The notes under the pieces are model-generated. The model made no database searches. It saw only the letters and a list, made by a program, of their open reading frames with translations, and was not told where the DNA came from. Shown in pieces: positions 1-64,000 of a stretch of 64,000 nt of DNA; the stretch's first letter is position 1, and each line of letters starts with the position of its first letter. This DNA comes from Cetorhinus maximus (Eukaryota): contig NC_135901.1 of assembly GCF_964194155.1 (NCBI RefSeq), positions 21,142,001-21,206,000 on the forward strand, read 5' to 3'. A program made the translations under genes and the position numbers.

Positions 1-82
1 AGATACATCAGTCATGAATCAACTCATCCACAAAAAAGAATTCAATTCAAAAGGAAGCTTGGTACAAGGTTGGAATCCCACT

Positions 83-517
83 TTAGATATCATCAATGTC
101 CTCATCATCGTCCCCAATATCGTCAAACTGGATTTCATCATCATCACTAGGTCCAAAGGTGTCTGTTTCATTGATTTTGGCATGCTCTGGAAGTTCACCT
201 TAGGCTTTTAAACTTCTTGCCTCATCCGCATTATATTTCAGGATGACATCAGCCTTATTATCCTGATAATCTCTCAACCCAACCAATATAATGTCTGACG
301 TGTTTATCCAAACCTTCTTTCTCAGCTTCCCTCGAATATGGCAAAGCCTCTTCACACCATCAAAACACATGGCTTCCAAACGTCCATTGCCCAGCATCTT
401 AATCACCTGGGCATATTCCTGACCATCTTCTTTAAACACCAGCTCACGTTTCTCGGACTCATTTTCATTCTTACCACGTCGCCTGTTCTTACCTCCCTTA
501 CCTTTATTCTTGGGCAT
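83..517 (-). pseudogene. EIF1AX: Processed (intronless) pseudogene of translation initiation factor eIF1A
   Basis: ATG at 517-515 reads [37 protein letters not shown]... In-frame TAA at 202-200 replaces Tyr106. The frame resumes [38 protein letters not shown] to TAA at 85-83. Total 435 nt = 144 codons plus stop, the canonical eIF1A length, with no introns. Confidence 0.95.
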
Positions 518-1019
518 AGCTCTACGTGTGTCCGCGGCCTCCGGCTGCTCCTGTTCACCGCACACCGCACTTTCCCTAGAAAGGCTGCATTTATTTGTGC
601 TACAACACCAGGGGAAGTACTTCCTGCATCAACACAAAGACAGTGTGAGTCGTGGAAAGCGAGAGTCGCTTTTAAGTGCAGCTGGTGTCTTATATCTCAT
701 TTTACCATTTGCTGCTGGACTGACATTCTAAATTAAGTTTTGAAATACAAGCTGAAATCTGGTATCAGGGAGTAAATTAAAACACAATCATGTTAGGATT
801 GACTGTTCCCCAAAATCCTGTCAGTCAAATTCTCATCAGAAATACATCAGGGGATTGTATTTTAATAGGTCTTTTCACAGATGCCATAAAATGACTTATT
901 TTTAAATAAATATGAACATAGTCTTCAGTAAATAAATAATAAATAACGATATTTAATAAAACAACCACCCAATGTAGGGTTCGACACTCTGACTCTGGGT
1001 TTCTGATCTCCATTAACCA

Positions 1020-1500
1020 CTAACTGAGCGGCCGCTTTGCGGATCCACAAAGTGTTTCCAAATCCTCTCCGTCCAGCCACCGGCTCCATCGCTCCCTCCC
1101 CCCAGGGCCTGTCACCGCGGGGTAAACACGGGGCCTGGGGCCTACCCCAGAAGTTGATCCAGTTCCCAGTCCAGCCGCGGTTTCCATTCCTACCCTGTGC
1201 TCACAATCTCCTCCCGCCTCCCGAACCGTCCGATCCTCCTCACTCTGTCACCATGACTGACACTGAGCATGCTCAGAGCGCACACCCACACTGCACCTGC
1301 GCAGTGGGAGCCGGGCTCACCGGCCGTCGCCATCTTGGGAGAGGAAAGCGAGTCTGTTCAGGGAGCCGGGCGTATGGGCGGCCATCTTAGTGAGGGAACG
1401 GGTGAATGAGGATGGGGCTTCCTCCCCGGTGACAGGCCCGGGTTACCCGGGCAACCGGCCGCCGCCATCTTGTGCTGAGGGTTTTCCATCCGGGTCTTTA
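1020..1500. promoter_or_regulatory. CpG-island promoter, probably bidirectional
   Basis: CpG-rich. Three YY1-like GCCATCTT motifs (~1329, ~1381, ~1465), NRF1-like CTGAGCATGCTCAG and TGCGCA, and a candidate minus-strand donor GTGAGC at 1204-1199. Confidence 0.7.
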
Positions 1501-1624
1501 GTGAAGGAATGGACAATAAGGTGGAGTCAGTTTGAAAACTGTTCAGAGGAAGGTCTGAAATCAGATTTACATCCAGATACCTGTAAGGACAATAAAGTTT
1601 ACATCAATTATGTGTTTAAAATGA

Positions 1625-1785
1625 AATCAGAATGCTGGAAATACTCAGTTCTGAAGAAGAATCATATTGGATTGGAAATGTTAAATCTGTTTCTCTCTCT
1701 TCAGAGAAGCTGCCAAACCTGCTGAGGATTTCCATAACTTTCTGTTTTTATTTCAGATTTCCAGCATACACCGTATTTTACTAAA
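1625..1785 (+). mobile_element. Penelope-like element 3' tail fragment
   Basis: agttctgaagaag...gaaatgttaaatctgtttctctctc...ctgctgag...tttcagatttccagca matches the repeat at 13917, 24804, 33533 and 61918. Confidence 0.6.
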
Positions 1786-2062
1786 ATTATATTTCTTTGA
1801 AATTTTGTTGCATATCTAGTTAAGAGTAAAATAATTGTTACCATTTAAATGTACAAATCAGTGATATTTATTTGTGTAACTGAGACTCGGCTGTTCAGGA
1901 ACAATGTTAGAAATCAGTTCACAGAAAATATAGTGGAAATCTGGAATTCTGTTGAGATTCAGACAATTGAAAATAAATAACACAGATTGCCGGACGTTTG
2001 TGAGGCAAGAGAGTATTAATGGTCATGGAATCAAGGCAGTTGGATGGATTTAACATAGAAAT

Positions 2063-3060
2063 CTGGTATCAGCACACTGGAGCTCAATGTCTGAGCTTGG
2101 ACTAATTCTGGGTTTTTTTTGAAGGTGCTGTAGGTTTCCCGTCTGCTCTGTAGATTATCGCCACGCCCACGGGTAATTTGCTCAAGGTGAAATGCAGAGA
2201 GGAAAATGGAGAAGAGGGTTGGTGCAATGACACAGCCTTGTCTGATCCCAGTCTTCACTGAGATACAGTCTGTGGTGGTTCTGTTGATGAGGTTCATGGC
2301 TTTCATGTCATTGTGGAGTAGGCAGAAGATGGTGGCAAATTTGAGGAGGATACGGGATAAAACGTCACAGTTTGACTGTGTAAAAGGCTTTTGTGAGGAC
2401 AGAAAAGGTCAAGTACAGCAGTTGGCGCTGTTCCTTGCAATTTTCTTGGGTTTGCCACACAGTAAGGATCATGTTTGTGGTGCCTTTTGATGGGGGAAAC
2501 CACACTGTGAACCTGGAAGGGGCTCTTTGGCCATTAAGAGGTGATTGAGGAGGATCCTTGCAATGATCTTCCCTGTGGCAGGCAGCAGGGAGACTCTTCT
2601 GTAATTACTGCAAATGGATTTATCTCCCTTCCTGAATATAGTCACAATCGCAGTGTACCAGAGATTCCCCGACATGGACTCCTCTTCACTGATGAGGGAT
2701 ATGAGGTTGTGCAGCCATGCCAGGAGTGTAACACCATCCTGTTTCAGAATTTCAGCAGGTTCATCTGCTCTCGAAGTCTTGTTGTTTTCAGCTGTTAAAT
2801 GTTTTTTCATTTTCGTGCTGGACGTGACAGCACTGAGGCTGAGCCAGACGGGTTATTGAGGAGTGGAGTTGAGGACATTCAAGTCAAAGGCAGTGTCTTG
2901 ATTGAGGAGCTCTTCAGAATATTCTATCCAGTGAGCACTGGCTGACTCTCTGTCCTTGATGAGCTCCCTCCATGTTTGGTCAGGGAGGTTGGTCCTTGAG
3001 TGCTTGGGTCCTAGATTGTCATGACAGCGCTGAGGAAACCACACATGTTGGTGTCCACGA
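2063..3060 (-). mobile_element. RTE-clade LINE ORF2, inverted 5' segment (degenerate RT)
   Basis: Minus-strand peptides KGDKSICSNYRRVSLLPATGKIIARILLNHL, SQCGF and VKTGIRQGCVIAPTLFSIFL, ending at IELQCAD (YADD homologue). Confidence 0.85.
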
Positions 3061-3084
3061 GTTGTTGGATCTCCCCACATTATC

Positions 3085-3971
3085 TTGTGGGTTTTACTAC
3101 CTACCAGCACTGCCACCCCACTCCCCACTCCGTCGCTGAAGAACAATGGTGAACCCTCGAAATATGGACCATTTTCTGTATCTTGGGAGCCTCCTCTTGA
3201 TGAAGGCAGACATAGACGACAAAATTCATCACCACCTCTAATGTTCCAGCTCAGCCTTCAGCCGAATGATGAACAGAGCATTTGAGGACCAGGATGTCAA
3301 ACCCGAGACTCAGACCCTGGCTTACCGGGCAGCTGTGATCCCCGTGCTCCTAAAGGCTTCGGAGACTTGGACAATCTACATCACGCACCTCAGAACACTG
3401 GAGAAGTCCCACCAGCGGTGCCTTCACAAGATCCTCCAAATCCAGTGGCAAGAAAGGCGGTCCAACAGCAGCGTCCTCTCCCAAGCCAACTTGCCCATCA
3501 CTGAGGCGCTAATCATTCTAAACAGGCTCTGCTGGGTGGGACATGTTGTTCGTATTCCTGACACCAGACACCCAAAGCAACTGCTGTACTCGGAACTCAA
3601 GTCACAGCAGGAGACTCTCAGGAGGTCAGCAGAAACACTTTAGTAATCTCCTTAACACACCCTTGAAGAGATCAGATATCCCCACCAACTCATGGGAGAC
3701 CCTGGATTGTGACTGGTTAAAACGGAGAAGGCTCATTTGGGAAGGCATCGAATACATTGAGAAACTTGGTCGGGAACACACAGAGGTGAAGTTGAGGCAA
3801 TTGAGAGAGTGCACAATCCTCCAAACCACCCATCTACCCAACCCTTTAGGCACTACCTGCCCTGCATGTAGCAGTGTCTGTAGATCAGGCATTGGACTTT
3901 TAAGCCATTTCAGAACCCATCAAATCAGAGTGGAAACAAGTCATCCTTGATCCAGATCGACTGCCTAAGAA
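3085..3971 (+). mobile_element. RTE-clade LINE ORF2 3' segment and 3' end
   Basis: YRAAVIPVLLKASETWTIY...HQRCLHKILQIQWQER...WVGHVVRIPDTRHPKQLLYSEL, a C-terminal CPACSSVC..GLLSHFRTH zinc finger, and an RTE-type tail ending gactgcctaagaa. Confidence 0.88.
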
Positions 3972-3974
3972 ATA

Positions 3975-4170
3975 GGCAGACATGGGAGGTGGGGCTCCCT
4001 TCCTGGTGACATGCCCAGGTTACCCAGACTACCGGTTGCCATTTGAGAGAGGAGGGCGGGCCTTGTTCAGCCAGCCGGGTGCATCCCTGGCCATCTTGGT
4101 AAGGGGACATTGGGTAATCAGGGCTTCAGGGTCCCAGTGACCAGGAGAGAAAATGATTGATTAATTGATT
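3975..4170 (+). repeat. CpG-decayed copy of the ZNF promoter/intron module
   Basis: Similar to 1405-1470 and to 20235-20320 (minus), with CG changed to TG/CA. Confidence 0.55.
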
Positions 4171-4760
4171 TTTATTCTCAGTTTGCACACAAGAGCTGGA
4201 GAACTGGACCCAGCCAGAGGAGAGGGAGGGAGAAAACTGGGAATGGAGGACAGAAACTTAACTGGAATCTGCACAGGGAAGATGGGGTGTGGGATGGGGT
4301 TTTACAGCTTTGAGGGAAAACATGTTACACAGAAACTTGAATTGTCTGTTCTGAATTTCTATCCTGGACTGACATGATGACTTTTGTGGCCTCTTTTTAC
4401 AGGGTATTGTTAGGTGAGGATTGGCAAGCAGGAAACTCAAACCAAACATAATTTCAAGATCTGAGTCTTTCGATTCATCAGGACTTGAATATCATCCGCC
4501 TTTTAATGTGAAAAGAGAAATGTTTGTCTGTTCTGTTTGTGGGAAAAGATTTCAAACATCAGTGTGACTGGAAAATCACCCAGACACACACATCCAAGTG
4601 AGAGTGTTCCAGTGCACTGACTGTGGAAAGAGCTTTAACCAGTTACACAGCCTGAAAAAACAGCACACCATTCACAGTGGGGAGAAACCATACACATCTT
4701 CTGTGTGAACGAGACTTCAACTGATCATCCAACCTGGAGAGACACAAGGACCCCAATGTC

Positions 4761-5683
4761 ATGGAGAAACCGTGTAAATGTGGAGACTGTGGGAAGGGAT
4801 TCAATTACCCATCTGACCTGGAAATTCATAAACGCATTCACACTGGGGAGAGGCCATTCATGTGTTCCGAGTGTGGGAAGGGATTCACTCAGTTATCCAG
4901 CCTACATACACACCAGAGAAATCACACTGGGGAGAGACCGTTCACTTGCTCTGAATGTGGGAAGGGATTCACTAGGTCACCCACCCTGCTGAAACACCAG
5001 TGGATTCACACTGGGGAGAGGCCATTCACCTGCTCCGAGTGTGGGAAGGGATTTACTAGTTCTTCCAGCCTACTGATACACCAGCGAGTTCACACTGGGG
5101 AGAGGCCGTTCACCTGCCACAAGTGTGGGAAGGGATTTGTCGATTCATCCACCCTGCTGAAACACCAGCCAGTTCACTCTGATGAGAGACCTTTTAAATG
5201 CCCAGATTGCAAAAAGTGCTATAAAAGTTCCAGGGAACTGATGCGCCATCAACGTGTTCACACTGACGAGAGGCCATTCAGATGCTGTCAATGTGGGACT
5301 GGGTTCATGACATCATCTGATCTCACAATACATCAGCGGGTTCACACTGGGGAAAGGCCATTCATCTGCTGTGTGTGTGGGAAGGGATTCACTCATTCAT
5401 CCAACCTCCTGAGACACCAGCGAGTTCACTCTGATACGAGAACTTTTAAATGTTCTGACTGTGAGGAGAGCTTTAAAAACAGCACTGATCTGCTGAGACA
5501 CCAACACACTCACACTGGAGAGAGGCCATTCATCTGCTCTGTGTGTGGGAAGGATTCTCTCGGGCATTCATCCTGCTGCAACACCAGCGAGTTCACACAG
5601 GGGAGAGGCCATTCACCTGCTCCATGTGTGGGAAAGGAATCATTGATTCATCCCACCTGCTGAGACTTCAACAAGTCCACTAG
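4761..5683 (+). pseudogene. Tandem C2H2 ZNF gene A: 9 intact fingers, then a frameshift (truncated gene or pseudogene)
   Basis: [14 protein letters not shown] with TGERP linkers. A 1-nt deletion near 5551 (gggaaggattc) breaks finger 10. The original frame ends TAG at 5683 and the shifted frame ends at 5663. Acceptor ttttacag|g at 4402/4403. Confidence 0.88.
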
Positions 5684-7452
5684 TGACGACTGGGTTTGTG
5701 TTGTGTCCTTATTGCTGCTGTTAATCACATCCAGGACTGAACTTATGGGTTAATCCTGAGGTGTGGAAGAAACGTGTCATAGCCGCTCTCTTCCATGGTT
5801 CAGAACTCCTAGACACAGAACAGAAGGCTCCTTCACAATTGGGTTTAGAGTCAGGAAGAACAACGGTGAATGCTGGAAATGTGCTGTCAAATCAGAGATT
5901 GGTGTAAAACTGTGATCTGTTCCTGACTGAGAGTGAAACGGCAGGTTTAAGTTTCCAGTCTGAAAATGACTGTGGTAATTATGGTACGAGGATTTAAAAT
6001 GTTTGTGTGATATTCTTGGGTCTACCAATGTAAGGCAATAACAAGAAGTTGCATTTCTACAGGGAACCTTTAACCTCTCTCACCTTCCGTTAACTTCAAT
6101 GTAATGGAAACTGACAGTTGGAACCTGTCAACATTTGAAAGATATTTACAAATGATTCAAGTGTTTCTTACAAGTTGGGATCTTCCTCTGTTCTGTCCAC
6201 TTGAGGTGTTCGATAACAAACTTTCGCCTGTGAATATCGAGCTGGAATATTGAGCTGTGATGTGTTTCCTTGTTCATCTTGTTGACTCTAAATATTGAAT
6301 TTTGTGGTTTCAGACACCAGATAATCAAGCTCACAACATCAGATTGTCTTTTCCTGACTTTATTAACAGCACTGCAATGATACAGACAGAGTAATTCCTT
6401 ACATGGTTCCGGTCCTCAATGAAGTACTTATAAATGTCATCATTTTATATACTTCAGAGCCTGTAATATAGGAATGATGGATTGGTGTGTAATTTTAATA
6501 TAAGTTTAATTCAATATTCCTTCCTCTAATATCTCGTCCACCTCTTCCCTGTTACCTACTGCATTTGTTTGCCGATTTTTGTTATTACAGATTGTCACAT
6601 ATTCCCATGTTTTTAACTAGATTATATAGTCTCTACATTTAATTTTATGAGCTTTCTTGCTGTAAGTTACAATTCAGCCTTTGAGCTGTGAATGTATTTC
6701 TTGAATAAAACACCGTTATATTGAAAAAATGTAGTTACCCGATCCAGAGAACAGATAATACAGTGGATTCAGAGCTCTCTTCTCCCCAGCTCTGATCTAA
6801 ACAGCTGCAGCTACACTGGAGATATTTATAATTAACTTGTTCACTACATCCATGATCTGACCCTGCTCAAACCATAACCACAAGGATATCTGTGCATTGT
6901 TCTGAGTGTGAGCACAAGGCTGTGTTACTATCACACACAGATACCATTTCCTTGGTTCACATCTCCATACGAAGACCAGCTCTTTACACATCCCCTTTCT
7001 TCACAATTGCAGCAATCGTGGGCAAGTATGAGAGACTCATTAATATTCTCCCACATTTCATAACAGCAAAGGTTCCACTGGGACAAAGAATTCAGGCATT
7101 TTCCATTACAGGCAAAAAACAGAGCAGTACAGGAGCACGCTAACAGTTTAACAGAGTCTCATCAGCCTGCTGGTTCCTGTTAAGTTTATGAGGATTTAAA
7201 TTTAAACCTCCTTTACAGGTGTGATGTTCAAAGGTGAGAGAGATGCTGTGGGACACACACTAACTCCAGGACCTGAAAGTGATTAATAGATTGGGTTTTG
7301 TGTTTAGTGATCCCACGTGTGTCACTGATACCTTCCCTGGATCCCAAGGCTAGGGAAAATACTCTGGAAGGTATGGGGAGCTGGGAATTGTCCTTGAGAA
7401 TAACTGAAGGTCTGAGAATTGAAATAATCTGAAGTTAGAAAGGAGAAAAGGT

Positions 7453-8878
7453 TCAGTCCTGCTCATGGTCCTCAGCAGCAACAACACAATCCAACTTTGT
7501 CAGTGACATGTGAAGTTGCTGGTGTTTCAGCTGGCTGAATGAGCGAGTAAATCTCTTCTCACACACGGAGCAGGTGAGCAGCCTCTTCCTGGTGTGAACT
7601 CGCTCGTGTCTCAGATCAAATGACTGAGCAAATTTCTTCCCACACACGGAGCAGGTGAACGGACTCTCCCCAGTGTGGATGCGTTGGTGTCTCTGGAGGA
7701 TGGACGACTCAGTGAAACATTTCCCACACACGGAGCACATGAACGCCCTCTCCCCGGTGTGAACAGGCTGGTGTCTCAGCAGGTGGTGTAAACAAGTAAA
7801 TCCCCTCCCGCACACGGGGAAAATGTACGGCCTCTCCCCGTTGTGAATGCGCTCGTGTATCAAAACGTGGCTCAACCGAGGGAAGCTCTTCCTACACACG
7901 AAGCAGATGAACGGTCTCTCCCCGGTGTGAACTCTCTTGTGTGTGAGCAGGGTGGATGACTGAGTGAATCTCTTCCCACACAGAGCAAGGGAATGGTCTC
8001 TCCCCAGCGTGAATTCGCTTGTGCATTGAAAGCTGGGTTGAACGAGTGAATCCCTTCCCACACTCGGAGCAGCTGAACGGTCTCTCCCCAGAGTGAAATC
8101 GCTTGTGTATCATAAGATCAGATGACCGACTGTATCCCTTCCCACACAAGGAGCAGGTGAATGGTCTCTCTCCAGTGTGAACTCGCTTATGTATCATAAG
8201 GTGGAATGAATGAGTGAATCTCTTCCCACACACCGAGCAGGGGAACGGCCTTTCCCCAGTGTGAATGCACTGGTGTCTCAGCAGATTAATGCTTCTTTTA
8301 AAGGTCTTCTCACATTCAGTACATTTAAAAGGTCTCTTTTCCAAGTGAACCAATTGGTGCTCAGTGTAATGGGAGGACTGAGTGAATCTCTTCCCATACT
8401 GGGAGCAGCTGAACGGCCTGTCCTTGGTGTGAACTGGCTGGTGCTCAGTGAGATGCACTGACTCGCTGAACGACTCCCCACAGTAAGAGCAGCTGAACGG
8501 CCTCTTGTCAGTGTGAACTCGCTGGTGTTGGACCAGTTCCTCAGAGGTTTCAAAGCTTTTCTCAGAGTCAGAGCATTGAAGAGGATGCTCATCAATGTAA
8601 TCGAGCTGGTGCGCCAGCAGGTTGAATGAACACATGAATTTCTTCCCACACATGGAGCAGGTGAACGGTCTCTCGCTATTGTGAGTTCGCTGTCGTGTCA
8701 GCATGTTTACCAGCTGTATCAATCCCTTCACACAGGAGCAGGTGAACGGCCTCTCACCAGTTTCCAGCTGAGATGGTCAATTAAATCCCTTCAGATCCCG
8801 ATGAATTGAGTGACTTTCAGATTTTGACATGAGGTTTGGTTTGTTTTTCCTGACTGCAAATCCTCCTCTTCTAACACC
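7453..8878 (-). pseudogene. Tandem C2H2 ZNF gene B, about 15 fingers, degenerate
   Basis: ORFs 7892-8731 and 7453-8061 join across a TG-dinucleotide slip near 7980. Several fingers have lost Cys/His (CSDSEK, CSQYGK, IFPVC). Acceptor cttacag near 8879. Confidence 0.88.
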
Positions 8879-9191
8879 CTGTAAGATACGTTTACAATGA
8901 ATTACACATAATATACATTAAACAAACAGGTCATTTGGCCCATCCGGTCGCTGCGAGAGTTTCCAATCCACACGAGTCTCCTGCTGTTATGCCAACCTCA
9001 TCTCAGCCTTTGAGCATATCTTTTGAATCCCTTTTCTCTCATGTTCTCACCTAGTTTCCTTTTGAAAGCATCTTAAGTTATTTGTGTCAACCACTTCCAG
9101 TAGTAGTGAGTTTCATATTTTAACTACTGTCTGAGGAAAAAAAGATCTCCTATTTCCCTGTTGGATTTATTAGTCTATATGGTGTTTTCAG

Positions 9192-9665
9192 GAGGTTGTG
9201 GTGCAGTGGAAGTGCCCCTGCCTCTGAGCCTGAAGCTCCAGGTTCAAGTCCCACCCCAGGACTTGATGGCTAACGAAGGTGCGTTTATTATTCAGCCAAA
9301 CAGATTGAGTATCAACCTGTAAATCCTGCCGACATATACTAATGGCAGACAATAACAATGGGAGAGATTTCTGGTCATCCACATGAGCTGGAAAGAAACT
9401 GGAACCTCTCCCATCACTATCCATAGCTCCAGGTTACAACATGCATGTAGAAGTGTCTGTTGCACAACAACATGGATTCCATGGGCAGCTGGTTGGCTGG
9501 ATGACCGGTGTGGATCCGATTGGTGCCAACTGCACAGGATTAAATCCCCATTCCGGCTGGGGTGGATTCTGGACCTGCCTCCTTCCCCGACCCGTGTGGT
9601 GATTGTGAGGCTGTCAGTCAGAGCTGCCTTTGGGCAGAGAGCTGAAGAAGGCTCCCAGTATTGGA
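9192..9665 (+). mobile_element. tRNA-derived SINE
   Basis: A-box-like tggtgcagtgg and B-box ggttcaagtcc at 9198-9251. A second degenerate tRNA-like head lies near 9490-9560. Confidence 0.6.
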
Positions 9666-9839
9666 TAGGCCACCCCATTCACAATTTTAAAAACCTATAT
9701 CAAAAGAGATGAACCTCATTTTTGGTTTGAGTTTGCTGTGTGTAAATCCTCCCCTTCTAACCCCCTGTAAAAGGAGTTTCTAAATCCATCCCTGTCAGTC
9801 CAGGATAGAAATGCACAGCATTCTCTCCGGCTGACAGGG

Positions 9840-10475
9840 ACACGGATGACCGCGCATGCGCCCTGCTGAATATTGACCTTATTAAGATGGCGGCCGTTAA
9901 CTCGGGCCTGTGACCGAGGAACAATCGCTATTTTTCGCGGTCACAGGCCCGAGTTAACGGCCGCCATCTTAATAAGGTCAATATTCAGCAGGGCGCATGC
10001 GGGAGCTTCTTATCTGGGATTTGAGGCCTCCATCCTGGGTGTGTGAAGGGTTGGCACAAACCCACCGGCTCCATTACTATTCCGCACTCGGCCGTTTCTC
10101 ACCCACTTTACATTTGACACGACTGCCTGTTTGTTACTGTGGAGAAGGCGGGTTTGGGGCCTACACTTTCCCTCCGGCTCCATCCCTCCCGCAGTTTCTC
10201 ACGGGCTTCCACATGACCCGTTCATATGTGTACTGCGCATGCTCCAGATCACAATGCCCGGCTGATTGACGGCAGCTCAGGACCAATAAGACGAGGGGGC
10301 GGAGTTGGAGGACCCGGCAGCAGCTGCATCATTTTGGAAGCTGATTTGTCTCAAACTCCAGGAGAAAACTGGACCTTTCTGTTTGTGGCTTTAAACAGAT
10401 GAAACCCTGTGGGTGCGGAGTAAACATTTCAACATTTGTCAGTGAAATGGGTTCATTCAGGGCAGACAGCAGGGA
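9840..10475 (-). promoter_or_regulatory. ZNF promoter module for gene B
   Basis: NRF1-like GCGCATGCG, YY1-like AAGATGGCGG, CCAAT (~10283) and GC box GGGGCGGAG. Paralogous to 20500-21010 and 61190-61735. Confidence 0.75.
9853..10001. repeat. Perfect inverted repeat, 64-bp arms with a 21-nt spacer
   Basis: 9853-9916 is the exact reverse complement of 9938-10001 (checked base by base). Confidence 0.97.
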
Positions 10476-11011
10476 TTATTTCAGGAATTTACAGTTTAGT
10501 GATTGAGCTGTTGCGCCCGCAGTGCACTGTTCTGAACCGCTTGTCTGGGATCTTTCCTCTTAATTCACTGATTCCCAGTTGAAGGTGTATCTGCAATAAA
10601 TTAGTTAACTTTGGATATCAATCCAACGTCAATGCCATCCTCAGAACGGGGAAAGTCCATGGTTAAATAAATGAACTAACACTCAAATCACTTGATGGGA
10701 TTCTAAGATGCACATCATCTGCTCAGATAGAGGAAGGTGCATTGCAGCTAATGAAAAGCAGCAATCACACTCACAGACACCATACACACACTCTCAATCT
10801 CATCAAAATATCTCCTGTTGTCTTATTGGTTCATGTCTTTTCGAAGAAAATCCTGAGTGAGCCGTAAAAATCTCAAATGCTTGTCAAGCTTCCCCTGAAA
10901 GACATCTGTACTATACACTTTACCCTTTCCCTGTGGTAATGAGTTCCACATTCTCACCACTCTCTGGGTGAAGATGTTTCTTCTGAATTCCCTGTTGGAT
11001 TTCTTGGTGAC

Positions 11012-13369
11012 TCATAGAGTCATAGAGGTCTACAGCACAGAAAAAGGCCCTTAGGCCCATCAAGTCTGTGCTGGTCAAACAAGTATCTAACCATTCTCAT
11101 TCCATTTTCCAGCACTAGGCCCATAGTCCTGTATGCCATGGCACTCCAAGCACACATCCAAATACTTCTTAAATGTTACAAGGGTTTCTGCCTCTGCCAC
11201 CCTTTCAGGCAGTGAGTTCCAGATTCCCAACGCCCTCTGGGTGAAAAAGTTCTTCCTCATATCCCCTTTAAACTTCCTGTCCCTTATCATAAACCTATGC
11301 CCCCTGGTTATTGATCCCTCCACCAAGGGGAAAGGTTCCTTCCTGTCTACCCTATCTATGCCCCTCATAATTTTATACACCTCAATCATGTCCTCCCCAA
11401 ATCTCTGCTCCAGGGAAAATAACCCGAGTCTATCCAATCTCTCCTCATAACTAATAACTCTCCAGCCCAGGCAACATCCTGGTAAATCTCCTCTGCACTC
11501 TCTGTCTAGTGCAATCACATCCTTCCTATAATGCAGATTCCAGAATGGCACGCAATACTCTAGCTGTGGTGTAACCAGCATTTTATACAGTTCCAGCAGA
11601 ACATCTCTGCTCTTATATTCTATGCCTCAGCTAATAAAGGCAAGTATCCCATATGCCTTCTTAACCACATTATCTACTTGTCCCGCTATCTTAAGGGACC
11701 CATGGACATGCACACCAAGGTCTCTCTGATCCTCAGTACTTTCCAGGGTCTTACCTGTATTCATTGCGTATTGTTTGTCCTGCCCAAGTGCATCACTTCA
11801 CACTTATCTGGATTAAATTCCGTTTGCCACTGACCAGCCCATCTGACCAACCCGTCTATATCCTCCTGTAATCTAAGGCTATCCTCCTCACTATTTACCA
11901 TCCCATCAATTTTCATGTCATTCACGAGCTTACCCTCCTACAGTCAAGTTTAAATTGTTTATATATACCACACAGCAAGGGAACCAACACTAATCCCTGT
12001 GGAACCTCACTGGACAACAGGCATCCAGTCACAAAAACACCCCTCGACCATCAACCTCTTCTTCCTGCCACTCAGCCAATTCTGGATCCAATTTGCCAAA
12101 TTGCCATGGGCTCTTACCTTTGTTATCAGCCTCCCATGCGGGACCTTATCAAGAGCCTTGCTGAAGTCCAAGTAGACTAAGTCAAATGCATTGCCCTTAT
12201 CTACACACCTGGTCACCTCTTTGAAAAATTCAATCAAATTGGTCAGACATGACCTCCCCTTATCAAAACCATGCCGACTGTCTTTGATTAATCCCTGCCT
12301 CTCCAAGTGTAGATTAATTCTGTCCCTCAGAATTGCTTCCAATAGTTTCCCTACCACTGAGGTTAGACTGATTGGCCTGTAGTTCCCTGGTTTATCCTTT
12401 CCTCCCTTCTTGAATAATGGTACCACATTGACTGTCCTCCAATCGTCTGGCACCTCTCCTGTGGCCAGAGAGGTATTGAAAATTATTGCCAGCGCCCCTG
12501 CTATCTCCTCCCTTGCCTCACTCAACAACCTGGGATACATTTCATCCAGGCCTGGAGATTTATCTACTTTTAAGTCTGCCAGACCACTTAGAACCTCCTC
12601 CCTTTCTATGCTAATTTCTTTAATTATATCACAGTCCTTCTGCCTGATTTCCATACCCATGCCGTCCCTCTCACTTGTGAACACCGACACAAAGTATTCA
12701 TTTAGAGCCCTACCTACGTCTTCCAGCTCCACACACAAATTACCACTATGGTCCTTAATCTTTCCCTAGTTATCTTCTTGCTCTTTAATGTACTTGAAAA
12801 ATAACTTTGGATTTTCCTTTATTTTAGCTGCCAATGTTCTTTTCATGCCACCTTTTTGCTCTCCCAATTTCCTTTCTAAGTTCCCCCGACACATTCTGTA
12901 CTCCTCTAAGGCTTCCGCTGTTTTGAGCCCTCGGTATCTGCCATAAGCCTCCCTTTTTCTCTTTATCCAATCCTGTATGTCCCTCAACATCCAGGGTTCC
13001 CTGGATTTGTTGGTCCCACCCTTTGTCTTTACTTGAATATGTTGGCCCTGTACTCTCCCTAATTCCTCCTTGAATGAGTCCCACTGTTCTGATGCAGATT
13101 TACTTAAAAGTAGCTGTTCCCAGTCCACTCTGGCCAAATCATATCTGATCTTATTTAAGTCGGCATTCCGCCAATTTAGAACTCTGATTTCTGGCCCATC
13201 CTTGTCCTTTTCCATAACAACCTTGAATCTAACAGAGTTATGATCACTATCTGCAAAATGTCCCCCCACTGATACATCTACCACTTGCCTGGCTTCATTT
13301 CCTAAAATTAAGTCCAGGTCTGCCCCCTCTCTTGTAGGACCTTCTATGTACTGGCTTAAAAAGCTCTCA
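11012..13369 (-). mobile_element. CR1-clade LINE, 5'-truncated (end of endonuclease, RT, 3' end)
   Basis: LDLILGN...SDHNSV, KSPGLDEMYPRLL, PGNYRPISLTSVVGKLLE, YLDFSKALDK and LEYCVPFW, with an 8-bp (ctctatga)n tail. Confidence 0.92.
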
Positions 13370-13600
13370 AGTGTGGGTGTTGATGCCAGAGTGTGGGTGT
13401 TGATGCCAGAGTGTGGGTGTATTGAAGCCAGTGTGTGGGTGTTGAAGCCAGAGTGTGGGTGTTGAAGCCAGAGTGTGGGTGTTGAAGCCAGAGTGTGGGT
13501 GTTGAAGCCAGAGTGTGGGTGTTGAAGCCAGTGTGTGGGTATTGAAGCCAAACTGTGGGTGTTGAAGCCAGAATGTGGGGGTTTTGAAGCCAGAGTGTGG
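13370..13600. repeat. 20-bp minisatellite (GTGTGGGTGTTGAAGCCAGA)n, about 11 copies
   Basis: Direct tandem repeats visible in the sequence, abutting the CR1 5' end. Confidence 0.93.
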
Positions 13601-13916
13601 ATCACCTTGAAACCTCTTACTTGTCCAAAAAGAGCCTGTTTGAACCTTTACACAGACATATGGTTTACGTATGGGTCATGAGATTGAATCATATCAGAGT
13701 TAGAAATGTTCCATTTCAGGGCCTGTGCTAGAGACATGTACTTGGCAGAGAGAACAGGTCTGTCCTGTGTTTGTCACCCAGCAAGCTGCTATGGAATCTT
13801 TCTTCATAAGCGAGAGAGAGGGAGGGAGCTAGCTATTCCTATAATGTTCGATAATTTTTTTTACAGATCGCCACACCTTGAGAAGAGAATATCCTTATTG
13901 ATTCTTTACAACTGAT

Positions 13917-14012
13917 TTTGAAGGGTCATGTGGACTCGAAACGTCGACTCTTTTCTTCTCCACCGATGCTGCCAAACCTGCTGAGTTTTTCCAGGTAATT
14001 CTGTTTTTGTTT
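13917..14012 (+). mobile_element. Penelope-like 3' tail element with hammerhead-like core remnant
   Basis: gaagggtcatgtggactcgaaacgtcgactc...gatgctgccaaacctgctgag...gtaattctgtttttg. Confidence 0.65.
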
Positions 14013-14207
14013 CTGACTAACCCAGCTATTCCTAAGCTATTAGCTTGTTTTCCCAATTTCTTAATTACTTACCGTAGATAACATACTAAAGCTACTAGAA
14101 TTATCAGAATCAGCAAACCAAACCGTTGAGCTGCCACCAAGAATAAATATTAAAACCTTTTCCAGTAAATGTGATAACTATTGGCTTCGATTCATCCTCC
14201 CCACCTA

Positions 14208-14548
14208 CAGTGGCATAATGGTATTGTCACTGGACTAATAATCCAGAAACCCAGGGTAATGCTCTGAGCACCGGGTATGAATCCCACCATGGCAGATGGT
14301 GAAATATATATTCAATCAAAAATCTGGCATTAAAAGTCTAATAATGATTGATGTAAAAAAAACCATCTGGTTCACTAATGCTCTTTAGGAAAGGATTATC
14401 TGGTCTGACCTACATGTGTCTCCAGACCCACAGCAATGTGGTGACTGTGAAATGGCCGAGCAAGCCACTCAGTTCTCATCGGCAATTAGGGATGGGCAAT
14501 AAATGCTGGCCGAGCCAGCAATGCCCACATCCCGTGAAGAATTTTTTA
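14208..14548 (+). mobile_element. tRNA-derived SINE with a LINE-derived 3' tail
   Basis: A box tggcataatgg and B-box-like ggtatgaatcc. The tail gggcaataaatgctggc...gcccacatcccgtgaa is shared with the LINEs at 21165, 37676 and 59225. Confidence 0.8.
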
Positions 14549-14564
14549 AAAATTTCTAAATGAT

Positions 14565-15990
14565 TAAGAACATAAGAAATAGGAGCAGGAGTAGGCCATT
14601 CGGCTCCTCAAGCCTGCCCCGCCATTTAATAAGATCACGGCTGATCTGCCCCAGGCCTCAATTCCTCTTTCATGCCAGCTCCTCATAGCTCTCAGCTCCA
14701 CGATGTTTTAAAAATCTATCTACCTCACCTTTAAATACTTTCAGTGATCCAGCCTCCACAACTCTCTGAGGTAGAGAATTCCAGACATTCACTATCCTCT
14801 CAGAGAAGAAATTCCTTCGCATCTCAGTTTTAAATGAGTGTCCCCTTATTCTGTAACTATGTCCCCTAGTTCAAGATTCCCCACTAGTGGAAACGTCTTC
14901 TCGACACCTATCCTGTCAAAACAAAAACAGAATTACCTGGAAAAACTCAGCAGGTCTGGCAGCATCGGCGGAGAAGAAAAGAGTTGATGTCTCGAGTCCT
15001 CATGACCCTTCAACAGAACTGAGTAATATTAGGAGAGGGGTGAAATATAAGCTGGTTTAAGCCCCCTCAGGATCTTGTACATTTCAATAAGATCACCCCT
15101 TAGTCTTCTAAACTCTCATGAATAAAGGCCTAACCTGTTTCGCCGTTCTGGATAAGTCAACCCTCATTCCAGGAATCAGTCCAGTGAATCTCTTTTGAAC
15201 CACCGCCAAGGCCAATATATCCTTTCTTAAATACAGGGACCAAAACTGTACACAGTACTCCAGGTGCGGCCTTGCCAACATCCTGTGCAGTTGGAACAAG
15301 ACTTCCCTATTTTTAAACTCCAACCCCCTAGCAATACAGGCCAAAATTCCATTCGCCTTCTTAATTACTTGCTGCACCTACATGCTAACTTTTTGTGTTT
15401 CATGCACAAAACCACCCAGATCCCTCTGTGCTGTGCTTTTTTGGAGTCTCTCTCTATTTAAATAATAGTCTGCCTTTTGATTTTTCCTACCAAGTGCATG
15501 ACCTCACACTTTCCTACATTAAACTCCATCTGCCAAGTTTTTGCCCACTCACTCAACCTGTCTCTATCCCCTTGCAGATTCTTTATGTCCTCATCACAAC
15601 ATGCCTTCCCACCTATTTTTGTATCATCAGCAAATTTGGATACAATACACCTCCTCCAAGTCATTAATATAGATTGTAAATAATTGAGGCCCTAGAGCTG
15701 AACCTTGTGGCACTCCACTAGTTAAGTCTTTCCAACCTGAAAAAGACCCATTAATCCCAATTCTCTGTCATCTGTGTGTTAACCAATCCTCAATCCATGC
15801 TAATACATTACCCCCAATACCGTGAGCTCTTATCTTGTGCAAGAACCTTTTATGTGGCACCTTACTGAATGCCTTCTGGAAATCCAAACACACCAAGTCT
15901 ACCAGCTCCCCTTTTACAACTCTGCTTGTTAAATCCTTAAAGAACTCTAGCAAATTTGTCAAACATGATTTCCCTTTCACAAAACCATGT
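14565..15990 (-). mobile_element. CR1 LINE 3' fragment interrupted by a Penelope-like tail at ~14918-15060
   Basis: [28 protein letters not shown] and RPHLEYCVQFWS, with a (ttcttatg)n tail. The CR1 sequence cctgtcaa|gccccctcagg is split by the insert. Confidence 0.9.
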
Positions 15991-17509
15991 TCGCATGTCA
16001 TAAATACATATGGTTCAAACAAAAGTTCATGCATGGACTTTAAAGATTCTCCAGCTCTCTGTTCACTGCCATCCACCTTGTGGATATTTTCTAAATCCAT
16101 ATTCTAAATCTGTCTTCACTTTAATTTTACTCCCTCTGATAGATGCCAGTGTGTTTAATTCTATCCTGATTGTTTAAGGTCAGTTTCTCCATGGACTATG
16201 TGTCAATAACTTAATGATTTAAAATGTTGCCTCATACTGACCACATGAATCACATCATGTTGTTCTGTTTGAGTAGCTGAGCATGTCCGGGGTCTGGTCT
16301 TCGCTGCAGGTTCACCATGCATTTTCACACGTTAATTACACCACAATAACATATCACAACTGCACACTCACAGCGTTATCCTAGTATGCCCCATGGACCA
16401 TCTGATACAAGTCACTTTTGGGCTTTCAGGTAATCCTACCAAAAGATTAGGGGGGTGGTCTCTGTCTGAAGATCTTTACTTAACTCGCCCTGCAAGTTCC
16501 AATGCCTCACAAAATGGCCAGACTATCAAATTCAGGTTTTTAAAAAAGTTCAGAGGGAAGAATACATGTATCTCCAAGAGAAAGCTATCAATTTACGAGT
16601 CTCATTTACATGTTCCTGACTTTCACTAGAATGGATATGGATACCAGATTGATCTATTCTATTGAACTATACCCAGGGTGAGTTATTCCAATTCCCATTT
16701 GGTGTTGTGATTTTCTTTATCTTTTATTCTAGCTGGGACATCCCATTAATTACCATTCTATCTCATTCGGGAGCTCTGGAGAAACTTTACTGTCCAATTC
16801 AATATTCACACCATCTGTTATTTGTAGAGCAGAGACACATGTATTTGCATTCAGTATGAAGATAACTCCCATATCTCTCCTCCTCAAGCACCTTGTCTTG
16901 AAAGATAACAAATGGGATGAAACCAAATCTTTAAAAGGCAACGTCTTTAGTTCAAACCGTCAACATGTTGTCAGTGGAGAGGGTTAACTCCTCTGCTTGT
17001 TTTCAAAGGGGTTGGAGCAAACATTCTCAAATTGTGCACAATTATGTTGACTTTACGGAACTTTTCCTTTCAGGTCAAAGACGAACCAAACACCATCTTA
17101 AACTTTGCGATTCCAATTCTGTATTTTTTTTCAGCTTTGCCCAATGTTGCTTCTTTTTTTTTCATTCTCCTTCAGGCACCTTTCCAAATGACTGTAATAA
17201 AACTGAAGAAAAATAAAACAAACAAAATCAGCTTTCACAGGTAAACTTCAACCTCCTTAGACCACAAAAAGTTAAAGAGGATGGAGCTTCCCACAGCTTG
17301 TGATCTCTGAAACATAACTTCAAGGCTAAAGCTGATCTTTGGGGAATCCAATTTTTCGGTGCCTTTGACAATTCTACAAGTCAATTGTAATTCATACTTA
17401 AAGGTTTACTTTCACACAGTATTTACAAGATTTCACTTGTCTCAGCACAGAAGCTGGCAGCATTTTAGATTAACTACCAGTTGAACTTTCTCTTGTAACT
17501 GGCATATGG

Positions 17510-18350
17510 TGATCATGTTCACTGTAGATCTGCCAGCACAGAAACCGCACTGTGCTTCTGGACACACTCAGTCTGCAAGTAGATAAAGTCTTTTAAGCAT
17601 CATCCTGGTGAAGGTCGTTCCTGTGACACTAAGGAGTGAGATGGAACTGTAGTTGTTGCAATCTCTTTCACCACAATTGTTTTTGCATAATATGCTGACT
17701 TTTGAATCATGCATGTCCTGTGGAATTGAGGTCATGAAGGTGTGGCAGTAGATAGGACTTTCCGTGCTTGAGCAGTTCAGCTGTAATTCCATCAATGGCA
17801 ATCAATGGCCTTTTCCAGCTCAAGTGATGAAATTTCCTTGTTCAACTCACCCATGACAAGAAGCTGCTGGAGAGAGTCAAACAGAGACTGGGAGGTGTCT
17901 GTCTCATGGAAGTGCAGCTCACAATTGTGTTCAACCCAGCAGGACTTCTGTCAGTGAGTACTTCACCATCTGCCAATTTCAGGGAGTCAACTTGGGTGAT
18001 GGTCGGACCAAGCGCCCTCTTGATCCCATCATACATAGCACGGAGATTCCACAGGCAGTTTGGGTTTCTTAGTGTGGGCTGATCCAGTGTTTATTTACAC
18101 TGCATCTCCCTGTCTTCTGCACAACCATCTTGGCTACTTTCAAGTTGTGCAGTGTTCTAGCTGTTGGGTTTATGTTGTGCATCAGGTAGGCTTTGCTTTT
18201 TGCTTCAATGACAAATGTCATCTCTGCTGAGTGGGTCTCAAACCAGTCTTTGTTGTGGGTTCCACCTTTACCAAATGTTGCTGCTGCTGTGTCAGAAATG
18301 ATTGAACTCACCGACTTCCAAGCTTCATCAATATCAATGTTGATTGATGA
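17510..18350 (-). mobile_element. RTE-clade LINE internal fragment, degenerate
   Basis: HNKDWFETHSAEM, MYDGIKRALGP and RDCNNYSSISLLSVTG...RLYLLAD. Confidence 0.75.
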
Positions 18351-18791
18351 AGCTTTTATTGATGTGCCTGTAAAATATTTCACTGTTTTGTTTCATGTTC
18401 ATTGATAATTTAATTTCAAAATGGAGGTGCCACTGTGAAGAATGTGGCAATCGGTAAGAATTGTCAGCAAGGATTAATCAGCACTTTCTAATTGGTGATG
18501 TTAATCAGTGGAACCTCTCAGATATTGAATTGTAGATTTTGCACCAAAGATCAATCTAGGATTGCGGCAAAAGTTCCTAATTTTACTGCAAACTAATTCC
18601 TGGTGAGAATTCTTGATTAAGCAGAAATATTGGAGATGGCATTTTTAAAATGAGACATTGTGACATCTCCAGAATATTAAACTGCAGTCAGTTATGGGGT
18701 TAACATCAGCAGAAACAACCCAAATATTGTCAGATTATCAGACCTGGATGTGATTAACAGCAGCAATTACAGCAGAATCCAATCACTGCAG

Positions 18792-19382
18792 TCACTTGTG
18801 AACCCGCTCGTGTCTCAGCAGGTGTTGTGACTGAGTGAATCCCGTCCCACACAAGGAGCAGGTGAACGGTCTGTCCCCAGTGTGAACTCGCTGATGTGTC
18901 AGCAGTTGGGATGACCAACGGAATCCCTTCCCACACATGGAGCAAGTGAACGGCTTCTCCCCAGTGTGAGTGCGTTGGTGTTCATTGAGGTCGATTGACT
19001 GCCGGAAGCTCTTTCCACAGGAAGTACAGCTGAATGGATTCTCCTTCGTGTGCATTCGGTGATGTGACTGCAGGGCGAATACCTGAGTGAATCCCTTCCC
19101 ACACACGAAGCAAGTGAATGGTCTCCCACCCGTGTGAATTCGCTGGTGTTCAGTGAGGATGGATGAAGACTTGAACCTCTCTCCACAGGTTGTGCAGCTG
19201 AATGGCTTCTTCTCAGTGTGAACTCGCTGGTGTGACCGAAGGCCGGATGACTGAGTGAATCCCTTCCCACACACGGAACAGCTGAACGGCTTCTCCCCAG
19301 TGTGAATGCGTCGATGGATTTCCAGCTGAGATGAAGAATTGAATCCTTTACCACAGTCCTCGCATTTCCACGGTTTCTCCAT
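18792..19382 (-). CDS. Tandem C2H2 ZNF gene C: 7 intact fingers, 196 aa, no effector domain visible
   Basis: ATG at 19382 (atcATGG) reads MEKPWKCEDCGKGF... with seven canonical C-x2-C-x12-H-x3-H fingers. Acceptor ttttccag near 19727. Confidence 0.9.
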   Translation of the reverse strand: MEKPWKCEDCGKGFNSSSQLEIHRRIHTGEKPFSCSVCGKGFTQSSGLRSHQRVHTEKKPFSCTTCGERFKSSSILTEHQRIHTGGRPFTCFVCGKGFTQVFALQSHHRMHTKENPFSCTSCGKSFRQSIDLNEHQRTHTGEKPFTCSMCGKGFRWSSQLLTHQRVHTGDRPFTCSLCGTGFTQSQHLLRHERVHK

Positions 19383-20279
19383 GATGTCAGTGTGTTTGTC
19401 TCCCTCCTGGTTGGACAATCAGTTGAAGCTCATCCACGCACAGAACATGTGTATGGTTTCTCCCCACTGTGAACAGTGTAATTTTTTTTCAGGCTGTATA
19501 ACTGGTTAAAGCTCTTTCCACAGTTTGTGCACTGGAACACTCTCACTCGGGTGTGTGTGTGTCTCGGTGCTTTTCCAGTCACGCTGATGTTTGAAATCTT
19601 TTCCCACAGACAGAACAAACAAACATTTCTTCTTCCACATTCAAAGGTGAATTGAGTGACTCTGCCAGATCATGTTGTGATGTTCAGTTTGAGCCTCCTG
19701 TCTGTAAATCCACCCGTTCTAATACCCTGGAAAAGGAGTTTACAAAACTTATCACTGTAAGTGCAGGATAGAAATTCTGAACAGACAATTCTAGTTCCTA
19801 TGGAACCGGCTTTCCTTTTTCCTGCAAAGCCATAAATCCTCATCCCACACACTCTTCCTCCTCCTCGTACTGGAATCCAAACCTCAGAGTGAACAGCCAT
19901 CCCTTAATTTATGGGATTTCCCTGTATTTAAGTCAACTATCCTAGGCCGCATGATGCTGGGCACTGTTTGTCCCCTAAATTGGACCCCTCTCATTGCGCA
20001 GAACCCTGTCCCTTACTGTTTCTGTGTTCCAACAGCTCTGTCATCATCCCACCCAACACCCTCCCACCGACTGAAATGGACTCCCACGGCAGGGTGTCCT
20101 TTAATTTTTGTTGGTCAGCCTGCCAAACTCATCACACCATCTCCAACATTCCTTTCCCCAACTCCCAGTTTTCTCCTTCCCTCCACTCTGGCTAGGTTGA
20201 GTTCTCAAGCCTCTCTGTGCAGAGTGAGAATATAATCAATGAATCAATCATTTTCTCTCCTGGTCACTGGGACCCTGTA

Positions 20280-21010
20280 GCCCCGCCCACTCCCTGTTGC
20301 TTCACCAAGATGGCCGCACAGAAAGTCAGGATTCCAGTGCAGGTTGTTATTGGGGGTTTGGGGCCTGCAGCGGGTGTTTCCGAATCCTCCCCGCCCACCT
20401 CCCAGGGTTTCCTTCCTTCCCACAGATCAGATCCTCATTGATTTGAGCCCAAAGTGTAACCTCTTATTTATTGTCCCCCCTCCCCCATCCTCTGATGTGA
20501 ACCATCCTCCACTCGCTGACCCAGGATGGCGGCCGTTAACCTGGGCCTGGGCCTGTTCCCGGGAGGGAGAAGCCCCGCACTGGTGTTTATGAAGCCTCCC
20601 AACCCACTGCCTCCCTCATGACCCGCCCGGCAGTAATTTACCGGCTGAGAATTTCCACACAACCGCCTCAACTGTCCGCCATCACCCGCACTGTGCATGC
20701 TCCAGTTCACCGGACCTGAGGAGGATTGACGGCAGCTTTGGACCAATAGGAAGAGGGGGCGGGGTTCGAGGACCGAGAAGGAGCGGATGGCCCTTCAACC
20801 AATCGGAGCGAATGAGGGGCGGGGCTGAGCCCGGATCTCCCTCATTGGCTGAAACCTCTGCATCATTTTCAAAACTTTGATTTGTCTCAAACTCCAGGAG
20901 AAAGCTGGACCTTTCTGTTTGTGGCTTTAAACAGATGAAACCCTGTGGGTGTGGAGCAAACATTTCAACATTTGTTAGTGAAATGGATTCATTCAGGACA
21001 GACAGCAGGG
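20280..21010 (-). promoter_or_regulatory. ZNF promoter module for gene C
   Basis: CpG-rich, with YY1-like GATGGCGGCC, CCAAT boxes (~20743, ~20799, ATTGG ~20845) and GGGGCGGGG boxes. Paralog of the 10.3-kb and 61.5-kb modules. Confidence 0.75.
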
Positions 21011-21164
21011 TTGATTTAAAGGAACAACACAGTGGAGTGAGAAAGGATATTCAGTGGCAGGATTGGGGAGCTGGGACTTGTAACTGAGGGTTTGAGAACT
21101 GAAGTAATCTGGAGTAAGAAAGGAGAAAATGACAACAAACTGAATATGTAAATACATGGAGCAC

Positions 21165-21640
21165 CATTACTGGATGTCTGGGCGAGTGCAGACCCAACAG
21201 CGCTCAAGAAGTTCGATACCACCCACTACAAGCAACCCACTTGATTGACAACCCATCCTCAAACATTCACTTCCTCCACCGCTGACGAACAGTAGCAGCA
21301 GTGTGTACCATCTACAAGATGTACTGCAAGCTCACCAAGTCTCCTTAGACAGCACCTTCCAAACCCACGACCAGCACCATCCAGAAGGACATGGGCAGCA
21401 AACACATGGGAACACCTTGACCTGAAAGTTCCCCTCCAAGCCACTCACCATCCTGACTTGGAAATATATCACTGTTCCTTCATTGTTGCTGGGGCAAAAT
21501 CCTGGAACTCCCTTCCTAACAGCACTGTGGACTGCAGAGGTTCAAGAAGGCAGCTCACCATCACCTTCTCAAGGGCAATTAAAGATGGGCAATAAATGCT
21601 GCCCTGGCCAGTGAGGCCCGCATCCAATGAATGAATTTAA
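21165..21640 (+). mobile_element. CR1/L2-group LINE 3' end (partner of the SINE tail)
   Basis: Matches 60380-60878: ...aaaatcctggaactcccttcctaacagcactgtgg...gggcaataaatgct...aatgaatgaa. Confidence 0.8.
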
Positions 21641-24126
21641 ATATAATGTCCCTCATCCCCGATTTTAATCACTCCACCATTGGTGTCCATGCCTTCAGCT
21701 GCCTGGACACTAAACTCTGGAACTTACCTCCCTGAACCTCTCCCCCTTTTCACTTCACTTTCCTCATTTAAGACACTCCTTAACTTCTTTAACTAAGCTT
21801 TTGGTCATCTGACCTAATATGTCCTTATGCTCCTATGAAACTCCTTGGGACATTTTATTATGTTAAAAGCTCAATATAAATATCAACTGTTGCAGTTGTT
21901 GTTGTATCTCAGTCAAACCCGATCACTGACTGAGTGAGTGAATCTATATAAATGTAACTCAGATGGACACAACTTGTTAGAACAGACCTAGGGAGAAGGA
22001 AGCTCTGAACTAACTTCTGGACTTTCTGTTCTCCACAATTGGGAACAGCAAATATGAATTATGCAAATTTTCCTCACTCTAAATTAGCAAGCTTGGATAA
22101 TGTTCCTGCCTGGTTTCACTTGGCATGCATATTAGCAGTTCAGTCAACAACAGAAGTTAATGGGTTTTCGATGCAGATAAACATTGTTGCTCACCACCTC
22201 TAAGATGTCTCATAGTAAAGTGTGCTCCTAAAGACAGATGCAAATGATGCTGTAATTGAACCAGAGGAAATGGCAGAGCTGGTACAGAATCATTCCTTTA
22301 AGTAATCGGTCTTCAGAATAGAGTATCAGGAAAAGCGACCGAGGGAGCCGTGGAAACCGAGGTGCAGTGCAGATCTGCTGGCTTCCCTCCTGTCTTCTAC
22401 ATGGACGCGATTTATGCGCCAGAAAGCTTCTCACCTGGAACAAAGAGGGATCAAATATAATTAACGCATCATTCTCAAAACTGTTCCCAGTAAAGTTCTT
22501 GGATTTTGTTTAAAAGCTAACTGCACTCAATTTCAAATGAGCACCATATGATTTGCATTACCTGGTGACTGGCGCTCTTTTGTCTAACTGTCATCTTTGC
22601 AATTCAATGTTGCTGTATATTTCAGAGAGTTTCAATACAAATGAGGACATCAATATCAGATAAAATATTGATATTAAATAGAGAATATCGGAACAAATAT
22701 TAAGCAAAGTTTGTTGAATTTCGCCCTCCGAGGGTGAGAAGGATGTTCCTAATGATTAAGCAGAAAGCAATGCTGCCTGAGTCATTTGCTGGACGGACAC
22801 TTCTACATTTTGAAATTCAAAACAAGCTGAGGCACCAGGGTGAAACCAACAGTTGTCTCTCTGCCACAAGTGAAATGGCCTCTCAGTCTAACCATTGGGA
22901 TCCTCCAAACATTCTGGTAGCGGAGCACTGCCCTGCTTGCTGCACAAATATTTATTCTGTGTAAGATTTTGTTCCAAGAACAAAAATATTTTAAACAAAA
23001 TAAAGTAAACAAAGTATTGAACATGTGATCTTGGCAGGGCTCTGTTAAACTCTAACAATCATTTTCCTCTGTAATATAGCACCCTCGATTAACGGGTTGT
23101 GGAGCAAAAGTAATAAGATTGTATAAATCAACTCGGAAATAATGAGATGTTTGCCATATGAACATGATATAATTATGCAATTGATCTCATATCGAATTTA
23201 CAAAAGTGTTATTTTTTCTGATCAAAGTATATTTGGAACCCAAGTCTAAATCTTCATGGCATTGGGTCAGGGAAACCCTGCGAATTAAGGCAAACTAGGC
23301 ATAGATTCTGCAGAAACTCCGTTTTCAAAAGGGAATTGGGAAATTAAATGAATAGGAGGAAAAACACAGGTTTTTTGAAAGAGAGAAGGAAATTGCGATT
23401 AATTTGTTTGCTCTTTTAAAAAGGAGACAGAGATCGGATGATGGAAGGGCCTCTTATGCTATTGTATGGATACATGGTGCTATGCCATTTTATGATTACA
23501 TCTCTCTACAGCATTCCTGATAATAGTAGCTGACTTCCATTTCTCCGAAACGGAGACCTAGAGTGCTGCTGCGTAACAGCGCAGTTTAACATTCCAGATA
23601 TGCTCATTGCAGCCAAGGCCTTCACTTGTTTCTGTAGTGCAGTCATTATCACATTTGCCCAGCATGTGTAAAATCTCAGGTTCAAAACTAGCAAGAAGCA
23701 ATATCAAAGTTTGCTTATCTAAGTGTTAGTAAAAGTTGCATCATTCCTGGGACGTGCCTTGCTCTCGCTGTCTGTTTCCATGACATTTGTCCCTCTGTTC
23801 CTTTTTACAAAGTGTGATATTCTGAGAAGCTGTTTTCCCCTGGCTGGAGCGTCTAGAATTGGGCTCACATTCTCCAGATGATGTGTCAGCCATTTAGGAC
23901 TGAGGTGAGTCACTCAAAGGCTGGTGAATCTTTGAAATTTTCTGCCCCAGATGCCTGTGGATGCTCAGTCATCAAGTATTCAAAAGTGAATTGGATAGAT
24001 TCTTGTCCTGTACTTTTAAGTGACAGGGTGACCAGGAGGAAGTGGCACAGACAGGGCCAGATATTCCTTTTCTCTGTAACTATTCTCTGATTTTATACAG
24101 ACATCATTAGAGTCTATGTGTGGACT

Positions 24127-24208
24127 GTAGTAGTGGCTGGCTGGTTACGGTGATGGGTTTAAAATTCATTGGGATTTCCCTACATAGGTTAGAATCATAC
24201 TGATTGTT
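24127..24208 (+). pseudogene. tRNA-Ser pseudogene
   Basis: Colinear over 82 nt with vertebrate tRNA-Ser GTAGTCGTGGCCGAGTGGTTAAGGCGATGGACT..AAATCCATTGGGG..TCCCCGCGCAGGTTCGAATCCTGCCGACTACG. Many C>T/G>A changes disrupt the stems. Confidence 0.7.
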
Positions 24209-24803
24209 CCTGGCTTTAACTGAGAATCTGTAAATTAATTATCGGTTAAATGGATTAAAAACCTTCCAGATCTGATTCCAAATCCCATGCTCGTGCTAAA
24301 TGACAAGAAAACTCACTGAATTTGCTCAGTCTCCTGAGGTCAGAAGAGGGAGGAAGGTGGATTTTGCTGTAATGGGTTGTAAGATGACCGAATGACTGTG
24401 AAGGCAGTCGGAATGGGGATGAAAATGAACCAATTATAGAAAGTTACAGGACAGAAAGAGGCCATTTACCCAGTGTGCTTCTTTGAAAGAGCCGCTGTGA
24501 TTGGTTGTTCTGAAGTTTGAACGGCACAAATTAAAATCCATCCCATTTCCACCCACATTTAGCCCTGCACCATCATCTCTTTATGTCTCATGCCTTGCAA
24601 CTGATCACATCCTTCCATTTTGCCCTTTCACTCCCTCCCTCTGCCTTGTTTTTCACCTGTTACATCTCTGACTTTTCCAGCTCTGATGAAAGATCATCCA
24701 GCTGCAAGATTCACTGTTTCTCACTCCACAGATGCAAGCAGACTTGGTTTCATTTCATATGGAATTTTGATTACTGGTGACAGTCCACACAGCACCAAGA
24801 AAG

Positions 24804-24940
24804 GGCCATGGAGGCTCAAAACGTTGACTGATTTCTTCTCCGCCGATGCTGCCAGACTTGCTGAGTTTTTCCAGGTAATTCTGTTTTTGTTTTGTTTTGG
24901 ATTTCCAGCATCCGCAGTAGCTTTTAGCTTTTTGTTTTTA
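24804..24940 (+). mobile_element. Penelope-like 3' tail element with a 10-bp target-site duplication
   Basis: Flanked by accaagaaag at 24794-24803 and 24941-24950. An older, longer tail copy lies at ~24560-24740. Confidence 0.7.
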
Positions 24941-24954
24941 ACCAAGAAAGAGTG

Positions 24955-25016
24955 TTGCCCTGGTCAATTGAACCCAGGCCATGGCAGTAAAAGTGCTGAA
25001 TCCGAACCACCAGGGA
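24955..25016 (-). pseudogene. tRNA-Glu-like pseudogene with D-arm deletion
   Basis: The minus strand tccctggtggtt-cggattcagcacttttactgccatggcctgggttcaatt resembles TCCCTGGTGGTCTAGTGGTTAGGATTCGGCGCT.TCACCGCCGCGGCCCGGGTTCGATT. Confidence 0.6.
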
Positions 25017-25131
25017 AACTGGCAGGCTGCTTTCCAAATTAGATGATAATCATCTCTTTACCCATTGCTGCCCTTCAGATCACTGACACTACAGACAGGT
25101 TTCTCACACAAAATGGTTTGTATTGTTAACC

Positions 25132-25195
25132 TTTGGTCACCGGCCATTGAGCCCGGGCCATGAAGGTGAAGACATTGACTCTGAACCACCTGGGG
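25132..25195 (-). pseudogene. Second, more degenerate tRNA-Glu-like copy
   Basis: ccccaggtggtt-cagagtcaatgtcttcaccttcatggcccgggctcaatggccggtga carries the same D-arm deletion as 24955-25016. Confidence 0.45.
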
Positions 25196-25319
25196 TCCAC
25201 CATCACTGGCTCAGTGTCGCCTTGCCCATCATTCCTTGTGTCAGTTAATCCATCCTGCCTTGCTCTCCATCACAGACCTTCCCTTTTGGTCTCTGTACAG
25301 AGTGGATCCTGACTTTACA

Positions 25320-25500
25320 ATCAGAAAATGCTGGAAGTGCTCAGCAAATGATCAGGCAGCATCTGTGGAGAGAGAAACAGAGTTAATGTCTCTGATCAAT
25401 GACCTTCCATCAGAACTGGTAAATGTTAGAGATGTAACAGGTTTTAAACAAATACAGGGACAGGGATAGGGGAGACAAGGAAAGAACAAAAGGGATAGTT
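25320..25500 (-). mobile_element. Penelope-like 3' tail fragment
   Basis: Reverse complement of the tail family, including cagttctgatggaaggtcattgatc. Confidence 0.6.
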
Positions 25501-26289
25501 GGTGTATGAGAAGGTTTGGCCCCGGTTGGAGTATCTTGCATCCCAGAGATGAGCAGTGACCCACTGATTGAAGATGCTGTCGCTGTTTTCTGTTGGCAGT
25601 GGGTGATTGGAGAGTGTGGGGGAAAATCCTGCTTGTCCCAGAGCAGAGAAAATAATTGTTGGGCTTGATTCCCTGTCTGAAATGTAGCATTGACCAACTG
25701 TTAGTAATGGAGGTCGCGCTGCAGGAGCCTTTAATAATCTTACACAAATCAATATCAATCAGCCGGAATGTGCGGGTTTGAGGGAAGCTTTCTGAACCAT
25801 CAGGGCTGGAAATGGGAACAAGTGGAAGATTCTGTTGAGTTTTAGACTGTAGAGGGGAAGAGCTAATGTCACATAGCTGTAAGATGTTATATTCAGTTAA
25901 TATTTAACAACAAAGATGAATTCTTGTTCACACTTAAATATGTTCTGATAATGTTCCTATTTTTTATGATTGATAATCATCAATCTCTCTTGATAAACCT
26001 GGAGCAGACTAACACATCGTTTTTCTGCTATACTCAGCATTTTAATTGGGTTTATCAAATGTTTGTATCACTCTGAGCTTGGGTTCTGGACTGTAATGTC
26101 TTCACTCTTCTCTGGTGATCTTCTCCAGAAAGGCTGGGATAGATAGAATCATTTGGTCTGTAAGATACAGTCACTGTGAGGATGGTAATGGAACAATTTT
26201 CTGTCAAAGCTCACTGACACCTGATCACTTACCAAGTGATTATGCAAAAATTTAATTCAAACAATCACTGTCACTGCCAGTGATTCTCT

Positions 26290-26776
26290 GGCTACAATGA
26301 GACAGATAAGGAAGGAATCAGGAGTGTGCAATCCCACCCAGCTCGACAATAGGAGGAAGGTGGTTTGGTCAATGAAGCCAAAGACTGCAAACTGGCTGAG
26401 AAGGACAACGAGAGATAGTTTAATCTCAGTCACATTCACATCGGATACAATTTGTGACTTTTCTAAGAGCTGTTTCAATACCGTGGCAGGAGCAAAAGTT
26501 TAATTGGAGCGATTCACACATGGAGTCCCAGGGCTTATGGGCATAGATTTGGGATATGACAAGGATTTTGGAGAGGAAAGGGTGGTTAAGGATGGGCTGG
26601 GGGTTAGCAAGGGCATTGGCATCAAGAATGGGTTAGTGGAAGGGATGGCAGCAGCAGAGGCAGCTGATCGAATTGTCTCAATCTTAGTGACAAAGAAGCT
26701 CCATGAGCTCCTCACACTTGTTGGGGATGAGGATGGAGGAGACAGCAGAGAGGGAGAGCCCTTCAAAAGGAACTAA
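26290..26776 (-). mobile_element. L2-clade LINE fragments
   Basis: FFVTKIETIRSAASAA plus an L2-like 3' region. Starts at the same junction as 44527. Confidence 0.7.
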
Positions 26777-26954
26777 CTTGTGTTGGAGATATTAAAAAGA
26801 CTCGACACTGTTTTTAGCACAAAGGTAATTTATTTGACCTTTATCGACAATATTAGTCCCCATAACTGGGTTGCAGTCTATTGTCACCAAAAAAGAGCCC
26901 AAAGAACATAGTTCAGTCCTGGATATGATTAACAGCAAAATCCAGTCATTGTCG

Positions 26955-28160
26955 TTACTTGTGAACTTGCTGGTGTCTCAGCAGTGTAGATAAATAAGCA
27001 AACCCCTTCCCACATTCAGAGCATGTAAATGGTCTCTCCCCAGTGTGAACTCGTTGGTGGGTCAGCAGGTTGGATGATTGCTTAAATCCCTTCCCACATT
27101 CAGAACAAGTGAACGGTCTCTCCCCAGTATGAACACGCTGGTGTCTCAGAAGGTTGGATGGGTGAGTGAATCCCTTCCCACACTCAAGGCAGATGAATGG
27201 TTGCCCCCCAGTCTGAACCCGGTCGTGCGTTAGCAGGATAGATAACTGAGTGAATCCCTTCCCACACTCAGGGGAGGTGAACAGCCACTCCCCAGTGTGA
27301 ACTCGCTGGTGGACAGTGAGTTGAGATGAGCGCCTGAACCCAGTCCCGCAGTGAGAGCACCTGAATGGTTTCTCGTCAGTGTGAGTACGTTGATGGGACA
27401 TCAGGTCCTGGGAGCTTTTAAAACACTTCCCACAGTCTGGGCATTTAAAAGGTCTGTCATCAGTGTGAACTCGCTGGTGTGTCAGCAGATGGGATTGCTG
27501 AGTGAATCCCTTCCCACACATGGAGCAGGTGAATGGCCTCTCGTCACTGTGACCATGCTGGTGTCTCAGAAGGTTGGATGACTGAGTGAATCCCTTCCCA
27601 CAAACAGAGCAGGTGAACGGCCTCTCCCCAGTGTGACTATGCTTGTGTGCAGTGAGTTGAGACAACCACCTGAACCCAGTCCCGCAGTGAGTGCACCTGA
27701 ATGGTCTCTCGTCAGTGTGAACACGTTGATGGCGCCTCAGTTCCATGGAACCTTTATAGCACTTCCCGCAGTCCGGACATTTAAAAGGTCTCTCCTCAGT
27801 GTGAACTCGCTGGTGTGTCCACAGGTTGGATGACTGAATGAATCCCTTCCCACACTTAGAGCAGGTGAATGGCCTTTCCCCAGAGTGAACTCGCTGGTGT
27901 ATCATCAGATAGGATGAACGAGTGAATCCTTTCCCACACTCGGAGCAGGTGAATGGTTTCTCCCCAGTGTGAGTGCGCCAATGACTTTCCAGGTCAGACG
28001 GGGATTTGAATCCCTTCCCACAATCCCCACATTTCCACGGTTTCATCCCGTTGTGATGGCATTTATGTTTTGACAGGTCAGATGATCGGTTGAAGCCTTG
28101 TCCACACACAGAACACGTGTACGGTTTCCCTCCACTGTGAACGGTGCTTTTTCCTTCCAT
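26955..28160 (-). CDS. Tandem C2H2 ZNF gene D: 14 fingers (finger 11 degenerate), 401 aa
   Basis: ATG at 28160 (aacATGG) reads [19 protein letters not shown]... in an uninterrupted frame. Acceptor tttcgcag near 28268. Confidence 0.92.
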
Positions 28161-28444
28161 GTTCAAAATTCAATGATATTTAGGTTGTGATAAATTGGGC
28201 GACTGTCAGATCCTGCTGTGATGTTTGGTTTGAGTTGCCCGACTGCAAATGCTCTCCTCCTAATACCCTGCGAAATTTATTTAAAACAGAAAAAGGGAGT
28301 GAGAGAACACCCACAAAAACACAAAGGCAGGTTGTGAAATTGAGCTGAGTGAATGTGGTAATTTATGGGGCTGGCACCAGGAAAAAGTGACCATGAAAAC
28401 TGCTGGATTATCAAAATATCCAACTGGTTCACGAATGTCCTTCA

Positions 28445-29540
28445 GAAACATAGAAACTAAGAGCACGAGTAGGCCATTCGGCCCTTCAAGCCTGCTCCGC
28501 CATTCAATATGATCATTTTCTGTTCTTCTATCTCAATGCCTCTATACCCCTTGATGTCCCTAATATCCAAAAAATGATCAATTTCTTTCTTGAATAAACT
28601 CAGTGACCCAGCCTCCACAGGCTTCTGTTACCTCATCAAAAATCTTAAGCAACTTAGTTAAACGTGACTTTACCTCAACAAATCCGTCCTGGCTTTCTTT
28701 AATTAACCCATATTTGCTCAAGTGACTATTAAATTTGTCCTGAATGACCATTTCTGGAAGCTTCTCCAGCACCGAGATTAAACTGACTGCTCTGTAGTTG
28801 CTGGGCTTCTCTTCACACCTTTTCTGAACAAAGATGTAACATTTGCAATTCTCCGGTCCCTGTGTCAGCAACTCTGAATCTCAGGAAGGCTGGAAAATTA
28901 TGGCCAGCGCTTCCACAATTTCCACTCTCATTTCCCCTCAGTATCCTTGGATGCATCTCATCCAGTTCCGGGGCTTTGTCAACTTTATCAGACAGCCGAT
29001 CCAATATCTCCTCCTTATCAATTTTAAACCCCACAAGAGTCTGAACAATCTCCTCTTTCACAATTACCTGTGCAGCATATTTTCCCTTGATAAAGGCAGA
29101 TGCAAGATATTCATTTAATACCTCATCCATGCCTGCTGCCTCCATGTGTAAGTCATCTTTTTGGTCCCTAATTGCCCCACTCATCCTTGTAACACCCTTT
29201 TACTGTTTATATGCCCATAGAAGACTTCTTGATTTATTTCCACGTTTGCTTTCAGTCTCTTTTCATGCTCTCTCTCTGCTTCTCGTATTTGGTTTTCCAA
29301 ATCCCTCTGAACCTTCTCTATTCAGCCTGGTTCTTGGTTTTATTATCCAGCTGACATGTGTCATAAGCACACTTTTTTTCCTTTATCTCAATCTCTATCT
29401 CTTTTCTCATCAAGGGGGCTGTGGATTTGTTTACCCTACCTTTCCCCTTCATGGGAATATGTCTTTACTATGTCAGAACTCTCTCTTATTTAAAAGCAGT
29501 GCATTGCTCAGTTACAGTTTCATCTGCCAACCTTTGATTC
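28445..29540 (-). mobile_element. Older CR1 LINE fragments
   Basis: VLNEYLASAF, DKAPELDEMHPRIL and PSNYRAVSLISVLEKL, with a CR1 3' tail at 28445-28620. Confidence 0.8.
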
Positions 29541-32140
29541 ATAAGACTATAAGACGTAGGAGCAGAAGTCGGCCATTCGCCCCATTGAATCTGCTCCACC
29601 ATTCAATGAGAATATGGCTGATCTGAGAATCCTCAACTCCACTTTCCTGCCTTTTCTCCATAACCAGTGATACCCTTACTGATTAAAAATCTGTCTATTT
29701 CAGCCTTGAATACACTTAATGACCCAACCTCTACAGCCCTCTGCGGTAAAGAGTTCCACAGATTCACTATCCTGAGAGAATAAATTCCTCCTCATCTCTG
29801 TCTTAAATGGGCAACCCTCTGAGATTATGCCCCCTGATCCTAGACTCTCTCACAAGGGGAAACAACCTCTCAGCATCTAACCTGTCAAGAGCCCTAAGAA
29901 TCTTATATGTTTCAATAAGGTCATCTCTCATTCTTCTAAACTCCAATGAGTACAGGCACAACCTACTCAATCTCTCCTCATAAGAAAATCCCTCCATATC
30001 CGGGATCAACCGAGTGAATACTCTCTGGACTGCCTCCAATGCCAGCATATCTTTCCTTAGATAAAGGGACAAAGATTGGGAAACTTTTTAAGATCAACAA
30101 AGGGTTACTAAAAAAAATAATAAAAAAATAATAAAAAGAGCAAAGGTAAATTATGAAAGAAAACTAGCGCAAAATGTAAAAACTGATAGCAAAAGCTTCT
30201 ACAAGTACATAAAAGGATAGAGAGTAGCTAAAGTGAATGTTGGTCCATTGGAGGGTGAGACTGGGAAGTTAATAGTGGGGAATGCAGAAATGGCAGAGAC
30301 GCTTAATCAATATTTTGCCTCAGTTTTCACAGTGGAGGACACGAGTACCGCCCCAATACTAACAGGTAGTGCAGAGGGTATAGAGGAGGAACTTAGAACA
30401 ATCACCATCACTAGAGAAAAAGCACTGAGCAAACCATTGGGATTAAAGGGTGACAAGTCCCCAGGAGCTGATGGCCTACATCCCAGGGTCTTAAAGGAAG
30501 TGGCAATGGAGATAGTGGATGCATTGGCTATAATATTCCAAAATTCCCTGGATTCTGGAAAGGTTTCAGTGGTTGGAAAAATGCTAATATAATGCCCTTA
30601 TTCAAGAAAGGGGGGGGCGGTTTGGGGGAGGCAGAAAATAGGAAGCTATAGACCAGTTAGTTTAACCTCTGTCGTTGGGAAATTGTTGGAATCCATTATG
30701 AAGGAAGTAGTAATGGGGTATTTGGAAAGTCAAAATGCAATCCATCAGAGTCAGCATGGTTTTATGAAGGGTAAATCATGTTTGACTAATTTTCTAGATT
30801 TCTTTGAAGATGTGACAAGCAAAGTGGATGATGGGGATCCTGTAGATGTAGTATATCTGGACTTCCAGAAGGCCTTTGATAAGGTGCTGCACAAAAGATT
30901 AATACACAAGATAAGATCACACGGAGTTAGGGGTAATATATTACCTTGGATAGAGGATTGGCTAACCAACAGAAAGCAGAGAGTTGGGATAAATGGGTCT
31001 TTTTCTGGATGGCAAGCTGTAACTGCACAGCCACAGGGTTCAGTCCTTGGGCCCCAACCATTTACAATCTGTATTAATCACTTGGATTCAGGGGTAGAAG
31101 GTACGATAGCTAAATTTGCAAATGACACCAAAATAGGTGGGAAAGTAAGTTGCAATGAAGAAATAAGAAATTTACAAATGGATATGGACAGGTTAGGTGA
31201 ATGGGCCAGAATTTGGCAGATGGAGTTTAACGTGGATAAGCGTGAGGTTATCGATTTTGGTCAGAAGAATAAAAAGGCGACATATTATTTAAATGGGGAG
31301 AAACTTCAGAATGCTTCAGTGCAAGGGGATCTGGATGTCTTCGTGCATGAGTCACTGAAAGCTCGTGTGCAGGTACAGCAGATAATAAGGAAGCCAAATG
31401 GAATTTTGGCATTTATTGCTAAGGGAATAGAGTACAAAAATAGGGAAGTGTTGTTCCAACTGTACAAGGCATTGGTGAGACCGCACCTGGAGTACTGTAC
31501 ACAGTTTTGGTTCCCTTACTTGAGGAAGGATGTAGTTGCATTGGAGGAGGTTCAGAAGAATTTAACTAGATTGATTCCAGAGATGCGGGGCTTGTCTTAT
31601 GAGGAGAGATTGAGCAGTTTAGCCCTATACTCGCTAGAGTTTAGAATGATGAGAGGAGATCTAATTGAGGTGTATAAGATGCGAAAGGGGATAGACAAAG
31701 TAGTCGTGGAGCGGATGCTTCCCCTTGTGGGGCATTCTAGAATGAGAGACCATAGTTTTAGGATAAGGGGTGGTAGATTTAAATCAGAGATGAGGAGGAA
31801 TTACATTTTTCAAAAGGTCGTGAATCTGTGAAATTCACTACCTCAGAGTGCAGTAGATGCCGGGACGCTGAATAAATTTAAGGAGGTGATAGACAGATGT
31901 TTAATTAGCAACGTGTTGAAAGGTTATGGGGAGAGGGTGGGAAATTGAAGTTGAGGCCGAAATGAGATCAGCCATGATCGTATTGAATGGCAGGGCAGGC
32001 TCGAAGGGCTGAATTGCCTACTCTTGCTCGTAGTTCTTATGAAAACTGTTTACAATATTCCAGATGTGATCTAACTAGTGCCTTGTATAGTTTTAGCAAT
32101 ACTTCTCTGTTTTTATACTCCAGACCCTTTGAAATTCCAA
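29541..32140 (-). mobile_element. CR1 3' fragment (29541-30072 and 32042-32140) split by a younger plus-strand CR1
   Basis: LALEAVQRVFTRLIP...LYSLEFRRMR. The sequence agggacaaa (30072) continues as aactgtttacaatattcc (32044). Confidence 0.8.
30073..32041 (+). mobile_element. CR1 LINE, 5'-truncated ORF2 (RT)
   Basis: DKSPGADGLHPRVLKE, QHGFMKGKSCLTN, YLDFQKAFDK, PQGSVLGP, KFANDTKIGG and RPHLEYC, with a gttcttatg tail. Confidence 0.93.
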
Positions 32141-32249
32141 CTTACCTTGGTCAGATCTATTCTTATCCACTGAAGTTGGCTTTCCCCCAGTTAATTATTC
32201 TTACTCTTACTTGAAATGTTTGCACACAGGCAGAATAGATAAACTGCTT

Positions 32250-33000
32250 ACCTTCCACATTAAAAGTCTGATGATATTCAGGTCCTGACGAATCACATGA
32301 CTCTGTCAGATCTTGATGTGATTGTGTTTGGTTTGAGTTTTCCGTCCGTCAATCCTCTGCATCTAATACGCTGGAAAAGAAATTTCCAAAATCCATTACT
32401 GTCAGTCCAGGACAGGCATTCAGAGGAGACAAACATTTCTCTTGCCTTGTGTTTGCTGCGTGTAAATTCTCCGCTTCTAAACCCCGGCAAAGGAGTTTCC
32501 AAAACCCATCCCTGTCAGTGCAGGAGAGAAATTCACAACATTCCTCCTGAGGGAAGGGTTCGAGGACCGCGCATGCGCATTGCTGCACATCCTCCTCTCT
32601 CCCCCCCTTTAGAAAGATGGCGGCAGCGCATGCCCATTGCTCACTATAGCAGCACAACTGCACATTGCCTCCTCTACAAATGGCGGCCGTTTACTCGGAC
32701 CTCTCTCCAAAAGCAGAGCAGGCCCTACCTGCCGTCGCCTCGTTCGATTCGACCACAAGACGAGTAGCTTCTTATTCACGATTTCAGGCTTCCACTGGGT
32801 GTTCATTAAGCTCCCCACCAACTGCGCCACTTCCATTCCTCCCCACTCACCGGCTCCCTACACTCGCCTGTACTCCGCCATTCCTCAGTCTTTCGATCGG
32901 CTACGGACTGTGCTGCGCATGCTCCAACTTGAGCTCACATTGCGCATGTTCCTACACTGCCCGGGTACCACGCCTGCGCCACGACCTCCTCTTGAGAGGA
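32250..33000 (-). promoter_or_regulatory. ZNF promoter module with two tandem acceptor/exon-start stubs (likely upstream part of gene D)
   Basis: NRF1-like CGCGCATGCGCA (32568) and TGCGCATG (32914, 32941), YY1-like AAGATGGCGG (~32613). Duplicated exon-start blocks at 32260-32420 and 32445-32545. Confidence 0.7.
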
Positions 33001-33242
33001 TAATTGGGCGATAAATGCGGGCCGGGCCAGCACCGCCCACATCCCGTGAATGAATTAAAATAATAGGAGACATTCTTCCCCGCGGCGAATGCTGGGTAAA
33101 CCGCCGCCATTGAACCGTGATTTTGTTCAATCGAACCTTATGTTCTGTGATCTGATGCTGAATGGAGCCACAGGGCCAAGATATAAAATTATTAAGTCAA
33201 TTAACACGACAACCTGCACTGGCCCTCCGCCATAGTTCCGTC

Positions 33243-33532
33243 CCGGGTATAATTAACAACAGAACAAACCCCTATTGTTAGATGTGAACTCACTGGAGTC
33301 TCAGTCGGCAGTGTGAACAAGTGACTTTTCTTCCCATGCAAAGAACATTCAAACTCCGTGTTGTCAGTAGGAATGTAGCAATTTTGGATCAAAGCATTTA
33401 AATCTGGAGTGTTAACAGGAGGGCAAAGCGAGTAAATTCTTTGGCACAAATGCAGTGTCGGCTTGGTCTCTCTCAGGTCTAACTGTGTTGTTGTGTCAGC
33501 AAATATGATAGCCGAGTGAATCATTTCCACTT
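33243..33532 (-). pseudogene. Highly degenerate ZNF 3' remnant
   Basis: The minus strand shows gattcactcggctatcatatttgctgacac, gagttcac and a degenerate cluster 3' motif (tgttaattatacccgggac). Confidence 0.5.
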
Positions 33533-33658
33533 CTTCTGAAGAAGTCATATGAACTCAAAACGTTAACCCTGTTTCTCTCTCCACAGATGCTGCCAGATCT
33601 GCTGAGTTTGTCCAGCATTTCTTGTTTTTATTTCAGATTTCAAGCATCTGCAGAATTT
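33533..33658 (+). mobile_element. Penelope-like 3' tail element
   Basis: ttctgaagaagtcatatgaactcaaaacgttaaccctgtttctctctccacagatgctgccag... Confidence 0.7.
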
Positions 33659-34734
33659 CAGTAGTGTCCAAGACTTCCCACATATTACAGGACATGAATT
33701 CCACACGACCGAGCTGCTCTGGCATGTCGTAACTTCACTTTCCTTATGTTAACTTTATTTTACATTGGTTTACTTATATTAATTCACGTTACTGGCCCTG
33801 ACCTCCTCTTATTCCTAGTGTTTCTTACTCAAATCCAAGCAGCTACTTCTTCAAAAGTAATAGGTTTCTCTAATTTACGGCTGTTGAAAGACATTGCCTA
33901 ACAGCAATTTCATACCAACCAATGAACTTACTGTTTTCCTGTGATGTCATTGTTCGATTTTTTTTTCAAGCTCTGCTCCGAAAGTGAGGTTTACACCCAA
34001 GCATATTTCTGCTCAGCTGCTCCTGTTCCCAACTTAGAATAATTCCTATGTAAACCACATCTCTTTCCCCATGCGCAGAATTCCCATGTGGCCCTAATTC
34101 ACTGCTCACTTGGTCTCCGTCTCACTCTGACACAGTCACCTGTCTCCTAGCACACTCCTTACTGGCTTTGTGGTTTGAAAAGCCTGTCTCTTTTATAGAC
34201 CCTCTGATGAATCACTAGCTAGTTTAGCTTCCTGCAACAGTAATCAACACCATTTGAACCAAATGCTTTCAGGTGATTGACAGATAGCTGCTACTGCAGG
34301 CAGTTCCCTACTTAACAAGCTAACCTAACTCACTTATGTCAGGTCTTGATTCTTAATCTATAGTTAAACCTGAAAAGGACTTACCAGAACTTACTATGTG
34401 AGTTGAATTCACCACTCACTCAGTCTCCATCTCACTCTGGCACAGTTGCCTGTCTCTTTGCATGCACCTTACTGCCTAAATGCGTACATGGCAAAACGGT
34501 TTGTGGTGCATGGCCTCAGGGTGAGATAAAGATATATTCATGAATTATTACACCACAGAATGAGGCCATTAGGTTCTCTGTAAGAGCATTGGGTGAAACA
34601 AAGAAACAGAAGATGCGCCTGGAGGACCTGTCAATGGCAAAATGATGAACAAGTGCCATCTGAAAACAAAAAAGAAACAGTAAACGAGGAAAAAAAACCC
34701 AAATACAAAGGAAAACAAATTGGGGGCCGCATTT

Positions 34735-34885
34735 GCAATGAAAATTGTTGAACTCAGACTGAGTGTGAAGGTTGTAAAGGGCCCAGTCGAAAGATGAGGT
34801 GCTGTTCATCGAGTGTATCTTGAGCTGCTTTCGAACACTGCGGGAGGCCAGGGTCCGGGAGGTCAGCGTTAAGATCCGGGTCACA
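34735..34885 (-). mobile_element. Penelope-like GIY-YIG C-terminal coding fragment
   Basis: Translates as GLPQCSKAAQDTLDEQHLIFRLGPLQP...EFNNF, typical of the vertebrate Penelope ORF end. Confidence 0.6.
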
Positions 34886-35528
34886 GGTCATTTCAATTCT
34901 CCACTTTGGCATTGTAGATTAGTTGGTTCACATCCCTGTGAAGTGAACATAGATGCTTAACATCAAACATTTCTATCCAAACAAACATCTACTCAAACAC
35001 TACATCTCTTAACAAATTTCCACCCAACATACACTCACCAATGACTCTGGCACTTTGATACTTGCTGCCCAGCAATTGGTTTCAGGCCTGTTTGACTTTC
35101 CTGAGCCTTAACCCCCTATTAAGTGGAATTCTGAAGAGGGTGAAATGACTCACACTCTGCTGAGTGTAATTCCTAGAATACAAATAAACTGTGGGTAAAT
35201 GATAAGGAAGCTGTGGGTTTCCAGCTCTGTCAGTCCTCCTATTGTCTCAGATAGGATTACAATTGGAGACATGCAGCCAGCTGTCTGAACCCACCAGCTT
35301 GGGCTCGCCTGAATTGGTGAATAGGAATAAAGTGAACGTCTATTTACATGGTCAGACCTTTAAAAAATGTACCTTAATTTTCTTGCCTGTGGGTTGTGCC
35401 GATAGATTCCCTGCAGCATGTGCTCAGGTTCACAAAACCAAACCCCAGGAAACCAATCCTACCGCATGCACCACATACATATGAAGAATGCACAACCTGT
35501 AACATGGCCTATAGGAGACAACACCAGA

Positions 35529-35618
35529 GGGTTCGCTCTGGATTTGAAGCCAGGACTGCTCACATACTCTTTGTGAGAATCACTTAATGTGAGAATCACA
35601 TTCCTAAACCAACGAACT
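35529..35618 (-). pseudogene. tRNA-Pro pseudogene with internal duplication
   Basis: agttcgttggtttaggaatgtgattctcac...gtcctggcttcaaatccagagcgaaccc vs GGCTCGTTGGTCTAGGGGTATGATTCTCGC...GTCCCGGGTTCAAATCCCGGACGAGCCC. The stretch gtgattctcaca is duplicated. Confidence 0.65.
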
Positions 35619-36034
35619 GGCAGAAGTAGGAAAGCTTAACCAAAACATAATTTAATTGCTATCCAAAGTAGCTCAGGCATCTCCAGCAAAAGCTGAAATT
35701 GCTGGAAAAACTCAGCACATCAGACGGTAACTGTGCACAGGGAAACAAAGCTCATCTTCAATTCCATGCCTTGCATCTTTGTTCCAGAACATCCAGGGAG
35801 GAAGCCATCATTGCTTTCCGCTCATCACCATTCATTGTCACACATTGGGTTGTAAATGGGTACTTAAAGTGCCAAGGGAATATCTGCCCAACATTGCCAG
35901 CTCTGCTGTTTCAACGCAGGGTCATTCTGTATGTGAAGTAAACATGATAACCATTATACGGCACAAACATTGTGCAGCGCTAAGGCGAATGACCTAGAAT
36001 GCCAAACAGTACAGTCTCATTGCACTTCAGAACC

Positions 36035-37065
36035 TTCTTTTCAGGTTGGAAAGACGTAGCTAGTGGAAAGACACAAGGATTAGTCCTAGGCCCTCAATTA
36101 TTTACTATCTATATAAATGACTTGGAGGCAGGGCAGAGTGCAATGTATCCAAATTTGCTGAGGATATGAAAATAGGTGGGAAGGCATGTTGTGATGAGGG
36201 CATAAGGAATCTGCAAGGGGATATGGACAGGTTGAGTGGGTGGGAAAAAACCTGGCAGATGGAGTTTAATGTAGGAAAGTGTGAGGTCATGCACTTTGAT
36301 AGGAAGAGTCAAGAGGCAGGCTATTATTTAAATGGAGAGAGACTCCAAAAAAGTGCAGCACACAGGAATCTAGGTTATCTTGTGCATGAAACACAAAAAG
36401 TTACCATGCAGGTGCAGCAAGTAATTAAGATGGTAAATGGAATTTTGGCCTGTATTACTAGGGGGTTGGAGTTTAAAAATAGAGAAGTCTTGTTACAGGC
36501 TGTTGCTGAGACCGCACCTGGAGTACTGTGTACAGTTTTGGTCCCCGCATTTAAGTAAGGATATACTGGCTTTGCAGGCAGTTCAAAAGAGATTTACGAG
36601 ACTGATTCCTGGGATGAAGGAGTTGACTTATCAAGAATGGCTAAACAGGTTAGGCCTTTATTCATTAGAGTTCAGAAGAATGAAGGGTGATCTTATTGAA
36701 ACGTACAAGATTCTGAGGGGGTTTGACAGGGTAGATGTTGATAAGATGTTTCCACTAGTGGGGGAATCTCGAAAAAGGGGACATAGTTACAGACTAAGAG
36801 GACACTCATTTAAAACTGAAATGTGAAGGAATTTCTTCTCTCAGAGGGAAGTAACTGTCTGGAATTTTCCACCCTGAGAGTTGTGGAGGCTCGATCACTG
36901 AAAGTATGTAGATTTTTGAAATATTGGGGAGTTGAGGGCTATGAGGAGCTGGCACGAAAGAGGATTTGAGGCCTGGGGCAGATCATCCATTATCTTATTG
37001 AATGGCGAGGCAGGCTTGAGGGGCCGAATGGCCTACTCCTGCTCCTATTTCTTATGTTCTCATGT
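36035..37065 (+). mobile_element. CR1 LINE 3' fragment
   Basis: WQMEFNVGKCEVMHF, RPHLEYCVQFWSP and LYSLEFRRMKGDLIETYK, with a ttcttatgttctcatg tail. Confidence 0.9.
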
Positions 37066-37263
37066 TCCTTGTGGAAGCACAATTCCGCTGAAAAGCATCG
37101 CCATGTGGCAGAGAAATTGATCTAACATTCGAATCACAAAATGTCATACCTGATTAGGAGGCGATTCTCTTCCAGAGAGTCAGCATGGACACATCGGGCC
37201 AAATTACTTGCTTCTGTAGCCATCTATTATTTTATATTTACAACAGGGGTGTGTGCCTGTGGG

Positions 37264-37344
37264 ATCAGTGTGGCCAAGTACTTAAGGCCGTAGACTTTAA
37301 ATTCATTGGGGTTTCACCACTAGATTTTAATCCTGAAGGAAGCA
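37264..37344 (+). pseudogene. tRNA-Ser pseudogene (paralog of 24127)
   Basis: gtggccaagtacttaaggccgtagactttaaattcattggggtttc. The downstream aattaattatcggttaaatgga is shared with the 24127 copy. Confidence 0.6.
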
Positions 37345-37675
37345 CTTCTCAATATTTCTGGTTTTAACCAAGTGCCGACAGAATTAATTATCGGTTAAAT
37401 GGAATAAAAAATCATCCAAACACTCCAGCGTTTTTTCTTGTTTCCGTTCATCTGCAAGCATTCAACAAATCTCCAGTCGGAAATGTAACAGAAATGAGGC
37501 AGGCTGGCGAAACCCTTGTATCTGCTCAGGTCTCTGTCACTCTCGATCTATAAATCTGTGTGTCCTCTTTTGAGATTGTCAATGTTGTTCAGTTCCCCAT
37601 TTTCACAAATCCAAACTTCATTAGTTGTGTAGTTTCATACCAAAAACGAAGAGAGGAAAAAACAACAGTTTTTTT

Positions 37676-39460
37676 TAAATTCATTCACGGGATGTGGGTT
37701 TCGTTGGCTGGGCCAGCATTTATTGCCCATCCCTAGTTGCCCTTGAGAAGGTGATTGTGAGCTGCCTTCTGGAACCACAGTTGTCTATGTGGCGTAGGTA
37801 CACCCACAGTGCTGTTAGGAAGGGAGTTCCAGGATTTTGACCCAGCAACAGTGAAGGAACAGCGATGTATTTCCAAGTCAGGATGGTGAGTGACTTGGAG
37901 GGGAACTTGCAGGTGGTGGTGTTCCCATCTATCTGCTGCCCTTGTCCTTCTAGATAGTAGTGGTTGTGGGTTTGGAAGATGTTGTCTAAGGAGCCTTGGT
38001 GAATTCCTGCAGTGCATCTTGTAGATGGTACACACTGCTGCTACTGTGCATCAGTAGTGGAGGGAGTGAATGTTTGTGGATGTGGTGCCAATCAAGTGGA
38101 CTGCTTTGCCCTGGATGGTGTCCAGCTTATTCAGAGTGTACGGAGCTTCACTCATCCAGGCAAGTGGGGAGTATTCCATCACAGTCCTGACTTGTGCCTT
38201 GTAGATGGTAGACAGGAGGTGAGTTACCCATTGCTGGATTCGTAGCTTCTGACCTGCTCTTGTAGCTGCAGTGGCTCATCCAGTTCAGTTTCTGGTCTAT
38301 GGTAACTCCCCAGCATGTTGGTAGCGGGGGCTTCAGTGATGGAAATGCCATTGAACGTCAAGGGGCAATGGTTAGGTCCTCTTTGTTGGAGATGGCTATT
38401 GCCTGGCGCTTGTGTGGCACTAATGTTACTTGCCGCTTGTCAGCCCAAGTCTGAATATTGTCCAGGCATTGCTGCATTTGGACATGGACTGCTTCAGTAT
38501 CTGAGGAGTCGTGAATGGAGCTGAACATTGTGCAATCATCAGCGAATATCCCCACTTATGACCTTATGATGGAAGGAAGGTCATTGATGAAGCAGCTGAA
38601 GATGATTGGGCCTAGGACACTATCCTGAGGAACTCCTGAGATGACTGACCTCCAAGAACCACAACTATATTCCTTTGTGCTAGGTGTGACTCCAACCAGC
38701 GGAGAGTTTTCCCCCTGATTCCCATTGACTCCAGTTTTGTTAGGGCTCCTCGATGCCTCACTCGTTCAAATGCAGCCTTGATGTCAAGGGCAGTCACTCT
38801 CACCTCACCTCAGGAGTTCAGCTCTATTGTTGATGTTTGAATAAAGGCTGTAATGAGGTCAGGAGCTGAGTGGCCCTGGCGGAACCAAAACTGGGCGTCA
38901 GTGAGCCAGTTATTGCTAAGCAAGTTTCGTTTTATAGCACTGTTGCTAGACCCTTCCATTACTTTACTGATGATCGCGAGTAGGCTAATAGGGTGGTAAT
39001 TGGCTGGGTTGGATTTGTCCTGCTTTTTGTGCACAGGACATGCCTGGGCAATTTTCCACATAGCTGGGTAGATGCCAGTATTGCAGCTGTACTGGAACAG
39101 CTTGGCTAGGGGCGTGGCAAGTTCTAGAGCATAAGTCTTCAATACTATCGCCAGAGTGTTGTCAGGGCCCATAGCCTTTGCACCATCCAGTGCCTTGAGC
39201 TGTTTCTTGATATCACGTGGAGTGAATTTAATTGGACGAAGACTGGCATCTGTGATGCTGGGGACCTTCGGAGGAGGCCGAGTTGGATGATGGTTGTAGC
39301 AAATGCTTCAGCCTGATCTTTTGCCTTGATGTGCTGGGCTCCCCCATTATTGAGGATGGGGGTATTTGTGGAGCCCCCTCCTCCAGTTAGCTGTTTAATT
39401 GCCCACTACCATTCAGAACTGGATGTGGCTGGTCTGCAGAGCTTAGCTCTGATCCATTGA
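37676..39460 (-). mobile_element. CR1/L2-group LINE (RT and 3' end)
   Basis: KKQDKSNPANYHPISLL, TALDIKAAFERV and GIFADDCTMF, with the SINE-shared tail. Confidence 0.9.
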
Positions 39461-40377
39461 AACAATGTACAAATAATTAAAGGGCTGACTTAAAGGAATA
39501 ACTGGGAAAACAGGGAATGTCACCATTAGAACAAGGAAAGTCCCTGGTTTCAATAAATGAACAGGCAGAAGGGTTAGGACTGGTCAGGGAGAAGGTAAAT
39601 ACTGTCATCATTCAGAACAACACAAACTGTAAAGGAACAACTGACCTCAGAGACAATCTCTTGTATTTGTGAAGGGGTTGTGTTGAATCAGGTTAAAAGG
39701 GATCAAATGATATATGCTTTCTATATTGGACAATCACATCGGAACAGGAGAAGGCCATTCAGCCCATCGAGTCTGCTCCACCATTCAGTATGATCATGGC
39801 TGATTGAACACTTCAATGCCTTTTGCCCACATTATCCCCATAACCCTTTATGTCATTGTTAATCAGGAATCTATTAATCTCTACCTAGCATACTCACATT
39901 AAAACCTAGAATTCAGATCAGGATATGGATTGATGTTAGGTGGGAAGATCTGGATCAGTGAATTACTCCCGGAAGCCTTAAAATCAGATTGACTGTATTT
40001 CACAACTGACCCCTGTGACAGCAGCAATCCCATTGCTATTGATTGATAAGACTGATGGAAATATTTAAAGGGAGAGCACAGGCATGTTGGCAGATGACGC
40101 ACACTAGGAATTCATGAACTATCAGAGGATAATAGTGAGGGGAAAGGAACAGATCTAGAAAGCAGCAGATTCCTCATGTTGTTCCAGGAGAAGTGGGGCC
40201 TGATTGTGTAGATGTCAGGTTGTGCACAGCACACACACACTCACAGACACTCATGGGGACACTTCCCGTCCGATCAAGCTGTTTGGACCATCCAATTCCA
40301 ACCTTTCTCTGAACCTTAAATCCACATTGAACAACTTCTGGCAGAGAAGAAACAACAAACCAGTGTTACTGAGTGAT

Positions 40378-41450
40378 TCACAGAATCACAGTGCAAAAGA
40401 GGCCCTTCGGTCCATTGAGTCTGCACTGACACGTGAGAAACACCTGACCTATCTACCTAATCCCATTTACCAGCACTTGGCCCAAAGCCTTGAATGTTAT
40501 GACGTGCCAAGTGCTTATCCAGGTACTTTTTAAAGGATGTGAGGCAACCTGCCTCCACCACCCTCCCAGGCAGCGCATTCCAGACCGTCACCACCCTCTA
40601 GGTAAAAAAGTTTTTTCTCATATCCCCCCTAAACCTCCTGCCCCTCACCTTGAACTTGTGTCCCCTTGTGACTGACCCTTCAACTAAGCGGAATAGCTGT
40701 TCCCTATCCACCCTGTCCATGCCCCTCATAATCTTGTATACCGTGATCAGGTCGCCCCTCAGTCTTCTCTGCTCCAACGAAAACAACCCAAGTCTATCCA
40801 TCCTCTCTTCATAACTTAAATGTTTCATCCCAGACAACATCCTGGTGAATCTCCTATGCAACCCCTCCAGTGCAATCACATCCTTCCAATAATGTGGTGA
40901 CCAGAACTGCACACAGTGCTCCAGCTGTTGCCTCACCAAGGTTCTATACAATTCCAACATGACCTCTCTACTTTTGTAATCTATGCCTCGATTGATAAAG
41001 GCAAGTGTCCCATATTTTTCACCACCCCACTAACATGCCCCGCCACCTTCAGAGATCTATGCACACACACACCAAGGTCCCTTTGTCCCTCAGAACATGC
41101 TAGTGTTATGCCATTCATTGAATACTTCCTTGTCAAATTACTCCTTCCAAAGTGTATCATCTCACACTTTTCAGGGTTAAATTCCACCTGCCACTTATCT
41201 GCCCATTTGACCATTCCGTCTATATCTTCCTGTAGCCCAAGACACTCAACCTCACTGTTAACCACCCGGCCAATCTTTGTGTCATCCACAAACTTACTAA
41301 TCCTACCCCCCACATAGTCATCTATGTCATTTATATAAATGACAAATAATAGGGGACCCAGCACAGATCCCTGTGGTAAGCCACTGGACACGGGCTTCCA
41401 ATCACTAAAGCATCCTTCTGTCATCACCCTCTGTCTCCTACAACTAAACC
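40378..41450 (-). mobile_element. CR1 LINE 3' fragment
   Basis: SGLPQGSVLGPLLFVIYIND, SKFVDDTKIG and LEHCVQFWSP. Confidence 0.9.
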
Positions 41451-41807
41451 AGAGTGGTCTATTGTCACTGTGGATAATCAGCCCTGGTAGGGGGATTGTA
41501 CACAATTCAGGCCTTGTATTGGGACTACACAATCCTGGTCTAATTGCAGCCTCTACTTTCCTCCTGCTGTCACAGATGATGCTAATTCCCTTTATATCGA
41601 TGACCTGGTTGATGAGGAGAATTCTAAGACAGTTTATAAGGAGAAAGAATAGAATGGAAACGTTTACACTGACCAAGAAATAAGCTTTGAAGCTACAAAA
41701 GCAAGTTGGGTCCGGAGGTGAGGAATGTAGATGGATGGGGAAGACAAAAATCATTTTAATAACTATCCTCAATATTTCTCAATAGTAAGCGCGTTCTGAA
41801 TAGTAAG

Positions 41808-43210
41808 GAAGAGAAGCGCGAGAGCAGCCGGCAGTTGAAGAGAAGAGCGAGAGCAGCCGGCAGTTGAAGAGGGCACGAGAGGAACCGGCAGTTGAAGAGA
41901 AGCGCGAGAGGAGCTGGGAGTTGAAAAGGGGCGCGGGAGGAGTCGGGAGTTGAAGAGAAGCGCAAGAGGAGCTGGGAGTTGAAAAGGGGCGCGGGAGGAG
42001 TCGGGAGTTGAAGAGAAGCGCAAGAGGAGCCGGCAGTTGAAGAGGGGCACTAGAGGAGTCGGGAGTTGAAAAGGGGCGCGGGAGGAGTCGGGAGTTGAAG
42101 GGAAACGCGATAGGAGTCGGGAGTTGAGAACGAGCGCGATGGGAGTCGGGAGTTGAAGAGAAGTGCGAGAGGAGTCGGGAATTGAAGAGAAGCGCTAGAG
42201 GAGCTGGGAGATGAAAAGGAGCCGGGAGTTGAAGAGAAGCGTGAGAGCAGCCTGCAGTTGAAGAGAAGCGTGAGAGTAGGCGGGAATTGAAGAGAAGCGC
42301 GACAGGAGCCGGCAGTTGAAGAGAAGCGCGAGAGGAGTCGGGAGTTGAAGAGAAGCGCGAGAGGAGTCAGGAGTTGAGAAACAGCGTGAGAGGAGCCGGG
42401 AGTTGAAGCGCGAGAGGAGCCGGCAGTTGAAGAGAAGCGCGCGAGGAGCCGGCAGTTGAAGAGAAGCGCGAGAGGAGCCTGGAGTTGAAGAGAAGCCTGG
42501 AGTTGAAGAGAAGCGCGAGAGCAGCCGGCAGTTGAAGAGAAGTGCGAGAGCAGCCGGTAGTTGAAGAGAAGCGCGAGAGCAGCCGGCAATTGAAGAGAAG
42601 CGCGAGATGAGTCGGGAGTTGAAGAGAAGCGCGAGAGGAGTCGGGTGTTGAAGAGAAGCGCTAGAGGAGCTGGGAGTTGAAGAGAAGCGCGAGAGGAGCT
42701 GGCAGTTGAAGAGAAGTGCGAGAGCAGCCGGTAGTTGAAGAGAAGCGCGAGAGGAGCTGGCAGTTGAAGAGAAGCGCGAGAGGAGCTGGCAGTTGAAGAG
42801 AAGCACGAGAGCAGCCGGCAGTTGAAGATAAGCGCGAGAGGAGCCGGCAGTTGAAGAGAAGCGCGAGAGGAGTCGGGAGTTGAAGAGAAGCGCGAGAGGA
42901 GCCAGCAGTTGAAGAGAAGCGCGAGATGAGTCGGGAGTTGAAGAGAAGCGCGAGAGGAGCCAGCAGTTGAAGAGAAGCACGAGAGGGGCCGGCAGTTGAA
43001 GAGGAGCCTGCAGTTTAAGAGAAGCGCGAGAGGAGCTGGGAGTTGAAGAGAAGCGTGTGAGGAGCTGGCAGTTGAAGAGAAGCGCGAGAGGAGCTGGGAG
43101 TTGAAGAGAAGCGCGTGAGGAGCCGGCAGTTGAAGAGAGGCGCGAGAGGAGTCGGCAGTTGAAGAGAAGCGCAAGAGGAGCTGGGAGTTGAAGAGGGGCG
43201 TGTGAGGAGG
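41808..43210. repeat. 29-bp CpG-rich, purine-skewed minisatellite (GCAGTTGAAGAGAAGCGCGAGAGGAGCCG)n, about 48 copies
   Basis: Direct tandem repeats. The 29-aa periodicity of the minus-strand ORFs (3 units = 87 nt) confirms the unit length. Confidence 0.95.
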
Positions 43211-43317
43211 TGTTAGAAGGAGAATATTTGCATTAGGGAAATTGAGACTAAACATCACATCAGGATCTAATGGAGTCGCCCAATTTATATTAACTTGGGT
43301 ATCATTGGGTTTTGAAC

Positions 43318-44000
43318 ATGGAAGTAAAAAGAACGGTTCACAGTGGGAAGAAACTTTACATGTGTTCGATGTGTGGACCAGGCTTCTGTCAATCATCTGG
43401 CCTGTCAAGACACAAGTGCATTCACATTGGGGAGAAACCGTGGAAATGTGGGGGCTGTGAGGAGGCATTTAGTTACCCATCTGAACTGGAAACTCATCGG
43501 CGCATTCACACTGGAGAGAAACCATTCACCTGCTCCATATGTGGGAAAGAATTTATTCGATCATCAAACTTGCTGATACACCAGCAAGTTCACACTGTCT
43601 GGACTGTGGGAATTGCTTTAAAAGTTCTGGGGGACTGATTTCCCATCAACGTGTTCATACTAACAAGAGACCGTTCGGGTGCTTTCACTGCAGGACTGGG
43701 TTCAAGCGATCATCTCAACTCATTGTACACCAGCGACTTCACACTGTGGAGAGGCCGTTCACCTGCTGTAAAAGTGGGAAAGGATTCACTCAAACATCCA
43801 CCCTGCTGAAACACCAGCGAGTTCACACTGACGAGAGACCTTTTAAATGCCCAGACTGCGGGAAGTGCTGTAAAACTTCCTGGGAATTGATGTCCCATCA
43901 ACGTGTTCACACTGACGAGAGGCCATTCACCTGCTCCGAGTGTGGGAAAGGATTCACTCAATCATCCCACCTGCTGAAACATCAGCGAGTTCACGAGTAA
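43318..44000 (+). pseudogene. Tandem C2H2 ZNF gene E: about 8 fingers, frameshifted, paralog of D
   Basis: [19 protein letters not shown]... A linker deletion near 43596 shifts the frame, and the second part runs to TAA at 44000. Confidence 0.85.
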
Positions 44001-44162
44001 CTACAGTGATTAGATTTTGCTGTTAATCACATCCAGGACTGAGCCATGTTCAGTGGTCTCTGTTCCTATTCACATAAGAACCCCCAAACCAGTTATAGGG
44101 GAAAATATTGTTTACAGGAGAAAAATAAATCAGCTTTGCACTAAACATGCAGTGCGTTGAAT

Positions 44163-44510
44163 CTTTTTTTGTTCATTCATGGGATGTGGGCCTTGCTGGC
44201 TAGGCCAGCATTTATTGCCCATCCCTAATTGCCCTTGAGAAGGTGGTGGTGAGCTACCTTCTTGAACTGCTGCAGTCCATGTGGTGTAGGTCTAGTTTCA
44301 TTCCTTATAAACATTACAATGATTTGATACAACTGAATGCCTTGCTAGGCCATTTAAAAGTAAACCACGGTGCTTTGGGTCTGGAGTTACTATAGGTATT
44401 GAATTTAAGTTTCACCATATGCCGTGGTGGGATTTGAACCCAGGTCCCCAAAACATTACCAGGGGCTCTCAGGATTATTCATCCAATGACGATACCACAT
44501 CACCACCTCC
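44163..44510 (-). mobile_element. LINE tail plus tRNA-derived SINE
   Basis: LINE tail at 44163-44292. SINE head gggttcaaatcccacc on the minus strand near 44425-44445. Confidence 0.7.
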
Positions 44511-44526
44511 CGCTTTAAAAATAAGT

Positions 44527-45560
44527 TAATTCCTTTTGAAGGGCTGGCCCTCTCCTCCATCCTTACCAACGACAAGTGTGAGGAGATCATGGAGCTTCTT
44601 TGTCACTAAGATTGAGACAATTCGATCAGCTGCCTCTGCTGCTTCCAAACTGTCTCTAAAGTTCCCTCTTGTCTGAGCCCTGAGATCACATCTTTCTCCA
44701 GTTTCTCTCCTATATCCCATCATGCCCTGTCAGAGACCATCTTTTGCAGGAGACCCACCTCCAAGTCCCTCAATTCTATTCCTACCAAACTGCTGACCAT
44801 CCATCTTCCCCGTGTTGCTGATATTGTTAACAGTGCTCTCTCTCTCTCTTCTGGTTTTGATCCTCTCACCTTTAAATACACCACCCTCACCCTTCCTGAA
44901 AAAAACAACCATTCACCCCACTTTCCTTGCAAACTACCACACCATCTGCAACCTCCCTTTCCTCTCCAAAGTCCTTGAATTGGTTTTCCCCAAGGATCTA
45001 TTCTTGGATCCTCCTATTTCTCATCTACATGCTGCCACTAGGCAACATCATCCAAAAGCACCGTGTTAGTTTGCACATGTACACTGACAATGCCCAGCTC
45101 TACCTCCCCACAATCCCTCACCATTCCTCCACTGTTACTAAATTATCAAACTGCTTATCCGACATCCAGTAATGGATGAGCAGAAATTTCGTCGAATTAA
45201 AAACTGGGAAGACCAAAGCTGTTGCCTTCGGTCACCACTACAAATTCCGTTCCCTAACTACCGAGTACTTCCCTCTCCCTGGGAACTGTCTGAGACTGAA
45301 CCACACTCTTCAGAATCTTGGTGTCATATTTGACCCCAAGATGTTTCCAACCACATATCCACACCATCATTAATACCAGATATTTCCACCTCCGTAATGT
45401 CACCCATCTCCACCCCACCCCAGCTCATCTGCTGCTCATACCCATGACTTGACTATTCTAATACATTCCTGGCCAGCCTCTCACATTCACCCTGCCCCCA
45501 CCCCCCAACAACCTGGAAACGAGATCATTCAAAACTCTGCTGCCCATGCGCCTTCTTGCT
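44527..45560 (+). mobile_element. L2-clade LINE fragment
   Basis: FFVTKIETIRSAASAA, ANYHTICNLPFLSKVLE and LFLIYMLPLGNII...HMYTDNAQLYL. Confidence 0.8.
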
Positions 45561-45575
45561 CTAAATGGAGGGGAG

Positions 45576-46600
45576 ATGGTGGCACAGTGATAACGTCACT
45601 GAACTCGTATTCCAGAGGCTGAGGCTTATGATCTTGGAATGTGGGTTCAATTCCCACAAACCTTCTGCAGACATTTTAGCAATAAGTTTCCAAATAGTAT
45701 TTATACATAAACACGGTGACCTGAATCAGACAGAAAATGTTTCCATCTTTGTGTGGAAGTTAGTATCAATAAGGGTGCCATGAAACTATTGTTGATTGTT
45801 GTAAAATCCCCTCTGGTTTACTAATGTCCTTTAGGGGAGGAAATATGCCAAACAAATGGTACAAATTTAAACAGAGTGCAAAAATGAAGTGACCTGGGAG
45901 TGTATGGACACAAATCTTTGAAGGTAGCACGAACAGTTGATCAAACTGTTTAAAAAAAAAACTGATGAGGTCCTCTGTTTATTAATGGAGACGTGAAGTA
46001 CAAAAGCAAGGAAGTCACACTGAATCTTTATGAATCACTTTTTATTCCTCAGCTCAAATATTGTGTTCAGTTCTGAGCATCACACTTCAGGAAAGATATC
46101 AAGGCCTTGGAGAGAGTACACGGAAAATTGACCAGAATAGTATCAGGGATGAGAGATTTCTGTTATGTGGAGAGATTGGAGAAGCTGGGATGGTTCTCTT
46201 TAGAGCAGGGAAGGGTAAGGAGTGATTTAATAGAGGTGTGGACATTTTTGCCATTTTTTTTAAAGAGTTTTCATCAAATAGGGAGAAACTGTTTCCATTG
46301 GCAGGATGGTTGGTAACTGCAGAAAACAGATTTAAAATAATTGGCAAAAAATCCAGGATGGAGATGAGGAGAGATTATTTTACTCAGTGAGGTCTGATGA
46401 TCTGGAACACATTGTCTGAATGACTGGTGGAAGCAGATCCAACAGTAACTTTCAAAAGGGATCTGGACTTTTAATTCACAAGGAAAGATTTTCAGGGATT
46501 GGGAGAAAGATCAGTGGGCTGGGACAGAATGGTAACATTTTCAGAGAGACAGTACAAACATGAGGGGCCGAATGGCCACCTTCTGAACTTTATGATTTGA
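45576..46600 (+). mobile_element. SINE head fragment followed by an old CR1 3' fragment
   Basis: B box gggttcaattcc near 45643, then LERVHGKLTRIVSGMRDFCYVERLEKLG. Confidence 0.7.
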
Positions 46601-46759
46601 TCATATGGTGTTTATTGCGAATCATTATACTGTTATAGAATCACAGGATCTCATCAAAGTACAGCACAGAAGGCGGCCACTCAGCTCATCGAATCTGCAC
46701 TGGTTCTTTCAAAGAGCAATCCGGTTAATCCCACTCCCACACTCTTTCCCCCTTTCCTT

Positions 46760-47030
46760 GGATGAGGCTTCAGCTGATCATCTGGCCTGTCAAGACACAA
46801 GCGCAGTCACACTGGGGAGAAACCGGGTTAATGTAGGGACAGTGGGAAGGGATTCAATTACTCATTTGAGTTAGAGAGTTATCAGCGCATGCACAATGGG
46901 GAGACACTGTTCACCTGCTCTATGTGTGGGATGGGATTCACTCAGACATCCAGCCTTCAAACACACCAGTGAGTTTAAACTGGAGAGAGATGATTTAAAC
47001 GCTTAGATTGTGACAAGAGCTTTAAAAGCC
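46760..47030 (+). pseudogene. ZNF fragment F (about 3 degenerate fingers)
   Basis: cacactggggagaaaccg...gtgggaagggattcaattac... with stops. The start resembles the D/E first finger. Confidence 0.75.
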
Positions 47031-47394
47031 CGTTCCCATTTTATAGTCTCAGTCTAAGTCAGGCTTCCCAAACTGAGGGTCGTAACCCCCGGTGGGATCA
47101 GAAATGAGATTTTGGGCTCGTGAGCTCTGTGGCAGCAATGGCTGCTGTGTAGCTCCAACTGCTTCCTGACATCTGTGAGGCCCCTTTAAATTTGTTGTTG
47201 GGGGTGGCCTAGCGAACGACTCTGAGGCCCAATTGCTACTGCAAAAAAAGCTTGTGAAAAGGTTGATGTTCATTTTTTTCTGGAAAGCCGATTCATTCAA
47301 TAATCAGGATCATAATGTATCAATAATCAGGATACTGTTAGATTACTAATCAGAATCCCACTGCATCAATAATGAGATTCTGTTATATTAATGA

Positions 47395-48450
47395 TCAGAG
47401 TCCAATTACTTTAAGATTCAGGACAATGTGTGACATCAAATCGAAACAAGGAGAACTTTCATACTCCTTAACCTTTTGTCTAACTTCACCATGAGGTGAG
47501 TCTGGATAATATTTGCACCAATCTGATCCACATACTGTCGAGGTGCAGCCACGATCTAACACAGCACAGTTGAATGAGTCAGTGACTAATATATTCAACT
47601 GGACTGGACCAAAGCTTTTTGTGACCAGAACAATTCCTTCAGAGTGCTCATTATCATCATCTTCAGCCTCAGAATTCTCTGTGTCATACATCATTTCAAG
47701 GACCCTGCTTTTCTGTTTTGGGCAGTTTATCACATCATGATATTTTGAGTCAGACCTGGAACACCTGTTAATCTTTCCCTGGTCATTCCTGGGGTTCATT
47801 CATCTATTAGTGCTGTTCCAATCCATCTCTGCTAAAGATGCTTTCACCCCCTTTTGAAACCTGTCAATGTCCAACTTTGTTTTATAGTCAACCAATAGAT
47901 CATCTTTCTTGTAAATCTCTTCAGGATGCCAAAATAGAAGATCAAAACCTTCATCAGTCTCGAACTGACAGACATCCAGCTCACAAAATACTTTGCTTCT
48001 CATTTTACTTTTGTTAGGAAGTGACAATGCCAAGTCCAAATCTTGTTTCCTCCTTGGTAGGGACATAACTCGTGTCCACATATCCACTTCATTCTTCCAC
48101 TAGTCATATGGCCCAGACTCTGAGTCATCAGGCCCTGACAAGTCCCACTTGCTTTCAGCCATTTCTCATAAAAACTACTAGGATTGTAACTTCTGTCTGA
48201 AATTTTATTTTCCTTTGGTTTCCAACCTTCACCATCAGACAATCATTCTCAGTTACCATGTTATAGTCCTGACAGCCTTATGGTGAAGGAAGAAACTGGA
48301 GCTAATCTTTGCTTGGTACAGACTTATTCACAGAGTGAAACATTACAGGTATATACCTCGTAACTCCACTCCGCTCTATGTCAGTAAGTGCCTCTTCATA
48401 TGTGCTCATGTAACCAACCATTCAAAGCCCAAAACCTGCATACACTTAAC
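47395..48450 (-). mobile_element. Copia-like LTR retrotransposon 5' fragment (LTR, PBS, gag, protease), degenerate
   Basis: LTR end ...taaCA at 48259 is followed by PBS tggtaactgagaatga (12/16 identical to tRNA-iMet PBS TGGTAGCAGAGGATGG). Gag-like DMWTRVMSLPRRKQ, knuckle remnant RCSRSDSKYHDVINC, protease AVLDRGCTSTVCG. Confidence 0.7.
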
Positions 48451-48467
48451 CCCAAATGATACAATGA

Positions 48468-49681
48468 ACAGCCACAGTCGGAGTATCTAAAAGGTCTCTA
48501 ATTGGTGTGACTGCCGTGGTGTTTCAGGAGGTTGGATGACTCAGTAAATCCCTTCCCACACACGGAGTAGATGAATGGTGTCTCTCCCCAGTGTGCACTC
48601 GCTGATACTTCCCCAGGCTGGATGCATCAGCAAATCCCTTCCCACACTCAGTGCAGATGAACGGCCTCTCCCTAGTGTGAACGTGTCGGTGTGTCCGCAG
48701 GCTGGATGACTCAGTGAATCCTTTCCCACACACGGAGCAGGTGAATGGCCTCTCTCCAGTGTGAACCCGCCGGTGCTTCCACAGGCTTGAGGAATCAGTG
48801 AATCCCTTCCCACACTCAGTGCAGGTGAATGGCCTCTCTCCAGTGTGAACTCGCTGGTGTGTCAGCAGACTGGTTGACCGAGCAAATCTCTTCCCACACA
48901 CAGAACAGGGAAATGGCCTCTCTCCAGTGTGAACTGCCTGGTGTCTCAGCAGAGTTGATAACTGAGTGAATCCCTTCCCACACACGGAGCAGGTGAATGA
49001 CTTCTCCCCAGTGTGAACTGCCCGGTGGTTCTGCAGGGTGGATGATTCACTGAATCCCTTCCCACACACAGAGCAGGTGAACGGCCTCTCCCCGGTGTGA
49101 ACTCGTTGATGCGTCAGCAGGTGGGATGACCGAGTGTATCCCTTCCCACACATGGAGCAGGTGAATGGCCTCTCCCCAGTGTGAACTCTCTGGTGCTTCT
49201 GCAGGGCGGATGAATCTCTGAATCCCTTCCCACACTCAGAGCAGCTGAACAGCTTCTCCCTGGCATGTATTCGCTGGTGTCTCTGCAGGTTGGATGAAAG
49301 AGTGAATCCCTTTCCACACACGGAGCAGGTGAATGTCTTCCCCCCAATGTGAACTCGCTGGTGTCTCCGGAGGCTGGATGAATCCCCGAATCCCTTCCCA
49401 CACTCAAAGCAGGTGAAGGGTCTCTCCCCAGTGTGAATTCGTCTGTGTGTTAGAAGTCTGGATGAATCAGTGAATCCTTTCCCACACTCAGAGCAGGTGA
49501 ACGGCCTCTCCCCAGTGTGAATTCTCTGGTGTGTCAGCAGGTTGGATAACTGAGTGAATCCCTTCCCACAATCAGGGCAGGTGAACGGCCTCTCCCCAGT
49601 GTGGCTGCGTCGATGAATCTCCAGCTCTGATGGAGCTTTGAATCCCTTCCCACAGTCCCCACATTTCCACGGTTTCTCCCT
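48468..49681 (-). pseudogene. Tandem C2H2 ZNF gene G: 13 in-frame fingers, start codon lost, 3' end broken
   Basis: The frame is open from accAGGgagaaaccgtggaaatgt (49681) to about 48578, where a 2-nt insertion shifts it. The remainder ends just before the LTR element. Confidence 0.85.
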
Positions 49682-50659
49682 GGTGCAGGTTGCCTTTTGT
49701 CCCTCCAGTTTTGATGATTAGTTAAAGCCTCGTCCTCACACAGAACATGTGTACAGTCTCTCATCACTGTGAATGATGTGGTGTTTTTCAGACTGTGTAA
49801 CCTGAACACTCTCACTTGGGTGTGTGTGTTTCGGTGCTTTTCCAGTCACACTGACGTTTCAATTTTTTGAACCAGACAGCACAGACAAACATTTCTCCGT
49901 CTAGATTCAAAGGCCGATGATATTTACATTCTGACTAATCGAGTGACTCTGTCAGATCTTAACGTGATGTTTGTTTTGAGATTTTTGTCCTTAGATCCTC
50001 CCCTTCCAATATCCTGAGAAAGGAGTTTACAAGAGTCAACACAGTCATTACAGGATAGAATTTCAAGACTGACAATTCTAGTTTCTATGAAACATATTTT
50101 CTTCTTTCGTTCCTGAAAGGTTATAAATCTCATTCTGTTGTCCCTAATATACATCCTCCCAGTTCTCCTGAAGGTGCCAGTTCATGCTGATTAACAGATC
50201 CATGCTCACTGCTTCCTATCCAGGACACAGAACCCTGGAAATCTTCATGCAGGCTGTTCACCTATGTATAGTACTATATTACTTGATTAGAGATAAATGG
50301 GGGATGTGAGGAAGAAATTCATTTGGACAGCAAGTGATCATAAACTGGAACACACACCATATGAGGATGGTGGAAGAGGAAATCATTGATGATTTCAGAA
50401 TGAAATTGGATGGGCGCTTGAAGGAAATAAACTTGCAGGGTTATGGGCATATAAAGGGGGGAATGGGACTGACTGAGTTGCTCTTCAGACAGTCGGCATG
50501 GACTTGGGTTGCCGAATGGACTCCTACTATGCCGTAATGACTCTATGACTGGAAATATATAGCGTAGCTACAGTACTATATCACGAGACTAGAAATAATA
50601 ATAAATGTACTTGACAACAGAACCATAAGTAATATATCTGTGTAGCAGATAACAACACT

Positions 50660-51490
50660 GGACATATCTGGCAGATTAAATTCAATGCGGAGAAGCGTGA
50701 GGTGACACACTTTGGTACAAAGAACATGGAGAGACTATAAAACAAAGGATACCATTCTAAAGAGTGTGCAGGAGCAGAGAGACCTGGGTGTATATGAACA
50801 TAAATCATTAAAGGTAGCAGGACAGGTAGAGAGAACTGTTTCTAAAGCATACAGTATTCTAGGCATCATTAATAGGGCCATAGAGTACAAGAACAGGGAG
50901 GTTATGTTGAGCTTATATAAGACACTGGTTAGACCTCAGCTGGAGTACTGTGTGCAGTTCTGGGTGCCACACTATAAGAAGGACATTGGAGAACGTGCAG
51001 AAGATGTTTACAAGAATGATTCCAGGGATGAGACACTTCAGTTATGAGGAAAGATTGGAGAAGTTGGGACTGTTTTCCTTGGAGAGGAGAAGGGTCAGAG
51101 GAGACTTGATAGAAGTTTTCAAAATCATGAGGGGTCTGGACAGAGTAGATAGGGAGAAACTGTTCCCGTTCGTAAAGGGGTCAAGTACCAGAGTGCACAG
51201 TTTTAAAGTGTTTTGCAAAAGAAGCAAATACGAGGTGAGAAGTTTTTTTGCAAAAGAAGCAAATGCGAGGTGAGAAAAAACTTTTTCACACAGCGAGTAG
51301 TTAGGCTTTGGAATGCACTGCCTGGAAGTGTGTGGAGGCAGGTTCAATTGAGGCATTGGATGATTATCTAAACAGAAACAATCTGCAGGGTTACAGGGAA
51401 AAGACAGGAGATCGGCACGAATTTAAAATGCTCAGAGAGCCGGTGCAGACACGATGGGCCGAATGTCCTCCTCAACAATTCTGCGCTTCA
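50660..51490 (+). mobile_element. CR1 LINE 3' fragment (in an intron of gene G)
   Basis: EQRDLGVYEHKSLK, RPQLEYCVQFW and LGLFSLERRRVRGDLIEVFK. Confidence 0.88.
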
Positions 51491-51599
51491 CTCACAGCTT
51501 CACTGCTCTATTACTGAAATGTTCCCTTTTCTCCTGAAAACCTCAGCCTCCCAAACCCTGCCTGTTTCTCTTCTCTTTCTCTTCAACACAAACAAACTC

Positions 51600-52210
51600 T
51601 TTTACTCACAGATCTTGGACACAGACTTAGTCCCTGTGAATCTCCATCTTCATTGCCACAAAGCCCACCTTCTGATTGGCTGGAGGATTAATGTCCTTCC
51701 GGTCCTCCAGAGCTCCCCATTGGCCGAAGCCGTCAACCTTGGCTCGAGAGAGGGAGAACAATGGATGGGGGCGGGGCTCCCGTGTCTGCGAGTCTAGCGC
51801 GGATTGGAACCCGAGGACGTCACCGCGGAGTAGGATGATTCCTACTGGATGATTCAGGCAGCATTTCATTGTGGACTTCACAATGATTCATGGGACGTTC
51901 CCAGTGCACAGTCTCCCATTGGGAGGAATAACACTGGTTACAGAAGCAAGATACTGCGGATTGGACAACAGCTCAGCTCGTCTGGAGGTCAAAGTCTCTC
52001 CCGCCCCCATATGGGTCGGGTTCCGCTTCCTTATTGGCTTCATACGAGGGATTGACCAATAGGAATAACTGGAGGAACGGAATGGCGCTGATGTTCCAAC
52101 CAATCAGGGCGCGGGCTTTGTGCTAACGGCCCCATTGTCTGAAGCGGAAGTTGGAAAATGACCTTCTCACCCACTTAAACTGCCTCCTCTGTTCCACATC
52201 TGTGAGTAAA
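51600..52210. promoter_or_regulatory. Bidirectional promoter between head-to-head genes G and H
   Basis: About 8 CCAAT/ATTGG boxes, GC boxes and an ETS-like GCGGAAGT (~52144). Donors ATCT|GTGAGTAAAA on both strands (51609 minus, 52202 plus). Confidence 0.75.
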
Positions 52211-53133
52211 ACACTTTCTTTCCTCCCGCTTTTCTAATTCTGAGTTTAAATTGCTGATTTGCAGGAACTGAAGGGAAAGGAAGTGAATCTAGGGAGGGTG
52301 CAGACTCTGGAAAGGTTGGCCCAGGTCTCTCTTTCTTTCTCTTAAAGACATTGACATCTTTTGCTCTCTCAGCTTGACACATTTATTTGCCTGCCTGAGA
52401 GGACGGCCTCCTTCCTAATGTTCACATTTCAAGGGGATGGCTGACATTTAAGGGGACGGTAAATTAATATAGGCCAGAGATAAGCCTATTGCTGTTATAA
52501 GGTACATATTAGAAATATTATTTATGGTTTTGCAATAAAGTACATTTATAGTTATTTCTACTTGTTTTAATATGTTACTGTATATGTTTACAATCATAGA
52601 CTTATCATGACACAGAAGGAGATCATTCAGCAACTCGAGTCCATGTCAACTCTCTGTAGAGCAATCCAGGCAATCCCATTCCCCCTCTATATCCCTGTCC
52701 CTGTGTAAGTTTATTTCCTTCAAGTTCCCATCCAGTTTCATTTTGAAATAATTCATCTCTGCTTCGACCATCCTTATAGACAGAGATGCAGATTAAGACC
52801 ACTCGCTGCCGACATAAAGTTCTTCCTCACATCCCTCTTCCACTGTATCTCTAATTAAGAAGTACTGCATATCACACATTTTTCATCTAGTTTCATGCAT
52901 GTCTATCACATATATACACATAAAGATTTTCAGGTCCCTGTGTCCAGAACATGAAGCTATGACCATGGACCTGTCGATCAGCATGAATCGTTGCTTCGGA
53001 AGAGTGGTTAGGGTGACTATTATGTACAACAAAGAGAGAATAGAGTTACTTTTGGGGAATGAGAGAGGAAAACATGATCCATAGAAACTAGAATTGTCTT
53101 TTTCGAACTTCTGTCCTGACAGTGATGAATTTT

Positions 53134-53339
53134 ATAAAAGCAAAGTACTGTGGATGCTGGAAATCTGAAATAAAAATGGAAAATTCTGGAAAAACTTAGC
53201 AGGTCTGACAGCACCTGAGAGATCAGAGTTAACGTTTCAAGTCCGTATGAGTCATATGGACTTGAAAGATTAACTCTGTTTCTCTCTCCACAGATGCTCT
53301 CAGACATTCTGAGTTTTTCCAGCATTTTGTTTTTATTTT
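53134..53339. mobile_element. Head-to-head (palindromic) Penelope-tail insertion with a ~15-bp TSD
   Basis: Two inverted tails meet at 53251. Flanks are acagtgatgaatttt (53119-53133) and acattgatgaatttt (53340-53354). Confidence 0.75.
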
Positions 53340-53568
53340 ACATTGATGAATTTTGTAAACTCCCTTTACAGGGTTTTAGAAGGGGAGATTTTGCAGACAG
53401 AAATCTCAAACCAAACATCACATCAAGATCTGACAGAGTCGCTTGATTTATTGGGGCCTGAAAAAACATCACACCCTTCACAGTGGGGAGAGACTGTACA
53501 CGTGTTCTGTGTGAGGACCGGGCTTCAACTGATTGTCAAACCTGGAAAGATACAAGGACACTGGCACC

Positions 53569-54831
53569 ATGGAGAAACCGTGGAAATGTGGAGACTGTGA
53601 GAAGGGATTCAGATCCCCATCAGAGCTAGAGATTCATCGACGCAGTCACACTGGGGAGAGGCCGTTCACCTGTTCTGAGTGTGGGAAGGGATTCAGTAAT
53701 TCATCCAACTTATTGAAGCACGAAGGCGTTCACACCGGCGAGAGACCATTCACCTGCCCTGACTGTGGGAAGGGATTCAGATCCCTATCTAAGGTGGAGA
53801 TTCATCGACGCAGTCACACTGGGGAGAGGCCGTTCACCTGCTGTGAGTGTGGGAAGGGATTCACTCATTCATCCAACCTCCTGACACACAAGCGAGTTCA
53901 CACCGGGGAAAGGCCATTCTCCTGCCCTGAGTGTGGGAAGGGATTCAGTGATTCATCCACCTTGCGGAAGCATCAGCGAGTTCACACTGGGGAGAGACCA
54001 TTCACCTGCTCTGAATGTGGGAAAGGATTTACTCGGTCATCCAACCTGCTGATGCACCAGCATGTTCACACCGGGGAGAGTCTATTCATTTGCTCTGAGT
54101 GTGGGAAGGGATTCAGTAATTCATTCAACTTGCAGACACACCAGCGGGTTCACACTGGGGAGAGGCCATTCAGCTGTTCTGAGTGTGGGAAGGGATTCAC
54201 TCATTCATCCGCCCTACGGACCCACCTGCGAGTTCACACTGGGGAGAGGCCATTCATCTGCACCATGTGTGGGAAGCGATTCACTCAGTCATCCAGCCTG
54301 CTGGCACACCATGTCACTCACACCAATGAGAGACCCTTTAAATGCTCTGACTGTGGAAGTGGCTTCAAAATCGCTGCAGATCTGAGAGTGCACCAGCGCA
54401 TTCACACTGAGGAGAGGCCATTCAGCTGCTCTCACTGCATAAAGAGGTTTAGAACGTCATCCAGCCTTCGGATACACCAGCGAGTTCACACTGGGGAAAG
54501 GCCATTCCCCTGCTCCGAGTGTGGGAAGGGATTCAGTGATTCATCCACCCTGCATACACACCAGCGAGTTCACACTGGGGAGAGACCGTTTGCCTGCTCT
54601 GAGTGTGGGAAGGGATTCCGTCGGTCATCCCACCTGCTGACACACCAGCAAGTTCACACTGGAGAGAGGCCGTTCATCTGCCCTGAGTGTGGGAAGGGAT
54701 TCACTAATTCATTCAACTTGCGAACACACCTGCGAGTTCACACTGGGGAGAGGCCGTTCACCTGCACTGTGTGTGGGAAGGGATTCACTCAGTCATCTCA
54801 CCTACAGACACACCAGCGAGTTCACAGGTGA
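53569..54831 (+). CDS. Tandem C2H2 ZNF gene H: 15 intact fingers, 420 aa, no effector domain visible
   Basis: accATGG start reads [10 protein letters not shown], with all Cys/His intact. Acceptor ctttacag near 53371 and AATAAA near 55092. Confidence 0.93.
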
Positions 54832-56482
54832 TTACAGGGATTCTGCTGTTATTGCTGCTATTAATCACATCCAGGACTGAACCATGTTCATTCTGACAGC
54901 CCGTGGTGGGGTGGGGGGTCAGTGGGTTTCTTTCTGCTGGACTGGCCAGTCTCATGACTTTGCATACAGTGGGTGGATGCTCTTTGAGCCTGGGAGTGTA
55001 TGTTTCTACTGAAATGATCCACAAAAGCTGATGAATTACATTTATCCTGGATAGTAAATAGTGTTTTTCCTACCACTACAGGTAGATCTAAAATAAATAC
55101 ATTTGTCTCTGTTCCTTTGAGTCTGCAGCACGGGGCCAGGCCAGTCGGCTCAATTGGTCTGTGTCAGCATTTATGTTCCACATAGACCTCCACCCACCCC
55201 GCTTCATCTCCCCCATCAGCATGTCCTTCTATTCCTTTCTCCCTCGTGTTTGTATCTAGCTTCACCTGAGATGTATTTATGCTGTTCCCCTCAACCAATG
55301 GCTGTGGAATTGAGTTCCACATTCTCACCACTCACTGGGTACAAAGGTTTCTCGAGAAATCTCTATTGGATTATTGAACTTCTTCAGAATCTTAAGGACT
55401 TCCATCAGGTCACCCTTCAGTCTTTTCCAGAGAAAAGCAGCCACAGCCTTTCCTGAGGGTTAAATGCTCTCAGTTCTGGTATTGCTCTTGTGAATCTTTG
55501 TTGCACCTTCTCCAGTGCCTCTGTTTATTTTTTCTAAATGGAGATCACAAATGTTGACAGTCCTCCCAGTGTAATCTAACCACTGTTCTAAACAAGTTGA
55601 ACATAACCTCCCTGCTTTTCAATTCTATCCCTCTAGAACGGAATCCTACACATGATTCTACATTAAAGGAAATTTGTGAAGTTCTTTGAAAGGCTGGACA
55701 GAGGGTTGTTGCGAATGGCACCAGGGATGAGCGATTTCAGTTAGTTGGAGAGACTCCAGCAGCTGAAATCCCTCTCTTTAGATCATTGAGTCTTCAGTAT
55801 AGGGAATAGGGCCATTCAGCCCACTGAGTCCATGCCAGCAATCTGTAGAGAAAAACCAGTCAGTCACATTGCCTGTTCCATTCTCAGATCCTTGTAGGTT
55901 TATTTGCCTCAAGTGCCCATCCTGTTTCCTTTTGAAATCATTTCATCATCTCTGCTTCTAGCACACTCATAGCAAGTGGGGTCCAGGTCATTACCACTCA
56001 CGTTAAATGTACACAAGGCCCATAGAGCACAGAAGGAGGCCATTTGGTTCATCCTGTTCATGCCAGATATTTGAGAAACTAGCCAGTTAATCCCAGAGCC
56101 CTGCAATTTTCTTTAACTTTCAAGAATCTGTCGAATTCCTTTTTGAAAGATAGAGTCCAATCTGCTTTCTGCACCATTTTCAGGCAGTGCATTCCAAATC
56201 ACAGTAACTCCGTGCTTTAAAACACCTAATTCAGGATATAATGTGGTTGGATTTTTATAGATCATTCAAAATGGTGTCAAAGACATGGCTATTACACAAA
56301 ATTAAGATTCAGTCCTGATCAATGATGTTGATGATGGGACCAAGTGTAACATATCCAAATTTGTGGATAATTAGAAAAAAACTGCATTTCTGTAGCATCT
56401 CTCAGGACCACAGGACCTCCTAAAGCATTTTACATCCAATGAAGTACTTTTGAAGTGTAGTCACTGTTGTAATGTATGAAAC

Positions 56483-57573
56483 TGTAGGTAGGCCTTGGTA
56501 GTCAAATTTAGTTTTAAAAATCAATCACTTTCATACCGTATTCACTGTTATAAATAAAAAGGTCAAGGAAACCATTTTAAACTCTAACATATGGCTGGAT
56601 CTTTATTTATCATCATAAACACTGTATTAACATAAATGTTTCCATAAACTGCAGGCCCAATGGAAATTGTTTAAACAAAGAAATGCTTTTCTAATTTTGA
56701 TAAGCTACAGGACATTAGATTCTGCCAAAGTCCAGCTCAAGAATAAGGCTCATTGTTCAATCCAATTAAGATTAGTAAGAAAGCTATTGTCTTCCACAAA
56801 CTGTCTTTTCGAACCAGCCTATCTTGTATTAACCAAATCTATTAATTAAACAGCATTGGATTAATTAGGTACCAGTCAGTAACAGATGATTGAATAAGTA
56901 GTTGGCCTTAATTGAATTACAATTAATAAACTAATTCTGAATCAGTAGTTATAGCAAAAGAATGAGTTTTATTTGCTGTAAAAATGTAAAACCTTAATTG
57001 CTGTGTATGTGAAGAATGTACAATGAAGATAAATGTACTGGCAAGAGAGACCTTCAAACCCTGATTAGCCTCGACATTTGAAACTGTATAAGGAATTGTA
57101 TGGAATCAGTTAAACGGATAGTATGAAACAGTTCTATTGTATTGCTGTCTAAGATAATGAAAGAAGGTGGTGTAAGTAATTTGAGATCCAATTAAGTTAA
57201 CCAATTGTCATGTTACAACAAGCCCCACTCTGACATGAGGAAATGGTCACTTTGGGCATAAAAGTAGAGGGTCTGAAGGTCTTCCTTGCTAGCCAAGTAC
57301 TGAAGATTCCCGAGGCCGAGTTCCAAGGGAATTACTGTCAAAGAAGGAGCCGGAGCGGGCCCTATTCCCTATACTAAAGACTGATCACCCGCATGAAGTT
57401 GTAAAACTCAATGTCTTAAAGTTGTGAAGTAAACCTTTTTCTTTTAATAAACCTCTTTTTAAACTTACTATCCAGAGAATTCTGCCTTTGCCTTCATGAG
57501 TGAAATTCTTGTCCAAACCAAAGTGAATTCATTAATTGGCAAGTTGGGGGTGTCTGAAATCGATTAAGTTACA
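56483..57573 (+). mobile_element. Probable solo LTR
   Basis: Begins TGTA and ends TTACA, with TATA-like cataaaa (~57258) and AATAAA (~57446). No convincing TSD. Confidence 0.35.
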
Positions 57574-57609
57574 GATCACAAGATCAGGTAACATAAAGCT
57601 TGAATTTTA

Positions 57610-57848
57610 AAACTTGCATTTGTAAGGGCCGTTCACAACCACAATACATCCCAAAGTGCTTTACAGCCAAGGAAGTATTTTTTGAAGTGTAGTCACTGTT
57701 GTAATTTAGGAAACACAGTAGACCCTGCTTTTCTCTGAAACTGTGCCCATGGGAACTTCCAAGTCCACCAAGAGGGGCAGACGGGGCCCCAGCATTGGCA
57801 TCTCATCCGCAAGAGAGCAGCTCCAACAGTCCAACACTCCCTCAAGTT
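57610..57848 (-). mobile_element. Deu-domain SINE (SacSINE1/AmnSINE1-like) fragment
   Basis: gggcagacggggcc...tctcatccg...ctccaacagt...cactccctca matches the Deu core as recalled. A similar tail lies at 56380-56482. Confidence 0.6.
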
Positions 57849-59224
57849 TCGACTTCCACAAGTCTGGAGTTCCCATTTGAGCCTCCGGCATCTTTCTGTC
57901 TCTATTGCTCATGGCAATGACAGCCAGTTGACAGAGCTGAGAGCTGAATTTAGCCGAGAATAACGGGGCCTGCGTCCCAGTTAAGAAACTGCCATGAGTG
58001 TCGACTCATAGGAAGATGCTGGAAGGCTGACTGGGAAATGGGCCTCCAACCAATTGGGGAAGGGGTGGGGGGCAAACGGGGCTGGTGGTGACGTGACCCC
58101 CGGGGTTCAGTGCCCGTTTCCAAAGCGGGGAGTCACGGGAACAGGGGACAGAGGAGCTGAAGAGAAACCATTTGGATGCAGAACATTGTGCAAGTCCTTT
58201 TACTCTGGTTGTATTTGATCCTCAAGTAACTTACTTTAAAAAAAAAATCTGTTTAATTAATGAACTTTTATCAGTAAAAATATTTGATTTTTCTGGACCT
58301 TTCATGATTATATTCATGCATTTTAGGGAAAGTAGGTGAGAGGGGTTGGCAGGCTCTTTATCAGCAAGTGAGTCCCTCTAAGGTAATTGGCAAAGGAGCC
58401 ACGGGGAAGATGAGAATTTATTTTTGACACAGCAATGTTAGAAAATGGGGTTCAGGGAGTTAATTAACTCTTTATCCCCCTTTCCCAAACTCTGAAATGA
58501 TTCACAGTGATAACCCTTATTGGTGACAGTGGTTAGATTTTATTCAGTATAAATGAGACCTGACACTTGCTAATGTCTGAGCATTAGTATCAAAGTGCAG
58601 CAGCATTACCATTACACTCTGGTAGAAGCACCATCTCCACGTAAATGCTCCCTGGTCTGTCCCAGATGCCATGGCACCAGTCAATGCAATATGTAAAACT
58701 TCAACAAATATCTGTTCTTGGAGAATCCCTTCTTATTCCTTTTTCAATCGCAAAGTCTATGGAGACTGATTTAACCCAATCATTGCTGAGCTAATATTTG
58801 AATGGACCAATTATAAAATGTGTCATTGAACCATCTTTACCCGTCCGAGCCACATCAAACTCTCAAACAAATGATTTCCCCACACTCCATCCCCGGTACA
58901 GGGACAGCATTCCCAGGCCAAGCAGTGAAAACATGGTGGCCTTGACACACCGGTGTTGTCTAGGATTCAAGGCACTCTTGATGACATCACAGACATGAAC
59001 ACAGAACATCTGGGTCTGTGCAAACCAGTAATCACCACACATTATGAAGGATGTGAGGGTCCTTGAGAGGGTGCAGAGGAGATTTACCAGAATGGTTCCA
59101 GGGATGAGGGATTTTAGTAACAATGTTAGGTTGGAGAAACTGGGGTTGTTCTCCCTGGAGCAAAGGAGGTTGAGGGGAAATCTGATAGAGATGCAAAAGT
59201 TTATAAAAGGTTATAAAAGATAAG

Positions 59225-60878
59225 GTTGAAGCATTTGCCACAATCTTCAGCCAGAAGTGCCGAGTGGATGATCCATCTCAGCCTCCTCCAGAGGTCCCCA
59301 GCATCACAGGTGCCAGTGTTCAGCAAATTTGATTCACTCCAGGGCTGAAGGCACTGGTTAGTGCAAAAGCTATGGGGCTTGACAATATTCCAGCAATTGT
59401 ACTGAAGATTTGCGCTCCAGAACTTGCCTCGCCCTTATCCAGGCTGTTCCAGTACAGCTACAACACTGGCATCGACCCGGCAATGTGAAAAATTGCCCAG
59501 GTATGTCCTGTACACAAAAAGCAGGACAAACCCAACCTGGCCAATTACCACCCCATCAGTCTATTCTTGATCATCAGTAAAGTGATGGAAGGGGTCATCA
59601 ACAGTGTTATCAAGCGGCACTTGCTTAACAATAACCTGCTCACTGACGCCAAGTTCGGGTTCCACCAGAGCTACTCGGCTCCTGACCCCATTACAGCCTT
59701 GGTGCAAACATGGACAAAAGAGCTGAACTCTGGAGGTGAGATGAGAGTGACTGCATCATGGCATCAAGGAGCCCTAGCAAAACTGGAGTCAATGGGAATC
59801 AGGGGGAAAACTCTCCACTGGTTGGAGTTATATGTAGCACAAAGGATTGTGGTTGTTGGAGATAAATCATCTCAGCTCCAGGACATCACTGCAGGAGTTC
59901 ATCAGGGTAGTGTCCTAGGCCCAACCATCTTCAGATGCTTCATCAATGACCTTCCTTCCATCATAAGGTCAGAAGTGGGGATGTTCGCTGATGATTGCAC
60001 AATGTTCAGCACCATTTGTGACTCCTTAGATACTGAAGCAGCCCATGTCCAAATGCAGCAAGACCTGGACAATATCCAGGCTTGGGCTGAAAAGTGGCAA
60101 GTAACATTTGAGCCACACAAGTATCAGGCAATGTCCACCTCCAACAAGAGAGACTCTAACCATCGCCCCCTGACATTCAATGGCATTACCATCACTGAAT
60201 CCCCCACTATCAACATCCTGGGAATTGCTCTTGGCCAGAAACTGAACTAGCCATATAAATACAGTGGCTACAACAGCAGGTCAGAGACTAGGAATCCTGT
60301 AGCGAGTAAGTCACCTCCTGACTCCCCATAGTCTGTCCACCATCTACAAGGACAAGTCAGGAGTGTGATGGAATGTTTCCCACTTGCCTGGATGAGTGCA
60401 GCTCCCACAACACTCAAGAAGCCTGACACGGTCCAGGCCAAAGTAGTCCACTTGACTGGCACCACATTCATCAACATTCACTCCCTTCACCACCAATGCA
60501 CAGTAGCAGCAGTGTGTACCCCATCTACAAGATGCACTGCAGGAATTCACCAGGGTTCCTTAAACAGCACCTTCCAAACGTGGCCGGTACCATCTGGAAG
60601 GACAAGGGCAGCAGGTAGATGGGAACACCACCACCTGGAATTTCCTTTCCAAGTCACTCACCGTCCTGACTTGGAAAAATATCACCATTCCTTCACTGTC
60701 ACTGGGTCAAAATCCTGGTACTCCCTTCCTAACAGCACTGTGGGTGTACCGACAGCACATGGACTGCAGCAGTTCAAGAAGGCAGCTCACCACCACCTTC
60801 TCAAAGGCAACTAGGGAGGGGCAATAAATGCTGGCTGGCCCATCCAGCAAAGCCCATATCCTGTGAATGAATGAAAAA
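59225..60878 (+). mobile_element. CR1/L2-group LINE (RT and 3' end)
   Basis: AGVHQGSVLGPTIFRCFINDLP and GMFADDCTMF, with a gggcaataaatgctggc...gaatgaatgaaaaaaa tail. Confidence 0.9.
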
Positions 60879-61004
60879 AACATAAGATATTACCTAATCA
60901 TAAAGGTATCACAGATTTAAGATTTAGGGTAAGATCTACAGGGGGAATGTGAGGAAGAAATTTCACACATTGAGTGTGAATGGACCTGGAACTCAATGCT
61001 TAAA

Positions 61005-61735
61005 CTCAAAGACCGATAATATCCAGGTTCTGATGAATCGAGTGACTCGAGTCAGATATTAATGTGATCTTTGCTTGGAGTTTGCTGTGTGTAAATCCTC
61101 CCCTTCCAATTCCCTGTAAAAGGAGTTTCCAAAACCCATCCCCGTCAGTCCAGGATAGAAATTCACAACATTCTCTCCTCCTGCTGACAGGGATGACCGC
61201 GCATGCGCCCCGCTGCATATTAACCCCGCTCAAGATGGCGGCCGTTAACTGGGGCCCTTTTGCTGGAGACGCGATCCCGCAGCCTTCGCCCCACAGATAG
61301 TTTCTTATTTTGGGTTCAGAGCCGCATCGAGTGCTTACGAACCCTCCCCGTCCATCCACCAGCTCTATTGTTCCCTCCACTTCGCCCTTTATCTTACCTC
61401 CTGTGGATCCGACAAACAAGCCTCTGACCACCGCCATTACCCACACTGCGCATGCTCCAGATCACGGTGCCCGGCGAATTGACGGAAACTCCGGACCAAT
61501 AGGAAGAAGGGGCGGACCTGGAGGTCCGATCGTGAGCGTGTGATCCTCCAACCAATCGGAGTGAATGAGGGGCGGGGCTGAATCCGGATGCCCCTCATTG
61601 GCTGAAACTCTGCATCATTTTGAAAGCTGACTTGTCTCAACCTCCAGGAGAAAACTGGACCTTTCTGTTTGTGGCTTTAAACAGATGAAACCGTGTGGGT
61701 GTGGAACAAACATTTCAGCATTTGTTAATGAAATG
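61005..61735 (-). promoter_or_regulatory. Orphan ZNF promoter module with acceptor and exon-start stub, no finger array downstream
   Basis: NRF1-like CGCGCATGCGC, YY1-like AAGATGGCGG, CCAAT and GC boxes. Acceptor ttttacag|gg at 61114/61113. The stub ends near 61005 at LINE sequence. Confidence 0.7.
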
Positions 61736-61917
61736 TGGGAACATGATGAAACAATGCTCAAACCATTCATGGGCTGACTTAAATGAATAACTGGGGAGAC
61801 AGGGAGTGTTAACATTAAAACAAGGAGAGTCCCTGTCTCCAATAAATGAACCGGCAGAAGGGCTAGGACAGGTTCAGGAGAAGGTAAATAATGTCATAAT
61901 TCAGAATAACACAGACT

Positions 61918-62016
61918 CTGAAGAAGAGTCATATGGACTTGAAACGTTAACTCTGTCTTTCTTTCCACAGATGCTGTCAGACCTGCTGAATTTTTCCAGC
62001 ACTTCTTGTTTTTCTT
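61918..62016 (+). mobile_element. Penelope-like tail element with a 7-bp TSD and hammerhead-like core
   Basis: acagact at 61911-61917 and 62017-62023. The paralogous empty site is at ~39620. Confidence 0.8.
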
Positions 62017-62749
62017 ACAGACTATAAAGAAACAGCTGATTTCAAAGATATTATTTTGTAGTATGTGTGGAGGGGATCAGCTGAATCAGGTTTAAAGGGG
62101 TGAAATGATTTTTTTTCTAGACTGGACAATCACATTAAAATCTGCAACTCAGATGGGACCATGGATTATTGCAGATTTCCATCAGTGCATTATTCCAGGA
62201 AGCCTTAAAATCATACGGACAGTATTTCAGAACCAGGGTTCCAACTACACGGGGGCAACAGGCAATTTCGCCCCAGAAAAGCCCACAAAAAATCAATCAC
62301 AGGGACAGCCACTCTAAGAACAACCTTTGTCGGAGGCAGAATCTGTGAGCAGGAGCTCCTCCAGTCGCAATGCAGAATCCCAACTGCTGGGATGCTGGGT
62401 AATTGTGAGTGGAAAATATTGTTTTGTGATTACTTTGTGGTTATGTGATTGAGACTTTGACCATAGAGCCAATCAGTAAAGACCAGAACCAAATGATAAA
62501 GAAACACCAATGCACGGACCTTCCATTATACAGCAGAAGGAAGGGGAATGGGCATTTGTGAAGAATTTACAGCAAGTTAGTCGAACATGACTTGCCCTTA
62601 ACACGTTTGAGCTGGCTTGAGCTATGTTTAAATCACTTCGAGAAATGGAAAATGGCAGAGCACCCATTTACGAGGATTTACGTGTGATTTTTCTTTTTAT
62701 TTGTTCACAATTGTGTATCAGAAAATTGTTTTCGTTCTCTATTTTGTGT

Positions 62750-63137
62750 TTCAATGGCTCCGCCGATACCCACAATCTCCTGCGTGTGTGACAGTTCCCT
62801 ATCCACTGTACAGGAACCCAACGCGCAGGCGTAATGCTGACAGTACCTGGAGCATGCGCAGTGTCAGTTCGCTCAGAGCCCTGGGCGTGCGGGAGACGCG
62901 AGTGAGAGTCGCTGAGGCGGAGGCGGGAGCCGGGGTGGGGAGGATCCAGAAACACCTGGTGTAGGCCGCAATCCCGGATCACAGCCTCCATGACCCGTGT
63001 TTGCAGCTCCGGGGCTTCTTCCCGGTGACAGAGCCGGGTTCAGGGGAAGTGGCTCCGGGGCGGGAGATTCAGAAACTGCGGGGAGACCGCGGGCCGCCCG
63101 GGGGCTCAGAAACTGGGGGGACGGACTCAGGGTCCGG
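62750..63137 (+). promoter_or_regulatory. CpG promoter and non-coding first exon of ZNF gene I
   Basis: NRF1-like GCATGCGCA (~62852), donor GG|GTAAGA at 63138 and acceptor tttacag|g at 63447/63448. Confidence 0.7.
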
Positions 63138-63829
63138 GTAAGACCCACCCGGGAGGGTCCCCCCTCCTGTGTCCCGCCCGACGGCTGCTGAATCAGAGAC
63201 ACAGGAGCTGGAGAACTGAACCCAGGCAGAGGAGAGGGAGGGAGAAAACTGGGAGTGGAGGAAAGGAATGTTGGAGATGGTGAGATGGGTTTGGATTTCA
63301 GCCCAGGGAGGAGGGAGAGTGTGTGGGACGGGGATTTACAGCTTTGGGGGAACAAGAGAAAAAAAATGTTCCATAGAAACTAGAATTGTCTGTTCTGAAT
63401 TTCAGTCCTGGATTTAAAGTGATGACTTTTGTAAACTCGTTTTACAGGGTATTAAACTGGGATGACTGACAGACAGAAAACACAAAGCAAACATCACATC
63501 AAGATCTGTCAGAGGCACTGAATTCATCAGGACCTGAATATCATCAGCTTTTGAATGTGGAAGGAAAAATGTTTGTCTATTCTGTCTTTGGGAAAGGACT
63601 CCAAACATCGGTGTGACTGGAAAAGCCTCAACACACACACATCCGAGTGAGAGTGTTCCAGTGAACTGACTTTGGAAAAAATTTTAAGCAGTTACACAGT
63701 CTGCAAAAATATCGCACCATTCACAGTGGGGAGAAACTGTACATGTGTTGTGTGTGGACAAGGCTTCAACTAATCGTCCAACGTGGAGAGAGTCAAGGAC
63801 CCCCACACCATGGAGAAACATGGAAAAGT

Positions 63830-64000
63830 ATGGACTGTGGGAAGGGATTCAATTTCCCATCCCAACTGGAAGTTCATCGGTGCAGTCATACTGGGGAGAG
63901 ACCGTTCACTTGCTCCATCTGTGGGAAGGGATTCACCCATTTGTACAGCCTTCGGACACACCAGCGAGTTCACACTGAGGAGAGGCCATTCACCTGCCCT
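63830..64000 (+). CDS. Tandem C2H2 ZNF gene I, 5' part (runs off the window; status uncertain)
   Basis: The family ATG at 63810 is out of frame after a 1-nt deletion. ATG 63830 opens [57 protein letters not shown]. Confidence 0.6.
   Translation, partial: MDCGKGFNFPSQLEVHRCSHTGERPFTCSICGKGFTHLYSLRTHQRVHTEERPFTCP

What the first reader, a model, noticed from the sequence alone, without database searches (positions are those of the whole stretch)
4403..4763. Effector-less ZNF family whose leader is a dead zinc-finger array and whose start codon arose in a linker
Seen: in A, C, G, H and I the exon starts with a once-coding linker (e.g. VLEGEILQTEISNQTSHQDLTESLD in H) and up to three ruined fingers. 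An in-frame stop lies exactly 13 codons before the start position: TGA 4722, TGA 19421, TAA 49720, TGA 53530, TAA 63771. Gene D keeps CGA there. Translation would begin at the TGEKP-to-TMEKP change in strong Kozak context (AGG in G). The acceptor is phase 1, as in KRAB-ZNF finger exons, but no effector exon is present. Inference: the family expanded after shedding its N-terminal domain and makes fingers-only proteins, possibly a repeat-recognition system independent of KRAB.
Basis: partly seen in the sequence, partly recalled or inferred. Interest (0 to 1): 0.75.

Follow-up and report, generated by a model that had tools for sequence, protein, structure and literature searches.

The report
Shark zinc fingers, beheaded and restarted
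A very large shark gene family carries three dead zinc fingers in front of a start codon that sits in an old finger linker, so its proteins are likely bare DNA-reading fingers, while predicted skate and ray relatives keep a short front-end peptide that may be the silencing handle the sharks lost.

Summary
Before each array lie a fossil linker and three fossil fingers (HMM hits in 79 of 80 paralogues, 0 antisense). The leader now drifts: dN/dS about 1, with frequent frameshifts. The ORF from TMEKP is under purifying selection. The stop at codon −13 (64/80), a second stop (70/80) and the ATG were most likely inherited from one founder gene. Corrections: the old frame is phase 2, not 1; G's AGG is a derived loss; I is frameshifted; D belongs to a larger sister subfamily with its own ATG (858 against 489 exact motif hits) and a linker that is also mostly broken. 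KRAB gave one hit, off this chromosome. New lead: predicted skate and stingray homologues keep linker and lead finger in frame behind a conserved peptide with a PxVxL motif like the KAP1 HP1 box; it was not found in this genome. No splice junction, translation, HP1 binding or repeat binding was shown.

The parts
1001..1600 (.). CpG island, likely (bidirectional) promoter region of gene A; A's first exon not fixed
   Evidence: GCCGCCATCTT motifs (YY1-like label recalled); by eye, it also holds a minus-strand copy of a promoter/exon-1 type seen
4380..4402 (+). Pyrimidine tract and AG acceptor of the finger exon of A
4403..4519 (+). Fossil linker (old frame phase 2; 4-nt deletion in A), now likely 5' UTR
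4520..4567 (+). 15-codon upstream ORF in dead finger 1, ending at the shared TGA 4565-4567
   Evidence: this ATG is kept in 76% of 80 paralogues
4529..4591 (+). Dead finger 1
4613..4675 (+). Dead finger 2
   Evidence: coordinates read
4697..4757 (+). Dead finger 3, with a 2-nt deletion and TGA 4722-4724 at helix position -1
   Evidence: coordinates read
4761..5663 (+). Gene A ORF: ATG in the old linker, 9 fingers, then a frameshifted tail
7453..8884 (-). Gene B: broken family member
18792..19382 (-). Gene C ORF: 7 fingers, clean end
19383..19726 (-). Gene C dead leader, stop at 19421
20580..20900 (-). Gene C promoter and candidate short first exon
26955..28160 (-). Gene D ORF (MEGKST subfamily, own ATG, finger 3 alive with CGA at 28088)
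28161..28267 (-). Gene D short leader (frameshifted linker only)
43318..44000 (+). Gene F: MEGKST type, frameshifted after finger 3
48524..50013 (-). Gene G: leader, TAA 49720, AGG in place of ATG; likely pseudogene
53372..53568 (+). Gene H shortened dead leader, TGA 53530
53569..54831 (+). Gene H ORF: 15 fingers, clean end
62701..63300 (+). Gene I CpG promoter region
63449..64000 (+). Gene I: leader, TAA 63771, ATG 63810 with an immediate frameshift; likely pseudogene

Best explanation
These are members of a chromosome-wide shark C2H2 family in which a fossil linker and three fossil fingers lie before an ATG in an old finger linker; the fossil part likely serves as 5' UTR, and the intact copies likely make proteins of fingers alone. 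Shown: the fossil anatomy, the neutral leader, the selected ORF, the family size. Inferred history: an ancestral gene lost or silenced its upstream coding part. One founder then carried two CGA-to-TGA stops and the TGEKP-to-TMEKP ATG, and a sister subfamily gained its own ATG (LNVEG to LNMEG). Both expanded by segmental duplication, with much gene death. Inferred mechanism: a CpG promoter and a short first exon splice to the acceptor. Ribosomes scan past or reinitiate after short upstream ORFs and start at ACC ATG G. The protein reads DNA through diversifying helix residues and acts by occupancy, or through partners that bind the fingers. The lost part was not KRAB; the best candidate is the short PxVxL-bearing peptide seen in predicted skate and ray homologues.
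For: Fossil fingers in 79/80 sense, 0/80 antisense. Leader dN/dS 0.88-1.29, equal to shifted-frame controls (0.88-1.15); live structural residues 0.03-0.27; TGERPF linker 0.30. Of 197 leader indel events, 162 are not multiples of 3, and 0 of 80 leaders are stop-free in the ORF frame. The old frame is open to the first stop in only 5 of 80. The TGA form of the -13 context has 71 exact genome hits, the CGA form 0. The 80 long-leader copies form one group apart from 22 D-type copies, with AGG and CGA states nested. In a sample not chosen by motif (16 copies in 600 kb): first stop 14/16, -13 stop 11/16, ATG 12/16, strong context 11/12. Upstream ATGs average 3.75 against 6.2 in shuffles. KRAB: 1 hit, on C34. 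A CpG island lies within up to 6.5 kb upstream in 69 of 76. The skate linker scores 23.8 bits against a shark linker profile, with a best shuffle of 4.6.
Against: No splice joint from a first exon to the acceptor was among the joints listed (15 of 160, 15 of 60). Some contigs cross the acceptor unspliced, and the runs' RNA status is a guess, so neither the transcript form nor translation is shown. Splicing to an acceptor beyond the stops is not excluded. Only 30 of 118 copies have a clean ORF, and 61 of 118 have ATG plus at least 5 fingers. Support for the A-type node is weak (0.46). The dead fingers change more slowly than the flanking intron (p=7e-9), which plain drift does not explain. More than half of the loci were chosen by the start motif, which inflates the ATG counts. 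Some D-type copies keep an open linker (from a search that favours them).
Confidence: 0.75

Rival explanations
1. A hidden upstream effector exon is spliced in frame, either past the stops or in a subset of genes with an open linker, so the working proteins are not fingers-only.
For: Small N-terminal exons are easily missed (PMC2604467, passage; FiNZ is 28 aa in one exon, PMC10547256). Some D-type copies keep an open linker. No junction data were obtained. The exon-1 profile hit only 39 of 76 upstream regions.
Against: 0 of 80 leaders are open. The D-type linker is open in 2 of the 23 copies with a called acceptor, of 33 found. Candidate first exons carry ATGs in mixed phases. The N-termini of shark database models differ from each other, and several map to promoter or intron DNA. 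The batoid peptide was not found in 1.46 Mb of loci or by two genome searches.
Confidence: 0.1
2. The family is mostly duplicated junk: a cassette amplified by segmental duplication, with no present protein function.
For: About half or more of the copies are broken. Among the five named genes only C and H have clean ORFs. In 17 close pairs, non-structural finger positions give pN/pS 0.79.
Against: Structural residues have dN/dS 0.11-0.27 even when all 80 copies are included, and the TGERPF linker 0.30, against about 1 in the leader. Indel density is 14 per 100 nt in the ORF start against 54 in the leader.
Confidence: 0.08
3. The leader is a kept control device (stop read-through, a conserved upstream ORF, or an RNA or DNA element), not merely an inherited scar.
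For: Dead fingers change about a third more slowly than the intron. The 15-codon upstream ORF ATG is kept in 76%. The first stop also ends linker ORFs in Pristiophorus and Heterodontus models.
Against: Frameshifts rule out read-through. The leader shows no codon periodicity (p 0.56-0.90). Both stops are lost repeatedly on the tree. The rate gap may come from gene conversion or from poorer intron alignment.
Confidence: 0.07

Closest known systems
Tetrapod KRAB zinc-finger genes
   Same: Clustered tandem C2H2 arrays in one exon, TGEKP-type linkers, birth and death, variable helix residues.
   Different: No KRAB found on this chromosome; finger exon in phase 2 (phase 1 for KRAB genes is recalled); the front of the exon is untranslated fossil.
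Cyprinid FiNZ-ZNFs (Wells et al. 2023, PMC10547256)
   Same: Lineage-specific expansion to hundreds of genes; an upstream exon plus a finger exon; contact residues diversify.
   Different: FiNZ is a conserved 28-aa coding exon. Here no upstream frame reaches the ORF through the acceptor, and TE repression is untested.
ZNF146/OZF (PMC8896011)
   Same: Finger-only protein; that paper shows it binds LINE-1 without KRAB.
   Different: A single human gene, not a family of about a thousand descended from one truncated founder; orthology not tested.
HP1-box (PxVxL) proteins such as KAP1 (PMC12126490)
   Same: The batoid peptide PRVVLRR matches KAP1 P486, R487, V488, L490 and R492 as numbered in that paper.
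   Different: The motif sits directly on the zinc-finger protein; binding is untested; it was not found in the shark genes studied.

Membership tests
Kruppel-type C2H2 (PF00096) tandem arrays | C-x2-C-x12-H-x3-H repeats with 7-residue linkers | tested here: met
   only zinc-finger-type families over A, C, D and H
KRAB-ZNF | KRAB domain upstream of the array | tested here: not met
   1 match, on C34 (150 of 152 candidates scored)
KRAB-ZNF | Finger exon entered in phase 1 (feature recalled) | tested here: not met
   the old frame is phase 2
KRAB-ZNF | Diversifying selection at helix -1, 3 and 6 | tested here: inconclusive
   dN over background dS 1.3-1.5 (parsimony, fingers 1-2); 0.91 in 17 close pairs
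KRAB-ZNF | TE binding and H3K9me3 silencing | not testable with these tools
   needs ChIP-seq or knock-down
FiNZ-ZNF | Conserved N-terminal coding exon fused in frame to the array | tested here: not met
   0 of 80 leaders open into the ORF; no FiNZ profile was run
SCAN-ZNF | SCAN domain in the gene | tested here: inconclusive
   none of the 150 scored matches lies on C24, but 4987 candidates existed
Finger-only proteins (OZF type) | No domain besides fingers in the ORF | tested here: met
   in 27 of 53 A-type ORFs the stop follows one residue after the last His
HP1-box proteins (batoid homologues only) | PxVxL motif | tested here: met
   PLVVL or PRVVL in P0127 (with P0273, P0274), P0059 and P0151
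HP1-box proteins (batoid homologues only) | Binding to the chromoshadow dimer | not testable with these tools
   no whole chromoshadow domain was available: the two genome matches cover profile positions 21-52 only

The most novel reading that the evidence does not exclude
The ancestral shark-and-ray zinc-finger family carried its own HP1-box peptide and recruited heterochromatin directly, without KRAB or TRIM28. Skates and rays kept it. Sharks lost it, created new start codons twice inside old coding sequence, and still expanded to more than two thousand finger-only genes on one chromosome that recognise repeats by another route.
Probability: 0.3. Interest if true: 0.78.

Novelty: new variant of a known kind. 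Interest (0 to 1): 0.52.

Why it matters
Large ZNF families are thought to police mobile DNA through an attached effector such as KRAB or FiNZ. Here an estimated 2,400 arrays on one chromosome (15 ORFs of at least 5 fingers in 400 kb, extrapolated) seem to work without one, and the loss is still legible in the leader. The shared start sequence makes a family-wide knock-down feasible, as was done for FiNZ. The batoid peptide names a concrete, testable candidate for the lost module.

Tried and rejected
Read-through or recoding of the shared TGAs: rejected, because frameshifts dominate. The linker as a surviving short protein: rejected (dN/dS 0.99-1.00, open in 5/80). D-type genes as the intact effector-bearing form: rejected as a rule (2 of 23 open), with exceptions. 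Shark exon 1 as a fossil of the batoid peptide: not supported (p 0.36-0.73, 16 sequences). The batoid peptide was not found with these queries in G000, the Atlas gave leads only or nothing, and PDB gave nothing useful. No holder on record as RNA was listed. The laid contigs showed no first-exon junction among the rows listed; this is no evidence on expression. Plain NG86 ratios (leader 0.52-0.82) lack a transition correction, and the shifted-frame controls were similar, so one search is preferred. The C and H value is circular and was not used. An IQ-TREE run and one script timed out; ended in script errors; searches replaced 73/75 and 88. No structure or complex prediction was run. Literature: ten searches ran and none listed a paper describing this shark family. 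The main text of Wells 2023 has no occurrence of shark, chondrichth or cartilaginous. Its supplements were not read and may hold counts for cartilaginous fishes.

Full report
Setting. The window lies on contig C24 (65.2 Mb) of a 4.0 Gb genome. Named database relatives of the leader are all sharks. The leader DNA gave 3930 first-look candidates; of the 40 scored, 33 lie on C24. Exact motif counts are 489 for the MEKPWKC start and 858 for the MEGKST start; the reversed controls gave 0. Forty evenly spread 10-kb stretches held 15 ORFs of at least five fingers and 7 long-leader copies, which extrapolates roughly to 2,400 arrays and 1,100 long-leader copies on C24 (the second figure is my arithmetic from it).

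The observation. All five stops and D's CGA are at the stated places. Read in the old frame, the exon gives a 40-codon linker, then three fingers with correct C-x2-C-x12-H spacing, then T-M-E-K-P-W-K-C. A profile built from 219 live fingers hits the leader of 79 of 80 non-redundant paralogues on the sense strand and none on the antisense strand. The 80 come from 118 long-leader copies after removing those at least 95% alike; shorter acceptor copies were left out of this set. The -13 stop is the Arg codon at helix position -1 of dead finger 3 (64 of 80 are stops). A second stop lies in dead finger 1 (70 of 80), and a third replaces the first Cys of dead finger 2 in 56%.

Corrections. The exon begins G GTA TTG GAA, so the old frame is phase 2. 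On a tree built without the -13 and start codons, the 80 long-leader copies form one group apart from 22 D-type copies, though with weak support (0.46); G's AGG and the few CGA states are nested. The stops and the ATG are therefore best read as one founder's legacy. I frameshifts right after MEK, G has no Met before finger 7, and A loses frame after finger 9; only C and H of the five are clean. D and F belong to the sister subfamily, which lacks dead finger 1 and most of finger 2, keeps finger 3 alive and starts at LNMEG. Its linker is open in 2 of the 23 copies with a called acceptor, of 33 found. A search that favours open linkers found more such copies. Whether D lost those fingers or A gained them is not resolved.

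Selection. With transition-aware parsimony counts, the linker and dead fingers give dN/dS 0.88-1.29, like shifted-frame controls. Live structural residues give 0.03-0.27 and the TGERPF linker 0.30. Codon periodicity is absent in the leader (p 0.56-0.90) and present in the ORF (p 1e-4). Of 197 leader indel events 162 shift the frame, and no leader is open into the ORF. Helix positions -1, 3 and 6 run at 1.3-1.5 times the background synonymous rate in fingers 1-2, but give 0.91 in 17 close pairs. Diversifying selection is suggested, not shown. In 600 kb not chosen by motif, 12 of 16 copies keep ATG, 11 of those 12 in strong context, and 7 have ATG plus five or more fingers.

What lies upstream. 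A CpG island sits within up to 6.5 kb upstream in 69 of 76 genes. A recurring unit has CCAAT and GC boxes, GGAGCATGCGCAG (NRF1-like, label recalled), about 55 nt, and a GTAAG donor. Its ATGs fall in mixed phases and encode no conserved peptide. KRAB gave one match, on C34; it looks like a lone KRAB-A exon, PRDM9-like by recall. Contigs from guessed-RNA runs of related organisms cover the leader, and one piece begins at 4403, but others cross the acceptor, and no first-exon joint was among those listed. The two-exon model is therefore inferred.

The batoid lead. Predicted proteins from three skates and a stingray (P0127, P0274, P0059, P0151; named) carry the family's W-K/E-C lead finger. They have a linker homologue in frame: 23.8 bits against a best shuffle of 4.6 for P0127, and 8.4 against 2.8 for P0059; P0151 shows only a short SNQT remnant. 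In front lies DPKLS-x4-P-x-VVLRRLRLP, identical at 16 and 18 of 21 positions between the stingray and the two skate types (read). It contains PxVxL, the motif the HP1 chromoshadow domain binds, and PRVVLRR matches KAP1 residues P486, R487, V488, L490 and R492 (PMC12126490). The peptide was not found in G000. Limits: three distinct gene models, all predictions; the motif was noticed after the fact; binding is untested; and gain in batoids is not excluded without a chimaera outgroup.

Mechanism and verdict. Most likely the intact genes make finger-only DNA-binding proteins from a leader-rich mRNA by leaky scanning or reinitiation. Upstream ATGs average 3.75 against 6.2 in shuffles. Repeat recognition is an analogy to KRAB, FiNZ and ZNF146 and was not tested. 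This is a new variant of a known kind, lineage-specific tandem ZNF expansion. The scan has noted the shark family and the dead leader several times; it held nothing on the batoid peptide.

Papers seen. PMC10547256: abstract, introduction and passages. PMC8896011: abstract and passages. PMC12126490, PMC11603059, PMC8455134 and PMC2604467: passages only. Others as search listings only. No supplements were read.

Noticed in passing
window 200-628 (-): Intronless eIF1A-like frame (PF01176) that stops early; likely a processed pseudogene.
   Followed up: partly
window 41808-43209: A 29-bp tandem repeat abuts gene F and replaces its acceptor region.
   Followed up: no
window 61006-61256, 9718-9900 and 32211-32590 (all -); also L213, L218: Extra copies of acceptor plus linker start lie just downstream of promoter units; they may form a middle exon in some genes.
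   Followed up: partly
window 9853-10001 and 53162-53344: Long inverted repeats; the first is 95% self-complementary and carries two GCCGCCATCTT motifs.
   Followed up: no
P0001, P0035: Pristiophorus gene models fuse histone H2A to this leader or array; read-through or annotation artefact.
   Followed up: no
L193 / L213 (G000:C24:26823309): Long D-type gene with an open linker from the acceptor, a 718-codon open frame and repeated CCAAT units upstream; a candidate old member.
   Followed up: partly
leader positions 121-366 across paralogues: Dead fingers change about a third more slowly than the adjacent intron (p=7e-9); unexplained.
   Followed up: partly
candidate first exons: The ATG inside the NRF1-like site lies 56 nt before the donor in 12 of 21, which is phase 2 and in frame with the old linker; may be chance or the old start.
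   Followed up: partly
window 1650-1790 and 61917-62021: Short, very abundant SINE-like repeat.
   Followed up: no
genome-wide: Many dispersed SCAN-like matches (4987 candidates), probably LTR retrotransposon capsids (recalled link).
   Followed up: no
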